Source of the DNA: Mycoplasmatota bacterium
GTDB lineage: Bacteria; Bacillota_I; Bacilli_A; RF39; UBA660
Direction: 5' to 3'
Assembly: GCA_022763805.1 (NCBI GenBank)
Contig: JALERC010000085.1
Coordinates: 1-48,380, forward strand
DNA length: 48,380 nt
Shown here: positions 1 to 48,380 of the stretch, one piece after another
How positions within the stretch are numbered: position 1 is the first letter of the stretch
How the letters are laid out: the number at the start of each line of letters is the position of its first letter
Program-made: the position numbers and the translations under genes
Notes under the pieces: generated by a model
The model's input: the letters and a program-made list of their open reading frames with translations, nothing else
Told to the model about the DNA's origin: nothing
Database searches by the model: none

Positions 1-183
1 AGTGCTGGTGCTAACAAAATCGCTGTTATCAAATTAGTAAGAGAAATCACTGGTTTAGGTTTAAAAGAAGCTAAAGAAGTTGCTGATAATGGTGGAACTG
101 TTAAAGAAAAAGTATCTGCTGATGAAGCTGCTGAATTAAAAGCTAAATTCGAAGAAGCTGGCGCTACAATCGAATTAAAATAA
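1..183 (+). CDS. rplL: 50S ribosomal protein L7/L12, C-terminal part (5'-truncated by window)
   Basis: Frame 1 translates to [26 protein letters not shown]...[15 protein letters not shown], the L7/L12 C-terminal domain. It lies upstream of rsmC-rpoB as in Bacillus. Confidence 0.97.
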
Positions 184-196
184 TTAATAATATAAC

Positions 197-232
197 TTTA
201 AGCCTGTACTAAAAATGTAGTATGGGCTTAAA
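197..232 (+). terminator. Stem-loop after rplL
   Basis: TTTAAGCCTGTACT-loop-AGTATGGGCTTAAA inverted repeat with G-U pairs; no clear U-tract. Confidence 0.5.
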
Positions 233-256
233 CTCGTATATAAAGGAGGCGAAATT

Positions 257-841
257 ATGAATCATTATTTTACTGATAATACAGATTTAAAACATAATAT
301 CTGTGAAAAAAAGGTATCAATAAATGGTCATGATTTCGTTTTTTTTACTGATAATGGAGTATTTTCTAAAAATGGACTAGATTTTGGTACACGTTCTCTT
401 TTAGAATCATTACCTGATTATATTCGTGGTGATGTTCTAGATTTTGGATGTGGTTATGGACCTATTGGAATTTACTTAAAAAAAATTTTCAACTGTAATG
501 TTGATATGATTGACATAAATAATAGAAGCATAGAACTTGCTATAAAAAATGCTTTACAAAACAATGTTAATGTTAACGTATTTAATAGTAATATTTATGA
601 AAATGTTACAAAAAAATATGATTTCATTATAACTAATCCACCCATTAGAGTTGGTAAAAAAATTTTATATCAAATTTTATTTGATGCTAAAGACCATCTT
701 AAGGATGGTGGACAAATTTGGCTTGTTATTAACAAGGACCAAGGTGCTAAATCTTTACTTAAAGATTTAAATAAGCAATACAAAGCAGAACTAGTTTGTA
801 AAAATAAAGGATTTTATATTATTTGCGCCCAATATAATTGA
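257..841 (+). CDS. rsmC: Class I SAM-dependent methyltransferase, RsmC/YbxB (MTS) family
   Basis: HYF N-terminus, GVFS..GLDFGT, LDFGCGYG SAM motif and TNPP motif. RBS AAGGAGG. Position between rplL and rpoB matches B. subtilis ybxB. Confidence 0.88.
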   Translation: MNHYFTDNTDLKHNICEKKVSINGHDFVFFTDNGVFSKNGLDFGTRSLLESLPDYIRGDVLDFGCGYGPIGIYLKKIFNCNVDMIDINNRSIELAIKNALQNNVNVNVFNSNIYENVTKKYDFIITNPPIRVGKKILYQILFDAKDHLKDGGQIWLVINKDQGAKSLLKDLNKQYKAELVCKNKGFYIICAQYN

Positions 842-866
842 CTATTAGACATATCTTTGTTAAAAT
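838..866 (+). promoter_or_regulatory. SigA-type promoter of rpoBC
   Basis: TTGACT (838-843), 17-bp spacer, TAAAAT (861-866) with extended -10 TG. Confidence 0.7.
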
Positions 867-939
867 AATATATTGGCGACATATACTTTTTTTGCGTTGT
901 ATATGTAGACGTTAAAATTTAGTTTATAGGGGTGAAAAA

Positions 940-3900
940 GTGGCTTATACAGTTAAAAAATTTGGTGATCACCGTGAAAGACGTAGTTACTCAAAATCAG
1001 AAAACGCTATTGAATTAAACAATTTATTGGAAATTCAAAAAAAATCTTATGACTGGTTCATCCAAGAAGGTATTTCTGAAGTTTTTGATGATATTTTCCC
1101 AGTTGAAAGTTTTACAGGTAATTTATCATTAGAATTTGGAGATTTTTCTTTTGACGAACCACGTTATTCAATCAAAGGTTGCAAAGAAAGATATGCAACT
1201 TATGCTTCTCCATTAAAGGTAGAAGCTAGATTATTCAATCATGAAACTGGAGAAGTAAAAGAACAAGAAATTTACTTGGGAGACCTTCCAATAATGACAG
1301 AATCAGGAACATTTATTATAAATGGTGCTGAACGTGTTATTGTTTCTCAATTAGTTCGTTCTCCATCTGTATATTTTGGAAAAGAAATAGATAAGAAAAA
1401 TGGTAAATCTATTATTACTTCACAAATTATACCTAATCGTGGTACTTGGTTAGAATATGAAACTGATGCTAGAGATAACATCTATGTTCGTATCGATAGA
1501 ACTCGTAAAGTTCCTATAACAACATTACTTAGAGCTTTAGGTTTATCTAGTGATGAAGATATCTTTGATTTATTTGGAGAAGATTCTTACTTAGAAAGAA
1601 CAATCGAAAAAGATACTAATAAAAACACAGATGAAGCATTAATTGATATTCATTCAAAATTAAGACCAGGAGAACCTTCAACTTTAGATTCTGCTAAGAA
1701 CCAATTAATCACAAGATTCTTTGATTCATTTAGATATGATTTAGCTAAAGTTGGTCGTTATAAATTCAACAAAAAATTAAATGTAGTTGATCGTTTATTT
1801 GGAAACGTATTAGCTGAAAATATTATTGTTGATGGTGAAGTTGTAGTTCCAGAAAATACTGTTATTGATCACAAAGTACTTGATACTTTAAGACCAATCT
1901 TAAAGAATGGATATGGGGTAAAAGAAGTATTAATTAATGAAGAACTAGATTCTTATAATAAAGTTCAAATTGTTAAAGTATACTCAAAACTAAATCCTGA
2001 AAAAGTTATTAATGTTATTGGAAATGATCAAACTATTGATGTAAGACATTTAACAATTTCAGACATCTATGCAACTGTTTCATACTATTTAAACTTACTT
2101 GAAGGAGTAGGTAATTATGATGAAATAGACCACTTATCAAATAGACGTGTTCGTCAAGTTGGTGAGTTATTACAAAACCAATTCAAGATTGGTATGTCTC
2201 GTATTGAAAGAGTGATAAGAGATAGAATGTCTACTCAAGAAACTGTAGATGTAACTCCAAAAACATTAATCAATATTAGACCACTTACTGCTGCTATTAA
2301 AGAATTCTTTGGAAGTAGTCAGTTATCACAATTCATGGATCAAACTAACCCAGTTGCAGAATTAGCAAACAAGAGAAGACTTTCTTCTTTAGGACCTGGT
2401 GGTTTATCAAGAGATAGAGCTGGTATGGACGTTCGTGACGTTAATTCATCACACTATGGCCGTTTATGTCCTATCGAATCACCTGAAGGACCAAACATTG
2501 GGTTAATTACTGCATTAGCAAGTTATGCAAGAATAGATGATTATGGATTCATTATGACTCCATATAGAAAAGTAGTAGACAAAAAACTTACAGATGAAAT
2601 AGTATATATGACAGCTGATGAAGAATTAGATCATTATATTTCACAAGCTACTATTAAATTAAATGAAAATAAGGAAATTGTAGAAGATAGATTACCTGTT
2701 CGTTTCCGTGGTGAAAACATTATCGTTTCTGCTGATAAGATAGATTATGTTGACGTTTCTGCTCAACAAGTTGTATCTATTACAACTCAAGGTATTCCAT
2801 TCCTTGAACACGATGATGGTAAACGTGCACTAATGGGTTCAAACATGCAACGTCAAGCAATTCCATTATTAAAAGCTGAAGCACCATTAGTAGGAACAGG
2901 TGTAGAAGCTATATCTGCAAAAGATTCAGGTGCAGTTGTTATCTGTAAAGGTGACGGTGTAGTTGATTATGTAGATGCTAAAAAAATAGTTGTTAAAACT
3001 TTAAATGGTTCTGATACATATTACTTAAATGGTTATGAAAGAAGTAATGCTGGTACATGTTATCATCAAACTCCAATCGTAAGAGTAGGAGATTCTGTTT
3101 ATGCTGGAGAAGTAATCGGTGATGGACCATCAACTGATAAAGGTGAAATGGCTCTTGGTAGAAACGTTAGAGTTGCATTTATGAACTATAATGGATATAA
3201 CTATGAAGATGCTGTTATCTTAAATGAAAGACTAGTTAGAGATGATGTTTATACTTCAATACATATTGAAGATTATCAAATTGAATGTCGTGATACTAAA
3301 TTAGGACCTGAAGAATTTACAAGAGACATTCCAAATGTTGGGGATGAAGCTCGTAAAAATCTTGATGAAAATGGTATCGTTCGTATTGGTACAGAAGTTA
3401 ACGATGACGATATCTTAGTAGGTAAAGTTACTCCAAAAGGTGTTGCTGAACTTACTAGTGAAGAAAAATTATTACATGCTATTTTTGGAGAAAAGACTCG
3501 TGAAGTAAGAGATACATCTCTTCGTGTTCCACATGGTGGTGGAGGTATTGTACACGATGTTAAGATATTCACTAAAGAAGATAGTGATGAACTACCTGCT
3601 GGTGTTTCAAAAATGGTACGTGTTTATATAGCTCAAAAACGTAAAATAAGTGTTGGGGATAAAATGGCTGGACGTCATGGTAATAAAGGGGTTATCTCAT
3701 TAGTATTACCAAGTGAAGATATGCCATATACTGAAGATGGTGAACCAATCGATATTCTACTTAATCCACTAGGAGTTCCATCTCGTATGAACATTGGACA
3801 AATCCTAGAAATGCATTTAGGTGCAGCTGCTAAAAAATTAGGTATTTATGTTGCTACTCCAGTATTCGCTGGTGCTAATCGTGAAGAAATAATTGATGCA

Positions 3901-4563
3901 TTAAAAGAAGCTGGACTTGATGAAGATGGTAAAACTGTATTATATGATGGTAGAACAGGTGAACCATTTGATCATAGAGTTGCAGTTGGTGTAATGTATA
4001 TGATTAAACTACACCACATGGTTGATGATAAGCTTCATGCTCGTTCAACTGGACCTTACAGTTTAGTTACACAACAACCATTAGGTGGTAAAGCTCAATT
4101 CGGTGGACAAAGATTTGGAGAAATGGAAGTTTGGGCATTGTATGCTTATGGTGCTGCTAATGTACTTCAAGAAATGATGACTATTAAGTCAGATGACGTT
4201 GTAGGACGTGTTAAAGTTTATGAAGCATTAGTTAAAGGTAATCCAATTCCAAAATCTGGTGTACCAGAATCATTTAGAGTATTAATTAAAGAATTCCAAG
4301 CATTAGGACTTGATATTACAGTTCTTAATGAAGAAGGTAAATATGTTGAATTAAAAGAACTTGAAGAAAGTGAAAAAGATTCATATTTATCAAATGATGA
4401 ATTAGAAAAAGTATCAGAATCAGTTGAAATTTCAGATAATAATATTGATTCAGAAGATGATGATTTTGATGATTTAGACGAAGATGATGAAGACGAATTT
4501 GGAGATTCATTAGATGATTTAGAATTCGACATAGATAGTTTAAAAGAGGGGGATGAGGAATAA
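940..4563 (+). CDS. rpoB: DNA-directed RNA polymerase subunit beta
   Basis: [38 protein letters not shown] and GGQRFGEME motifs; acidic C-terminal tail; GTG start. Confidence 0.99.
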
Positions 4564-7500
4564 TGGATGCAAATAATTTTGAAGGATTAAAAATTGCTAT
4601 TGCCTCACCTGAAAAAATCAGATCATGGTCTTATGGTGAAGTAAAAAAAGCTGAAACTATTAACTATCGTACTCTTAAACCTGAAAGAGATGGATTATTC
4701 TGTGAAAAAATCTTTGGACCTACTAAAGACTTTGAATGTTCTTGTGGTAAGTACAAAAGATTAAGATATAAAAATATTATATGTGATAGATGTGGTGTAG
4801 AAGTTACACGTGCTAAAGTTCGTCGTGAACGTATGGGGCATATTGAACTTGCTACTCCTGTATCTCATATTTGGTTCTTTAAGGGCATCCCATCAAGAAT
4901 GGGTCTTGTCCTTGACATGAGCCCTCGTGAACTTGAAGAAGTTTTATACTTCGTTTCATATGTAGTTCTTGATCCAGGACCAACTCCACTTGGAAAAAAA
5001 GAAACTATTTCTGATAAAGAATATAGAAGTTACTATGAAAAATATGGTAATACTTTCAGAGTAGGTATGGGTGCTGAAGCAATTAAAGAATTACTTGAAC
5101 AAGTAAATTTACAAGAAGAAGTAGATAAAATCAAAGCTGAAATTGAAGAAATTAAAGATTCATCAAGTCAAAAAAGAATACGTTTAATTAAACGTTTAGA
5201 TGTATTAAATGCGTTCTTAGAATCAGGAAATAAACCAGAATGGATGATTATTACAGCACTTCCTGTAATTCCACCTGAATTACGTCCTATGATTCAACTT
5301 GATGGTGGTAGATTTGCTACTTCAGATTTAAATGATTTATATAGACGTGTTATTAATCGTAATAATCGTTTAAAGAAATTAATGGATTTAGGTGCACCAT
5401 CAATCATTATTCAAAATGAAAAACGTATGTTACAAGAAGCAGTTGATGCATTATTTGATAATGGTAGACGTGGACGTAACATAACAGGTGCAGGAAATAG
5501 ACCTTTAAAATCTTTATCAAGTATGCTTAAAGGTAAACAAGGACGTTTCCGTCAAAACTTACTAGGTAAACGTGTTGACTATTCTGGTCGTTCTGTTATC
5601 GTAGTAGGACCTACATTAAAAATGTATGAATGTGGTATTCCTAAAGAAATGGCTTTAGAATTATTCAAACCACATGTTATTAATGGATTAGTTTCAAAAG
5701 AAATAGCAAGCAATATTAAAGCTGCTAAGAAAATGATTGAAAATCAAGACCCACGTGTTTGGGATATTGTAGAAGAAAAAATTAAAGAACACCCAGTTAT
5801 GCTTAACCGTGCTCCAACTCTACATAGACTTGGTATTCAAGCATTTGAACCAAAATTAATTGATGGTAGAAGTATTCGTCTTCATCCACTTGTTTGTGGA
5901 GCATTCAATGCGGACTTCGATGGAGACCAAATGGCTGTTCACGTTCCAATTAGTGAAGAAGCACAAGCTGAAGCTAGATTATTAATGTTAGGTGCTAATA
6001 ACATTCTTTCTCCTAAAAATGGAGATCCAGTTGTTACACCAGGACAAGATATGGTTCTTGGAAACTATTACATAACTATGGAAAAAGCAGGGGAACCTGG
6101 AGAAGGTAGAGTATTTAAAAATCCTAATGAAGCATTAATGGCTTATGAAAGAAGAGAAGTTACTTTACATTCACGTATAGCAATTCCTGCTAAAAACTTT
6201 AAATATAAATTATTCCCAGATGAATATTTAGATAAATATTTAGTTACTACAGTTGGAAAATTAAAATTCAACGAAATATTCCCAGATACATTCCAATACA
6301 TTAATGATGGAAGTGCTGAAAATATTGAAAGAGTAACTCCTAAAAAATATTTCTTACCAATGGGAACTAATATTAGAGAAGCTATTAAAGAAATGCCTTT
6401 AGTAGATCCATTCCCTAAAGGTGTATTAAATAAACTTATAGCTCAAATATATAAAAGATATCATACTACTGAAACATCAATTATGCTTGACAAGTTAAAA
6501 GATTTAGGTTTCAAATATTCTACTTTATCTGGTATTTCAATTTCAATTGCAGATATCAAAAGTTCAGAAAAGAAACCAGAAATCGTTGCTACTGCTCAAG
6601 CAAATGTTGATAAAGTAAATAAACAATATAAACGTGGTTTAATTACAGATCGTGAAAGATATGAAAAAGTTGTAGATATTTGGATGAAAGCAAAAGCAGA
6701 AGTATCTGCAGAACTTTCTGAAAGATTGAAAAATGATAAAGACTCATCAATAAGTATAATGACTAATTCTAAAGCACGTGGTGATTTAGGTTCTTATACT
6801 CAATTAGTTGGTATGCGTGGATTATTTAACACTCCATCAGGTGATTATGTTGAAATCCCAGTTATATCATCATTCTCAGATGGTATTACAATTTCAGAGT
6901 TCTTTATTTCTACACATGGTACTCGTAAAGGTGCCGTAGATACAGCCTTAAAAACTGCCGATGCAGGTTACTTAACTCGTCGTTTAGTTGATGTATCTCA
7001 AGATATAATTGTTAAAGAAGATGATTGTGGAACTCAAAACTTTGTAAATGTTGAAGCATTTGTTAAAGATGACGGTACAATTGTTGAAACATTATATGAT
7101 CGTATCTTAGGAAGATTTACTGGAAAAGCTGTATTAAATCCTGAAACTAAAGAAGTTATTGTTGAAAAAGATACTTATATTACTGAAAACTTAGCTGATA
7201 AAATTATTAAGGCTGGTGTAACTAGTGTTCCTTTAAGAACAGTATTAACTTGTCGTACAGAACATGGTGTATGTCAAAAATGTTATGGACGTAACCTTGC
7301 TACTGGATCAATTGTTGAAACTGGTGAAGCTGTTGGTATTATGGCTGCTCAATCAATTGGTGAACCTGGTACACAATTAACCATGAGAACGTTCAATACT
7401 GGTGGTGTTGCCGGAGATGATATTACTCAAGGGTTACCTCGTGTTCAAGAATTATTTGAAGCACGTAATCCTAAAGGTAAAGCTACAATTTCAGAAATTA

Positions 7501-8195
7501 ATGGTATTGTTAGTAAAATTGAAGATCATAATGGTCAATATAGTATCTTTATTAAAAATGATACAGAAACTCGTGAACATATTTCTAACTTTGGAGCAAA
7601 ATTACATGTTGAACTTAATGAAGAAGTACATGCAGGTCAAAGACTTACTGTTGGAGCTATCAACCCTAAAGAATTACTTGCTGTTACAGACCCATTAACT
7701 GTTCAAGAATATATTGTATTTGAAATTCAAAAAGTATACCGTTCACAAGGTGTTGACGTTTCAGATAAACACGTTGAAATTATTGCTAAACGTATGATTT
7801 CTAAAATTAAAATTGTTAATTCAGGAGATTCATTATACTTACCTGGTACAATGGTTAACATTAATAAATTTGGTGATTTAAATAAAGAACTAATTATTAA
7901 TGGTAAACGTCCAGCTACTGGTCGTCCAGTATTATTAGGTATTACTAAAGCTTCACTTGAAACTGATTCATTCTTATCAGCTGCTTCATTCCAAGAAACT
8001 ACACGTATCTTAACTGATGCTGCAATTCATGGAAAAGTTGACCACTTAGAAGGATTAAAAGAAAATGTTATCATCGGTAAATTAATTCCTGCTGGTACTG
8101 GTTATAAAAAATATAAAAAAGCAGATTATGAAGTAGAATTAGATATCATGAATGAAGAACCTTTAGAAGCTCTTGAACAAGAATTAATGAACTAA
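4563..8195 (+). CDS. rpoC: DNA-directed RNA polymerase subunit beta'
   Basis: Zn-finger CSCGKY...CDRCGVE, catalytic NADFDGD and [17 protein letters not shown] stop/start overlap with rpoB. Confidence 0.99.
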
Positions 8196-8196
8196 T

Positions 8197-8226
8197 AAAA
8201 GATAGTTTAAATACTATCTTTTTTTT
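8197..8226 (+). terminator. Intrinsic terminator after rpoC
   Basis: AAAAGATAGT-TTAAAT-ACTATCTTTT followed by a T run. Confidence 0.8.
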
Positions 8227-8250
8227 GATATAATAATTATGGTGATGTAT

Positions 8251-8820
8251 ATGAAGGAAATAGAAATTACAATGCAACTTTTAGAAAATTTAGATACAGC
8301 AAAACAAAAATTAGCTAATTTTAATTTTGTTGGTGAAGAAAAAATTATGGATACATATTTTTATGATCCTAATAAATTTAGTTCTATGCCAACTAAAGAT
8401 AAAGAATTAGGGGAATGTTTAAGACTTAGAAGTAAGAATCAAAAAATATATGTATCATATACAATAGATAAATACGACGAAGAAGGAAATTGGTTATATG
8501 CACAACATTTTGAAACTGAAGTTCCAAATGTACAAGCTGCTTTATCACAATTTAATCAAGCTAATTTAAAAGAAATGATGACTATAAGAAAAATAAGAAA
8601 TCATTTTACAAATGGAAACTATGAAATATTTATCGAAAATGTAGAAGCGCTTGGAAACTTTATTGAAATAGAAAAAATAATAAATGATGATAGAGATATC
8701 TTAGCACTTAAAAAAGAAATGAAAGAATTTGCAGGAACATTAAATATCCAAATGAGTGATGTATTAAAAACAGGAAAACCTGAAATGATGTTAAAAAAAT
8801 TAAATTTAGATGTAAAGTAA
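8251..8820 (+). CDS. CYTH-domain protein (triphosphate tunnel metalloenzyme / class IV adenylate cyclase-like)
   Basis: N-terminal EIE, DTYF, LRLR and GNFIEIE motifs. ATG 8251 chosen because GGTGA RBS precedes it (ORF track start 8239). Confidence 0.75.
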   Translation: MKEIEITMQLLENLDTAKQKLANFNFVGEEKIMDTYFYDPNKFSSMPTKDKELGECLRLRSKNQKIYVSYTIDKYDEEGNWLYAQHFETEVPNVQAALSQFNQANLKEMMTIRKIRNHFTNGNYEIFIENVEALGNFIEIEKIINDDRDILALKKEMKEFAGTLNIQMSDVLKTGKPEMMLKKLNLDVK

Positions 8821-8843
8821 AAGAGAGTATATACTCTCTTTTT
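8819..8843. terminator. Bidirectional terminator between the CYTH gene and convergent minus-strand genes
   Basis: Perfect palindrome AAAAGAGAGTAT/ATACTCTCTTTT. Confidence 0.7.
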
Positions 8844-8953
8844 ATCATACTCTGACATTATCATTTATCTCAAATTTATTATTGTTCATTTTAAGTACCC
8901 CCATATAAAAATAATAGTGTATATATAGACACAAAAAAAGAAAATTTCAAATC

Positions 8954-9748
8954 TTAATATAGATTCATTTTCTTTTCTTTACCATATTCTCCATTCAATT
9001 GTTTATTAAAATAATACTTACTTTCATCATTATTAAAAATCATATTAGATAATTCATCTGAATTTAAAAATTCATCTTTTTTAAATAAGTATTCAATTAA
9101 TTCTTTATTTTCAATATTATTACAATACATAAATAGGGATGCAAAAAATTCAATATTATTTAACCATATTTCATAATTTAATGTTCCATTAGGAGTTCTT
9201 ACTTCAAGGGTATTTTTGATGCAATTGTTCGTAACATAATTATATAGATTTAGTCCATTATTTTTATGAAACGTTCTAAAATATCCTATACCAATTGCTC
9301 TATTATCATAACATTTTATAAGTGATTTAAGAGTATTTCCTAGTTCATGAGCATAAGTGTGATAATCTTTTCTTAGTTTATCACAATCACATTTTGAAAA
9401 TTCATATATTACTGGTTCAGATAAATACCACATTTTAAGCATTGTTGAAAAATTTTCTTTAGATACAATTGAATTATCAAAATGAATATGTGCTCCTTCA
9501 TTTCCTTTTATATAACCTTTATACATATTAATTAATTCTAAACATTGTTTTAATTCATTAATTTTTTCAACTGTTAATATAGGACTAATTGCTTCTTTTA
9601 TATTAGAAATACAACTATCATATTCTATTTTAAATTCACTGTTCATTTTATTTTTTTGATTATTTATTTCTTTAATGTTATATGGAGAATTAAACTCTAT
9701 TTCACATCCAAATTTAATATCATTACTTATATTAATATTTTCACGCAT
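8954..9748 (-). CDS. Putative amidoligase (COOH-NH2 ligase / glutamine synthetase-like fold)
   Basis: FGCEIEF, EAISPIL, GAHIHF and TLEVRTPNGTLN motifs typical of Amidoligase_2. ATG 9748 has GAGGTG RBS. Confidence 0.8.
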   Translation of the reverse strand: MRENINISNDIKFGCEIEFNSPYNIKEINNQKNKMNSEFKIEYDSCISNIKEAISPILTVEKINELKQCLELINMYKGYIKGNEGAHIHFDNSIVSKENFSTMLKMWYLSEPVIYEFSKCDCDKLRKDYHTYAHELGNTLKSLIKCYDNRAIGIGYFRTFHKNNGLNLYNYVTNNCIKNTLEVRTPNGTLNYEIWLNNIEFFASLFMYCNNIENKELIEYLFKKDEFLNSDELSNMIFNNDESKYYFNKQLNGEYGKEKKMNLY

Positions 9749-9801
9749 AAAAATCACCTCATATGCACGATATTATAACATATAATTGAAAAAAAAAGAA
9801 A

Positions 9802-10755
9802 TTACTCTTTATCAAGCAATTCTTTAATCTTTTCAGTATTTTTAAAATTAACTTTAGCAATATCGTTTAATTTTTCAAAACCATATTTTTTAACAATTTT
9901 AACAGCCACATCATCAACGGCAGTTCCAGCACCTTTAGGAATTAAAGTGTTTATATTTTCACAAATTTTTGCAAATTCTTTAATAAAAATGTATCTGCTA
10001 ATTAATGATGCACAAGCAACACTTAAACATTTATCTTCAGCTTTTGTCATAAAGGTAACGTCTCTAACAACATTAGATGTTGCTTTTAAATAATTATAAT
10101 AGACATACTTTTCTGCAAATTGATCTACAACAATATAATCATAATTATAACCTTTAAGCTTTAAATTCATAAGAACTTTATTATGTAGTATAGCTTTAAG
10201 TTTATTCATATTATAACCATCTTTAAATCTTTTATTATATTCGCTATTAGATAATACTAAAGTAGAATGATCTATTTTTTTATAAAATTTTGGTACTACT
10301 TCTAATATTTTTTCGTCTGTCATTTTTTTTGAATCTTTTATTCCAAGTTCTTCTAAAAAAGGAATATCTTCTTTTTTAACATAAGCTGCTGTTACAACAA
10401 TTGGGCCAAAATAATCACCTGTACCAACTTCATCAGAACCGATTGTAGTAAAATTATAAACTGATGGGTCATTATTTTCTTTTTTCTTTTTATCATCTTT
10501 TTTATCTTCACTATTAGTGACTTCTAATTTTTTTGTAGGATTATTTCTTCTTTCCATTTCCATCCATAATTTAGCACTTAAATCAGCATCTCTTCCTTGA
10601 AAAACAGCTTTTCCCGATTCATATAATGTAACTACTGTATCAGCATCATCTGCTTGAAAAACAGCATATGGTGGAGTTTTAGGACGTTTAAAATCTTCAA
10701 AGAATTCTTGCATTTCATTCTTAGTTTTTTCACATACTTTTAATGTTATAGTCAT
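9802..10755 (-). CDS. rnhC: Ribonuclease HIII
   Basis: N-terminal TBP-like domain (TLYESGKAVFQG), IGSDEVGTGDYFGP, DSKKM, DQF and VACASLISR. ATG 10755 with GGAGGTG RBS. Confidence 0.95.
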   Translation of the reverse strand: MTITLKVCEKTKNEMQEFFEDFKRPKTPPYAVFQADDADTVVTLYESGKAVFQGRDADLSAKLWMEMERRNNPTKKLEVTNSEDKKDDKKKKENNDPSVYNFTTIGSDEVGTGDYFGPIVVTAAYVKKEDIPFLEELGIKDSKKMTDEKILEVVPKFYKKIDHSTLVLSNSEYNKRFKDGYNMNKLKAILHNKVLMNLKLKGYNYDYIVVDQFAEKYVYYNYLKATSNVVRDVTFMTKAEDKCLSVACASLISRYIFIKEFAKICENINTLIPKGAGTAVDDVAVKIVKKYGFEKLNDIAKVNFKNTEKIKELLDKE

Positions 10756-10839
10756 ATAGCACCTCCAAATATATTTTATCATAAAAGACTTTATTTTTAT
10801 ACACAAATATAATATAATTTAAATAGGGAAGGTGATTCA

Positions 10840-11553
10840 ATGAATATTGTTGATATAATAATAATCATTTTCATATTACTTGGTGGAGTAATTGGTTTAA
10901 AAAGAGGGGCTATTAGGGAATTAGTTAGTTTATGCGGTTTTGCAATTATTGTAATAATATCTCTTTTATTTAAATCACCACTTGCAAAAATTCTATGTAA
11001 ATTTTTTCCTTTTTTCTCATTTAAAGGATTATTTGCGGGAGTAACAGTATTAAATATTTTAGTATATGAAATTATTTCATTTCTAATAATTTTATCAATA
11101 CTAACAGGTATACTACAAATTGTAATATTTGCAAGTAACATATTAGAAAAGATTATTAAATTAACATTAATATTTACATTACCATCTAAGCTTATTGGAT
11201 TCGTATTAGGACTTATTGAAAATTATATTGTTACATTCGTAGTACTTTATATTCTATCATTACCTGTATTTCAAGTTAATGTATTAATTAATTCTACATT
11301 TAAAGATAAAATATTAAATAATACTCCAATTCTAAATATTTTTACTCAAAAATTCGTGGATTTAGGTAATGATTTTGTTGAACTAAAAGATAAATATAAA
11401 TTTGAAGAAGATAAAGAAAAATTAAATTTAGAATCTTTAGATTTACTACTTAAATATAAGTTAGTTGATGTAGATTTAGTTGATGATTTAATTGAGTCAA
11501 ATAAACTTAAGATAGACAATGTAGAGAGTATTCTAAAAAACTATAGAGATTAA
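10840..11553 (+). CDS. cvpA: CvpA / colicin V production family membrane protein
   Basis: MNIVDIIIII...GLKRGAIREL start, four hydrophobic segments, KLIGFVLG. Divergent from rnhC as in Bacilli. Confidence 0.85.
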   Translation: MNIVDIIIIIFILLGGVIGLKRGAIRELVSLCGFAIIVIISLLFKSPLAKILCKFFPFFSFKGLFAGVTVLNILVYEIISFLIILSILTGILQIVIFASNILEKIIKLTLIFTLPSKLIGFVLGLIENYIVTFVVLYILSLPVFQVNVLINSTFKDKILNNTPILNIFTQKFVDLGNDFVELKDKYKFEEDKEKLNLESLDLLLKYKLVDVDLVDDLIESNKLKIDNVESILKNYRD

Positions 11554-11574
11554 TAGACTTAGTCTCTTTTTTTT
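11545..11574 (+). terminator. Intrinsic terminator after cvpA
   Basis: AGAGATTAA-TAGAC-TTAGTCTCT followed by a T run. Confidence 0.65.
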
Positions 11575-11598
11575 GTTAAAATATTAATGGTGATTTAA

Positions 11599-12303
11599 GT
11601 GCAAAGATATTTTTCAAATGAATTAAAAAATAACATTTTTACGATAAATAATGATGATATGTATCATATAATTAAAGTGATGAGAATGAAACCAAATGAT
11701 AAAATTGAAGTTGTTTACAATCACTCAACATATTTATGTGAGTTAAATGAAAATTATGAAGCAGTATTAAAAGATATCTTAGAAAATAATAAATCAAATG
11801 ATATCAAAAGGGTTTTAATTATTCCATTATTAAAAGAACAAAAAATGGATCTAATACTACAAAAAGCTACAGAACTTGGAGTAGATGAAATAATACCTGT
11901 TAATATGGAAAGAAGTATTATTAAATTAGATGAATCTAAAATGGAAAAGAAAATTGAAAGATGGACTAAAATAATGAAAGAAGCTAGTGAACAATCAAAA
12001 AGAACAGATATTCCATGTATAACTAAAGTTAAAAAATTAAGTGATTTAAAAGAAATAGACGGAATTAAAATGATTTGTAGTACCAGTGAAAAGAATTACA
12101 CATTTAAAAAATTTTTGACCGACAATAGAAATTATGATAAAATAAATATAGTAATTGGACCAGAGGGAGGAATATCTCCTAAAGAAGAAGAAAAATTAGA
12201 AAATTACGGATTTAAAAGAGTATCTTTAGGAAGTAAAATCATGAGGGTTGAAACAGTACCTATGTGTGTTTTAAGTATCCTAAATTATGAATATATGGAG
12301 TGA
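11599..12303 (+). CDS. rsmE: 16S rRNA m3U1498 methyltransferase
   Basis: MQRYF, HIIKVMRM, QKATELGV, EASEQSKR, IGPEGG and LGSKIMRVET (SPOUT fold). Confidence 0.95.
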   Translation: MQRYFSNELKNNIFTINNDDMYHIIKVMRMKPNDKIEVVYNHSTYLCELNENYEAVLKDILENNKSNDIKRVLIIPLLKEQKMDLILQKATELGVDEIIPVNMERSIIKLDESKMEKKIERWTKIMKEASEQSKRTDIPCITKVKKLSDLKEIDGIKMICSTSEKNYTFKKFLTDNRNYDKINIVIGPEGGISPKEEEKLENYGFKRVSLGSKIMRVETVPMCVLSILNYEYME

Positions 12304-13409
12304 TAATAATGTTGGAAAATTTATCCAAGACAGATTATATAATCCTATTTATTCTTGCTTTAATAATTTTTATTGCAGGAATTGTTTTAGTTGTCTTTAT
12401 TAAGAAAAGTAAAAAAACAACTGTACTTGATAAAGTTTTAGAAAACGAAGAACAAGAAGAACCAAAAAAAATAAAAAAAGCTGAAGTTGGAATGAAGTTA
12501 GCATGTGAAAACATTCCACCATTAGAAGAGAAAAAACCAGAAATTGGAATGAAGCTAGCTTGTGAAAACATTCCGCAATTAGAAGAAAAAAAAGAAAAAG
12601 TCAATATTGATAATGAAGAAGTTTTTAAAACAAAAGAAGAAATTACAAATGATTTTAGTTTAGTTCCAGTTGCTAATTTAGAAAAAAATGATGAAAAAGA
12701 AGAAGAAAAACAAATTGAATTAGAAGAGGTAAAACCTGTAGAATTAAACGAAACTAAAATAGAAGATATAGAAAGTGACCCTGATACAATGGAAGAACAA
12801 GTAATATATATTAATAATAACAATATTGAAAAAAATCAAGATGAAAAAAATAAAACAAATATTGATGAAATATTAAAAGCTATGCAAGTAGATTTAGAGA
12901 AAGAAAAATATGCGACAATTGATCAATATGAGGAAGAACAAGAAGAAGAGGCTGTAATTAGTTACCAAGAACTAAGAAAAAAAATGCAACAAAAAGAAGA
13001 AGAAGTTAAAGCAAAACTAATGAAAGATGCTATGAAAAAAATGGAAGAACAAAAACCAATATATGAGGATATTGAAAGTATTCCATCTTATTCAAATGAT
13101 GATTTTTTTGATATACTTGATAAAAATGAAAATGCTAATAAAGTTAGAACTGAAGATGATTTATATAATAACTATCGTGAAAGTATAAAAGATTCATACA
13201 TTTTCGAAAAAAGAAAAAAAGAAAATGTTGATAAACAAAAAAATAATGAATTTATATCTCCTGTATTTGGAAGACAAGAATTTACTGGAGAATATAGAAA
13301 TATTGAGAAACCTAAAAAAGAAGTTAAGCGTCAAAGAGAAAAACTTCATGACTTAGATGAAACTGATGCATTTTTAAACACCTTAAAGGAATTTAGAAAT
13401 AATCTATAA
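12300..13409 (+). CDS. Membrane-anchored acidic, largely low-complexity hypothetical protein
   Basis: Single N-terminal TM helix, Glu/Lys-rich body, internal 19-aa repeat, C-terminal FISPVFG motif and amphipathic AFLNTLKEFRNNL end. Confidence 0.7.
   Translation: MIIMLENLSKTDYIILFILALIIFIAGIVLVVFIKKSKKTTVLDKVLENEEQEEPKKIKKAEVGMKLACENIPPLEEKKPEIGMKLACENIPQLEEKKEKVNIDNEEVFKTKEEITNDFSLVPVANLEKNDEKEEEKQIELEEVKPVELNETKIEDIESDPDTMEEQVIYINNNNIEKNQDEKNKTNIDEILKAMQVDLEKEKYATIDQYEEEQEEEAVISYQELRKKMQQKEEEVKAKLMKDAMKKMEEQKPIYEDIESIPSYSNDDFFDILDKNENANKVRTEDDLYNNYRESIKDSYIFEKRKKENVDKQKNNEFISPVFGRQEFTGEYRNIEKPKKEVKRQREKLHDLDETDAFLNTLKEFRNNL
12483..12596 (+). repeat. Two tandem 57-bp in-frame repeats (E[VI]GMKLACENIP[PQ]LEEKK[PE])
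   Basis: Copies at 12483-12539 and 12540-12596 read directly from the sequence. Confidence 0.9.
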
Positions 13410-13443
13410 ACCTTTAAGGTTTATTTTTGAAAGGGATGTTAAT

Positions 13444-14709
13444 ATGAAATTTTTAATAAATACATTAGGATGTAAAGTTAATACTTATGAAAGCAATGTT
13501 ATAAGAGACATCTTTTTAAATGAAGGATATGAAGAATCAAATAGTAATGTTGATATTGCTGTTATAAATACATGTACAGTTACAAACACAAGTGATTCTA
13601 AATCTTTAAAAGTAATTAAACATACAATAAAAAATAATCCAAATGCTATTGTTATAGTATGTGGTTGTTTTTCACAAATTAATCCTGATAGATTAAAAGA
13701 TATGGAAGGAGTTTCCATAGTACTTGGAAATTATAATAAAAGTAAAATTATGGATTATATAAGCCAATATAAAAAAGATAAAAAACAAATTATTGATGTT
13801 AGAGAATTAAATGATGAAAAATTTGAATGTATGAAATTAAATAATTTTAATAAAACAAGAGCTTTTGTAAAAATTGAAGATGGATGTGAAAATTTTTGTT
13901 CATATTGTATAATACCTTATTCGAGAGGAAAAGTAAGAAGCAAACTTATGGAAGAGGTATTAGATGAAATAAATACATTAGTAAATAACGGACATAGAGA
14001 AATAGTACTTACAGGAATTCATACAGGACATTATGGGGCTGATATTAAAGAATATGACTTTTCAGATTTATTAAATGAAATATGTAAAATAAAAGGTCTT
14101 GAAAGATTAAGAATATCTTCAATAGAAATTACTGAATTAGACGATAAGTTTTTAGAAACATTAAAAAATAATAAAATAATAGTAGATCATATGCATATTC
14201 CATTACAATCAGGATGCGATAAAACATTAAAAGAAATGAATAGAAAATATGATGTTGCATATTTTAAAGATAAAATTAAAAAGATTAGAAGTATTAGACC
14301 AAATATTTCTATAACTACTGATGTAATTGTAGGTTTTCCTAATGAAACAGAAGATGATTTTAATACAACTGTTAATACTATAAAAGAAATTAAATTTACT
14401 AAATTACATGTTTTTCCATTTTCTGTAAGAAAGGGAACTGTTGCAGAAACTATGGAAAACCAAATTGATGAAAAAACAAAAAAAGAAAGAGTTCATATTC
14501 TTATGAATATTTCAAAAGAATTAGAATTAGATTATATTAATAAATTTGTTGGTTGTGAAGTAGAATTTATTCCTGAAGTATCAAAAGATGGATATATTAT
14601 AGGACATACAGGAAATTATTTACAAATAAAATCAAAAATTAAATCTAATGGTCATGAAACAATAAAGACAACAATTAAAAGTATAGAATATCCATATTGT
14701 ATGGATTAG
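13444..14709 (+). CDS. mtaB: tRNA t6A37 methylthiotransferase (radical SAM)
   Basis: TLGCKVNTYES, INTCTVT, radical SAM CENFCSYC, EIVLTGIHTG and HIPLQSG. Confidence 0.95.
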   Translation: MKFLINTLGCKVNTYESNVIRDIFLNEGYEESNSNVDIAVINTCTVTNTSDSKSLKVIKHTIKNNPNAIVIVCGCFSQINPDRLKDMEGVSIVLGNYNKSKIMDYISQYKKDKKQIIDVRELNDEKFECMKLNNFNKTRAFVKIEDGCENFCSYCIIPYSRGKVRSKLMEEVLDEINTLVNNGHREIVLTGIHTGHYGADIKEYDFSDLLNEICKIKGLERLRISSIEITELDDKFLETLKNNKIIVDHMHIPLQSGCDKTLKEMNRKYDVAYFKDKIKKIRSIRPNISITTDVIVGFPNETEDDFNTTVNTIKEIKFTKLHVFPFSVRKGTVAETMENQIDEKTKKERVHILMNISKELELDYINKFVGCEVEFIPEVSKDGYIIGHTGNYLQIKSKIKSNGHETIKTTIKSIEYPYCMD

Positions 14710-14719
14710 TAAAAAGTAG

Positions 14720-16948
14720 GTGAATGTAATGGATAAATATATTAAAGGAGTATACAAAAAAGAAATATTTTCAACTGATAAAGGATTTATTATAGGTCTT
14801 TTTAGAATAAAAGATACTAATGATGAATCAATGAAAGATTATGTCAATAAAACAGTTACATTCACAGGGAACCTACCTAAATTAAATTTTGATGAAACAT
14901 ATTTATTTTATGGTAATCCAGTAAAACATCCTAGATTTGGTTTTCAATATGAAGTTTCAAAATGTGAAAGAATTAAACCAGAAGATAAAGACGGGGTAAT
15001 TGAATTTTTGTCAAGTGATTTATTTCCAGGTGTTGGACAGAAGATCGCCACATCAATTGTTGAAACACTAGGTATTAATGCCTTAGAACTTATTATGAGT
15101 GATTATACTGTATTATTAAATGTACCTAAACTGACAAGTAAAAAAGCTGCTAAAATATATGATAATTTAATTAAATATGAAGAAAGTCATAATATAATTG
15201 TCTATTTATCAGAATTAGGTTTTGCAATAAAAGATTGTATGCTGATTTATAATAAATATAAATCTAAAACTAAAAATGTTATAGAAGAAAATATATATAA
15301 ATTAATTGATGATATAGATGAGTTATCATTTAGTAAAGTTGATGAAGTAGCACTTAAATATGGTATTAATCCTATGGATGAATATAGAATTAAAGCTGTT
15401 ATTATATATATTATGAACAAACTTACATATAATAATGGTGATACATATTTAGAGTTAATAAATATTATTAAAGAAACAGAAAAATTTTTAAAAACGAGTT
15501 TAAATAGTGATTATTTTGATCAATATATGTATGATTTAGAAAAAGAAGGAAAAATAATAAAATACAATAATGTTTATTATTTAAGTGATATATTTGTTGC
15601 TGAAAATTATGTTGCTAAAAAAATAATTAATTTAGCATCTTTAGATAGAATTAAATATCCGAAAATGGATAACTATTTAGAACATTTACAAAAAATTTCT
15701 GGAATTAAATATAATAAACAACAATTAGAAGCAATTCAAAAATCATTAGAAAACCATATTTTAATTATTACTGGAGGACCAGGAACAGGAAAAACTACTA
15801 TTATAAAAGCAATTGTTGAAATGTATTCGCAATTACATAACATGAATTATGGGAAAGTAACTGAGGCCATAAAACTTTTAGCACCTACAGGAAGAGCATC
15901 AAAACGTATGAGCGAATCAACAGGTCTTCCAGCATCAACAATACATAGATTTTTAAAATGGAATAAAGAAACAAATAAATTTGCTGTAGATGAAGAAAAT
16001 AAAGATCAATCAAAATTATTTATTGTTGATGAAGCTAGTATGATAGATATAAAACTTTTAGAAAGTTTATTTAGAGGAATAGAAGATGATATTCAGTTTA
16101 TATTTGTTGGGGATTATCACCAACTTCCAAGTGTAGGTCCAGGTCAAGTTTTAAAAGATTTAATAAATAGTAATATAATAGACACAGTATTTTTAAATCA
16201 CTTATATAGACAGGATGAAGATTCCTATATAAATAAACTCGCATTAGAAATAAAAGATAATTGCTTATCAGAAAATTTTATGGATGCAAAAAGTGATTTT
16301 CAATTTTTACCTTGTAATGGAATAAGCATCAAAGAAAATCTTAAAAAATTATGTGTTCAAGTTAAAAATAAAGGATATGATTATAAAAGATTACAGATTA
16401 TGGCACCAATGTATAGAGGTGAAAATGGAATAGATAATTTAAATATAGAATTACAATCTGTTTTTAATCCGCCTTCAAAACTAAAAAAAGAAATCAAATA
16501 TGGAGATGTTACATATAGAGTTGGAGATAAAGTTTTACAACTTGTAAATCAACCAGATGATAATATATTTAATGGCGATATTGGAATCATACAAAAAATA
16601 ATTGATTCGAATAAATCTGAAAGCGGAAAAAATGAAATAGTAATTAATTATGATGATAATGAGGTAACATTTACACAAACAGACTTTAATAAGTTTAAAC
16701 ATGCATATATTATAAGTATTCATAAATCGCAAGGTAGTGAATTTGAATTAGTAATACTTCCAATATGTTCATCATATAAAAGAATGTTATATAGAAAACT
16801 ATTATATACTGCCGTAACACGAGCTAAAAGGAAACTGATTGTAATTGGTGAACCACCTGCATTTATAAGTTGTGTAGATAATAATAATGAATATATAAGA
16901 AATACATCTTTGGTTGAAAAAATAAATGAAATCATAAATAATAATTAA
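14720..16948 (+). CDS. recD2: RecD2-like ATP-dependent DNA helicase
   Basis: HPRFGFQ, HhH-like FPGVGQKIA, TGGPGTGKTT, LAPTGRASK, DEASM, GDYHQLPSVG, SIHKSQGSEF and YTAVTRAK. Start may be ATG 14729. Confidence 0.95.
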   Translation: MNVMDKYIKGVYKKEIFSTDKGFIIGLFRIKDTNDESMKDYVNKTVTFTGNLPKLNFDETYLFYGNPVKHPRFGFQYEVSKCERIKPEDKDGVIEFLSSDLFPGVGQKIATSIVETLGINALELIMSDYTVLLNVPKLTSKKAAKIYDNLIKYEESHNIIVYLSELGFAIKDCMLIYNKYKSKTKNVIEENIYKLIDDIDELSFSKVDEVALKYGINPMDEYRIKAVIIYIMNKLTYNNGDTYLELINIIKETEKFLKTSLNSDYFDQYMYDLEKEGKIIKYNNVYYLSDIFVAENYVAKKIINLASLDRIKYPKMDNYLEHLQKISGIKYNKQQLEAIQKSLENHILIITGGPGTGKTTIIKAIVEMYSQLHNMNYGKVTEAIKLLAPTGRASKRMSESTGLPASTIHRFLKWNKETNKFAVDEENKDQSKLFIVDEASMIDIKLLESLFRGIEDDIQFIFVGDYHQLPSVGPGQVLKDLINSNIIDTVFLNHLYRQDEDSYINKLALEIKDNCLSENFMDAKSDFQFLPCNGISIKENLKKLCVQVKNKGYDYKRLQIMAPMYRGENGIDNLNIELQSVFNPPSKLKKEIKYGDVTYRVGDKVLQLVNQPDDNIFNGDIGIIQKIIDSNKSESGKNEIVINYDDNEVTFTQTDFNKFKHAYIISIHKSQGSEFELVILPICSSYKRMLYRKLLYTAVTRAKRKLIVIGEPPAFISCVDNNNEYIRNTSLVEKINEIINNN

Positions 16949-17013
16949 ATTATTCTTTTAAAATGTATAATTACTTAAATATTGTTAAAAATATCTAACA
17001 TAGAGGTGATTAT

Positions 17014-17172
17014 ATGAGAGCATTAAAAGATGCAATGTTCATTTCTTTAGGTGTAGTAGGCACACTAGCATATCAAAAATACGGATGTAAAATGAAAGAT
17101 GTAATGGAAGATATGTTAGAAAATAAAATAGATATGCTTAAAAAAATGGACGATAAATTAGAAGAGATGTAA
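17014..17172 (+). CDS. 52-aa small membrane-anchored protein (loosely YtxH-like), absent from ORF track
   Basis: RBS GAGGTG then ATG. MRALKDAMFISLGVVGTLAYQKYGCKMKDVMEDMLENKIDMLKKMDDKLEEM*. Followed by its own terminator. Confidence 0.8.
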   Translation: MRALKDAMFISLGVVGTLAYQKYGCKMKDVMEDMLENKIDMLKKMDDKLEEM

Positions 17173-17173
17173 G

Positions 17174-17200
17174 AAAAGAACAAAAAAGTTCTTTTTTTTT
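17174..17200 (+). terminator. Intrinsic terminator
   Basis: AAAAGAAC-AAAAAA-GTTCTTTT plus T run. Confidence 0.7.
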
Positions 17201-17259
17201 CATAATTAAAAGGAAATAGTGTACTTCACATCGTAAGATATAAGTGAGGAGGTGAGAGA

Positions 17260-19305
17260 GTGAGAAAAAAATATCCCTTTACAAAACAAGAAGGACTTAA
17301 AGATTGTGCAGCAGCATGTATGCAAATGATCATAAAATATTACAATGGATATATAAGTATTAACGACTTAAATGAAATGCTAGAAACTACAAAAGAAGGA
17401 GTTAGTGCTTTTAAAATAATTGAAGTATCAAATAAAATCGGTTTTAAAGCAACAGGAATTAGACTAAATCTTTTAGAATTAACTAAATCAGTTACACTTC
17501 CAGTAATAGCTCATGTTGTAATAAATAATTATAATCATTATATAGTAGTATACAAAATTGATTCATTTAAAAAATCAGTCATAATTGCTGATCCCCAATC
17601 GAAAATAAAAACAATAAGCTTTAAAGAATTTGAATCAATTTGGACTAATGTAATAATTAACTTGTATCCAGTAAAGCCAATAGAACATAGAAATTACGAA
17701 AAACATTTAAATTACAAAAATATAATCCTTAAAAACAAAAAAACAATATTTCAATTATGTTATATCAGTTTTATATATATGATTCTATCTATTGTTGCTT
17801 CTTTCTATATGAAATATGTTTTTGACAATTATTTATCAAATTTTCACTTAATTTTTACAGTTTTTATCCTATTCATAATTATCAATTTATATAAAATATT
17901 TACAAACCTTATTCGGACTAAAATATTAATTGATTTAAACAAAAACATAGACATAGATTTAAGTTTAGATATTTTTTCAAAAATTCTATCACTTCCGTAT
18001 GGTTATTACCGAAATAAAACTACCGGTGAAATTATTACACGTTATACTGAACTTAGCAAAATAAGAGAAACTATAAGTAAAGTTTTATTAACATTATTCT
18101 TAGATTTACCATTATGTATTACATCACTAATAATTATGTATTTTTTAAATAGTAAATTAACTATGATATCATTAATAGCAGTATTATTATATACAATTAT
18201 AGTAATAGTATATAATAGAATTTTAAATGACACTATTTTAGAAGCACAAATAAAAAAAGCTGAAATGAATACTGTATTAATAGAAAGTATTAATGGTTTT
18301 GAAACAATAAAAGGTTTAAATTTATATGATTATATAAACCTAAAATTCGAAAACAAATATATTAAATATCTTAAAAATGTTATTAAAATTGATAGTATAT
18401 TAAATATAAAAGAGAACTTAAAAGAAATAGTAAATCAACTAATAGAAATGATAATTATATTTACAGGTGTAATATATGTAAGAAGTGAAACAATAACAAT
18501 TGGTACATTAATGACATACAACTCAATCTTAGTATTTTTTCTAGCCCCTATAAGAAATTTATTAAGTTTGGATAACTCAATAATTGAATCAAAAAGAATA
18601 GTAAAAAGAGTAAATGAAATGTTAAAAAAAGAAGAAAATGTAAAAAAAATAAACATTGTTTATAGTGATATTCTTATAAAGAGTCTAAGTTTTAAGCAAA
18701 ATGAAAAAATAATATTAAACAAAATAAACTTACATATTAGTAAAGGTGAAAAAGTAATAATAACCGGTAAATCAGGAAGTGGTAAATCAACCCTTTTAAA
18801 AATACTAATGAATTATTATAATGACTATCAAGGTGAAATAAAAATAAATGGAATAAATATCAAATCCATTAATTTAAAAAATGTATATATATCGCAAAAT
18901 GAAACCCTTTTCACAGATACAATTTATAATAATATAGTATTAGGTAATAACGATTCTAATTTTTCAGAAGTAGTTAAAATGTGTTATGTAGATGAAATAA
19001 TAAATTCAAATCTAGGATATAATCAAATTATAGAAGAAAATGGATTTAATATCTCTGGAGGACAAAAACAGAGAATTATACTTGCTAGATCAATTATTAA
19101 TGAATTTGATTTATTATTAATTGATGAAGGTTTAAATCAAATTGATGTAGAATTAGAAAGAAAAATTTTAAAAAATTTATTTAATAAATTCCATGACAAA
19201 ACAATAATTATAGTATCCCACAGACTTGAAAATATGGATTTATATGATAAATTAATAAAACTAGAAAATGGAAAAGTAAAAGAGTGTGTTAAAAGAAATG
19301 ATTAA
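17260..19305 (+). CDS. Peptidase C39-containing ABC transporter (PCAT; double-glycine peptide maturation and export)
   Basis: C39 domain QEGLKDCAAAC...NHYIVV...ADP, TM domain, Walker A GKSGSGKST, ISGGQKQ, LIDE and VSHR. GGAGGTG RBS, GTG start. Confidence 0.95.
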   Translation: MRKKYPFTKQEGLKDCAAACMQMIIKYYNGYISINDLNEMLETTKEGVSAFKIIEVSNKIGFKATGIRLNLLELTKSVTLPVIAHVVINNYNHYIVVYKIDSFKKSVIIADPQSKIKTISFKEFESIWTNVIINLYPVKPIEHRNYEKHLNYKNIILKNKKTIFQLCYISFIYMILSIVASFYMKYVFDNYLSNFHLIFTVFILFIIINLYKIFTNLIRTKILIDLNKNIDIDLSLDIFSKILSLPYGYYRNKTTGEIITRYTELSKIRETISKVLLTLFLDLPLCITSLIIMYFLNSKLTMISLIAVLLYTIIVIVYNRILNDTILEAQIKKAEMNTVLIESINGFETIKGLNLYDYINLKFENKYIKYLKNVIKIDSILNIKENLKEIVNQLIEMIIIFTGVIYVRSETITIGTLMTYNSILVFFLAPIRNLLSLDNSIIESKRIVKRVNEMLKKEENVKKINIVYSDILIKSLSFKQNEKIILNKINLHISKGEKVIITGKSGSGKSTLLKILMNYYNDYQGEIKINGINIKSINLKNVYISQNETLFTDTIYNNIVLGNNDSNFSEVVKMCYVDEIINSNLGYNQIIEENGFNISGGQKQRIILARSIINEFDLLLIDEGLNQIDVELERKILKNLFNKFHDKTIIIVSHRLENMDLYDKLIKLENGKVKECVKRND

Positions 19306-19699
19306 CTATGATATTTTTAATAATACAAAAGAAGCAGTAAATAAATCTATTAATCTTAAATGTTTTCATCTAATATCAACAATTATTTTTGTAATAATAT
19401 TTCTAGTTATAGTAAAATTTAAAATTTATGTATCTAACGTTTTCCTTCATGAAACAAAAAAAGATGAAGACATATATCTAATACTTGATAATGAATTTAG
19501 AAACATTTATGTAAATGATATTAATTATAATGATAAAATTAGAAAACATACTAGTAGCAAAAATAAATATTACGTGACAATTTTTAATAACGGATTTGAA
19601 GATAATGAAAGAATAAAAATAAAAATAGAAGAAGAAACAACGATTATGAAATATTTAATTAATTATGTAAGAAAGGATCTGTTTAATGAAAGAACTTAA
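19286..19699 (+). CDS. Small single-TM accessory protein of the peptide exporter (miniature HlyD/ComB-like)
   Basis: Overlaps the PCAT stop. One TM helix. C-terminal IKIKIEEETTIMKYLINYV resembles membrane-fusion protein ends. Start may be ATG 19298. Confidence 0.55.
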   Translation: MLKEMINYDIFNNTKEAVNKSINLKCFHLISTIIFVIIFLVIVKFKIYVSNVFLHETKKDEDIYLILDNEFRNIYVNDINYNDKIRKHTSSKNKYYVTIFNNGFEDNERIKIKIEEETTIMKYLINYVRKDLFNERT

Positions 19700-19820
19700 T
19701 AAAAATGAATTAAAACAAGTAGTCGGAGGCGGGGCTGGCACTATATTAATAATTATTGCAGGAGTAGTATTTTTAATAGGTGTGATAGATGGTTATATGA
19801 GACCGCTTCCATGTAATTAA
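19686..19820 (+). CDS. Double-glycine leader peptide 1 (bacteriocin-like, class IIb candidate)
   Basis: MKELNKNELKQVVGG|GAGTILIIIAGVVFLIGVIDGYMRPLPCN*, 44 aa. RBS AAAGGA, canonical L-x3-EL-x2-V-x-GG leader, GxxxG motif. Confidence 0.9.
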   Translation: MKELNKNELKQVVGGGAGTILIIIAGVVFLIGVIDGYMRPLPCN

Positions 19821-19830
19821 GGAGGTATAT

Positions 19831-19995
19831 ATGAAATTAACAAACAAAGAATTAAAAAATATCAATGGCGGAGCAGCAGTATCTGGTTCTGTAATATCAG
19901 GTGTTGTAAGAGGAGTAAATACATTCCTAGACTTAGGTCGTGCACTTGGTTCTAGTTTAAGAAGACTTGGTAATGGATCTATATGTCCAATATAA
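19831..19995 (+). CDS. Double-glycine leader peptide 2 (bacteriocin-like, class IIb candidate)
   Basis: MKLTNKELKNINGG|AAVSGSVISGVVRGVNTFLDLGRALGSSLRRLGNGSICPI*, 54 aa. RBS AAGGAGG; GxxxG motifs GVVRG and GRALG. Confidence 0.9.
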   Translation: MKLTNKELKNINGGAAVSGSVISGVVRGVNTFLDLGRALGSSLRRLGNGSICPI

Positions 19996-20153
19996 AATCA
20001 ATACTTAAAGAGAACTATAAAAATATTATTATTGTTGCAGGTACTGTCATTATGCTACCAGTGATATCATTAATAACAGAAATTATATATCACTACGGAA
20101 CATATGTAGGAACATTTATAAGAAATATAGTTGAAAATGGAGCTTGTTTTTAG
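19983..20153 (+). CDS. 56-aa leaderless membrane peptide resembling the C-terminus of peptide 2 (candidate immunity protein)
   Basis: MSNIKSILKENYKNIIIVAGTVIMLPVISLITEIIYHYGTYVGTFIRNIVENGACF*. Overlaps the peptide 2 stop; weak GGA RBS. Three of four differences from its repeat copy are synonymous, which supports coding. Confidence 0.75.
   Translation: MSNIKSILKENYKNIIIVAGTVIMLPVISLITEIIYHYGTYVGTFIRNIVENGACF
20052..20153 (+). repeat. 102-bp direct repeat, copy 1 (3' part of the 56-aa gene)
   Basis: Matches 23896-23997 at 98/102 positions by manual comparison. Confidence 0.95.
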
Positions 20154-20189
20154 AAAATATAATTATAGAAATTAAGCGTCCGAAATGAT

Positions 20190-20268
20190 AAAAAAAGACA
20201 CATAAAATTACCTATAATAAAATGTAAGTGAATAAGCTTATATTGAAGGTAAAAATATGTGTTTTTTT
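20190..20268 (+). other. Long multi-stem hairpin enclosing TATAAT and sequestering an AAGGT..ATG
   Basis: Nested inverted repeats AAAAAAGACACATA/TATGTGTTTTTTT, TTACCT/AGGTAA and AATGTAAG/CTTATATT. Confidence 0.6.
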
Positions 20269-20337
20269 GATTACATACACAAACTACTAACTGTAATAAA
20301 ACTTGATGACATTTATTATTCTTATTTTGTAAATAGA

Positions 20338-20366
20338 TATACATTTATATATATTTATGATAAAAT
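20338..20366 (+). promoter_or_regulatory. Putative SigA promoter of the cassette operon
   Basis: TATACA (20338-43), 17 bp, TAAAAT (20361-66) with extended -10 TG. Confidence 0.45.
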
Positions 20367-20424
20367 TAAGATGAAGAATAGAACATTTTCAGGTAATAAG
20401 GAAAATATAATAGGAAGTAATAAT

Positions 20425-20813
20425 ATGAAACTAATTAAAATAATTTCTATAGTATTTATAATAAGTATTGTTTTTGTAATTTCATCTGCAAAAGCAGATA
20501 ATTATGTTGGATTTAATAATATAACTATTCCTGCAATTGGTGGTTCATACAAATCTACACAATATAGAAAGTATAATCAAACACAACAAATAATAGAGAC
20601 TACTTCGATATCAACTTCAATGAAAGCGAGAACTCAAGCAATGCTTGGTCAAGTTGATATTCATCATATATTAATTTAATTAATGGAGGATCACAAACAT
20701 GGGGTTCAGAAAATATAGATTTAAATGAGTATAAATTACATATTAAATGTACTAGTACCAATATATTAAATGAGAGTTACTGGGGCATTTGGAAATACGA
20801 CTGGCCTGTATAA
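20425..20813 (+). pseudogene. Frameshifted small Sec-secreted protein (about 129 aa restored; Lcn972/DUF2712-like cassette precursor by context)
   Basis: Signal peptide MKLIKIISIVFIISIVFVISSAKA|D. The frame stops at 20679, but a shifted frame open from 20658 continues YSSYINLINGGSQTWGSEN...YWGIWKYDWPV* to 20813. Confidence 0.7.
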
Positions 20814-20856
20814 ATAAAATAATATATTTTTCTTTTACTATTTTGGAGGTATTTTA

Positions 20857-21762
20857 ATGAAATATAATAGAAATAACGCTGTGTTAATGCTAGTAATAAT
20901 GGTTATTGTTGGATTCTCTTTAAGCGCTATATTTAACAACATGCGCGAATTTAATATGAATATCAAAGCATATAATTATAAGATAAATAAATGTAATACA
21001 ATATCTGATAATGATACTACAATAATTAATTATTGTAATGAAATAAAAAAATGGGGTGGTCCAAAAAGATCTGATACCTTTTTTACTTTTTTCGACATAT
21101 TATTTGATGATAGATTTACTATTATGCAAATTTTATTACCATTTTTAATTATTATGTGTTCAATATCCAAAATCAATGAAAAATTAAAAAGTGGGTTTAT
21201 TAAAAATGAACTTTTAAGACAAAAATATAAAAGTTTTGTTATAAAAGAATGGATAGACTCATTAAAAAAATTATTTATAATACCGTTTATGTTTTTAATA
21301 ATTGCAGTTGCTGCATATATACTAACTGGTAACTTTGATTATAAGAATTCCTTATTAAATTTTAATCCATGGGTCAATCCTATATTTTTTGATAATATTG
21401 TAATTTCAATAATTATATATTTAACTAATTTTTTATTACATGGCATTTTTATTATAAATATTGGATATATTGCTACAAAAAAAAGTAGAGGTTATATTCT
21501 TTCGGTTTTGACTGCATATATTTCTTATTTAGGATTATGGGCTATATCTGAAACATTTTTTGGTTATTTTATAATGAGCGGTTTGTTAAAAAAACCTGAA
21601 TTACATAATTATTTTTCTTTTACAACTTTATGGGGATATCCGGATATAAATAATTTTGTCTTGTTTACTTTATATCAAGCAATTATTACTATTATTTCTT
21701 GCATATGTTTTTATTTATCATACAGGAATAAAGAGGGGGTATTAATAGCTAATGAACAATAG
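20857..21762 (+). CDS. ABC-2-type permease-like membrane protein 1
   Basis: About 6 TM helices, N-terminal extracellular loop, KSGFIKNELLRQKY motif. GGAGG RBS; first of the coupled permease genes. Confidence 0.75.
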   Translation: MKYNRNNAVLMLVIMVIVGFSLSAIFNNMREFNMNIKAYNYKINKCNTISDNDTTIINYCNEIKKWGGPKRSDTFFTFFDILFDDRFTIMQILLPFLIIMCSISKINEKLKSGFIKNELLRQKYKSFVIKEWIDSLKKLFIIPFMFLIIAVAAYILTGNFDYKNSLLNFNPWVNPIFFDNIVISIIIYLTNFLLHGIFIINIGYIATKKSRGYILSVLTAYISYLGLWAISETFFGYFIMSGLLKKPELHNYFSFTTLWGYPDINNFVLFTLYQAIITIISCICFYLSYRNKEGVLIANEQ

Positions 21763-22498
21763 ATTTAAAATAAATTTTATAAAAACAGTTGTATCTTCTA
21801 ATAAATTTATGACCTCATTACTTCTTTTAATAATATTAAATTTTTTTATTGTAGGAAAATATGCTGCTAACTTAGAATATATTACAGCTTTTATTAATAT
21901 TAATAACTTATTTGTATATAATACTTTTCTAGCAATAATTATCTTATTTACAACATTAAATACATTAAAAATATTTGAAACATATACTAATATTATAATA
22001 CGGTATAATAATAAAAAAATGTATATTTTTGAGTTAATAAAAATTACTCTCATCTTAAATTTAATTATTGTACTTATTAGTTATATGCTACTATTTACTG
22101 GATTAAATTTTTATGCTAATGCACCTTTAATTATTAATAATGGAAAACTTGGAATTTCTAATTTAATTTATGCTTGTTATGTTTTTATAAAAAAAATTAT
22201 ATTGTTTGAAATCTTATCTATAATATTTTTGCTTATTAACAAAAATTTCAATAAAAATATTTCACTAATTATTTCATTTGTCATCATTTCCATGTTACTT
22301 GTAGCTACTTATAATGATATATATATTAATTCTTTTAGAGAGTTTCAGTTTTTCTTATGGGATTATTTTGTCTATCATCGATATGCATCTATAGCATTAG
22401 AAATTTCATTTTTTAGTATTTTTGCTTGTTGTAATATTTTATTATTATATTTATTTACAATAATTACGATAAAAAGAATTAAAAATATAGGTGATTAA
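21752..22498 (+). CDS. ABC-2-type permease-like membrane protein 2
   Basis: About 6 TM helices, NIIIRYNNKK motif; overlaps both neighbours. Confidence 0.7.
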   Translation: MNNRFKINFIKTVVSSNKFMTSLLLLIILNFFIVGKYAANLEYITAFININNLFVYNTFLAIIILFTTLNTLKIFETYTNIIIRYNNKKMYIFELIKITLILNLIIVLISYMLLFTGLNFYANAPLIINNGKLGISNLIYACYVFIKKIILFEILSIIFLLINKNFNKNISLIISFVIISMLLVATYNDIYINSFREFQFFLWDYFVYHRYASIALEISFFSIFACCNILLLYLFTIITIKRIKNIGD

Positions 22499-23135
22499 AA
22501 TGAAATATATTTTAAAAAATGATTTTAATACGTTAAAGAAATTCTTACAATTATCAATTATATTTTACTTTTTACCATTACTAACTTTTATTATGATGAT
22601 AAAAGTAACAGGCTCTAATATTACAAGTTTAATGAATGAAAATTTTTTTTCATATAACATTAAATTTAATTATTCGAATTGGGTATTAATAATAATTTCA
22701 ATAATTAACACTGTTATATACATTTCAATGTCTTATTCGCTTATAGTAAAAGATGTGCATTATGAAAAAGAAAATATATTTTTAAGAATTAATATAAGAA
22801 GATGGCTGATATATAAGACTTTATCATTAATAATTTATATTCTTATTTATACATGTATTAGAATATTTATAATTTTCTGTGCTATTGGTTGTAACAGTTT
22901 AAATATATATATATTGCTTTATCAGTTTTTGTATTATTTACTATTGTCGAATTTGTTAATAATAGTATACATTTTATTTTCAAAAAAAGAAATCATGTTT
23001 TGTTTAGTTTTCATTCTATCTATAATACTAAATTTATCTGGTTTAATATTAGCTATGTGTAATGTAATTACTGAAATATTTATATTATTTTTATTAGAGA
23101 AAAAAAGAACAAAAATTTTTGAAAGGAGTTTATAA
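22491..23135 (+). CDS. ABC-2-type permease-like membrane protein 3
   Basis: Multi-TM, ENIFLRINIRRW motif; start may be ATG 22500. Confidence 0.7.
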   Translation: MIKMKYILKNDFNTLKKFLQLSIIFYFLPLLTFIMMIKVTGSNITSLMNENFFSYNIKFNYSNWVLIIISIINTVIYISMSYSLIVKDVHYEKENIFLRINIRRWLIYKTLSLIIYILIYTCIRIFIIFCAIGCNSLNIYILLYQFLYYLLLSNLLIIVYILFSKKEIMFCLVFILSIILNLSGLILAMCNVITEIFILFLLEKKRTKIFERSL

Positions 23136-23137
23136 TT

Positions 23138-23776
23138 ATGAGAATAGACGTAAAAAATTTATCGAAAGAATTTAATGGCATTAAAGTATTAGACAATGTA
23201 AATTTACAATTTGAAGAAGGAAAAATATATGGATTAATAGGAAGAAACGGTAGTGGAAAAAGTGTATTTTTAAAAATACTTTGTAATTTCTATGCCCCAA
23301 CCTCTGGAGAGGTTTTATTTGATAATATTAATATATATAAAGAAAATATATTTCCACCTGAAACTAGAGCACTTATAGAAAAGCCTTCTTTTTTGCCAGA
23401 TACAACAGGATTTGACAATTTAAAATTATTAGCTTCTATTCAAAATAGAATAAGTGATGAGGAAATTTTAAATACACTTAAAAAATTAAATCTTATTGAG
23501 GATAAAGATAAAAAATATAAAAATTATTCTTTAGGTATGAAGCAAAAACTTGGTATTGCTCAAGTTTTAATGGAAAATCCTAAGATAATAATTTTAGATG
23601 AACCTTTTAATGGGATCGAGAATGCGACTGCGAAAAAAGTTAGGGATATATTGAAAAGTGAGGCTAAATCAGGAAAAATTGTAATTTTAGCATCACATAT
23701 AAAAGAAGATATTGAAGAATTAGCAGATGTAGTATATAAATTTGATTGTGGGAAAACATCAATTATAAAAAAATAA
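23138..23776 (+). CDS. ABC transporter ATP-binding protein
   Basis: GRNGSGKS, YSLGMKQKLGIAQ, ILDEP and ASH. Confidence 0.95.
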   Translation: MRIDVKNLSKEFNGIKVLDNVNLQFEEGKIYGLIGRNGSGKSVFLKILCNFYAPTSGEVLFDNINIYKENIFPPETRALIEKPSFLPDTTGFDNLKLLASIQNRISDEEILNTLKKLNLIEDKDKKYKNYSLGMKQKLGIAQVLMENPKIIILDEPFNGIENATAKKVRDILKSEAKSGKIVILASHIKEDIEELADVVYKFDCGKTSIIKK

Positions 23777-23858
23777 TAGTTAAGTTATATTGTAAATATT
23801 TAAAATTTTTGGTATATATTATTAATGAAATTATTATAGATTAAAATAATTTTTATAT

Positions 23859-23997
23859 ATAATTAAGCAAAATTATAAAAATATTTTATGTTATAATGCT
23901 TCCAGTGATATCATTAGTAACAGAAATTATATATCACTACGGAACATATGTAGGAACATTTATAAGAAATATAGTCGAAAATGGAGCTTGCTTTTAG
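23859..23997 (+). pseudogene. Decayed second copy of the 56-aa gene (contains direct repeat copy 2, 23896-23997)
   Basis: ATA ATT AAG CAA AAT TAT AAA AAT ATT (IIKQNYKNI) matches ILKENYKNI. A frameshifting deletion follows, then MLPVISLVTEIIYHYGTYVGTFIRNIVENGACF*. Confidence 0.8.
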
Positions 23998-24013
23998 CAA
24001 GTTCTTTTTTTTT
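23983..24013 (+). terminator. Intrinsic terminator after repeat copy 2
   Basis: GGAGCTTGCT-TTT-AGCAAGTTCT plus T run; the second arm is absent after copy 1. Confidence 0.8.
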
Positions 24014-24065
24014 GTATGTAAAACGTAAATTATATGATATAATTGTATTATGATAGAATAGTAGT

Positions 24066-26417
24066 GTGATAAATATGTATTTTCATTTTAAGAAAAAAGA
24101 AATTATAAAAAGAAAAAAAAAGCATTATAGTGATGTAGTTGGTGATTTGATAACTCTTTCAATAATTGTTAATGATAGCATTAGAAATTATGTATTAAAT
24201 GATTTTACAAAAGAAAGAATATCATTCGGTCGTGGAGAATATAACGATATTATTATAAAATCACCTATAATGTCTAAATACCATGGATACTTTGAAATAA
24301 AAGGTTCAAAAGTTTATATCCATGATGATCAAAGTAAAAATGGTATTATTGTAAATAATAAAAAAATGATTAATGCAGAAATTACCGATGGTGATTTTAT
24401 AAGAATAGATGATGAAAATGAACATTTAAATGATGGGATATTAATCATTGTTAAATATGGTAAAAGTCCATATAAATGGAATAGATATCATATAAATAAT
24501 AAAAATTTAATAACAATAGGTAATGTAGTAAATAATGATGTAATTATTGACTATAACGTAAATAGTCAGTGGAATGTAAGACTTACAAAAAAAGATAAAG
24601 AAAATAGTTATACAATTGAACCATGTTTTAATAAAAGTGTATTTTTAAATGGTAATGAAGTTAAAAAGCCTACTTTGTTAAAAAATAATGATTTAATAAA
24701 TATTGACAGTTATAAAATAATCTATACTTATAATAACATTTTTTTCCATACACATGAATTAGGAGTAAGAATAGATGCTAGAGATATAACTAAAGTTGTT
24801 AAAGTTAGAGGTAAGAAAAAAATTATATCAAACGATATTAATATGACTATTAAACCCGGTGAATTTGTAGCATTTGTAGGTGGTTCTGGGACAGGAAAAA
24901 CAACATTTATGTCTTTTATAAGTGGTATGAAAAAACCTACTAAAGGTACAGTCTTACTTGATGGTAAAGATTTATTCAAAAATTATAATTCACTTAAAAA
25001 AGTAATAGCATATGTACCACAAAATGATATAGTTTATACAGATTTAACACTAATTGATATGCTAAGATATTCGGCTAATTTACGAATGGATAGCTATTCA
25101 AATCAAGATGAAAAAGAAAGAAGAATACAAGATGTATTAGAAATAGTGGATTTAGTTGGAAAGGAAAATGTTCTTATTAAAAGATTATCTGGAGGTCAAC
25201 GAAAAAGGGCAGGTATTGCTGTAGAATTACTAGATAATCCAAAATTATTTTTCTTAGATGAACCGACAAGTGGACTTGATCCAGGAACTGAAAGAAGTCT
25301 AATGAAAACGTTAAGAAAGATGTCTGATATGGGACAAACAACAGTTCTTGTAACACATAATACTCAGAATATTCATCTTTGTGATAAAGTTGTCTTTTTT
25401 GGAAATGGCGGTAAAATTTGTTATGATGGACCACCAGTTGGAGCTAAAGAGTTTTTCGGTGTTGATGATTTTGTAGATATTTATAATCTTATTGATGCTG
25501 ATACAGATTTTTGGAATAAAAAATATAAAAAAGAATCAAATATTGAAAAAATCACAAGTGAAAATGAAGAAACGAATAAAACAAAGAAAACAAAAAATTC
25601 TTTTATTGATCAATTTATAACTTTAACTAAAAGATATATTAAAACAATAATAAACAATAAAATACAATTACTACTATTATTATTACAAGCTCCAATAATT
25701 GCTGAAGCATTATCGTTAGTTATAAATAATGACTTATTTACATACTACGATATGACAAAATCAATTTTATTTATTATTGCTATTGCAGGTATATACATAG
25801 GACTTGGAAATAGTATACAAGAAATATGTAAAGAAAAAATAATATTAAAAAAAGAATATATGGCTGATTTGCGATTAAGTGCATATATATTATCAAAAAT
25901 TTTAGTAATGTTTATTTTGGCGATAATTCAGTCATCATTATTTATATTTACATTAAAATTAACGATTGATGTTCCAACAGATGGAGTTATGTACAGTTGG
26001 ACAATTGAAATGTGGATTATAATGATTCTTACAATATTTTCATCATCAACGATGGGATTATTAGTATCATCATTAGCACAAGATGCATCAACAGCTATGA
26101 CATATATTCCAATTTTACTTGTTCCACAAATGTTATTTTGCGGAATGCTATTTGAACTAAAAGGAATAATATCAATAATTTCCAATTTTATTTTGTGCAG
26201 GTGGACATTAGAACTTTTAGGAACAACAAATGATATGAATAGTTTAATCGTAGGTATTCAAGATATTATACCTGGATATCAAAGAGAATCTGAAACATTT
26301 TTTGAATTTACAAAAATACATTTTTGTAAAGGTTCATTAGTAATTGTATTTATGAGTATAATCATGATACTAATTTGTTATTTAATACTTAAAAAACAAT
26401 TGGAGGATAAGTCATGA
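24066..26417 (+). CDS. FHA-FHA-ABC ATPase-ABC2 permease fusion (Rv1747-like architecture)
   Basis: FHA1 FGR...SKYH...SKNG, degenerate FHA2, GGSGTGKTT, LSGGQRKR, FLDEPTSGLD and six C-terminal TMs. Start may be ATG 24075. Confidence 0.92.
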   Translation: MINMYFHFKKKEIIKRKKKHYSDVVGDLITLSIIVNDSIRNYVLNDFTKERISFGRGEYNDIIIKSPIMSKYHGYFEIKGSKVYIHDDQSKNGIIVNNKKMINAEITDGDFIRIDDENEHLNDGILIIVKYGKSPYKWNRYHINNKNLITIGNVVNNDVIIDYNVNSQWNVRLTKKDKENSYTIEPCFNKSVFLNGNEVKKPTLLKNNDLINIDSYKIIYTYNNIFFHTHELGVRIDARDITKVVKVRGKKKIISNDINMTIKPGEFVAFVGGSGTGKTTFMSFISGMKKPTKGTVLLDGKDLFKNYNSLKKVIAYVPQNDIVYTDLTLIDMLRYSANLRMDSYSNQDEKERRIQDVLEIVDLVGKENVLIKRLSGGQRKRAGIAVELLDNPKLFFLDEPTSGLDPGTERSLMKTLRKMSDMGQTTVLVTHNTQNIHLCDKVVFFGNGGKICYDGPPVGAKEFFGVDDFVDIYNLIDADTDFWNKKYKKESNIEKITSENEETNKTKKTKNSFIDQFITLTKRYIKTIINNKIQLLLLLLQAPIIAEALSLVINNDLFTYYDMTKSILFIIAIAGIYIGLGNSIQEICKEKIILKKEYMADLRLSAYILSKILVMFILAIIQSSLFIFTLKLTIDVPTDGVMYSWTIEMWIIMILTIFSSSTMGLLVSSLAQDASTAMTYIPILLVPQMLFCGMLFELKGIISIISNFILCRWTLELLGTTNDMNSLIVGIQDIIPGYQRESETFFEFTKIHFCKGSLVIVFMSIIMILICYLILKKQLEDKS

Positions 26418-28396
26418 TGGAAAATTATAAAATTACAAATAAAATAGGAGAAACAGATATCTCTAAAGTATATAATATTTCATACGATTCAGGAGAAAAA
26501 AGAGTATTAAAAGTAATTGATTATTCTAAACTAAATGATATATTAAAAAATAGAGTTTTTAATGAACTAAAAATAATTGATCTTATAAATGAACAACCAA
26601 ATATTGTTAAATATTATAATTATGAAATTAATGATCAAACAAAAAATATATTTATTATAATGGAACAATTAAAAGATATTAAAAATTATTTTCATGCAAA
26701 GACAATTACATATAAAGAAGTAACTAAATTATGCTTAGATATATGCTGCGCATTAGAAACATTTCATAAAAATAATTTAATTCATTGTGATATTAAGCCT
26801 AGTAATATATTTATTGATAATGATGGTAACTTTAAATTAGGTGATTTTAATTCTGTAATTAGCAATAAATCTAATACTTACTATGGAACACCGGCTTTTA
26901 CAGCTCCAGAGTGCTTTATTAATCAGTTTGATAAAAGATGTGATATTTATTCATTAGGATTAGTAATGTATACTTTATTGAATGGTGGATTACTTCCATT
27001 TCAACAATCAGAAAATGATTACGAAGAAGCAATAAGAATTAGAAACAGTGGAAAAGATATTCAAATAATTGAAGATGTAAAAGAAGAATTAATGAATATA
27101 ATTCTAAAATGTATTCAATTTAATCCAAATAATAGATATAACAATGTAGAAGAACTAAAATATGATATTATCAAATGTCAAGAAAAAAACATAAAATCTA
27201 ATAATTTGAAGAAAATTAATTTTTCGTTTTTAGATTTAACAATGGATGTCAAAAATCCAATATTAAAAAATAAATTTGCAATTACATTAAGAAATTATTC
27301 TATAAAATATTCTTTAAAACAACAAATAACAATAATAATATTTATTTTATTAATAATTATTTTGTTAGGAAATTATACATTATATTTAATTAAAAATAAA
27401 CCATGTAAAGATGGATTTGTTAATAATAATGGTATATGTGTAGAAGGATATTATAAGTGTGAAAAAGGATATACCTTAAAAGACAAAGAATGTATTAAAA
27501 CAATTAAAGAAGAGAAAGCACGAGCTAATTATTATTGTCCTAAAGGATATTCATTAAAAGAAGGTTATTGTGTTAATGATAGTATAATGCATGCAAATTT
27601 TGAATATAAATGTGCTGATGGATTTACATTAAAAGGGGATAAATGTTATAAAGAAGAATCAGCACAAGCTCCATTATTACATTCATGTCCTGATAATTAT
27701 ATATTAGCTGGAACAAAATGTATTACAGCAACAAGTATAGATGCATATGTATCATATTCATGTTCCAGTGCTGATTATATACTTCAAGGAAAAAATTGTG
27801 TTAAAAAAGATAGTACTATTACTAAAGCAACAAAAAGTTACTCATGTCCTAATGGAGGAGTACTTGATAATACGACATGTGATATCACGACTGAACCAAA
27901 GAGTACAGTATTAAAAAAATGTGATTCAGGAACATATTCAGTTATAGATAAAAAATGTCACTTAAAATATAGTGCTACAGTAACATATGTATGTAATAAT
28001 GGAATACATGATGGCGCAGGAAATTGTATAACTGATTCATCTGTATCAAAACCTGCAGATGAAATATATACGTGTCCTGAAAATTATATTAGGGTTGCAG
28101 AAAAATGTACTAAAGCTGAAACATTAGATGCAACAAAAAATTATTATTGTCCAACTGATACCGTATTAAAAAATGGTATGTGTTATGGAACTATTACATC
28201 AGATGCATTAGGAATATACACATGTCCAGATGGGTATTTGTTAAGTGGTCTTTCATGTGTTAAAGATGATTTGAAAACACCAAATGTAAAATACACGTGT
28301 TCAAGACTATATAAATTGGATGGTTCTAAATGTAAAAAATATGAAACTAAAGAACCAATTATAGTATTAAAAAGGAAGGAAGATGTACATGAATAA
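26414..28396 (+). CDS. Hanks-type Ser/Thr protein kinase with TM helix and Cys-rich extracellular repeats
   Basis: VLK, NE, HCDIKPSN, GDFN, GTPAFTAPE and DIYSLG motifs. TM helix, then 13 C-x10/11-C units. ATGA overlap with the upstream gene. Confidence 0.92.
   Translation: MMENYKITNKIGETDISKVYNISYDSGEKRVLKVIDYSKLNDILKNRVFNELKIIDLINEQPNIVKYYNYEINDQTKNIFIIMEQLKDIKNYFHAKTITYKEVTKLCLDICCALETFHKNNLIHCDIKPSNIFIDNDGNFKLGDFNSVISNKSNTYYGTPAFTAPECFINQFDKRCDIYSLGLVMYTLLNGGLLPFQQSENDYEEAIRIRNSGKDIQIIEDVKEELMNIILKCIQFNPNNRYNNVEELKYDIIKCQEKNIKSNNLKKINFSFLDLTMDVKNPILKNKFAITLRNYSIKYSLKQQITIIIFILLIIILLGNYTLYLIKNKPCKDGFVNNNGICVEGYYKCEKGYTLKDKECIKTIKEEKARANYYCPKGYSLKEGYCVNDSIMHANFEYKCADGFTLKGDKCYKEESAQAPLLHSCPDNYILAGTKCITATSIDAYVSYSCSSADYILQGKNCVKKDSTITKATKSYSCPNGGVLDNTTCDITTEPKSTVLKKCDSGTYSVIDKKCHLKYSATVTYVCNNGIHDGAGNCITDSSVSKPADEIYTCPENYIRVAEKCTKAETLDATKNYYCPTDTVLKNGMCYGTITSDALGIYTCPDGYLLSGLSCVKDDLKTPNVKYTCSRLYKLDGSKCKKYETKEPIIVLKRKEDVHE
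27404..28333 (+). repeat. 13 degenerate protein repeats, consensus YxCPxGYxLxGxxC
   Basis: Counted in translation from CKDGFVNNNGIC to CSRLYKLDGSKC; 26 Cys. Confidence 0.9.
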
Positions 28397-29408
28397 GAAA
28401 AAAATACTATTAAGCGTTGCAGCAGTAGCTTCTATTTTATTATGTGGCTGCACAATTAAAAATGAATCAGAAGAAGCTAAGAAAAATGAAGAAGTAAAAA
28501 GAGAACCAAGTTTTGCAGAAATTGCAAAAGAAGTTGTAAATAATACAAGCTATTTCTCTAGAATGAAAGCAGTATTAGAAGTAAAATTAGCAGCATTTAA
28601 AGATGTTGAAATATCAGATGTTAAAGAATTTAAAGATCGTGTTTCAACTATATATGCTGAAGCTCCATGTGAAGAAGTAGGGGATAAATATATTTGTAAA
28701 TCTATAGCACAAATAGGGTTATTAGAATGTCAATCAGCAACTACTGATGAAAATGATCCAATTGTAATTGTTAAAGATGCCATTTTAACAAATGGTAAAA
28801 CTAGAAAAAAAGTAAATTTAGTATTATTACAAGGAACAGATTTATCTGATGGACAAGCAACAGGTATAAAAGAAGATATTTTATCAGGAATGTCTTTATC
28901 AAATGAATATTTATATGATGCATATTATGCAGTATATAATAATATCAAAGACACTGATACTCCATTATATTTTAGTGGTATTAGTTTAGGTGGTATGGTA
29001 GCACAACAACTTAGTGGTTTATCATATATCAAAAATTATTACACAGTATCTAATGTCGTATCATTAGCATCACCAATACTTGCACAAGATGATATTAATT
29101 ATGATGTTACAACAGTAAGAAGAATGGTAGATACTAATGATATAGTTCCAACATTATCAACACAAGAAAATGGAAGCTATGAATCAAAATATGGTGACAA
29201 AAATAAAGCACTTGTAAAAACAGGAAATTATAAAACATTTATAGGTACACATGTTTTCAGTTATGTTGAAAAAGATGGAATTTTTAAAGATGTTGACGTT
29301 TTAGGAAACGAATTTGGTGGATACTATTTTGAAATAGATAAAAATAAAATAACTAAATATCCTGCTGAAAAATTTGAACAAACTAGAAAAAAATTATATA
29401 GAAGATAA
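28383..29408 (+). CDS. Lipoprotein alpha/beta-hydrolase (lipase/esterase-like)
   Basis: Lipobox LLCG|C, LLQGT oxyanion region, nucleophile GISLGG, DIVP and GTH (putative Ser-Asp-His triad). Start may be ATG 28389. Confidence 0.82.
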   Translation: MYMNKKKILLSVAAVASILLCGCTIKNESEEAKKNEEVKREPSFAEIAKEVVNNTSYFSRMKAVLEVKLAAFKDVEISDVKEFKDRVSTIYAEAPCEEVGDKYICKSIAQIGLLECQSATTDENDPIVIVKDAILTNGKTRKKVNLVLLQGTDLSDGQATGIKEDILSGMSLSNEYLYDAYYAVYNNIKDTDTPLYFSGISLGGMVAQQLSGLSYIKNYYTVSNVVSLASPILAQDDINYDVTTVRRMVDTNDIVPTLSTQENGSYESKYGDKNKALVKTGNYKTFIGTHVFSYVEKDGIFKDVDVLGNEFGGYYFEIDKNKITKYPAEKFEQTRKKLYRR

Positions 29409-29410
29409 TT

Positions 29411-29438
29411 AAGCACTTCCAATTGGAAGTGTTTTTTT
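29411..29438 (+). terminator. Intrinsic terminator ending the FHA-ABC/kinase/hydrolase operon
   Basis: AAGCACTTCC-AATT-GGAAGTGTTT plus T run. Confidence 0.85.
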
Positions 29439-29481
29439 ATAGTATTCATTCCTTATTTAATTAATTTATGTTATTTTTTTC

Positions 29482-29510
29482 TTGTATACAATAAAATTTT
29501 GTAGTATAAT
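29482..29510 (+). promoter_or_regulatory. SigA promoter of rpsU
   Basis: TTGTAT, 17 bp, TATAAT. Confidence 0.65.
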
Positions 29511-29540
29511 ATCTATTAGTTGAGAAGGGAGGGATATTAG

Positions 29541-29735
29541 ATGACAAAAGTAATAGTACGTAATGGAAACGTTGACGGTGCTTTAAGAACTGTTAAACAA
29601 AGAAATGCTAAAGATGGCCTCCTAAAAGCTGTTCGTGAAAGACAAGAAGGATATATGAAACCAGGCGTTAGAAAAAGAAAAGAAAGAAAAGAAGCTATTA
29701 GAAACGCAAAAAGAAACGCTAGAAGATATAACTAA
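29541..29735 (+). CDS. rpsU: 30S ribosomal protein S21
   Basis: Basic 64-aa protein with VDGALR..K...G.L...R.R...Y.KP.V.KRK pattern; upstream of yqeY as in Firmicutes. Confidence 0.92.
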   Translation: MTKVIVRNGNVDGALRTVKQRNAKDGLLKAVRERQEGYMKPGVRKRKERKEAIRNAKRNARRYN

Positions 29736-29736
29736 T

Positions 29737-29760
29737 AAAAAGAGCTTTTTGCTCTTTTTT
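29737..29760 (+). terminator. Terminator after rpsU
   Basis: AAAAAGAGC-TTTTT-GCTCTTTTTT. Confidence 0.7.
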
Positions 29761-29781
29761 ATTTAATAAAGGAGAGATATT

Positions 29782-30225
29782 ATGCGCGAAACAATATTAA
29801 AAGATATTATTGAAGCTATGAAAGCAAAAGATAAAGAAAAATTAGCAGTTTTACGTATGGTTAAAGGTGCTATGCAACTTGAAGAAATTAATGTTAAGCA
29901 TGAACTTGATGATGTTGAAATGACTCAAATATTATCTAAACAAATTAAAACAAGAAAAGATTCAATTACTGAATTTGAAAAAGGTGGAAGACAAGACTTA
30001 ATTGAACAAGTAAAAAAAGAAATAGAAATTTTAGAAGTTTATATGCCTGAACAAATGAGCGAAGAAGAAATTTCTAAAAAAGTTTTAGAAATCTTTGCTG
30101 AAGTTAATCCTACAGGACCAAGTGATATGGGTAAAATCATGGGAAAAGCTGCGCCACTATTTAAAGGTAAAGCTGATATGGGATTAGTTAATAAAATTAT
30201 TAAAGAAAAATTAAATAATTTATAA
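29782..30225 (+). CDS. yqeY: GatB/YqeY domain protein
   Basis: AMKAKDKEKLAVLRMVK, F..GGR.DL, YMPEQMSEEE, DMGKIMG and KGKADM. Confidence 0.93.
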   Translation: MRETILKDIIEAMKAKDKEKLAVLRMVKGAMQLEEINVKHELDDVEMTQILSKQIKTRKDSITEFEKGGRQDLIEQVKKEIEILEVYMPEQMSEEEISKKVLEIFAEVNPTGPSDMGKIMGKAAPLFKGKADMGLVNKIIKEKLNNL

Positions 30226-30226
30226 T

Positions 30227-30262
30227 ATAGATTAAAAATTTATTTTTAATCTATTTTTTTTT
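30227..30262 (+). terminator. Terminator after yqeY
   Basis: ATAGATTAAAAAT-TT-ATTTTTAATCTAT plus T run. Confidence 0.7.
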
Positions 30263-30285
30263 ATTTACTATAAACATGTTTATTC

Positions 30286-30314
30286 TTGATTTTAATATTA
30301 AATATTTATATAAT
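30286..30314 (+). promoter_or_regulatory. SigA promoter of the second cassette
   Basis: TTGATT, 17 bp, TATAAT; AAGGAG RBS downstream. Confidence 0.6.
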
Positions 30315-30346
30315 TAAATTATGATAAATAATAGAAGGAGTGATTT

Positions 30347-30589
30347 ATGAAATTTGTAAAAAAATTTAGAATGTATGATTCTAATTTAGGATATAGTACA
30401 GATAATTTTACTACATTATCATATAGTGGAGGAACAAATGTATTTGAATTAAATTCATCAGATATACTTGCGGCATCAATACTTTATCCAGGAACTAAAA
30501 AAATCGAATTAAGAACAGCATTATATCTTTTAGATACAACATCTATTAGCGGAACATTGTATTTATCAAAAAATGATTACTTATCATAA
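30347..30589 (+). pseudogene. Probable internally deleted secreted cassette precursor (80 aa)
   Basis: MKFVKKF n-region runs straight into a polar beta-rich segment with no hydrophobic core. Same position (before a permease-1 paralog) as the 20425 gene. Confidence 0.45.
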
Positions 30590-31442
30590 AAAAAATATAA
30601 TAATACTATTATTGTTGTTATGTGCAATTTCATTATATGGAATTGTATATAATGCAAATCAAGACAAAAAAAATGCTGAACACTTAATCGAATTAGGGAA
30701 AAATAATCCTGAATTTTTAAAACTTCATCCTGAAGTTGGAGATGAAAATTATACATTAGATAAAACAGATTCATTAAACTTTGCATTTAGAGTTTTATAT
30801 TCTGACCCATTAAAAAGTTTTGAATATTCAATAATTTTCATAATCATATTTTTTTCAACAAGACATTTTTACCACATAATAAAGACAGGTATGTTAAAAG
30901 ATATGGTTTTAAGGGAAAGTTATTGGAGTGTTCTAAATAAACAAATTTACGGATCATATATATACTCATTTATTCCAATTATTTTTATGATAATACTAAT
31001 ACTAATGTCTTGTGTATATCATTTTGATTTAGATTTTTTGAGTACATGCAAAAATGAATATTTATGTTATATACCTCATTTGTCAATTGGATTTGTATTG
31101 TCATTAATATATAATTTAATTATGATTTCTCTTTATTATATAAATGTTTCTATTATAATGTTTAAATACAGTAAAAATTTTGTTTTAAATGTAATAACAA
31201 GTTTCTTAGTAATCTTGGGAATAGAACTATTTATGCAATGTGTTATAGGACCGATATTAGTTCAAATAACTGGTGATGTCGGATTTGGTAATTTATTTTC
31301 AAGTGCTAATTTATGGTATTATGACAGTGTATCATACCTTCAAACAATATGTTATACAACTAGTAGTTTCTTAATATCATTTTTAATAATGAAAAAACAA
31401 TTTAAAAATAAAGAAAAGGTATATACATTAAATGTTAAATAG
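30573..31442 (+). CDS. ABC-2-type permease-like protein, paralog of 20857-21762
   Basis: IKTGMLKDMVLRESY vs LKSGFIKNELLRQKY; FKNKEKVYTLNVK* vs YRNKEGVLIANEQ*; similar length and TM layout. Confidence 0.8.
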   Translation: MITYHKKNIIILLLLLCAISLYGIVYNANQDKKNAEHLIELGKNNPEFLKLHPEVGDENYTLDKTDSLNFAFRVLYSDPLKSFEYSIIFIIIFFSTRHFYHIIKTGMLKDMVLRESYWSVLNKQIYGSYIYSFIPIIFMIILILMSCVYHFDLDFLSTCKNEYLCYIPHLSIGFVLSLIYNLIMISLYYINVSIIMFKYSKNFVLNVITSFLVILGIELFMQCVIGPILVQITGDVGFGNLFSSANLWYYDSVSYLQTICYTTSSFLISFLIMKKQFKNKEKVYTLNVK

Positions 31443-31485
31443 ATTTTCAAATTTAGTTATCGAAGAAGAATTAAATAAAAATTAA
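31432..31485 (+). pseudogene. 17-codon stub of permease 2
   Basis: MLNRFSNL... overlaps the upstream stop by 11 nt, exactly as MNNRFKIN... does at 21752. Confidence 0.5.
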
Positions 31486-31497
31486 GCCAAAAAATTG

Positions 31498-31612
31498 TTG
31501 TAATACAAAATATTTGTGTTATAATATTATTGGCTTTTTTAATACACATGAATTAGTATTTATATGCCTAGTGCCTATATGGTGGTGTATAACAAGCTAA
31601 TTCAGAGGATAA
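31498..31612 (+). promoter_or_regulatory. rpsB promoter and S2 leader-like structured 5'UTR
   Basis: TTGTAA, 16 bp, TG-T-TATAAT (31520-25). ATACACA precedes stem TGAATTAG (31549-56)/CTAATTCA (31597-604), then GAGG, resembling Firmicute rpsB leaders. Confidence 0.6.
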
Positions 31613-31633
31613 ATAACAAAAGGAGGAAGAAAA

Positions 31634-32647
31634 ATGACAGTTGTTTCAATGAACTATTTATTAGAAGCTGGTGTTCACTTTGGTCATCAAACTAAAAGAT
31701 GGAACCCAAAAATGAAAGAATACATCTTTACTTCAAGAGATGATATTTACATTATTGACCTACAAAAAACTGCTAAAAAAATTGAAGAAGCTTATGCAGC
31801 TTTAAATAAAATAGCAGCTGATGGAGGTAAAGTATTATTTGTTGGTACTAAAAAACAAGCTATCGAAGCTACAAAAGAAGAAGCTATGAGATCTAACTCA
31901 TTCTATGTAACTGAAAGATGGTTAGGGGGAACTTTAACTAACTTTAAAACAATTAGAAAAAGAGTTAAAAGAATCGATGAAATCGAAAAAATGGAAAAAG
32001 ATGGTACATTTGATTTACTACCTAAAAAAGAAGTTATTGGATTAAAAAAAGAATACGATAAATTAAATAATTTATTATCTGGTATTCGTGGAATGTATAA
32101 ATTACCAAGTGCTTTAGTAATTGTTGATCCTTCAAAAGAAGACATCGCTATTAAAGAAGCTCGTAAATTAAATATTCCAGTATTTGGTATTGTAGATACT
32201 AACTGTGATCCAGATATGGTAGATTATGTTATTCCAGGTAACGACGATGCAATTCGTGCTGTAAAATTAATTTTAGGAGTTCTTGCTAATGCAATCGTTG
32301 AAGCTAATGGAGGACAAGTTGTTAATTATGTTTCTGCTGATGAAAAACAACCATCAGACATTATGCAAAAAGCATTAGAAACAGTTAAACCAAAACAAGA
32401 AAGAAGAAAAAATTTCAATAACGATAGAAAAAACTTCAAAAGATTCGATAAAGAAAATAAAGGACCAAGAAAAGAATTTAAAAAAGAAGAAACAAAAAAA
32501 GAAGAAGCTAAAGTTGAAAAAAAAGCCGAAGCTAAAGAAGATTTAGCTGAAAAAACTGTAGCTGAATTACGTGATTTAGCAAAAGCTAAAGACGTAAAAG
32601 GATTTTCAACAATGAAAAAAGCTGAATTATTAGAAGCTTTAAAATAA
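31634..32647 (+). CDS. rpsB: 30S ribosomal protein S2 with C-terminal extension ending in a Rho-N-like domain
   Basis: [35 protein letters not shown] and PGNDDAIRA; tail ends [35 protein letters not shown]. Confidence 0.98.
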
Positions 32648-32704
32648 ATCGAATTACAAGATGATTTTCATAATCATCTTTAATTTTAAGAAAGGAATTT
32701 AAGT

Positions 32705-33580
32705 ATGATAAGTGCTAGTTTAGTAAAAGAATTAAGAGAATCAACTGGTGCAGGTATGTTAGACTGTAAAAAAGCTTTAGAAGCTACTAACGGTGATATC
32801 GATGCTGCAGTAGATTGGTTAAGAGAAAAAGGTATTTCAAAAGCCGCAAAAAAAGCAGATCGTATTGCTGCTGAAGGTGTTGCTGCAATCGTTACTGAAG
32901 GTAATGTTGCTGCAATCGTAGAAGTTAACTCAGAAACTGATTTCGTTGCAAAAAATGCTGAATTTACTGATATGGTTAACGAAATTGCTTCAGTAATTAT
33001 TAAAAATGATGCTAATACTGTTGAAGAAGTTTTAAAACTTGAATCATCAGTTGGTACAATTGAAGACTTAATTATTGCAAAAACTTCAAAAATAGGAGAA
33101 AAATTAAGTTTAAGAAGATTTGCTAAAGTTGTAAAAAATGATAACGATAACTTTGGTGCTTACATTCACATGGGTGGAAAAATTGCTGTATTAACAGTTG
33201 TTGAAAATGCATCTGAAGAAGTTGCTAAAAACATTTCAATGCATGCTGCTGCAATGAGACCACTTTATGTAAGAAAATCAGATGTTCCTGCTGAAGTTGT
33301 AGAAAAAGAAAAAGAAGTTCAAAAAGAAATTGCTATGAATGAAGGTAAACCTGCTGAAATAGCTGAAAAAATGGTTATGGGAAGAATTCAAAAATTCTTC
33401 AAAGAAATTTGTTTAGAAGAACAACCATTCGTTATGGACGGAGATATTTCTGTTTCTACATATGCTAAAAATAACGGAGGATCTATTAAAGATATGATTC
33501 GTTATGAAGTTGGAGAAGGAATGGAAAAAAGAGAAGAAAATTTTGCTGAAGAAGTTGCAAAACAAATGCAAGGAAAATAA
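32705..33580 (+). CDS. tsf: Elongation factor Ts
   Basis: VKELRESTGAGMLDCKKAL, EVNSETDFVA and RYEVGEG. Confidence 0.98.
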   Translation: MISASLVKELRESTGAGMLDCKKALEATNGDIDAAVDWLREKGISKAAKKADRIAAEGVAAIVTEGNVAAIVEVNSETDFVAKNAEFTDMVNEIASVIIKNDANTVEEVLKLESSVGTIEDLIIAKTSKIGEKLSLRRFAKVVKNDNDNFGAYIHMGGKIAVLTVVENASEEVAKNISMHAAAMRPLYVRKSDVPAEVVEKEKEVQKEIAMNEGKPAEIAEKMVMGRIQKFFKEICLEEQPFVMDGDISVSTYAKNNGGSIKDMIRYEVGEGMEKREENFAEEVAKQMQGK

Positions 33581-33586
33581 TTTATT

Positions 33587-33614
33587 AAAAGAACTAGTAT
33601 AGTTCTTTTTTTTT
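33587..33614 (+). terminator. Terminator after tsf
   Basis: AAAAGAACTA-GTA-TAGTTCTTTT plus T run. Confidence 0.8.
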
Positions 33615-33659
33615 GTAAATAAATAAGTTTTTTAACATATATTAAACTAGGTGGTACAA

Positions 33660-33995
33660 ATGGATAAAAAAGAAGAATTTAAAGCATTTGTAAGAAAAAA
33701 TCCAATATTAGTTAAATACGTAAAAAATAATGAAATGACTTGGCAAAAATTTTATGAAATATATGATATATATGGTGAAAATAATGATGTTTGGATAGAT
33801 TACTTAAAAGAAAAAGAAACTACAAATTTAGATTTTTTTAGTTTTTTAAAAACTATAGATATGGATAAAATACAAGAAGGTGTTGAAAGCCTTCAAAGAG
33901 TTGTTGGTGTAATAGGAGAAATGGCCGCAACAAAAGAAAAGTCAACACAAGATAATTATAAACCTAGACCATTATATAAACATTTTGACGATTGA
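33660..33995 (+). CDS. ylbD: YlbD-like spore coat protein
   Basis: EEFKAFVRKNP.L...V.....TWQKFYEIY..YGE....W..Y motif. ATG 33660 after AGGTGG; paired with ylbE. Confidence 0.8.
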   Translation: MDKKEEFKAFVRKNPILVKYVKNNEMTWQKFYEIYDIYGENNDVWIDYLKEKETTNLDFFSFLKTIDMDKIQEGVESLQRVVGVIGEMAATKEKSTQDNYKPRPLYKHFDD

Positions 33996-34206
33996 TACAC
34001 AATTTACTATAAAAAGTAATCCATATTATATAAGTTATTTAAGAAATAATTCTTATTGGTATAAAATATTAACTCGTGATCCTAAACAAATAGGGGAATT
34101 TATTAATAATGCTAAAGAATTCTATCAATTAAGAAAAACTGATAAATTTAAAAAAACATTAGAATATATTGAATTATTTCAAACAATTATAGAGACTATA
34201 AAATAA
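33985..34206 (+). CDS. ylbE: YlbE-like protein
   Basis: YLRNNSYWYKILTRDP motif; follows ylbD. Confidence 0.8.
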   Translation: MTIDTQFTIKSNPYYISYLRNNSYWYKILTRDPKQIGEFINNAKEFYQLRKTDKFKKTLEYIELFQTIIETIK

Positions 34207-34235
34207 ATATGATATAATACTTTTGGTGATTTATT

Positions 34236-34781
34236 ATGCGTATTATTAGTGGTAAATACAAAGGAAGAGTATTAGAAGGATTTAATATAGAAGGTACTAG
34301 ACCTACTATGGATAGGGTTAAAGAGTCTTTTATAGCTTCTATTCAATTAAAACTTAAAAATAGTGTAATATTAGATTTATTTGCCGGTAGTGGTTCTGTC
34401 GGTTTTGAAATGATTAGCAATGGTGCTAGTGAAGGATATTTTGTAGATACTAATAAAATAGTTATTGATACATTAAATAAGAATATAAAAAAACTAAATC
34501 CAAGTGAGAAAATAACTATTCTTAAAAAAGATTTTAAAGATGCATTAAAATATTTTTATGATAATAATATAAAATTTGACATTATATTTCTAGATCCACC
34601 ATATAAATTAAATTATGTAAATCCTGCATTAGAATTAATAGAAAAATATAATTTATTAAACAAAGATGGTGTTATAATTTGTGAAGTTGAAAATGAAGTA
34701 GTTAATAATTTATCATTTGAAATTACAAAAGAGAAAAAATATGGAAGTAAGAATGTGATATTTTTAAAAAACAATGGCTAA
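34236..34781 (+). CDS. rsmD: 16S rRNA m2G966 methyltransferase
   Basis: MRIISGKYKGR, TRPTMDRVKES, LDLFAGSGS and DIIFLDPPY. Confidence 0.96.
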   Translation: MRIISGKYKGRVLEGFNIEGTRPTMDRVKESFIASIQLKLKNSVILDLFAGSGSVGFEMISNGASEGYFVDTNKIVIDTLNKNIKKLNPSEKITILKKDFKDALKYFYDNNIKFDIIFLDPPYKLNYVNPALELIEKYNLLNKDGVIICEVENEVVNNLSFEITKEKKYGSKNVIFLKNNG

Positions 34782-34830
34782 GTAATGGACTATTGTTTTT
34801 TTTATTGTTATACTAATAATAGGTGATTAT

Positions 34831-35946
34831 ATGAAAAAATCTTATGGATATATACCTTTATGGTTTCTATTAATAGTTCCACCTTTGTTAATTTTTACTT
34901 TTATTTTTAACTTTATTCAATGCGGACTTGCTATTTTATGTGGGGCAATATTATTAAAAATAAAAGATCCATTTAATAATTATTACAAAAGGATAATGAC
35001 TGCTTTTATATTAGCGATTGAAGCTGATATTATATGTATTTTATTTTATGCATTACCAGAATTATTATATAAAATAGATTTTTTAAATAAAAATTTGATT
35101 ACTCCATTAGAATATAATCCATATAAGAATATATTTTCATTCATATATATTTTTATATTATTTATTGTATTAATTAAATTTATATTTAAAAGGACTAATA
35201 AAAGAGTATTAAAAGGATTTGAAGAAAATGATGATAAATTAAGAGCAAATATATTAATAACAATATTATTAATTCCGTATCTATTCTTTATACCATCAAC
35301 ACTATTATTAAAGCCAAATAAATCAAATTTAGAGGATTTTAGAGGAACAATATCAACAGATAGAAAATCAACAATCCAAATATTAAATAATTTAAATGTA
35401 TCTAAATATATATCATCATATACATTAGATACAAGTAAAGAACCGTACACCTTAAATATTTATTTAAATAAATTTACTAAAGACCGAAGAAAAAAATTAG
35501 AAATTGATGCAGCAACAATATATCTATTAATTAGAGATATAAATGAAATAGTATATTATATGGATGATACAACTTATACATACGATATAAATAAAATAAA
35601 TGATATATTCTCAAATATAAAAAGATGTACTTTGTCAGATATAAAAGATAGATATTCAACAAAACCATTCATGGAATATACTTATTTTGGACGTATTGAT
35701 GATTATGATGTATTTGATATTGGAAAAGGTGAAATTAAAGAACAATTAATATATAATGATATGGGAATACATTATTATTTAGAAGGAACAGATTATAATA
35801 AAATCTTCCTATATAAAGGTGAACAAAGATATAAAACATTAAAAGAAGCATTAGAAACAAATGAAATAGATATTGAAACTTTACGAAATAGTGAATTAGA
35901 AATAATAATTACAGGAGTAGAAGAAAATGAAGATACTAATAAGTGA
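34831..35946 (+). CDS. Membrane protein (about 4 TM) with extracytoplasmic DUF4825-like domain
   Basis: Hydrophobic N-terminal half; YTLDTSKEPYTLNIY...A..IYLLIRDINEI resembles DUF4825 (recognised from memory). Confidence 0.55.
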   Translation: MKKSYGYIPLWFLLIVPPLLIFTFIFNFIQCGLAILCGAILLKIKDPFNNYYKRIMTAFILAIEADIICILFYALPELLYKIDFLNKNLITPLEYNPYKNIFSFIYIFILFIVLIKFIFKRTNKRVLKGFEENDDKLRANILITILLIPYLFFIPSTLLLKPNKSNLEDFRGTISTDRKSTIQILNNLNVSKYISSYTLDTSKEPYTLNIYLNKFTKDRRKKLEIDAATIYLLIRDINEIVYYMDDTTYTYDINKINDIFSNIKRCTLSDIKDRYSTKPFMEYTYFGRIDDYDVFDIGKGEIKEQLIYNDMGIHYYLEGTDYNKIFLYKGEQRYKTLKEALETNEIDIETLRNSELEIIITGVEENEDTNK

Positions 35947-36613
35947 TTTTGATAAAACATTTTATACAGAAAATTATGATAATAACATTAAATTAATTAA
36001 TGAATTTGTTAATGCTGGTAATAAATTTGTAATAGCAACAGGTAGACCTTTGTATTTTTTAGAACCATCTATTGAAGGAAAAAATATTAATTATTATAAT
36101 TTAATATGTAGTGATGGAACTGTAGTATTCGATAAAAATAATAAAATATTATTTCAAGAAGTAATAAAAAAAGAAACTATACAAATATTAATTGAAAAAA
36201 TAAGAAACAATCCTCATATTAGTGATTATTATTTGAATACTGCATACGAAAATACAAAAGATATAAACGTTACAGCAAACGGCTTTTTAGGTGTTCCAAT
36301 TGATAGAGATGAATCTCAAAAATTTATTGATAAATTACCTGAAATAGACGAAAATATTAAAGGTTATTTAAGTTATAAATGGATTAATATAATAAGTAAA
36401 AATGCATCAAAATCAAGTGCTATTAAAAAATTAATAGAAATTAATAATTGGAATTATGAAGATATCTATGTTGCCGGAGATTATTATAATGATATTGAGA
36501 TGAATAAAGATTATCAAAGTTTTTGTTTTGATTTTTCACCAGAAGAATTAAAAAAAGTAAGCAACTATGTTGTTAAAGATTTTAGTGATATATTAAAAAA
36601 AATAGGATATTAA
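35927..36613 (+). CDS. HAD-superfamily (Cof/IIB) hydrolase
   Basis: ISDFDKTF, IATGR, ICSDG, ASKSSA and AGDYYNDIEM. Confidence 0.9.
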   Translation: MKILISDFDKTFYTENYDNNIKLINEFVNAGNKFVIATGRPLYFLEPSIEGKNINYYNLICSDGTVVFDKNNKILFQEVIKKETIQILIEKIRNNPHISDYYLNTAYENTKDINVTANGFLGVPIDRDESQKFIDKLPEIDENIKGYLSYKWINIISKNASKSSAIKKLIEINNWNYEDIYVAGDYYNDIEMNKDYQSFCFDFSPEELKKVSNYVVKDFSDILKKIGY

Positions 36614-36615
36614 AT

Positions 36616-36661
36616 TGATATGAACCCCGTTTCTTGTACATGAGAAACGGGGTTCAGTTCA
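36616..36661. mobile_element. 46-bp palindromic IS3-end-like remnant (TG...CA) with AAAT target duplication; likely acts as bidirectional terminator
   Basis: TGATATGAACCCCGTTTCT-TGTACATG-AGAAACGGGGTTCAGTTCA, flanked by AAAT at 36612-15 and 36662-65. Confidence 0.6.
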
Positions 36662-36667
36662 AAATTC

Positions 36668-37435
36668 CTATTTTTTTAATGTTTTATTTTTTTCTTCTGT
36701 TTTATTTTTTGAAGATAATAATTCTTCTTTTAATTTCTTTAAATCACTTATTTCATTCGAACGACTATACTTTTTGATAATTTCCTTTTTACTTTGTTTT
36801 ACTTTTTCTTCTTCAACAATTTTTTCAATTTTGTGATATTTTTTTTCTAAATCTTTTTCCTTATCAATTTGTTCATATTGTTTTGCTGTAATATATTCTA
36901 TACTAGCTGTTAAAATAAATACACAATTAATTAATAGTGCTGGAATACTATTAGTAGTTACTGCTATATATGCAATTAGTAAACTAATAGAAAGTAATAA
37001 TGTTTTAAATTTACCAAGTAAAGTAGTTCTAGGCACATTACCTTTTTTCTTGGATTCAATATTCTTTTTCCCAATTAATGCTTCATTAAAAATACATGCT
37101 GTCACAGCTGGAAATTTAATTATAAGAGGTATCATTAACCCTGCAGCAAAAATTTTATCAACAATTGGATCTAAGTCTTTCCCAAATTCACTTACAGCAT
37201 TTAATTTTCTAGCAGCGAATCCATCTAAAGCATCTGTTAATTCAAATAAACAAGTAAATAAAATTGCAAGTGGAATATTACCAGAAAAAGCTGCAGGAAC
37301 TATAAATAAAGGTGCTAATAATCTTGATGCAGTAAGTAAATTAGGTATTTGTTTTATACGTTTATCCTTATCTTTTAAATCTTTAAAGCAATTTTTGATA
37401 TCTTCCTTATATTTTTTATAAAAATCTTCAAACAC
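36668..37435 (-). CDS. CDP-alcohol phosphatidyltransferase (PgsA-like) with charged C-terminal tail
   Basis: IPNLLTASR, TDALDGFAARKLNAVSEFGKDLDPIVDK signature and LGKFKT. AAGGAGGAG RBS, GTG start. Confidence 0.9.
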   Translation of the reverse strand: MFEDFYKKYKEDIKNCFKDLKDKDKRIKQIPNLLTASRLLAPLFIVPAAFSGNIPLAILFTCLFELTDALDGFAARKLNAVSEFGKDLDPIVDKIFAAGLMIPLIIKFPAVTACIFNEALIGKKNIESKKKGNVPRTTLLGKFKTLLLSISLLIAYIAVTTNSIPALLINCVFILTASIEYITAKQYEQIDKEKDLEKKYHKIEKIVEEEKVKQSKKEIIKKYSRSNEISDLKKLKEELLSSKNKTEEKNKTLKK

Positions 37436-37460
37436 AATAACTCCTCCTTAAGTATTATGT

Positions 37461-37488
37461 ATTATATCAAAATAAATATATAAGTCAA
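37461..37488 (-). promoter_or_regulatory. SigA promoter of the PgsA-like gene
   Basis: Minus strand TTGACT, 16 bp, TG-A-TATAAT. Confidence 0.6.
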
Positions 37489-37545
37489 TTATTGTTTATC
37501 AATTAATCAATTTATGATATAATTTATATGATAGGAGGATGTAGG

Positions 37546-40500
37546 ATGAAGAAAGTTTTTATGTATTTGCTATATTTATCTTTAATAATTATTCCATTAA
37601 ATGTTAATGCTTCAACATGTAAATATGAAGTTGATATATCATATCCTGATGATGATGTTAAATTATCATGTCATGAAAACTATAATGATGCATTAAATGC
37701 AATGAATAATTATAAATCGACAGAAAAACAAGTAGCAGTAATAAAAAATAATGGTAGAATTATAAATGCTAAATATGCAATTGCAAAAATAGATGTTGAA
37801 AATGAAGCTGAAATACAATATAGAAGTGATGGAATAAAAAACTTATATAGAACAAGTTATGCTGCATACAGTCATTCAGTACCAACCTATGATCCAGACT
37901 TTATGACATATATAGCTTCAACATGGGGAGCAGATGCAGCATTTTTGAATTATGATCCACAATATAATACGGTAAATATCAAAATAAGTGGAGTTAATGG
38001 ATGGTTGAAAAAGGACCAAGTTATAATTATTCCTATTTCAAAATATTATAGTAAAACATTTAATTACCAATCTAATAGACCTAAAATTAAATCAATAAAA
38101 AGTAGTATTACATTAAGAAGCGGACCATCAACAAATTCTGAATCTTTAGGATATTCAACAAGTACAAATCAAATTTTTGAATATTATCCTTCACAAACAA
38201 AAGAAGATGATACATATTACTGGTATAAAGTAAAATACAATTCTAATACGGTAGGGTGGTTAGCAAGTAAAAAAGATGAAAATTGGTTAATGGATGTAAG
38301 TATACTTAGAAATGATACATACTATTATAGTATTGATAATATTTTATATCATCATGTCCATAAAGGAGCATCATTTGCTGATGTAAATATGACTCTTGGT
38401 ACAGCACCTTTTGTATATACAAAACCAAAAGTTAAAACATATTACTTAGCAAACTCAACTAATAATGATATAAATGCTAATAACAGATATTTTAGTTTTG
38501 ATAGTAATTATTTCTATCAATCATATTCACAAATGATAGATGATTATAGAAATGGAAATTATAATAATGCAATAAATAAAGATTACCCTTATTATGCTTA
38601 TTTCATGTATATTCCATCTAGATCATTTACAGGATATGATGCTAATTCATTTAATCAAATGGTAATAAATAAAGGTTATACAAGTTTCCCTGTAAATCCT
38701 AAAAATTATATTAATCCAAATACAGGTAGTTTTAAATCTGGAATGTCTGCTGGTACTAGTTCAATGATGTTTGGTATTGGTGAAAGTATTATAAAAGCAC
38801 AAAATACATATGGTGCTAATGCAATGAATATATTTAGTAATGCTGTACGTGAGTCTGCAACAGGTACTAGTCCTATAGCATTCTATAAAAACAATTTATT
38901 TGGAATGGGTGCCGTAGATGGTAATGCCTTTAATGGAGCATATACTTATGATTCTGTTGAAGCATCAGTTATGGATTATGCCAAGAAATTAAGTTATGGA
39001 AATGCATACTCAGATTTAAATGATTACAGATATAATGGTACTCATGAAGGTAATAAATTAAGTGGAAAAGGTGTACAATATGCATCTGATCCATATTCAG
39101 GGGAATCAAGTACTGGTCTTTCCTTCTGGAGTGACTTTAATAGTGGAAAAGTTGATGAATTCAAAAATACATTAGGTATTAAGAATAATAGTAATTTAGT
39201 TAATATTTATTCAGAACCAAACAGTTCTAGTCGAGTAATTTATCAAACAAAAAATAACGCTAATGGAAGAATACTTACAAATTTATCATTTATTGTTACA
39301 GATTATTTAGAAGTAAATGAAAATAATAAAACTCAAGGATATTATAAAGTATATACTGATTTAAGTTTAAATGACGATAGATATTATGATAATAATACAT
39401 ATTATACATTTAAAAATAGTTATGGTTATATCAAAAAAGAAGATTTATATGTAAGTAATCATCAACCTGTAATTAATGCTGAAAATATACATATTAATCA
39501 ATTCGAAGAATTTAAAAGTAATGCAACAGCAGATGATTATGAAAATGGTGATTTAACAAACAGAATAGAAATCTCAGGAGAAATTAATAATGAAATTCCT
39601 GGGGATTATAAAATAACATATACTGTTTATGATAATGAAAACTTTAAAGCAACAAAAGATATCATTGTTACTGTTGATGCTACTGATAAACCAGTCATTA
39701 ATTTAGAAGATGTAACAATTCCACAATATGTAGAATATGATCCATTAACAGGTGTAACTGCATATGACCGTGTAGATGGTGATTTAGAAGTTGAAATTAA
39801 ATCAGGAACATTAAATATAAATGAAATAGGTACATATGAATTTATATACACTGCTAAAGATAAAGATAATAATATAACAGAAGCTAAAAGAATAATAACT
39901 GTAATTGCTAATGAATATCCAGTAATTAATGCTAATAATGTCGTAACATATATTAACGAACCATTTAATGCATTAAATGGGGTAACTGCTAGTGATAAAG
40001 AAGATGGTAATATTACTAGTAGAATTACTTATGAAGGAGAAATTGATGTAAGTAAAGCAGGATCGTTTGAAATAACATATAAAGTTATTGATAATGCTAA
40101 TCAAATGACTTCAAAAACTATTACAGTAACTGTTGAAGAAAAGAAATTTATCATGCGTGATAATATATTTAATTTATATTCTTTAGAATATAATAAAGAT
40201 ACTAAAAAACTAGATATAAGTGGTTTCTTAATAATAAAAGGTATGCACAATACACTTACAACATCAATCAAATATGATATTATATTTGTTAATCAATTTG
40301 ATGGTAATGAAATAGTTATGCCACTTTCTAGATTCACTAGTGGTATGCCTTATGATGCACCAAGTTCAAATGGATTTGATAACAAAGGATCATGGTTTAA
40401 AGAAAGTTTAGCAGTAAATAGTTTACCAAATGGTGATTATACTGTTTATATTAGAGCTAGAAGTGGTGATTTTGAAGCTAAAACAGTTTTAAAAAATCCA

Positions 40501-41100
40501 TTCTTTAATGAGAAATTTGCAAGAAAATTTGAAATTGATGGAAAAGGATTTTTATTTAAAACAAACTATAGTAATAAATTAATACCATTAGAATTATCAG
40601 TAAGAGAAGATGGACTAATTGCTAATGTTAACAATCCTACTATTGATAATATGTATAATCAAGTATATGATATTAATCTAAAGGATGATAAGTTATTAAT
40701 AGAAGCTAGTAGTCATAATGTTAAAGGTAATTATGCTATTAATCAAACAGTAGAGAGAAACATTTATTTAGAAAATATAAAAACGTCTAAAATAGCTAAA
40801 TCATATAATGTTGGTTCTGTATCTGATGGCCCATATCCTATTAGATTAAAAGTTGATGACGGTTTTAGTAAAACTAGAGCATGGTATAGAACAACACTTG
40901 ATTTATCAGATATTCCAGTGGGAACATATGCTATATATGTTAGAACAAAAACAGGTAATATTGACGATTATGGTGAATTATACGATGTACTATTTAAAGA
41001 AGTTAATAGAAAATCAATATATAACGGTCGTATATATTCAATTTCTAGAAATGATAATATGAGATATCGTATTGAATTAAAAATAGAAGAAGAGACTTAA
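37546..41100 (+). CDS. Large secreted peptidoglycan hydrolase: SH3-like domains, GH73 glucosaminidase, three DUF5011/Ig-like repeats and two C-terminal beta-rich repeats
   Basis: Signal peptide ..LNVNA|S; LRSGPST...WYKV...GW; AVRESATG...KNNLFGMGAVD...YASDPY; repeats P.I.A...TA.D..DGDLT...G.Y...Y. ATG 37546 follows AGGAGG. Confidence 0.85.
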   Translation: MKKVFMYLLYLSLIIIPLNVNASTCKYEVDISYPDDDVKLSCHENYNDALNAMNNYKSTEKQVAVIKNNGRIINAKYAIAKIDVENEAEIQYRSDGIKNLYRTSYAAYSHSVPTYDPDFMTYIASTWGADAAFLNYDPQYNTVNIKISGVNGWLKKDQVIIIPISKYYSKTFNYQSNRPKIKSIKSSITLRSGPSTNSESLGYSTSTNQIFEYYPSQTKEDDTYYWYKVKYNSNTVGWLASKKDENWLMDVSILRNDTYYYSIDNILYHHVHKGASFADVNMTLGTAPFVYTKPKVKTYYLANSTNNDINANNRYFSFDSNYFYQSYSQMIDDYRNGNYNNAINKDYPYYAYFMYIPSRSFTGYDANSFNQMVINKGYTSFPVNPKNYINPNTGSFKSGMSAGTSSMMFGIGESIIKAQNTYGANAMNIFSNAVRESATGTSPIAFYKNNLFGMGAVDGNAFNGAYTYDSVEASVMDYAKKLSYGNAYSDLNDYRYNGTHEGNKLSGKGVQYASDPYSGESSTGLSFWSDFNSGKVDEFKNTLGIKNNSNLVNIYSEPNSSSRVIYQTKNNANGRILTNLSFIVTDYLEVNENNKTQGYYKVYTDLSLNDDRYYDNNTYYTFKNSYGYIKKEDLYVSNHQPVINAENIHINQFEEFKSNATADDYENGDLTNRIEISGEINNEIPGDYKITYTVYDNENFKATKDIIVTVDATDKPVINLEDVTIPQYVEYDPLTGVTAYDRVDGDLEVEIKSGTLNINEIGTYEFIYTAKDKDNNITEAKRIITVIANEYPVINANNVVTYINEPFNALNGVTASDKEDGNITSRITYEGEIDVSKAGSFEITYKVIDNANQMTSKTITVTVEEKKFIMRDNIFNLYSLEYNKDTKKLDISGFLIIKGMHNTLTTSIKYDIIFVNQFDGNEIVMPLSRFTSGMPYDAPSSNGFDNKGSWFKESLAVNSLPNGDYTVYIRARSGDFEAKTVLKNPFFNEKFARKFEIDGKGFLFKTNYSNKLIPLELSVREDGLIANVNNPTIDNMYNQVYDINLKDDKLLIEASSHNVKGNYAINQTVERNIYLENIKTSKIAKSYNVGSVSDGPYPIRLKVDDGFSKTRAWYRTTLDLSDIPVGTYAIYVRTKTGNIDDYGELYDVLFKEVNRKSIYNGRIYSISRNDNMRYRIELKIEEET

Positions 41101-41120
41101 TTATTTAATTAAGTCTTTTT
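41093..41120 (+). terminator. Terminator after the hydrolase gene
   Basis: AGACTTAATTA-TT-TAATTAAGTCT plus T run. Confidence 0.7.
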
Positions 41121-41166
41121 TATATATTAAATCAATTGTTTACTAAAAGGTATTTTACATGCTATA

Positions 41167-41652
41167 ATGTATACGGGTGTTTATATGAAAAAAAAGTTAA
41201 TACCAATAATAGCTACTATAGTTTTATTTATAGATCAAATAATAAAATTAATTATTAGAAAAAATATGAATCTATATAATTCAATAAAAATAATTAAAAA
41301 TTTTTTTAATATAACATATGTAAAAAATATTGGAGCTGCATGGAGTATTTTTTCTGGATTTCAAATTCCTCTAATTATTTTTACAATTATTGTTTTAATA
41401 ATACTATATTACTATTTTGTTAAAGACAAATGTTTAAAAAATTGTGAAATAATAATGTATGGCATTTTACTTGGGGGAATACTTGGAAATCTTTTTGATA
41501 GAATATTTCTAAATGGTGTAATAGATTATTTAGATTTTATTATACTAGGTTACGATTTTCCAATATTTAATTTTGCCGATATTGCCATTGTAATATCTAT
41601 GTTTTCTTTAGTATTTTTAGAATTAAGAGGTGAAAAAAATGATAGTAAATAA
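41167..41652 (+). CDS. lspA: Lipoprotein signal peptidase II
   Basis: DQIIK, NIGAAWS, GGILGNLFDR, VIDY and FNFAD; start may be ATG 41185. Confidence 0.95.
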   Translation: MYTGVYMKKKLIPIIATIVLFIDQIIKLIIRKNMNLYNSIKIIKNFFNITYVKNIGAAWSIFSGFQIPLIIFTIIVLIILYYYFVKDKCLKNCEIIMYGILLGGILGNLFDRIFLNGVIDYLDFIILGYDFPIFNFADIAIVISMFSLVFLELRGEKNDSK

Positions 41653-42529
41653 TGAAAATGCAAATACAAGATTAGACCATTATTTAGCTAATAATACTGA
41701 ATTTAGTAGAAGTAAAATAACTAATCTTATAAAAGAAGGTAAAATATTAGTAAACGGGAAAAATGTTAAAACAGGTTATTTAATTAAAGAAAATGACATA
41801 ATAGAAATTAATTATGAAGAAGAAGAACTAAAAGCTGAACCAGAAAAAATGGATTTAGATATAGTTTATGAAGATAATGATGTTATAGTTGTTAATAAAG
41901 CAAATAAAGTAGTAGTACATCCTGCATGTGGTAATAAAAGTGGTACTTTAGTTAATGGCCTTTTATATCATTCTAAAAACTTGTCAAGCATAAATGGTGA
42001 ATTTAGACCAGGAATAGTGCACAGAATAGATGCTGATACTACTGGACTTTTAATGATTGCTAAAAACGATAAAGCACATAAGATATTAGCAGATCAATTA
42101 AAAGAAAAAACAACACATCGTGTATATTATGCTTTAGTATGGGGAGTAATAAATAATGAAACAGGAACTGTAGATGCTCCAATAGGAAGAGATCCAAAAG
42201 ATCGTAAAAAAATGGCTGTTACTCCAGATAATAGCAAAGAAGCAATTACTCATTTTAGAGTTATTGAAAGGTATAAAAATGCTACTTTAATTGAATTGAA
42301 ACTTGAAACAGGAAGAACTCATCAAATAAGAGTTCATATGAAATATATAGGTCATCCAGTTGTAAATGATCCTGTTTACAGTAATAAACCACTATTTGAT
42401 GATTCTGGACAATGCTTGCATGCTAAAGAATTAGGATTCATTCACCCAACAACTAATGAATTTATGAAATTTGATTCAGAATTACCTGAATGTTTTATAA
42501 AAATACAAAACTTATTAAAGAATGAATAA
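41630..42529 (+). CDS. rluD: RluA-family (RluD-like) pseudouridine synthase
   Basis: S4 domain RLDHYL...SRS, VHRIDADTTG and LETGRTHQIRVH; downstream of lspA. Confidence 0.9.
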   Translation: MKKMIVNNENANTRLDHYLANNTEFSRSKITNLIKEGKILVNGKNVKTGYLIKENDIIEINYEEEELKAEPEKMDLDIVYEDNDVIVVNKANKVVVHPACGNKSGTLVNGLLYHSKNLSSINGEFRPGIVHRIDADTTGLLMIAKNDKAHKILADQLKEKTTHRVYYALVWGVINNETGTVDAPIGRDPKDRKKMAVTPDNSKEAITHFRVIERYKNATLIELKLETGRTHQIRVHMKYIGHPVVNDPVYSNKPLFDDSGQCLHAKELGFIHPTTNEFMKFDSELPECFIKIQNLLKNE

Positions 42530-42538
42530 GGAGGAAAT

Positions 42539-43681
42539 ATGGAAGAAAATACTTTATCTATGACACAAACTGATGAAATGATTATGAAATTGCTTCATTA
42601 TTTTGTTACAGTAGAAAATTATTCACCAATTGTATTAAAAGGTGCTAAAAACGAAATTTGGTTAGAAAAATTTGATGGAGAATATAAAATTGTAAGACTT
42701 GTATCAAACTATATACATAATAATGAACAATTAAATATGGATATTTATAGAACAAAACAAATAATGAAAAGAATAAAGAAAAAAACTATGTCTTTTTCTA
42801 TTAATGCTTTAAGTATTTTTGTTAATTTAGGAGATAATGTAGAATTAGACACTGTATCAGAAGACAATATTGATTGTGCTAATATTAAAACAACTGAAGA
42901 TTTAAAAAAATATCAATTTATAATGGATGAATTTCCAACAATTACTAAGAAAACGAATTTTAAAGAGGAAGGATTAGATTTATTTGTTAAACTAACTAAC
43001 GATATTGGAGAAGTTAATAAGATAAATCAAAAACAAGCTGAGGATTTATTTGCAAAGAAAGACCCTATAATAACTAAAATATTGATTACTATAAATATTG
43101 TAATATTTATACTTCAATTAGTATTAGGATGGGATGTAGTAGCAAATTTTGGCGCTAATTATGCTCCTTTTGTTAAAAGTGGTAAATTTTATGTATTATT
43201 TACATCGATGTTTATTCATGGTAATTTAATTCATTTGTTATTTAATATGTATGCTTTATATATTATAGGACCTCAAGTTGAAAGTTTTTATGGAAAAATT
43301 AAGTACTTAGCAATATATTTTGGAAGTGGTATCTTAGGTGCTTTATTATCAGATATATTTTTACAAAATTCTATATCTGTTGGTGCTAGTGGTGCAATAT
43401 TTGGACTTTTATCAAGTATTGTATACTTCGGATATCATTATAGAGCTTATTTAGATACTGTTATAAGATCACAAATTATGCCATTAATTATATTTAATAT
43501 ATTTTTAGGAATAGTTATTCCTAATATTGATACATTTTGTCATATTGGTGGCCTTATCGGTGGTGTACTTGTTTCTATGGCTTGTGGTATTAAATATAAA
43601 AGTTCAAAATCAGAAAGAATTAATGGTTTTATACTTACTACAATATACACAATATTTTTATTAATATTATTATTTAAATAG
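42539..43681 (+). CDS. Rhomboid intramembrane serine protease with soluble N-terminal domain (GluP/YqgP-like)
   Basis: FIHGNLIHLLFNM, VGASGAIFG (catalytic Ser) and HIGGLIGG (catalytic His). Confidence 0.92.
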   Translation: MEENTLSMTQTDEMIMKLLHYFVTVENYSPIVLKGAKNEIWLEKFDGEYKIVRLVSNYIHNNEQLNMDIYRTKQIMKRIKKKTMSFSINALSIFVNLGDNVELDTVSEDNIDCANIKTTEDLKKYQFIMDEFPTITKKTNFKEEGLDLFVKLTNDIGEVNKINQKQAEDLFAKKDPIITKILITINIVIFILQLVLGWDVVANFGANYAPFVKSGKFYVLFTSMFIHGNLIHLLFNMYALYIIGPQVESFYGKIKYLAIYFGSGILGALLSDIFLQNSISVGASGAIFGLLSSIVYFGYHYRAYLDTVIRSQIMPLIIFNIFLGIVIPNIDTFCHIGGLIGGVLVSMACGIKYKSSKSERINGFILTTIYTIFLLILLFK

Positions 43682-43700
43682 CAGCATACCTGCTATTTTT
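43676..43700 (+). terminator. Terminator after the rhomboid gene
   Basis: AAATAGCAG-CATAC-CTGCTATTT plus T run. Confidence 0.7.
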
Positions 43701-43751
43701 AGTTGTATAATTATTGTTTATATTGTATAATAATTTTTGCGAGGTGGAATT

Positions 43752-44348
43752 ATGAACAAATATAGTCTCATAGTCGTAAGTGAAGGAAAAGAGATAGAAA
43801 TAATAATAAAAAATAATAAAGTTAAATCAACAAAATTAGATTTGCGTTGTATAGATTTATATACAACAAAATTTAATTGTAAAGATGATTTATTATATGA
43901 TATACATGCTAGATTTCCAGATATTATAAATATAGATTCTATCTATATAAAATCAAATAAAAAATATGTACCAATAGCATATAATGATAAAGAAGTATTA
44001 TGTAATGTAGAATGTAATGATAATAAAGTAAATCAAGATGATAAAAACTTTAAGAGTATCATATATAATTTTCTAAATATGTTAGAAGATAATGAATTCT
44101 ATGCATTTTTATTGAGAAGTAATTTTATAAATGAATTAGAGAAAAGCTTTATAAAAGAACGTATTGAAGGTGGAGATTATAGTAATCATTTACTATACCA
44201 AATTATATCAAGTTTTTCTTGTTATGAAGATTTAAGAAAGCTTATGTTTACAATGGATAAACTTAATATATATATACTTAATAAACAATTAAAAGAAAAA
44301 TTAAATTATTTTGAACAAAAAAATATAAAAACATTAAGAAGACAATAA
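43752..44348 (+). CDS. Hypothetical protein
   Basis: Open frame with GAGGTGG RBS before ATG 43752, its own -10 (TGTATAAT) and a terminator hairpin; no recognisable family. Confidence 0.7.
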   Translation: MNKYSLIVVSEGKEIEIIIKNNKVKSTKLDLRCIDLYTTKFNCKDDLLYDIHARFPDIINIDSIYIKSNKKYVPIAYNDKEVLCNVECNDNKVNQDDKNFKSIIYNFLNMLEDNEFYAFLLRSNFINELEKSFIKERIEGGDYSNHLLYQIISSFSCYEDLRKLMFTMDKLNIYILNKQLKEKLNYFEQKNIKTLRRQ

Positions 44349-44392
44349 CTTAATGTTTTTTTATGATATAATCGATTTAAAGGGGTAAGATT

Positions 44393-45226
44393 ATGAATGA
44401 ATTTTTAAATTATTTAAAAGATGAAAGAAATTATTCTGATAAAACAATACTAAATTATAAAATGGATTTAGAAAACTTTTATAATTATATTAATAAAAAA
44501 AAGACTAAGAAAATTGATTTCGATTTCCTGCAAGAATATATTGAAAATTTGTCTCAAAAAAAATATAGTACTAAAAGTATTCAAAGACATATAAGTTCAC
44601 TCAAAAGTTATTTTAAATTTTTGTATAATAAAAACTATATCAATGTAAACCCTGCAGAATTATTATGTTTACCAAAAAATGAAATAAAATTACCAAATTA
44701 TTTAACTATAATAGATTTAGAAAAAATATATGAATTAGATCTATCATTAAGAGATAAATTAATAGTTGAACTTCTATATTCAACGGGAATACGTTTAAGT
44801 GAATTAGTAAATATTAAAATATCAGATATAAATTTTTATGACAAAACTATAAAAGTTTTAGGAAAAGGAAATAAAGAAAGATATGTATTATTTGGTAGTG
44901 TTTGTAGTAAGTTATTAAAAGAATATATTAATAATGAAAATAGAGTTTATTTATTACTAAATAAAAATGGTAATAAACTAAGTGAACGTGGAGTAGAGTA
45001 TATAATTGAAAAAATATTTAAAAGTGTTAATGTACATGCTAAATTAACACCACATACATTAAGGCATACATTTGCAACACATATGCTTGATAATGGATGT
45101 GATTTGGTAACTGTTCAAAAACTATTAGGTCATTCTGATTTGTCTACAACAAGTATATACACTCATATTTCCAATGAGCACTTAAGAACAACATATTTAC
45201 AAACACATCCAAGAGCAAGGAGGTAA
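44393..45226 (+). CDS. xerC: Tyrosine recombinase, XerC/XerD family (chromosomal)
   Basis: YLKDERNYS..TI..Y..DL, STGIRLSE, GKGNKER, TPHTLRHTFATH, LGH and TTSIYTH; housekeeping context. Confidence 0.85.
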   Translation: MNEFLNYLKDERNYSDKTILNYKMDLENFYNYINKKKTKKIDFDFLQEYIENLSQKKYSTKSIQRHISSLKSYFKFLYNKNYINVNPAELLCLPKNEIKLPNYLTIIDLEKIYELDLSLRDKLIVELLYSTGIRLSELVNIKISDINFYDKTIKVLGKGNKERYVLFGSVCSKLLKEYINNENRVYLLLNKNGNKLSERGVEYIIEKIFKSVNVHAKLTPHTLRHTFATHMLDNGCDLVTVQKLLGHSDLSTTSIYTHISNEHLRTTYLQTHPRARR

Positions 45227-45228
45227 TT

Positions 45229-45903
45229 ATGGCAAAATTATATTTTAGATATGGTGCAATGAATTCAGGTAAAACAACTAATTTATTACAAGTAGCATAC
45301 AATTATGAAGAAAGAGATCAATTTGTTGTAATAATAAAAGCTGATATAGATAAAAAAGGTGGAAATAAAATAGTTGCAAGAGTTAGCATGGAAAGAGAAG
45401 TAGATTATTTAATAAAACCTGAAGATGATATTATAAAAATTTTGAAACCAAGATTTGATAATTTAAATTGTATATTAGTTGATGAAGCACAATTTTTAAC
45501 CGAGGAACAAGTTTTTGAATTATTTGTTATAGCAAAGAAATATGATATTCCAGTTATAGCATATGGACTTAGAACAGATTTTAAAACAAATGCTTTTCCA
45601 GGTTCTCTTGCATTATTTAGACTTGCTGATGAATTTGAAGAAGCACCTACTATATGTAGATGTGGTGAAAAAGCAAGATTCAATGCAAGAATTATTAATG
45701 GAAAATTTGTAAGTGATGGTAATCAAGTGGCAATAGATGAAATGGATGAAGTTCATTATGAATCATTATGTGGTAAATGTTATTTAGAAAAAGTAATGAA
45801 TTATGATATGGAAGAAAAAAATAACTATGAAAACTTAACAGATACTGAATTAAATAGTATAGTTGATGAAATAAATAAAATAATTAAAAAACGTAAAGGA
45901 TAA
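45229..45903 (+). CDS. tdk: Thymidine kinase
   Basis: YGAMNSGKTT, VDEAQF, AYGLRTDF and Zn motifs ICRCG / LCGKC. Confidence 0.96.
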   Translation: MAKLYFRYGAMNSGKTTNLLQVAYNYEERDQFVVIIKADIDKKGGNKIVARVSMEREVDYLIKPEDDIIKILKPRFDNLNCILVDEAQFLTEEQVFELFVIAKKYDIPVIAYGLRTDFKTNAFPGSLALFRLADEFEEAPTICRCGEKARFNARIINGKFVSDGNQVAIDEMDEVHYESLCGKCYLEKVMNYDMEEKNNYENLTDTELNSIVDEINKIIKKRKG

Positions 45904-45922
45904 GTAAACTTATTCTTTTTTT
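45895..45922 (+). terminator. Terminator after tdk
   Basis: AAAGGATAAG-TAAA-CTTATTCTTT plus T run. Confidence 0.65.
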
Positions 45923-45966
45923 ATTTATAATTTGATATAATACTAATTAGAGTAGGAGAGTGAAGT

Positions 45967-48380
45967 ATGGCACTAAAAAGTATTTTCAAAAAGACTAGAC
46001 AACCTAAAAAATATGTTTATTCTTTTAATGAAGGTAACAAAGATATGCGTGATATTCTTGGTGGAAAAGGGGCTAATTTAGCTGAAATGGTAAATATTGG
46101 ACTTCCTGTACCACAAGGATTTACTGTTACAACAGAAGCTTGTAATAAGTATTATGAAGATGATTTAAAAATTAGTGAAAAAATTAAAAAAGAAATATTT
46201 GAACATATAGAGATTCTTGAAGAACAAACAGGTAAAAAATTTGGAGATCTTAATAATCCACTACTTGTTAGTGTAAGAAGTGGAGCTCGTGCTAGTATGC
46301 CTGGAATGATGGATACAGTACTAAATTTAGGACTTAATGATGAAGTTGCTAAAGAGTTTTCTAAAAAAAATAAAAACATTAGATTTACATACGATTCTTA
46401 TAGAAGATTTATTATGATGTTTGCAGATGTTGTAAAAGGATATGATAAACAAAGTTTTGATAAGGTTCTTGAAGATTTTAAAGAAGAGAAAAATGTTAAA
46501 TTTGATACTGATTTAGATGGCGAAGATATGATTAAAATTACAGAAAAATTTAAAAATATCTATAAAGAGTTATCTGGTGAAGAATTTCCTCAAGATCCAA
46601 GAGTTCAATTAATTGAAGCTGTTAAAGCAGTATTCCGTTCATGGATGAATGAAAGAGCTATCGTATATAGACAAATGAATGATATTCCAACATCATGGGG
46701 AACAGCTGTAAACGTTCAAGAAATGGTATATGGTAATTTAGGAGAAACATCAGGTACAGGGGTTGCATTTACAAGAAATCCAAGTACTGGTGAAAATAAA
46801 TTATACGGTGAATATTTAATTAATGCTCAAGGTGAAGATGTTGTTGCCGGAATTAGAACTCCACAACATATCGATACATTAAAAGAAATTATGCCAAAAT
46901 GTTATAATGAATTTTTAAGAACTTCTAAGTTACTAGAAAAACATTATAAAGATATGCAAGATATGGAATTTACAATTGAAAATGGTAAGTTATTTATGCT
47001 TCAAACTAGAAATGGAAAAAGAACTGCAACAGCAGCAATTAAAATAGCATTAGACTTACTTGATGAAGGATTGATTACTCGTGAAGAAGCTGTAATGAGA
47101 GTTGAACCTAATCAACTAAATCAATTATTACATCCTATGTTTGATGCTAAATCATTAAAAGAAAGTAAAAAAATTGCAACAGGTCTTGCTGCAAGTCCAG
47201 GTGCAGGATGTGGACATATTTATTTTAATGCAGAAGATGTTCATAAAGCTAAGGAAAATGGTATTAAAACTATTCTCGTAAGAGTAGAAACATCTCCTGA
47301 AGATATTAAAGGAATGAATGATTCTGAAGGAATACTTACAATGCGTGGGGGAATGACTTCACATGCTGCAGTTGTTGCTAGAGGAATGGGTAAATGTTGT
47401 GTATGTGGATGTTCTGAATTAGTTATTGATGAAATTAATAAAACAATTACAGATAAATTAGGTAATGTATATCATGAAGGAGATATTATTTCTCTAGATG
47501 GTTCTACTGGAAATGTATATGGTAACGAAATAAAATGTGTTAATCCAGGATTAACAGGTGATAATGAAAGATTTATGGATATAGTAGATTCTATAAGAAC
47601 ACTTGAAGTAAGAGCTAATGCAGATATTCCTAGAGATGCTTTAGTTGCTAAAAATTTTAAAGCACAAGGAATTGGTTTATGTAGAACAGAGCATATGTTC
47701 TTTGAACAAGATAGAATTAAAGCTGTACGTGAAATGATATTAGCAGAAAATGTAGAGCAAAGAGAAAAAGCATTAGAAAAAATATTACCAATGCAAATAA
47801 AAGATTTTGAAGGTCTATTTAGAACAATGGATAATTTACCTGTTATAATTCGTTATTTAGACCCACCATTACATGAATTTTTACCTAAAACTGAAGAAGA
47901 AATAAAAGAATTAGCTAATGATTTAAATACAACTATTAAGAATGTAAAAAATCATATTCAAGAACTAAAAGAATTTAATCCAATGATGGGACATCGTGGA
48001 TGTCGTCTTGCAATAACATACCCAGAAATTGCAAAAATGCAAACAAAAGCAGTTATTACTGCAGCTCTAAATGTAAAAGCTGAAGGATTAACTGTTAAAC
48101 CTGAAATTATGATTCCTTTAACTACAGGAATTGAAGAATTTGACTTTTGTAAAAAAATAGTTGACGAAGTAGCTAAGCAAGTAATGGATGAAAAACATGA
48201 TGTAATTGAATACAAAGTAGGTACAATGATTGAAACTCCTAGAGCTGCATTAAAAGCAAATGAAATAGCAAAAGAAGCAGAATTCTTTAGTTTTGGTACT
48301 AATGACTTAACACAATTAACATATGGTTTTTCTAGAGATGATGCATCTAAATTTTTAAATGAATATTATAAAATTGGTTT
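45967..48380 (+). CDS. ppdK: Pyruvate, phosphate dikinase (3'-truncated by window; absent from ORF track)
   Basis: ATG 45967 after AGGAG; LGGKGANLAEM, LLVSVRSGARASMPGMMDT, GGMTSHAAVVARG, GLCRTEHMFF, NPMMGHRGCR and FSFGTNDLTQ. Confidence 0.98.
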   Translation, partial: MALKSIFKKTRQPKKYVYSFNEGNKDMRDILGGKGANLAEMVNIGLPVPQGFTVTTEACNKYYEDDLKISEKIKKEIFEHIEILEEQTGKKFGDLNNPLLVSVRSGARASMPGMMDTVLNLGLNDEVAKEFSKKNKNIRFTYDSYRRFIMMFADVVKGYDKQSFDKVLEDFKEEKNVKFDTDLDGEDMIKITEKFKNIYKELSGEEFPQDPRVQLIEAVKAVFRSWMNERAIVYRQMNDIPTSWGTAVNVQEMVYGNLGETSGTGVAFTRNPSTGENKLYGEYLINAQGEDVVAGIRTPQHIDTLKEIMPKCYNEFLRTSKLLEKHYKDMQDMEFTIENGKLFMLQTRNGKRTATAAIKIALDLLDEGLITREEAVMRVEPNQLNQLLHPMFDAKSLKESKKIATGLAASPGAGCGHIYFNAEDVHKAKENGIKTILVRVETSPEDIKGMNDSEGILTMRGGMTSHAAVVARGMGKCCVCGCSELVIDEINKTITDKLGNVYHEGDIISLDGSTGNVYGNEIKCVNPGLTGDNERFMDIVDSIRTLEVRANADIPRDALVAKNFKAQGIGLCRTEHMFFEQDRIKAVREMILAENVEQREKALEKILPMQIKDFEGLFRTMDNLPVIIRYLDPPLHEFLPKTEEEIKELANDLNTTIKNVKNHIQELKEFNPMMGHRGCRLAITYPEIAKMQTKAVITAALNVKAEGLTVKPEIMIPLTTGIEEFDFCKKIVDEVAKQVMDEKHDVIEYKVGTMIETPRAALKANEIAKEAEFFSFGTNDLTQLTYGFSRDDASKFLNEYYKIG

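Follow-up and report, generated by a model that had tools for sequence, protein, structure and literature searches.

Analysis of a 48,380-nt stretch of DNA from a Mycoplasmatota bacterium (contig JALERC010000085.1 of assembly GCA_022763805.1; hereafter the window) identified a small, conserved, predicted membrane protein of 56 aa (ORF3), encoded directly after two GG-leader, bacteriocin-like peptides. At the family level, ORF3 is an anchored relative of the second of these, peptide 2. The gene overlaps the end of peptide 2 by 13 nt, in a five-gene locus comprising a C39-ABC exporter, an accessory protein, peptide 1, peptide 2 and ORF3. This relationship suggests a simple and testable way in which the cell may neutralise its own peptides. 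The features, all on the forward strand, were as follows.

17260..19305 (+), peptide cleavage/export ABC transporter of 681 aa with C39 peptidase, ABC membrane and ATPase domains (Pfam PF03412 117.9 bits, PF00664 119.3, PF00005 88.2; TIGR01193 404.6 bits, below its cut-off of 523.85)
19286..19699 (+), accessory protein of 137 aa with one N-terminal hydrophobic stretch and no Pfam or NCBIfam hit of note
19686..19820 (+), peptide 1, GG-leader precursor of 44 aa; the mature 29 aa are very hydrophobic (hydropathy 2.70), with invariant G32, G36 (GxxxG) and C43 in an alignment of 74 sequences
19831..19995 (+), peptide 2, GG-leader precursor of 54 aa; the mature 40 aa are cationic (+3), with invariant G36, G40, R44 and C52
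19900..19992 (+), the part of peptide 2 (residues 24-54) that aligns to ORF3
19983..20153 (+), ORF3, 56 aa; the start ATG lies inside the I-C-P codons of peptide 2
19983..20024 (+), ORF3 residues 1-14, basic N-terminus, predicted cytoplasmic
20025..20093 (+), ORF3 residues 15-37, predicted transmembrane helix with a conserved Pro (P26), nearly invariant in the ORF3 alignment
20061..20150 (+), ORF3 residues 27-56, the peptide-2-like segment with G39, G43, T44, R47 and C55, predicted to lie at or outside the outer membrane face
23859..23997 (+), second, 5'-degraded copy of ORF3, with a 14-nt deletion and no in-frame start for the N-terminus; its last 99 nt differ from the first copy at 4 positions
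23983..24015 (+), terminator-like hairpin plus T-run at the end of the second copy; no such hairpin follows the first copy

Both peptides passed the NCBIfam class IIb cut-off (TIGR03949, 22.9 bits for peptide 1 and 23.5 for peptide 2, cut-off 21.5), and TIGR01847 scored 21.2 and 17.0, respectively (cut-off 15.7). An ORF of 109-161 aa was present at the position of the accessory gene in 11 of the 13 related loci inspected by eye; of the other two, one (L006) has an unrelated 227-aa ORF there and the listing of the other (L010) begins inside the exporter. The second copy of ORF3 was also recovered with the ORF3 profile in the source genome. Pfam and NCBIfam have no family for ORF3, the accessory protein, the three membrane proteins of the downstream cassette, or the two pieces of the secreted ORF, and Rfam found nothing in 16900-24300.

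The preliminary description had reported that the C-terminal half of ORF3 aligns without gaps to peptide 2, and this observation is confirmed. ORF3 residues 34-55 and peptide 2 residues 31-52 align over 22 positions with 4/22 identities and a BLOSUM62 sum of 19, and both fit G-x3-G-[ST]-x-[IL]-R-x7-C. As stated there, ORF3 has no GG leader; no NCBIfam leader hit was obtained. However, the pairwise resemblance alone is not above chance and on its own would have dismissed the finding. BLASTP gave an E-value of 0.26, and 2000 shuffles gave p = 0.285 (ungapped) and 0.14 (gapped) for the full proteins, and about 0.06 for the C-terminal part only. ORF3 against peptide 1 scored 37 pairwise, with a shuffle p of 0.008, but the profile comparisons below did not confirm this, and we read it as a shared hydrophobic stretch and not a relationship.

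To address whether the resemblance holds between families, profiles of both were compared with hhalign. A first comparison (15 ORF3 against 13 peptide 2 sequences) gave a probability of 88% and an E-value of 2.9e-6. With 68 against 91 sequences, the probability was 94.4% and the E-value 8.6e-8, with a score of 36.4 over 31 ungapped columns beginning at ORF3 residue 27. Reversed peptide 2 scored 12.2; 300 column shuffles of peptide 2 had a mean of 8.4 (sd 1.9, maximum 18.3), and 300 shuffles of ORF3 had a maximum of 18.5. ORF3 against peptide 1 gave a probability of 0.3%. The ORF3 HMM found 71/91 peptide 2 sequences at E<=0.01, 0/90 peptide 1 sequences and 4/4200 other ORFs of the same loci, while the peptide 2 HMM found 21/67 ORF3 sequences at E<=0.01 and 0/4200 others at E<=0.1. 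In the source genome, ORF3 was the best hit of the peptide 2 HMM without a GG leader (rank 3 of 14,935 ORFs), although with the ORF3 HMM alone the peptide 2 of the window ranked only 6th (E 0.15).

The ORF3 sequences were chosen by position only and not by motif, from 91 loci. These 91 were obtained by merging loci fetched twice for one genome by identical sequence and removing two ORF3 sequences that had fitted the peptide 2 pattern (loci L018 and L067), with 100 rows reduced to 93 and then to 91. Five fetched loci (L073, L081, L087, L100 and L105) did not fit that pattern and were left out; all five have peptides 1 and 2, and three have ORF3. ORF3 directly follows and overlaps peptide 2 in 69/91 loci from many genera, with an overlap of 13 nt in 44, 16 nt in 14 and 7 nt in 6 of the 69. 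GxxxG was present in 69/69 and GxxxGxxxR in 65/69. Conservation of the motif residues in orthologues had been named beforehand as a test, and it is passed for the G, G and R residues, which were also conserved in 147/149 database representatives. Both families share G-x3-G-[ST]-x2-R. The Cys is only partly conserved in ORF3: in peptide 2 it lies at R+8 in 91/91, whereas in ORF3 it lies at R+8 in 31/65 loci and 68/147 representatives, and is absent in 22/65 and 34/147, respectively. Where ORF3 has a Cys after the motif, it is mostly at the same R+8 spacing (31 of 43 loci and 68 of 113 representatives). By our reading of the position-by-position profile, about 15 of 21 aligned positions share their commonest residue class, including [ST] at +5, R at +8, E at +12 and Cys at +16.

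ORF3 is under purifying selection, with a dN/dS of 0.12-0.72 in 11 pairs. A search among 1.84 billion protein representatives returned 275 clusters of relatives at 50% identity; the 150 listed were 38-96 aa long (mostly 48-63), and 149 of these were analysed for the motif (P0001 was left out). Among the 13 listed 56-aa within-species variants, all variation lies in residues 5-32, and the last 24 residues are invariant. The first 14 residues carry a net charge of +2, and the best 19-residue hydropathy window is residues 17-35 (Kyte-Doolittle mean 2.27). AF2 gave a continuous helix over residues 12-53 (mean pLDDT 83). The family mean charge is +2.6 for the first 14 residues against +1.2 from the motif to the end; the predicted orientation, N-terminus inside and C-terminus outside, rests only on the positive-inside rule.

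Contigs from RNA libraries of two studies bridge peptide 1, peptide 2 and the first ~95-105 nt of ORF3. This is a weak hint of co-transcription, as the libraries may contain DNA, and the parts of the stretch without contig cover are uninformative. Modelling of a complex between peptide 1 (residues 15-44) and ORF3, both as alignments, gave scores of 0.12 and 0.07 against a mark of 0.32 in runs without controls, and is evidence for nothing. A word-indexed protein search found only 5 relatives of ORF3 and 5 of peptide 2, with no useful names. A search for related loci in a collection of genome contigs with alignment A1 found nothing, and the top hit in a protein atlas (0.80, 'putative Bacteriocin') was under the level at which hits are meaningful. 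A sequence search of the PDB with the peptide 2 profile gave only chance-level hits, and tblastn of peptide 2 in a plasmid collection gave no match. Literature searches for a bacteriocin-like or decoy immunity protein in class IIb, limited to open-access articles, found nothing relevant.

The peptide locus is single-copy in 377/401 genomes of the family (289/298 high-quality genomes), is vertically inherited, and was not found in 24 other families of the class. This pattern is more like a core lineage trait than a typical strain-variable bacteriocin. ORF3 itself is absent from 23 of the 91 loci that keep both peptides, or about 25% of related species, from 2 of the 5 further loci, and from the one locus found in another family (f7). 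In the examples read, a hairpin-like inverted repeat with a T-run follows peptide 2 directly.

Our preferred reading, which we hold to be about as likely as not, is that ORF3 is a short single-pass immunity protein of the CbnZ/BrcI/AbpIM kind that arose from peptide 2 and acts as a tethered mimic. In this view, ORF3 is translated, co-transcribed and translationally coupled with peptide 2 of a class-IIb-like two-peptide locus, and its outer ~30 residues are an old paralogue of the C-terminal half of mature peptide 2, the leader and N-terminal half having been replaced by a membrane anchor. The segment keeps the helix face G-x3-G-[ST]-x2-R and the hydrophobic stripe of peptide 2, and in about half of the orthologues also the Cys at R+8, while the face that is small and polar in peptide 2 has become aromatic. 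As a non-functional stand-in, it would occupy the docking site of peptide 2 on peptide 1 (the conserved GxxxG plus Asp, and here also the Cys) or on the shared receptor, so that no active pair forms in the producer's own membrane. The analysis establishes the reality of the gene, its conservation, its position, its relatedness to peptide 2 and its single hydrophobic helix; the topology, the binding partner, protection and any antimicrobial activity of the peptide pair are inferred. A short helical motif could in principle also converge.

The interpretation in the preliminary description, that ORF3 is a paralogue of the toxin subunit acting as a dominant-negative decoy that captures peptide 1 through GxxxG packing and a Cys-Cys link, or else a membrane-anchored third subunit or receptor, is partly supported. 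The leaderless, single-pass architecture, the usual immunity-gene position and the specific relationship to peptide 2 all held. As the Cys is missing in about a third of ORF3 orthologues, however, a Cys-Cys capture cannot be the general mechanism, and the loci that keep both peptides without ORF3 indicate that it is not an obligatory immunity factor. Nothing in the data shows protection or binding to peptide 1, and the distribution of the locus leaves room for a role other than immunity.

The first alternative, which we consider unlikely, is that ORF3 is not an immunity factor but a membrane-anchored third component of a lineage-core two-peptide system, for example a surface tether or receptor that holds peptide 1, or a regulator of when the pair becomes active, and that the system may not be a weapon against neighbours. 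The near-universal, single-copy distribution and the absence of ORF3 from about 25% of species that keep both peptides favour this reading. In many genomes the locus sits beside housekeeping genes, which look like ribosomal protein S21 and a YqeY-like protein when the translations are read by eye. Furthermore, peptides 1 and 2 are more conserved than ORF3 (mean column identity 47% and 56% against 37%). On the other hand, the gene set is exactly the five-gene layout described for two-peptide bacteriocins (PMC6957408), both peptides pass the class IIb cut-off, and no sensor kinase or regulator was seen beside the locus in a non-systematic reading of the ORF lists.

A second alternative, similarly doubtful, is that ORF3 is the immunity protein but that its likeness to peptide 2 plays no mimicry role, being either a relic of common origin or convergence on a GxxxG helix. 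Protection would then work as proposed for other class II immunity proteins, by binding the bacteriocin-receptor complex or plugging the pore. Gene position and architecture match the CbnZ type, GxxxG motifs are common in membrane helices and in all class IIb peptides (PMC6957408, PMC8538875), and the mechanisms proposed in print for class IIb immunity are receptor-linked or proteolytic (PMC8538875). However, the shared pattern goes well beyond GxxxG, is specific to peptide 2 and not peptide 1, and coincides with the segment under the strongest constraint. That ORF3 is a chance ORF or a decaying remnant is very unlikely: it is short, without a Pfam or NCBIfam family, has no strong ribosome-binding site upstream by eye and has a truncated second copy in the window, but this reading is contradicted by its conservation at the same position across many genera with invariant G, G and R, a dN/dS below 1 in all 11 pairs, the 275 clusters of relatives and the invariant C-terminal 24 residues within the species.

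A more far-reaching version of the mimic hypothesis is not excluded, although we regard it as unlikely on present evidence. The self-protection factor of a two-peptide membrane toxin would have evolved by duplication of one toxin subunit, its export leader being swapped for a membrane anchor to give a tethered dominant-negative 'anti-bacteriocin'. The whole module would have been inherited vertically as a core trait of an entire family of small-genome gut bacteria, and so may serve a conserved physiological role rather than occasional warfare. This would be the first toxin-derived immunity described for class II bacteriocins, and a direct handle on how class IIb immunity works. The immunity mechanism for two-peptide bacteriocins 'remains a mystery' (PMC6957408), and an immunity-position protein that is recognisably a membrane-anchored relative of one toxin subunit gives a concrete hypothesis, competition for the partner's GxxxG face, that can be tested by mutation. 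The protein defines an unannotated family, and the peptide locus it follows is present in nearly every genome of a large, uncultured, small-genome bacterial family. If the mimic idea holds, it gives a design rule for neutralising two-peptide bacteriocins and an example of how immunity genes can arise from toxin genes.

Among other systems, phage holin/antiholin pairs offer a working analogy only, in that a near-copy of a membrane-active protein with an altered N-terminus pairs with the active form and blocks it; they are unrelated proteins in a different setting, and there is no evidence here that ORF3 pairs with anything. The LagC-type (four TMDs) and Abi/CAAX-type (PlnI, PlnL, SkkI) class IIb immunity proteins are likewise membrane proteins encoded with the bacteriocin genes (PMC8538875), but ORF3 has one helix, is half the size or less, has no Abi motifs or Pfam hit, and is not a member of either group. 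With the class IIb two-peptide bacteriocins (TIGR03949, lactobin A/cerein 7B family), the locus shares two adjacent GG-leader peptides with GxxxG motifs and a small downstream membrane ORF, together with a putative dedicated exporter that has the C39 and ABC domains but scores below the TIGR01193 cut-off, and a putative accessory gene without a family match. It differs in being single-copy and near-universal in a whole family, in the one invariant Cys near the C-terminus of each peptide, and in the lack of a sequence match to solved class IIb peptide structures. The closest known proteins are the short class IIb immunity proteins CbnZ (42 aa; immunity protein of carnobacteriocin XY), BrcI (53 aa), EnkIaz (52 aa) and AbpIM (55 aa). 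No likeness between these and their own bacteriocin peptides is mentioned in sections 1 and 3 of PMC6957408. CbnZ has one transmembrane domain, is encoded immediately downstream of cbnXY, has a measured N-in/C-out topology, and confers 250-fold protection (PMC6957408). ORF3 resembles it in small size, a single hydrophobic helix, gene position and, by prediction only, topology, with protection inferred by analogy, and carries an outer tail that is a relative of peptide 2.

The window is very AT-rich and comes from a 1.47-Mb, 102-contig genome. The following features lie on the + strand, in this order:

17260-19305 (+), a 681-aa exporter with C39 peptidase, ABC membrane and ATPase domains
19286-19699 (+), a 137-aa accessory ORF without a family
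19686-19820 (+), peptide 1, 44 aa (Cys codon at 19812-19814)
19831-19995 (+), peptide 2, 54 aa (Cys codon at 19984-19986)
19983-20153 (+), ORF3, 56 aa

Both peptides have double-glycine leaders and pass the NCBIfam class IIb model TIGR03949, with scores of 22.9 and 23.5 bits against a cut-off of 21.5. ORF3 starts at an ATG inside the last codons of peptide 2, giving a 13-nt overlap (19983-19995). The start codon and the first residues of ORF3 are encoded in another frame by the conserved I-C-P codons of peptide 2, and the two genes therefore constrain each other's sequence at this point. No match to ORF3 was found in Pfam or NCBIfam, and no Rfam family was identified in 16900-24300.

The preliminary description reported an ungapped alignment between the C-terminal half of ORF3 and peptide 2, and this observation held: the two segments are present in the translations at ORF3 residues 34-55 and peptide 2 residues 31-52, and align without gaps with 4 identities in 22. 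However, BLASTP gave an E value of 0.26, and 2000 shuffles gave p values of 0.285 (ungapped) and 0.14 (gapped) for the full proteins, and about 0.06 for the ORF3 tail against mature peptide 2. From this window alone, the likeness is not more than chance.

To place the pair in a wider context, a profile of the few close ORF3 homologues was searched in 61 related genomes, and small ORFs were found in many genera. The translated loci showed the same gene order of exporter, accessory, peptide 1, peptide 2 and small ORF. A peptide 2 profile then identified one copy in 377 of 401 genomes of the same family, comprising 289 of 298 high-quality genomes and 211 of 214 genera. In a sample of the class, it was found in this family (13/13) and in one other family (1/1), and was not found in 24 further families (0/136). 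In many genomes, the locus lies beside genes that resemble ribosomal protein S21 and a YqeY-like protein, as judged by eye only.

A further 60 loci were retrieved. From all of the loci, we extracted peptide 2 and whatever ORF of at least 34 aa starts within -25 to +30 nt of its stop, without using any motif for that ORF, which gave 91 distinct loci. Such an ORF was present in 69, with an overlap of -13 in 44, -16 in 14 and -7 in 6. All 69 contain GxxxG, and 65 contain GxxxGxxxR. By HMM, 67 loci have peptide 1 and ORF3, 23 have peptide 1 but no ORF3, and 1 has ORF3 with peptide 1 probably beyond the retrieved flank. Five loci that were left out by the pattern used to recognise peptide 2 also carry both peptides, and three of them carry ORF3. 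In one of these five, L087, the Arg at +8 from the first Gly of peptide 2 is replaced by His, the only such loss seen, and the corresponding Arg of its ORF3 is also lost (Gly instead). This is a single case and is anecdotal, but it is what a shared binding partner would predict.

Comparison of the two families by hhalign gave a probability of 88% and an E value of 2.9e-6 with 15 ORF3 against 13 peptide 2 sequences. With 68 ORF3 and 91 peptide 2 sequences, the probability was 94.4%, with an E value of 8.6e-8 and a score of 36.4, over 31 ungapped columns placing ORF3 27-56 on peptide 2 24-54. As controls, ORF3 against peptide 1 gave a probability of 0.3%, reversed peptide 2 scored 12.2, 300 column shuffles of peptide 2 had a mean of 8.4 (sd 1.9, max 18.3), and 300 shuffles of ORF3 had a maximum of 18.5. 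In a set of 4448 stop-to-stop ORFs from the 91 loci, the ORF3 HMM hit 49, 71 and 87 of 91 peptide 2 sequences at E<=0.001, 0.01 and 0.1, respectively, 0 of 90 peptide 1 sequences, and 4 of 4200 other ORFs at 0.01. The peptide 2 HMM hit 11, 21 and 35 of 67 ORF3 sequences, and none of 4200 others at 0.1. In the window's own genome (14,935 ORFs), the peptide 2 HMM ranked ORF3 third (E 0.029), after peptide 2 itself and peptide 1, which matches through the leader, while the ORF3 HMM ranked peptide 2 only sixth (E 0.15).

Counted from the first Gly, both families share hydrophobic residues at -4, -3, -1, +3, +7, +10 and +15, Gly at 0 and +4, Arg as the commonest residue at +1, Thr/Ser at +5, Arg at +8, frequent Glu at +12, Gly/Asn at +13 and Cys at +16. 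The families differ at +2, +6 and +9, where peptide 2 has small or basic residues and ORF3 mostly has aromatic or hydrophobic ones. By helix geometry, these three positions would fall on one face, opposite the Gly-Gly-Arg stripe. Within one locus, the two segments are on average 32% identical in protein (maximum 50%) and 47% identical in DNA, against 31% in shifted registers. The relationship is therefore old and not a recent gene conversion. The tail of ORF3 and the C-terminal half of peptide 2 are very probably paralogues; convergence on so long a pattern seems unlikely, but cannot be excluded for 30 residues. One database protein, P0156 (93 aa), is a natural fusion of the leader and first half of a peptide 2 with a complete ORF3, and another, P0004 (44 aa, from a 540-nt contig), is an ORF3 of this species whose peptide-2-like tail is deleted, although either could be an assembly error or a real variant.

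Cys is present at R+8 in 91/91 peptide 2 sequences. Among the 65 ORF3 sequences with the full motif, 31 have Cys at R+8, 5 have it at R+7 only, 7 have it elsewhere and 22 have none; among 147 database representatives with the motif, the corresponding figures were 68, 21, 24 and 34. The spacing is kept where a Cys exists, which again speaks for common origin, but a disulfide cannot be the general mechanism. Peptide 1 and peptide 2 themselves each have one invariant Cys a few residues from the C-terminus (74 and 91 sequences, respectively), which suggests a disulfide-linked pair, and no paper describing such a two-peptide bacteriocin was found in the literature searched.

Several lines of evidence indicate that ORF3 is a real protein. 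The dN/dS was 0.12-0.72 in the 11 pairs that could be computed, with one further pair saturated. A profile search of 1.84 billion representatives found 275 clusters at E<=0.001 and 33 at <=1e-10, with a length of 38-96 aa, mostly 48-63, in 150 of the 275. The 90% cluster of the window's ORF3 has 42 members seen on hundreds of contigs, and in 13 full-length variants, every change lies in residues 5-32 and the last 24 residues never change. AF2 with the 66-sequence alignment predicted one helix over residues 12-53 with a mean pLDDT of 83, and the best hydrophobic window is residues 17-35. The N-terminus is basic across the family, with a mean charge of +2.6 against +1.2 for the tail, which predicts N-in and C-out. 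Contigs from RNA libraries of two studies cover peptide 1, peptide 2 and the first ~95-105 nt of ORF3, one 586-nt contig spanning 19491-20076. As DNA can be present in such libraries, this is a weak hint of co-transcription.

A second, 5'-degraded copy of ORF3 lies downstream of the locus, and the surrounding features are:

20157-23888, a 3.7-kb cassette between the full ORF3 and the second copy
20425-20813, a small ORF with a signal-peptide-like start that runs into a stop at 20677 and continues in another frame to 20813
20857-23776, three membrane proteins (301, 248 and 214 aa) followed by an ABC ATPase
23859-23997, the 5'-degraded second copy of ORF3
23859-24015, the second copy together with a terminator-like hairpin

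Over the last 99 nt of the two copies (the 33 shared codons), there are 4 differences, 3 of them synonymous, and the terminator-like hairpin follows the second copy and not the first. The small ORF, putatively secreted, appears frameshifted, and neither piece has a Pfam match. The three membrane proteins have no Pfam or NCBIfam family. The ATPase is closest to lantibiotic-protection transporters (TIGR03740, 174.6 bits, below its cut-off of 309.75), and the three membrane proteins with the ATPase may be a second, transporter-type self-protection system next to the peptide locus. Same-genus relatives lack the cassette at this place and have other genes after ORF3. The cassette therefore looks like an insertion that duplicated the 3' end of ORF3.

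With regard to mechanism, peptide 1 carries an invariant GxxxG (G32, G36), an adjacent Asp that is mostly conserved as judged by reading the sequences, and an invariant Cys. The presence of GxxxG motifs in class IIb peptides has been described (PMC6957408). In these peptides, the motifs are thought to mediate helix-helix packing. The simplest model is that ORF3 would occupy the place of peptide 2 on peptide 1, or on the receptor that peptide 2 uses, and because ORF3 is anchored and lacks the N-terminal half of peptide 2, the complex would be inert. We consider this model about as likely as not. The reality of the gene, its conservation and position, and its relatedness to peptide 2 rest on the analyses themselves, while the topology, the binding partner and any protection are inferred, and the one complex prediction pointed in neither direction. 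The interpretation in the preliminary description, of a toxin-subunit paralogue acting as a membrane-bound decoy that captures peptide 1 through GxxxG packing and a Cys-Cys link, is partly supported, in its relationship to peptide 2 but not in a Cys-Cys link as the general mechanism.

Two features of the distribution speak against the model. About a quarter of the related species (23 of 91 loci, such as L034, L041, L045, L070 and L088) keep both peptides without ORF3, and in the examples read, a hairpin-like inverted repeat with a T-run follows directly after peptide 2. The loss seems concentrated in a subgroup whose peptide 1 ends differently, although this is an impression from reading the listed sequences. 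Furthermore, the locus is a single-copy, near-universal and apparently vertically inherited trait of a family of 0.4-1.7 Mb genomes, unlike the patchy distribution usual for bacteriocins. This keeps alive a tentative alternative in which ORF3 is a tether, receptor or regulator of a core peptide system. A second alternative, of similarly low likelihood, is that ORF3 is an immunity protein whose likeness to peptide 2 is mechanistically irrelevant. A chance or dead ORF is excluded for practical purposes.

The five-gene layout is the one described for two-peptide bacteriocins, in which the gene after the two peptide genes is normally the immunity gene (PMC6957408). Searches of the available literature for decoy, mimic or bacteriocin-homologous immunity in class IIb found nothing relevant, and in the text consulted of a 2021 review, only LagC-type, Abi-type and CbnZ-type immunity are listed (PMC8538875). 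Short immunity proteins are known, namely CbnZ (42 aa), BrcI (53 aa), EnkIaz (52 aa) and AbpIM (55 aa), and CbnZ has one TMD with a measured N-in/C-out topology and gives 250-fold protection (PMC6957408). ORF3 has this architecture, with its topology being predicted. What is new, on present evidence, is that its predicted outer tail keeps the conserved face of peptide 2, such that ORF3 would represent a short class IIb immunity-type protein that is very probably derived from a toxin subunit.
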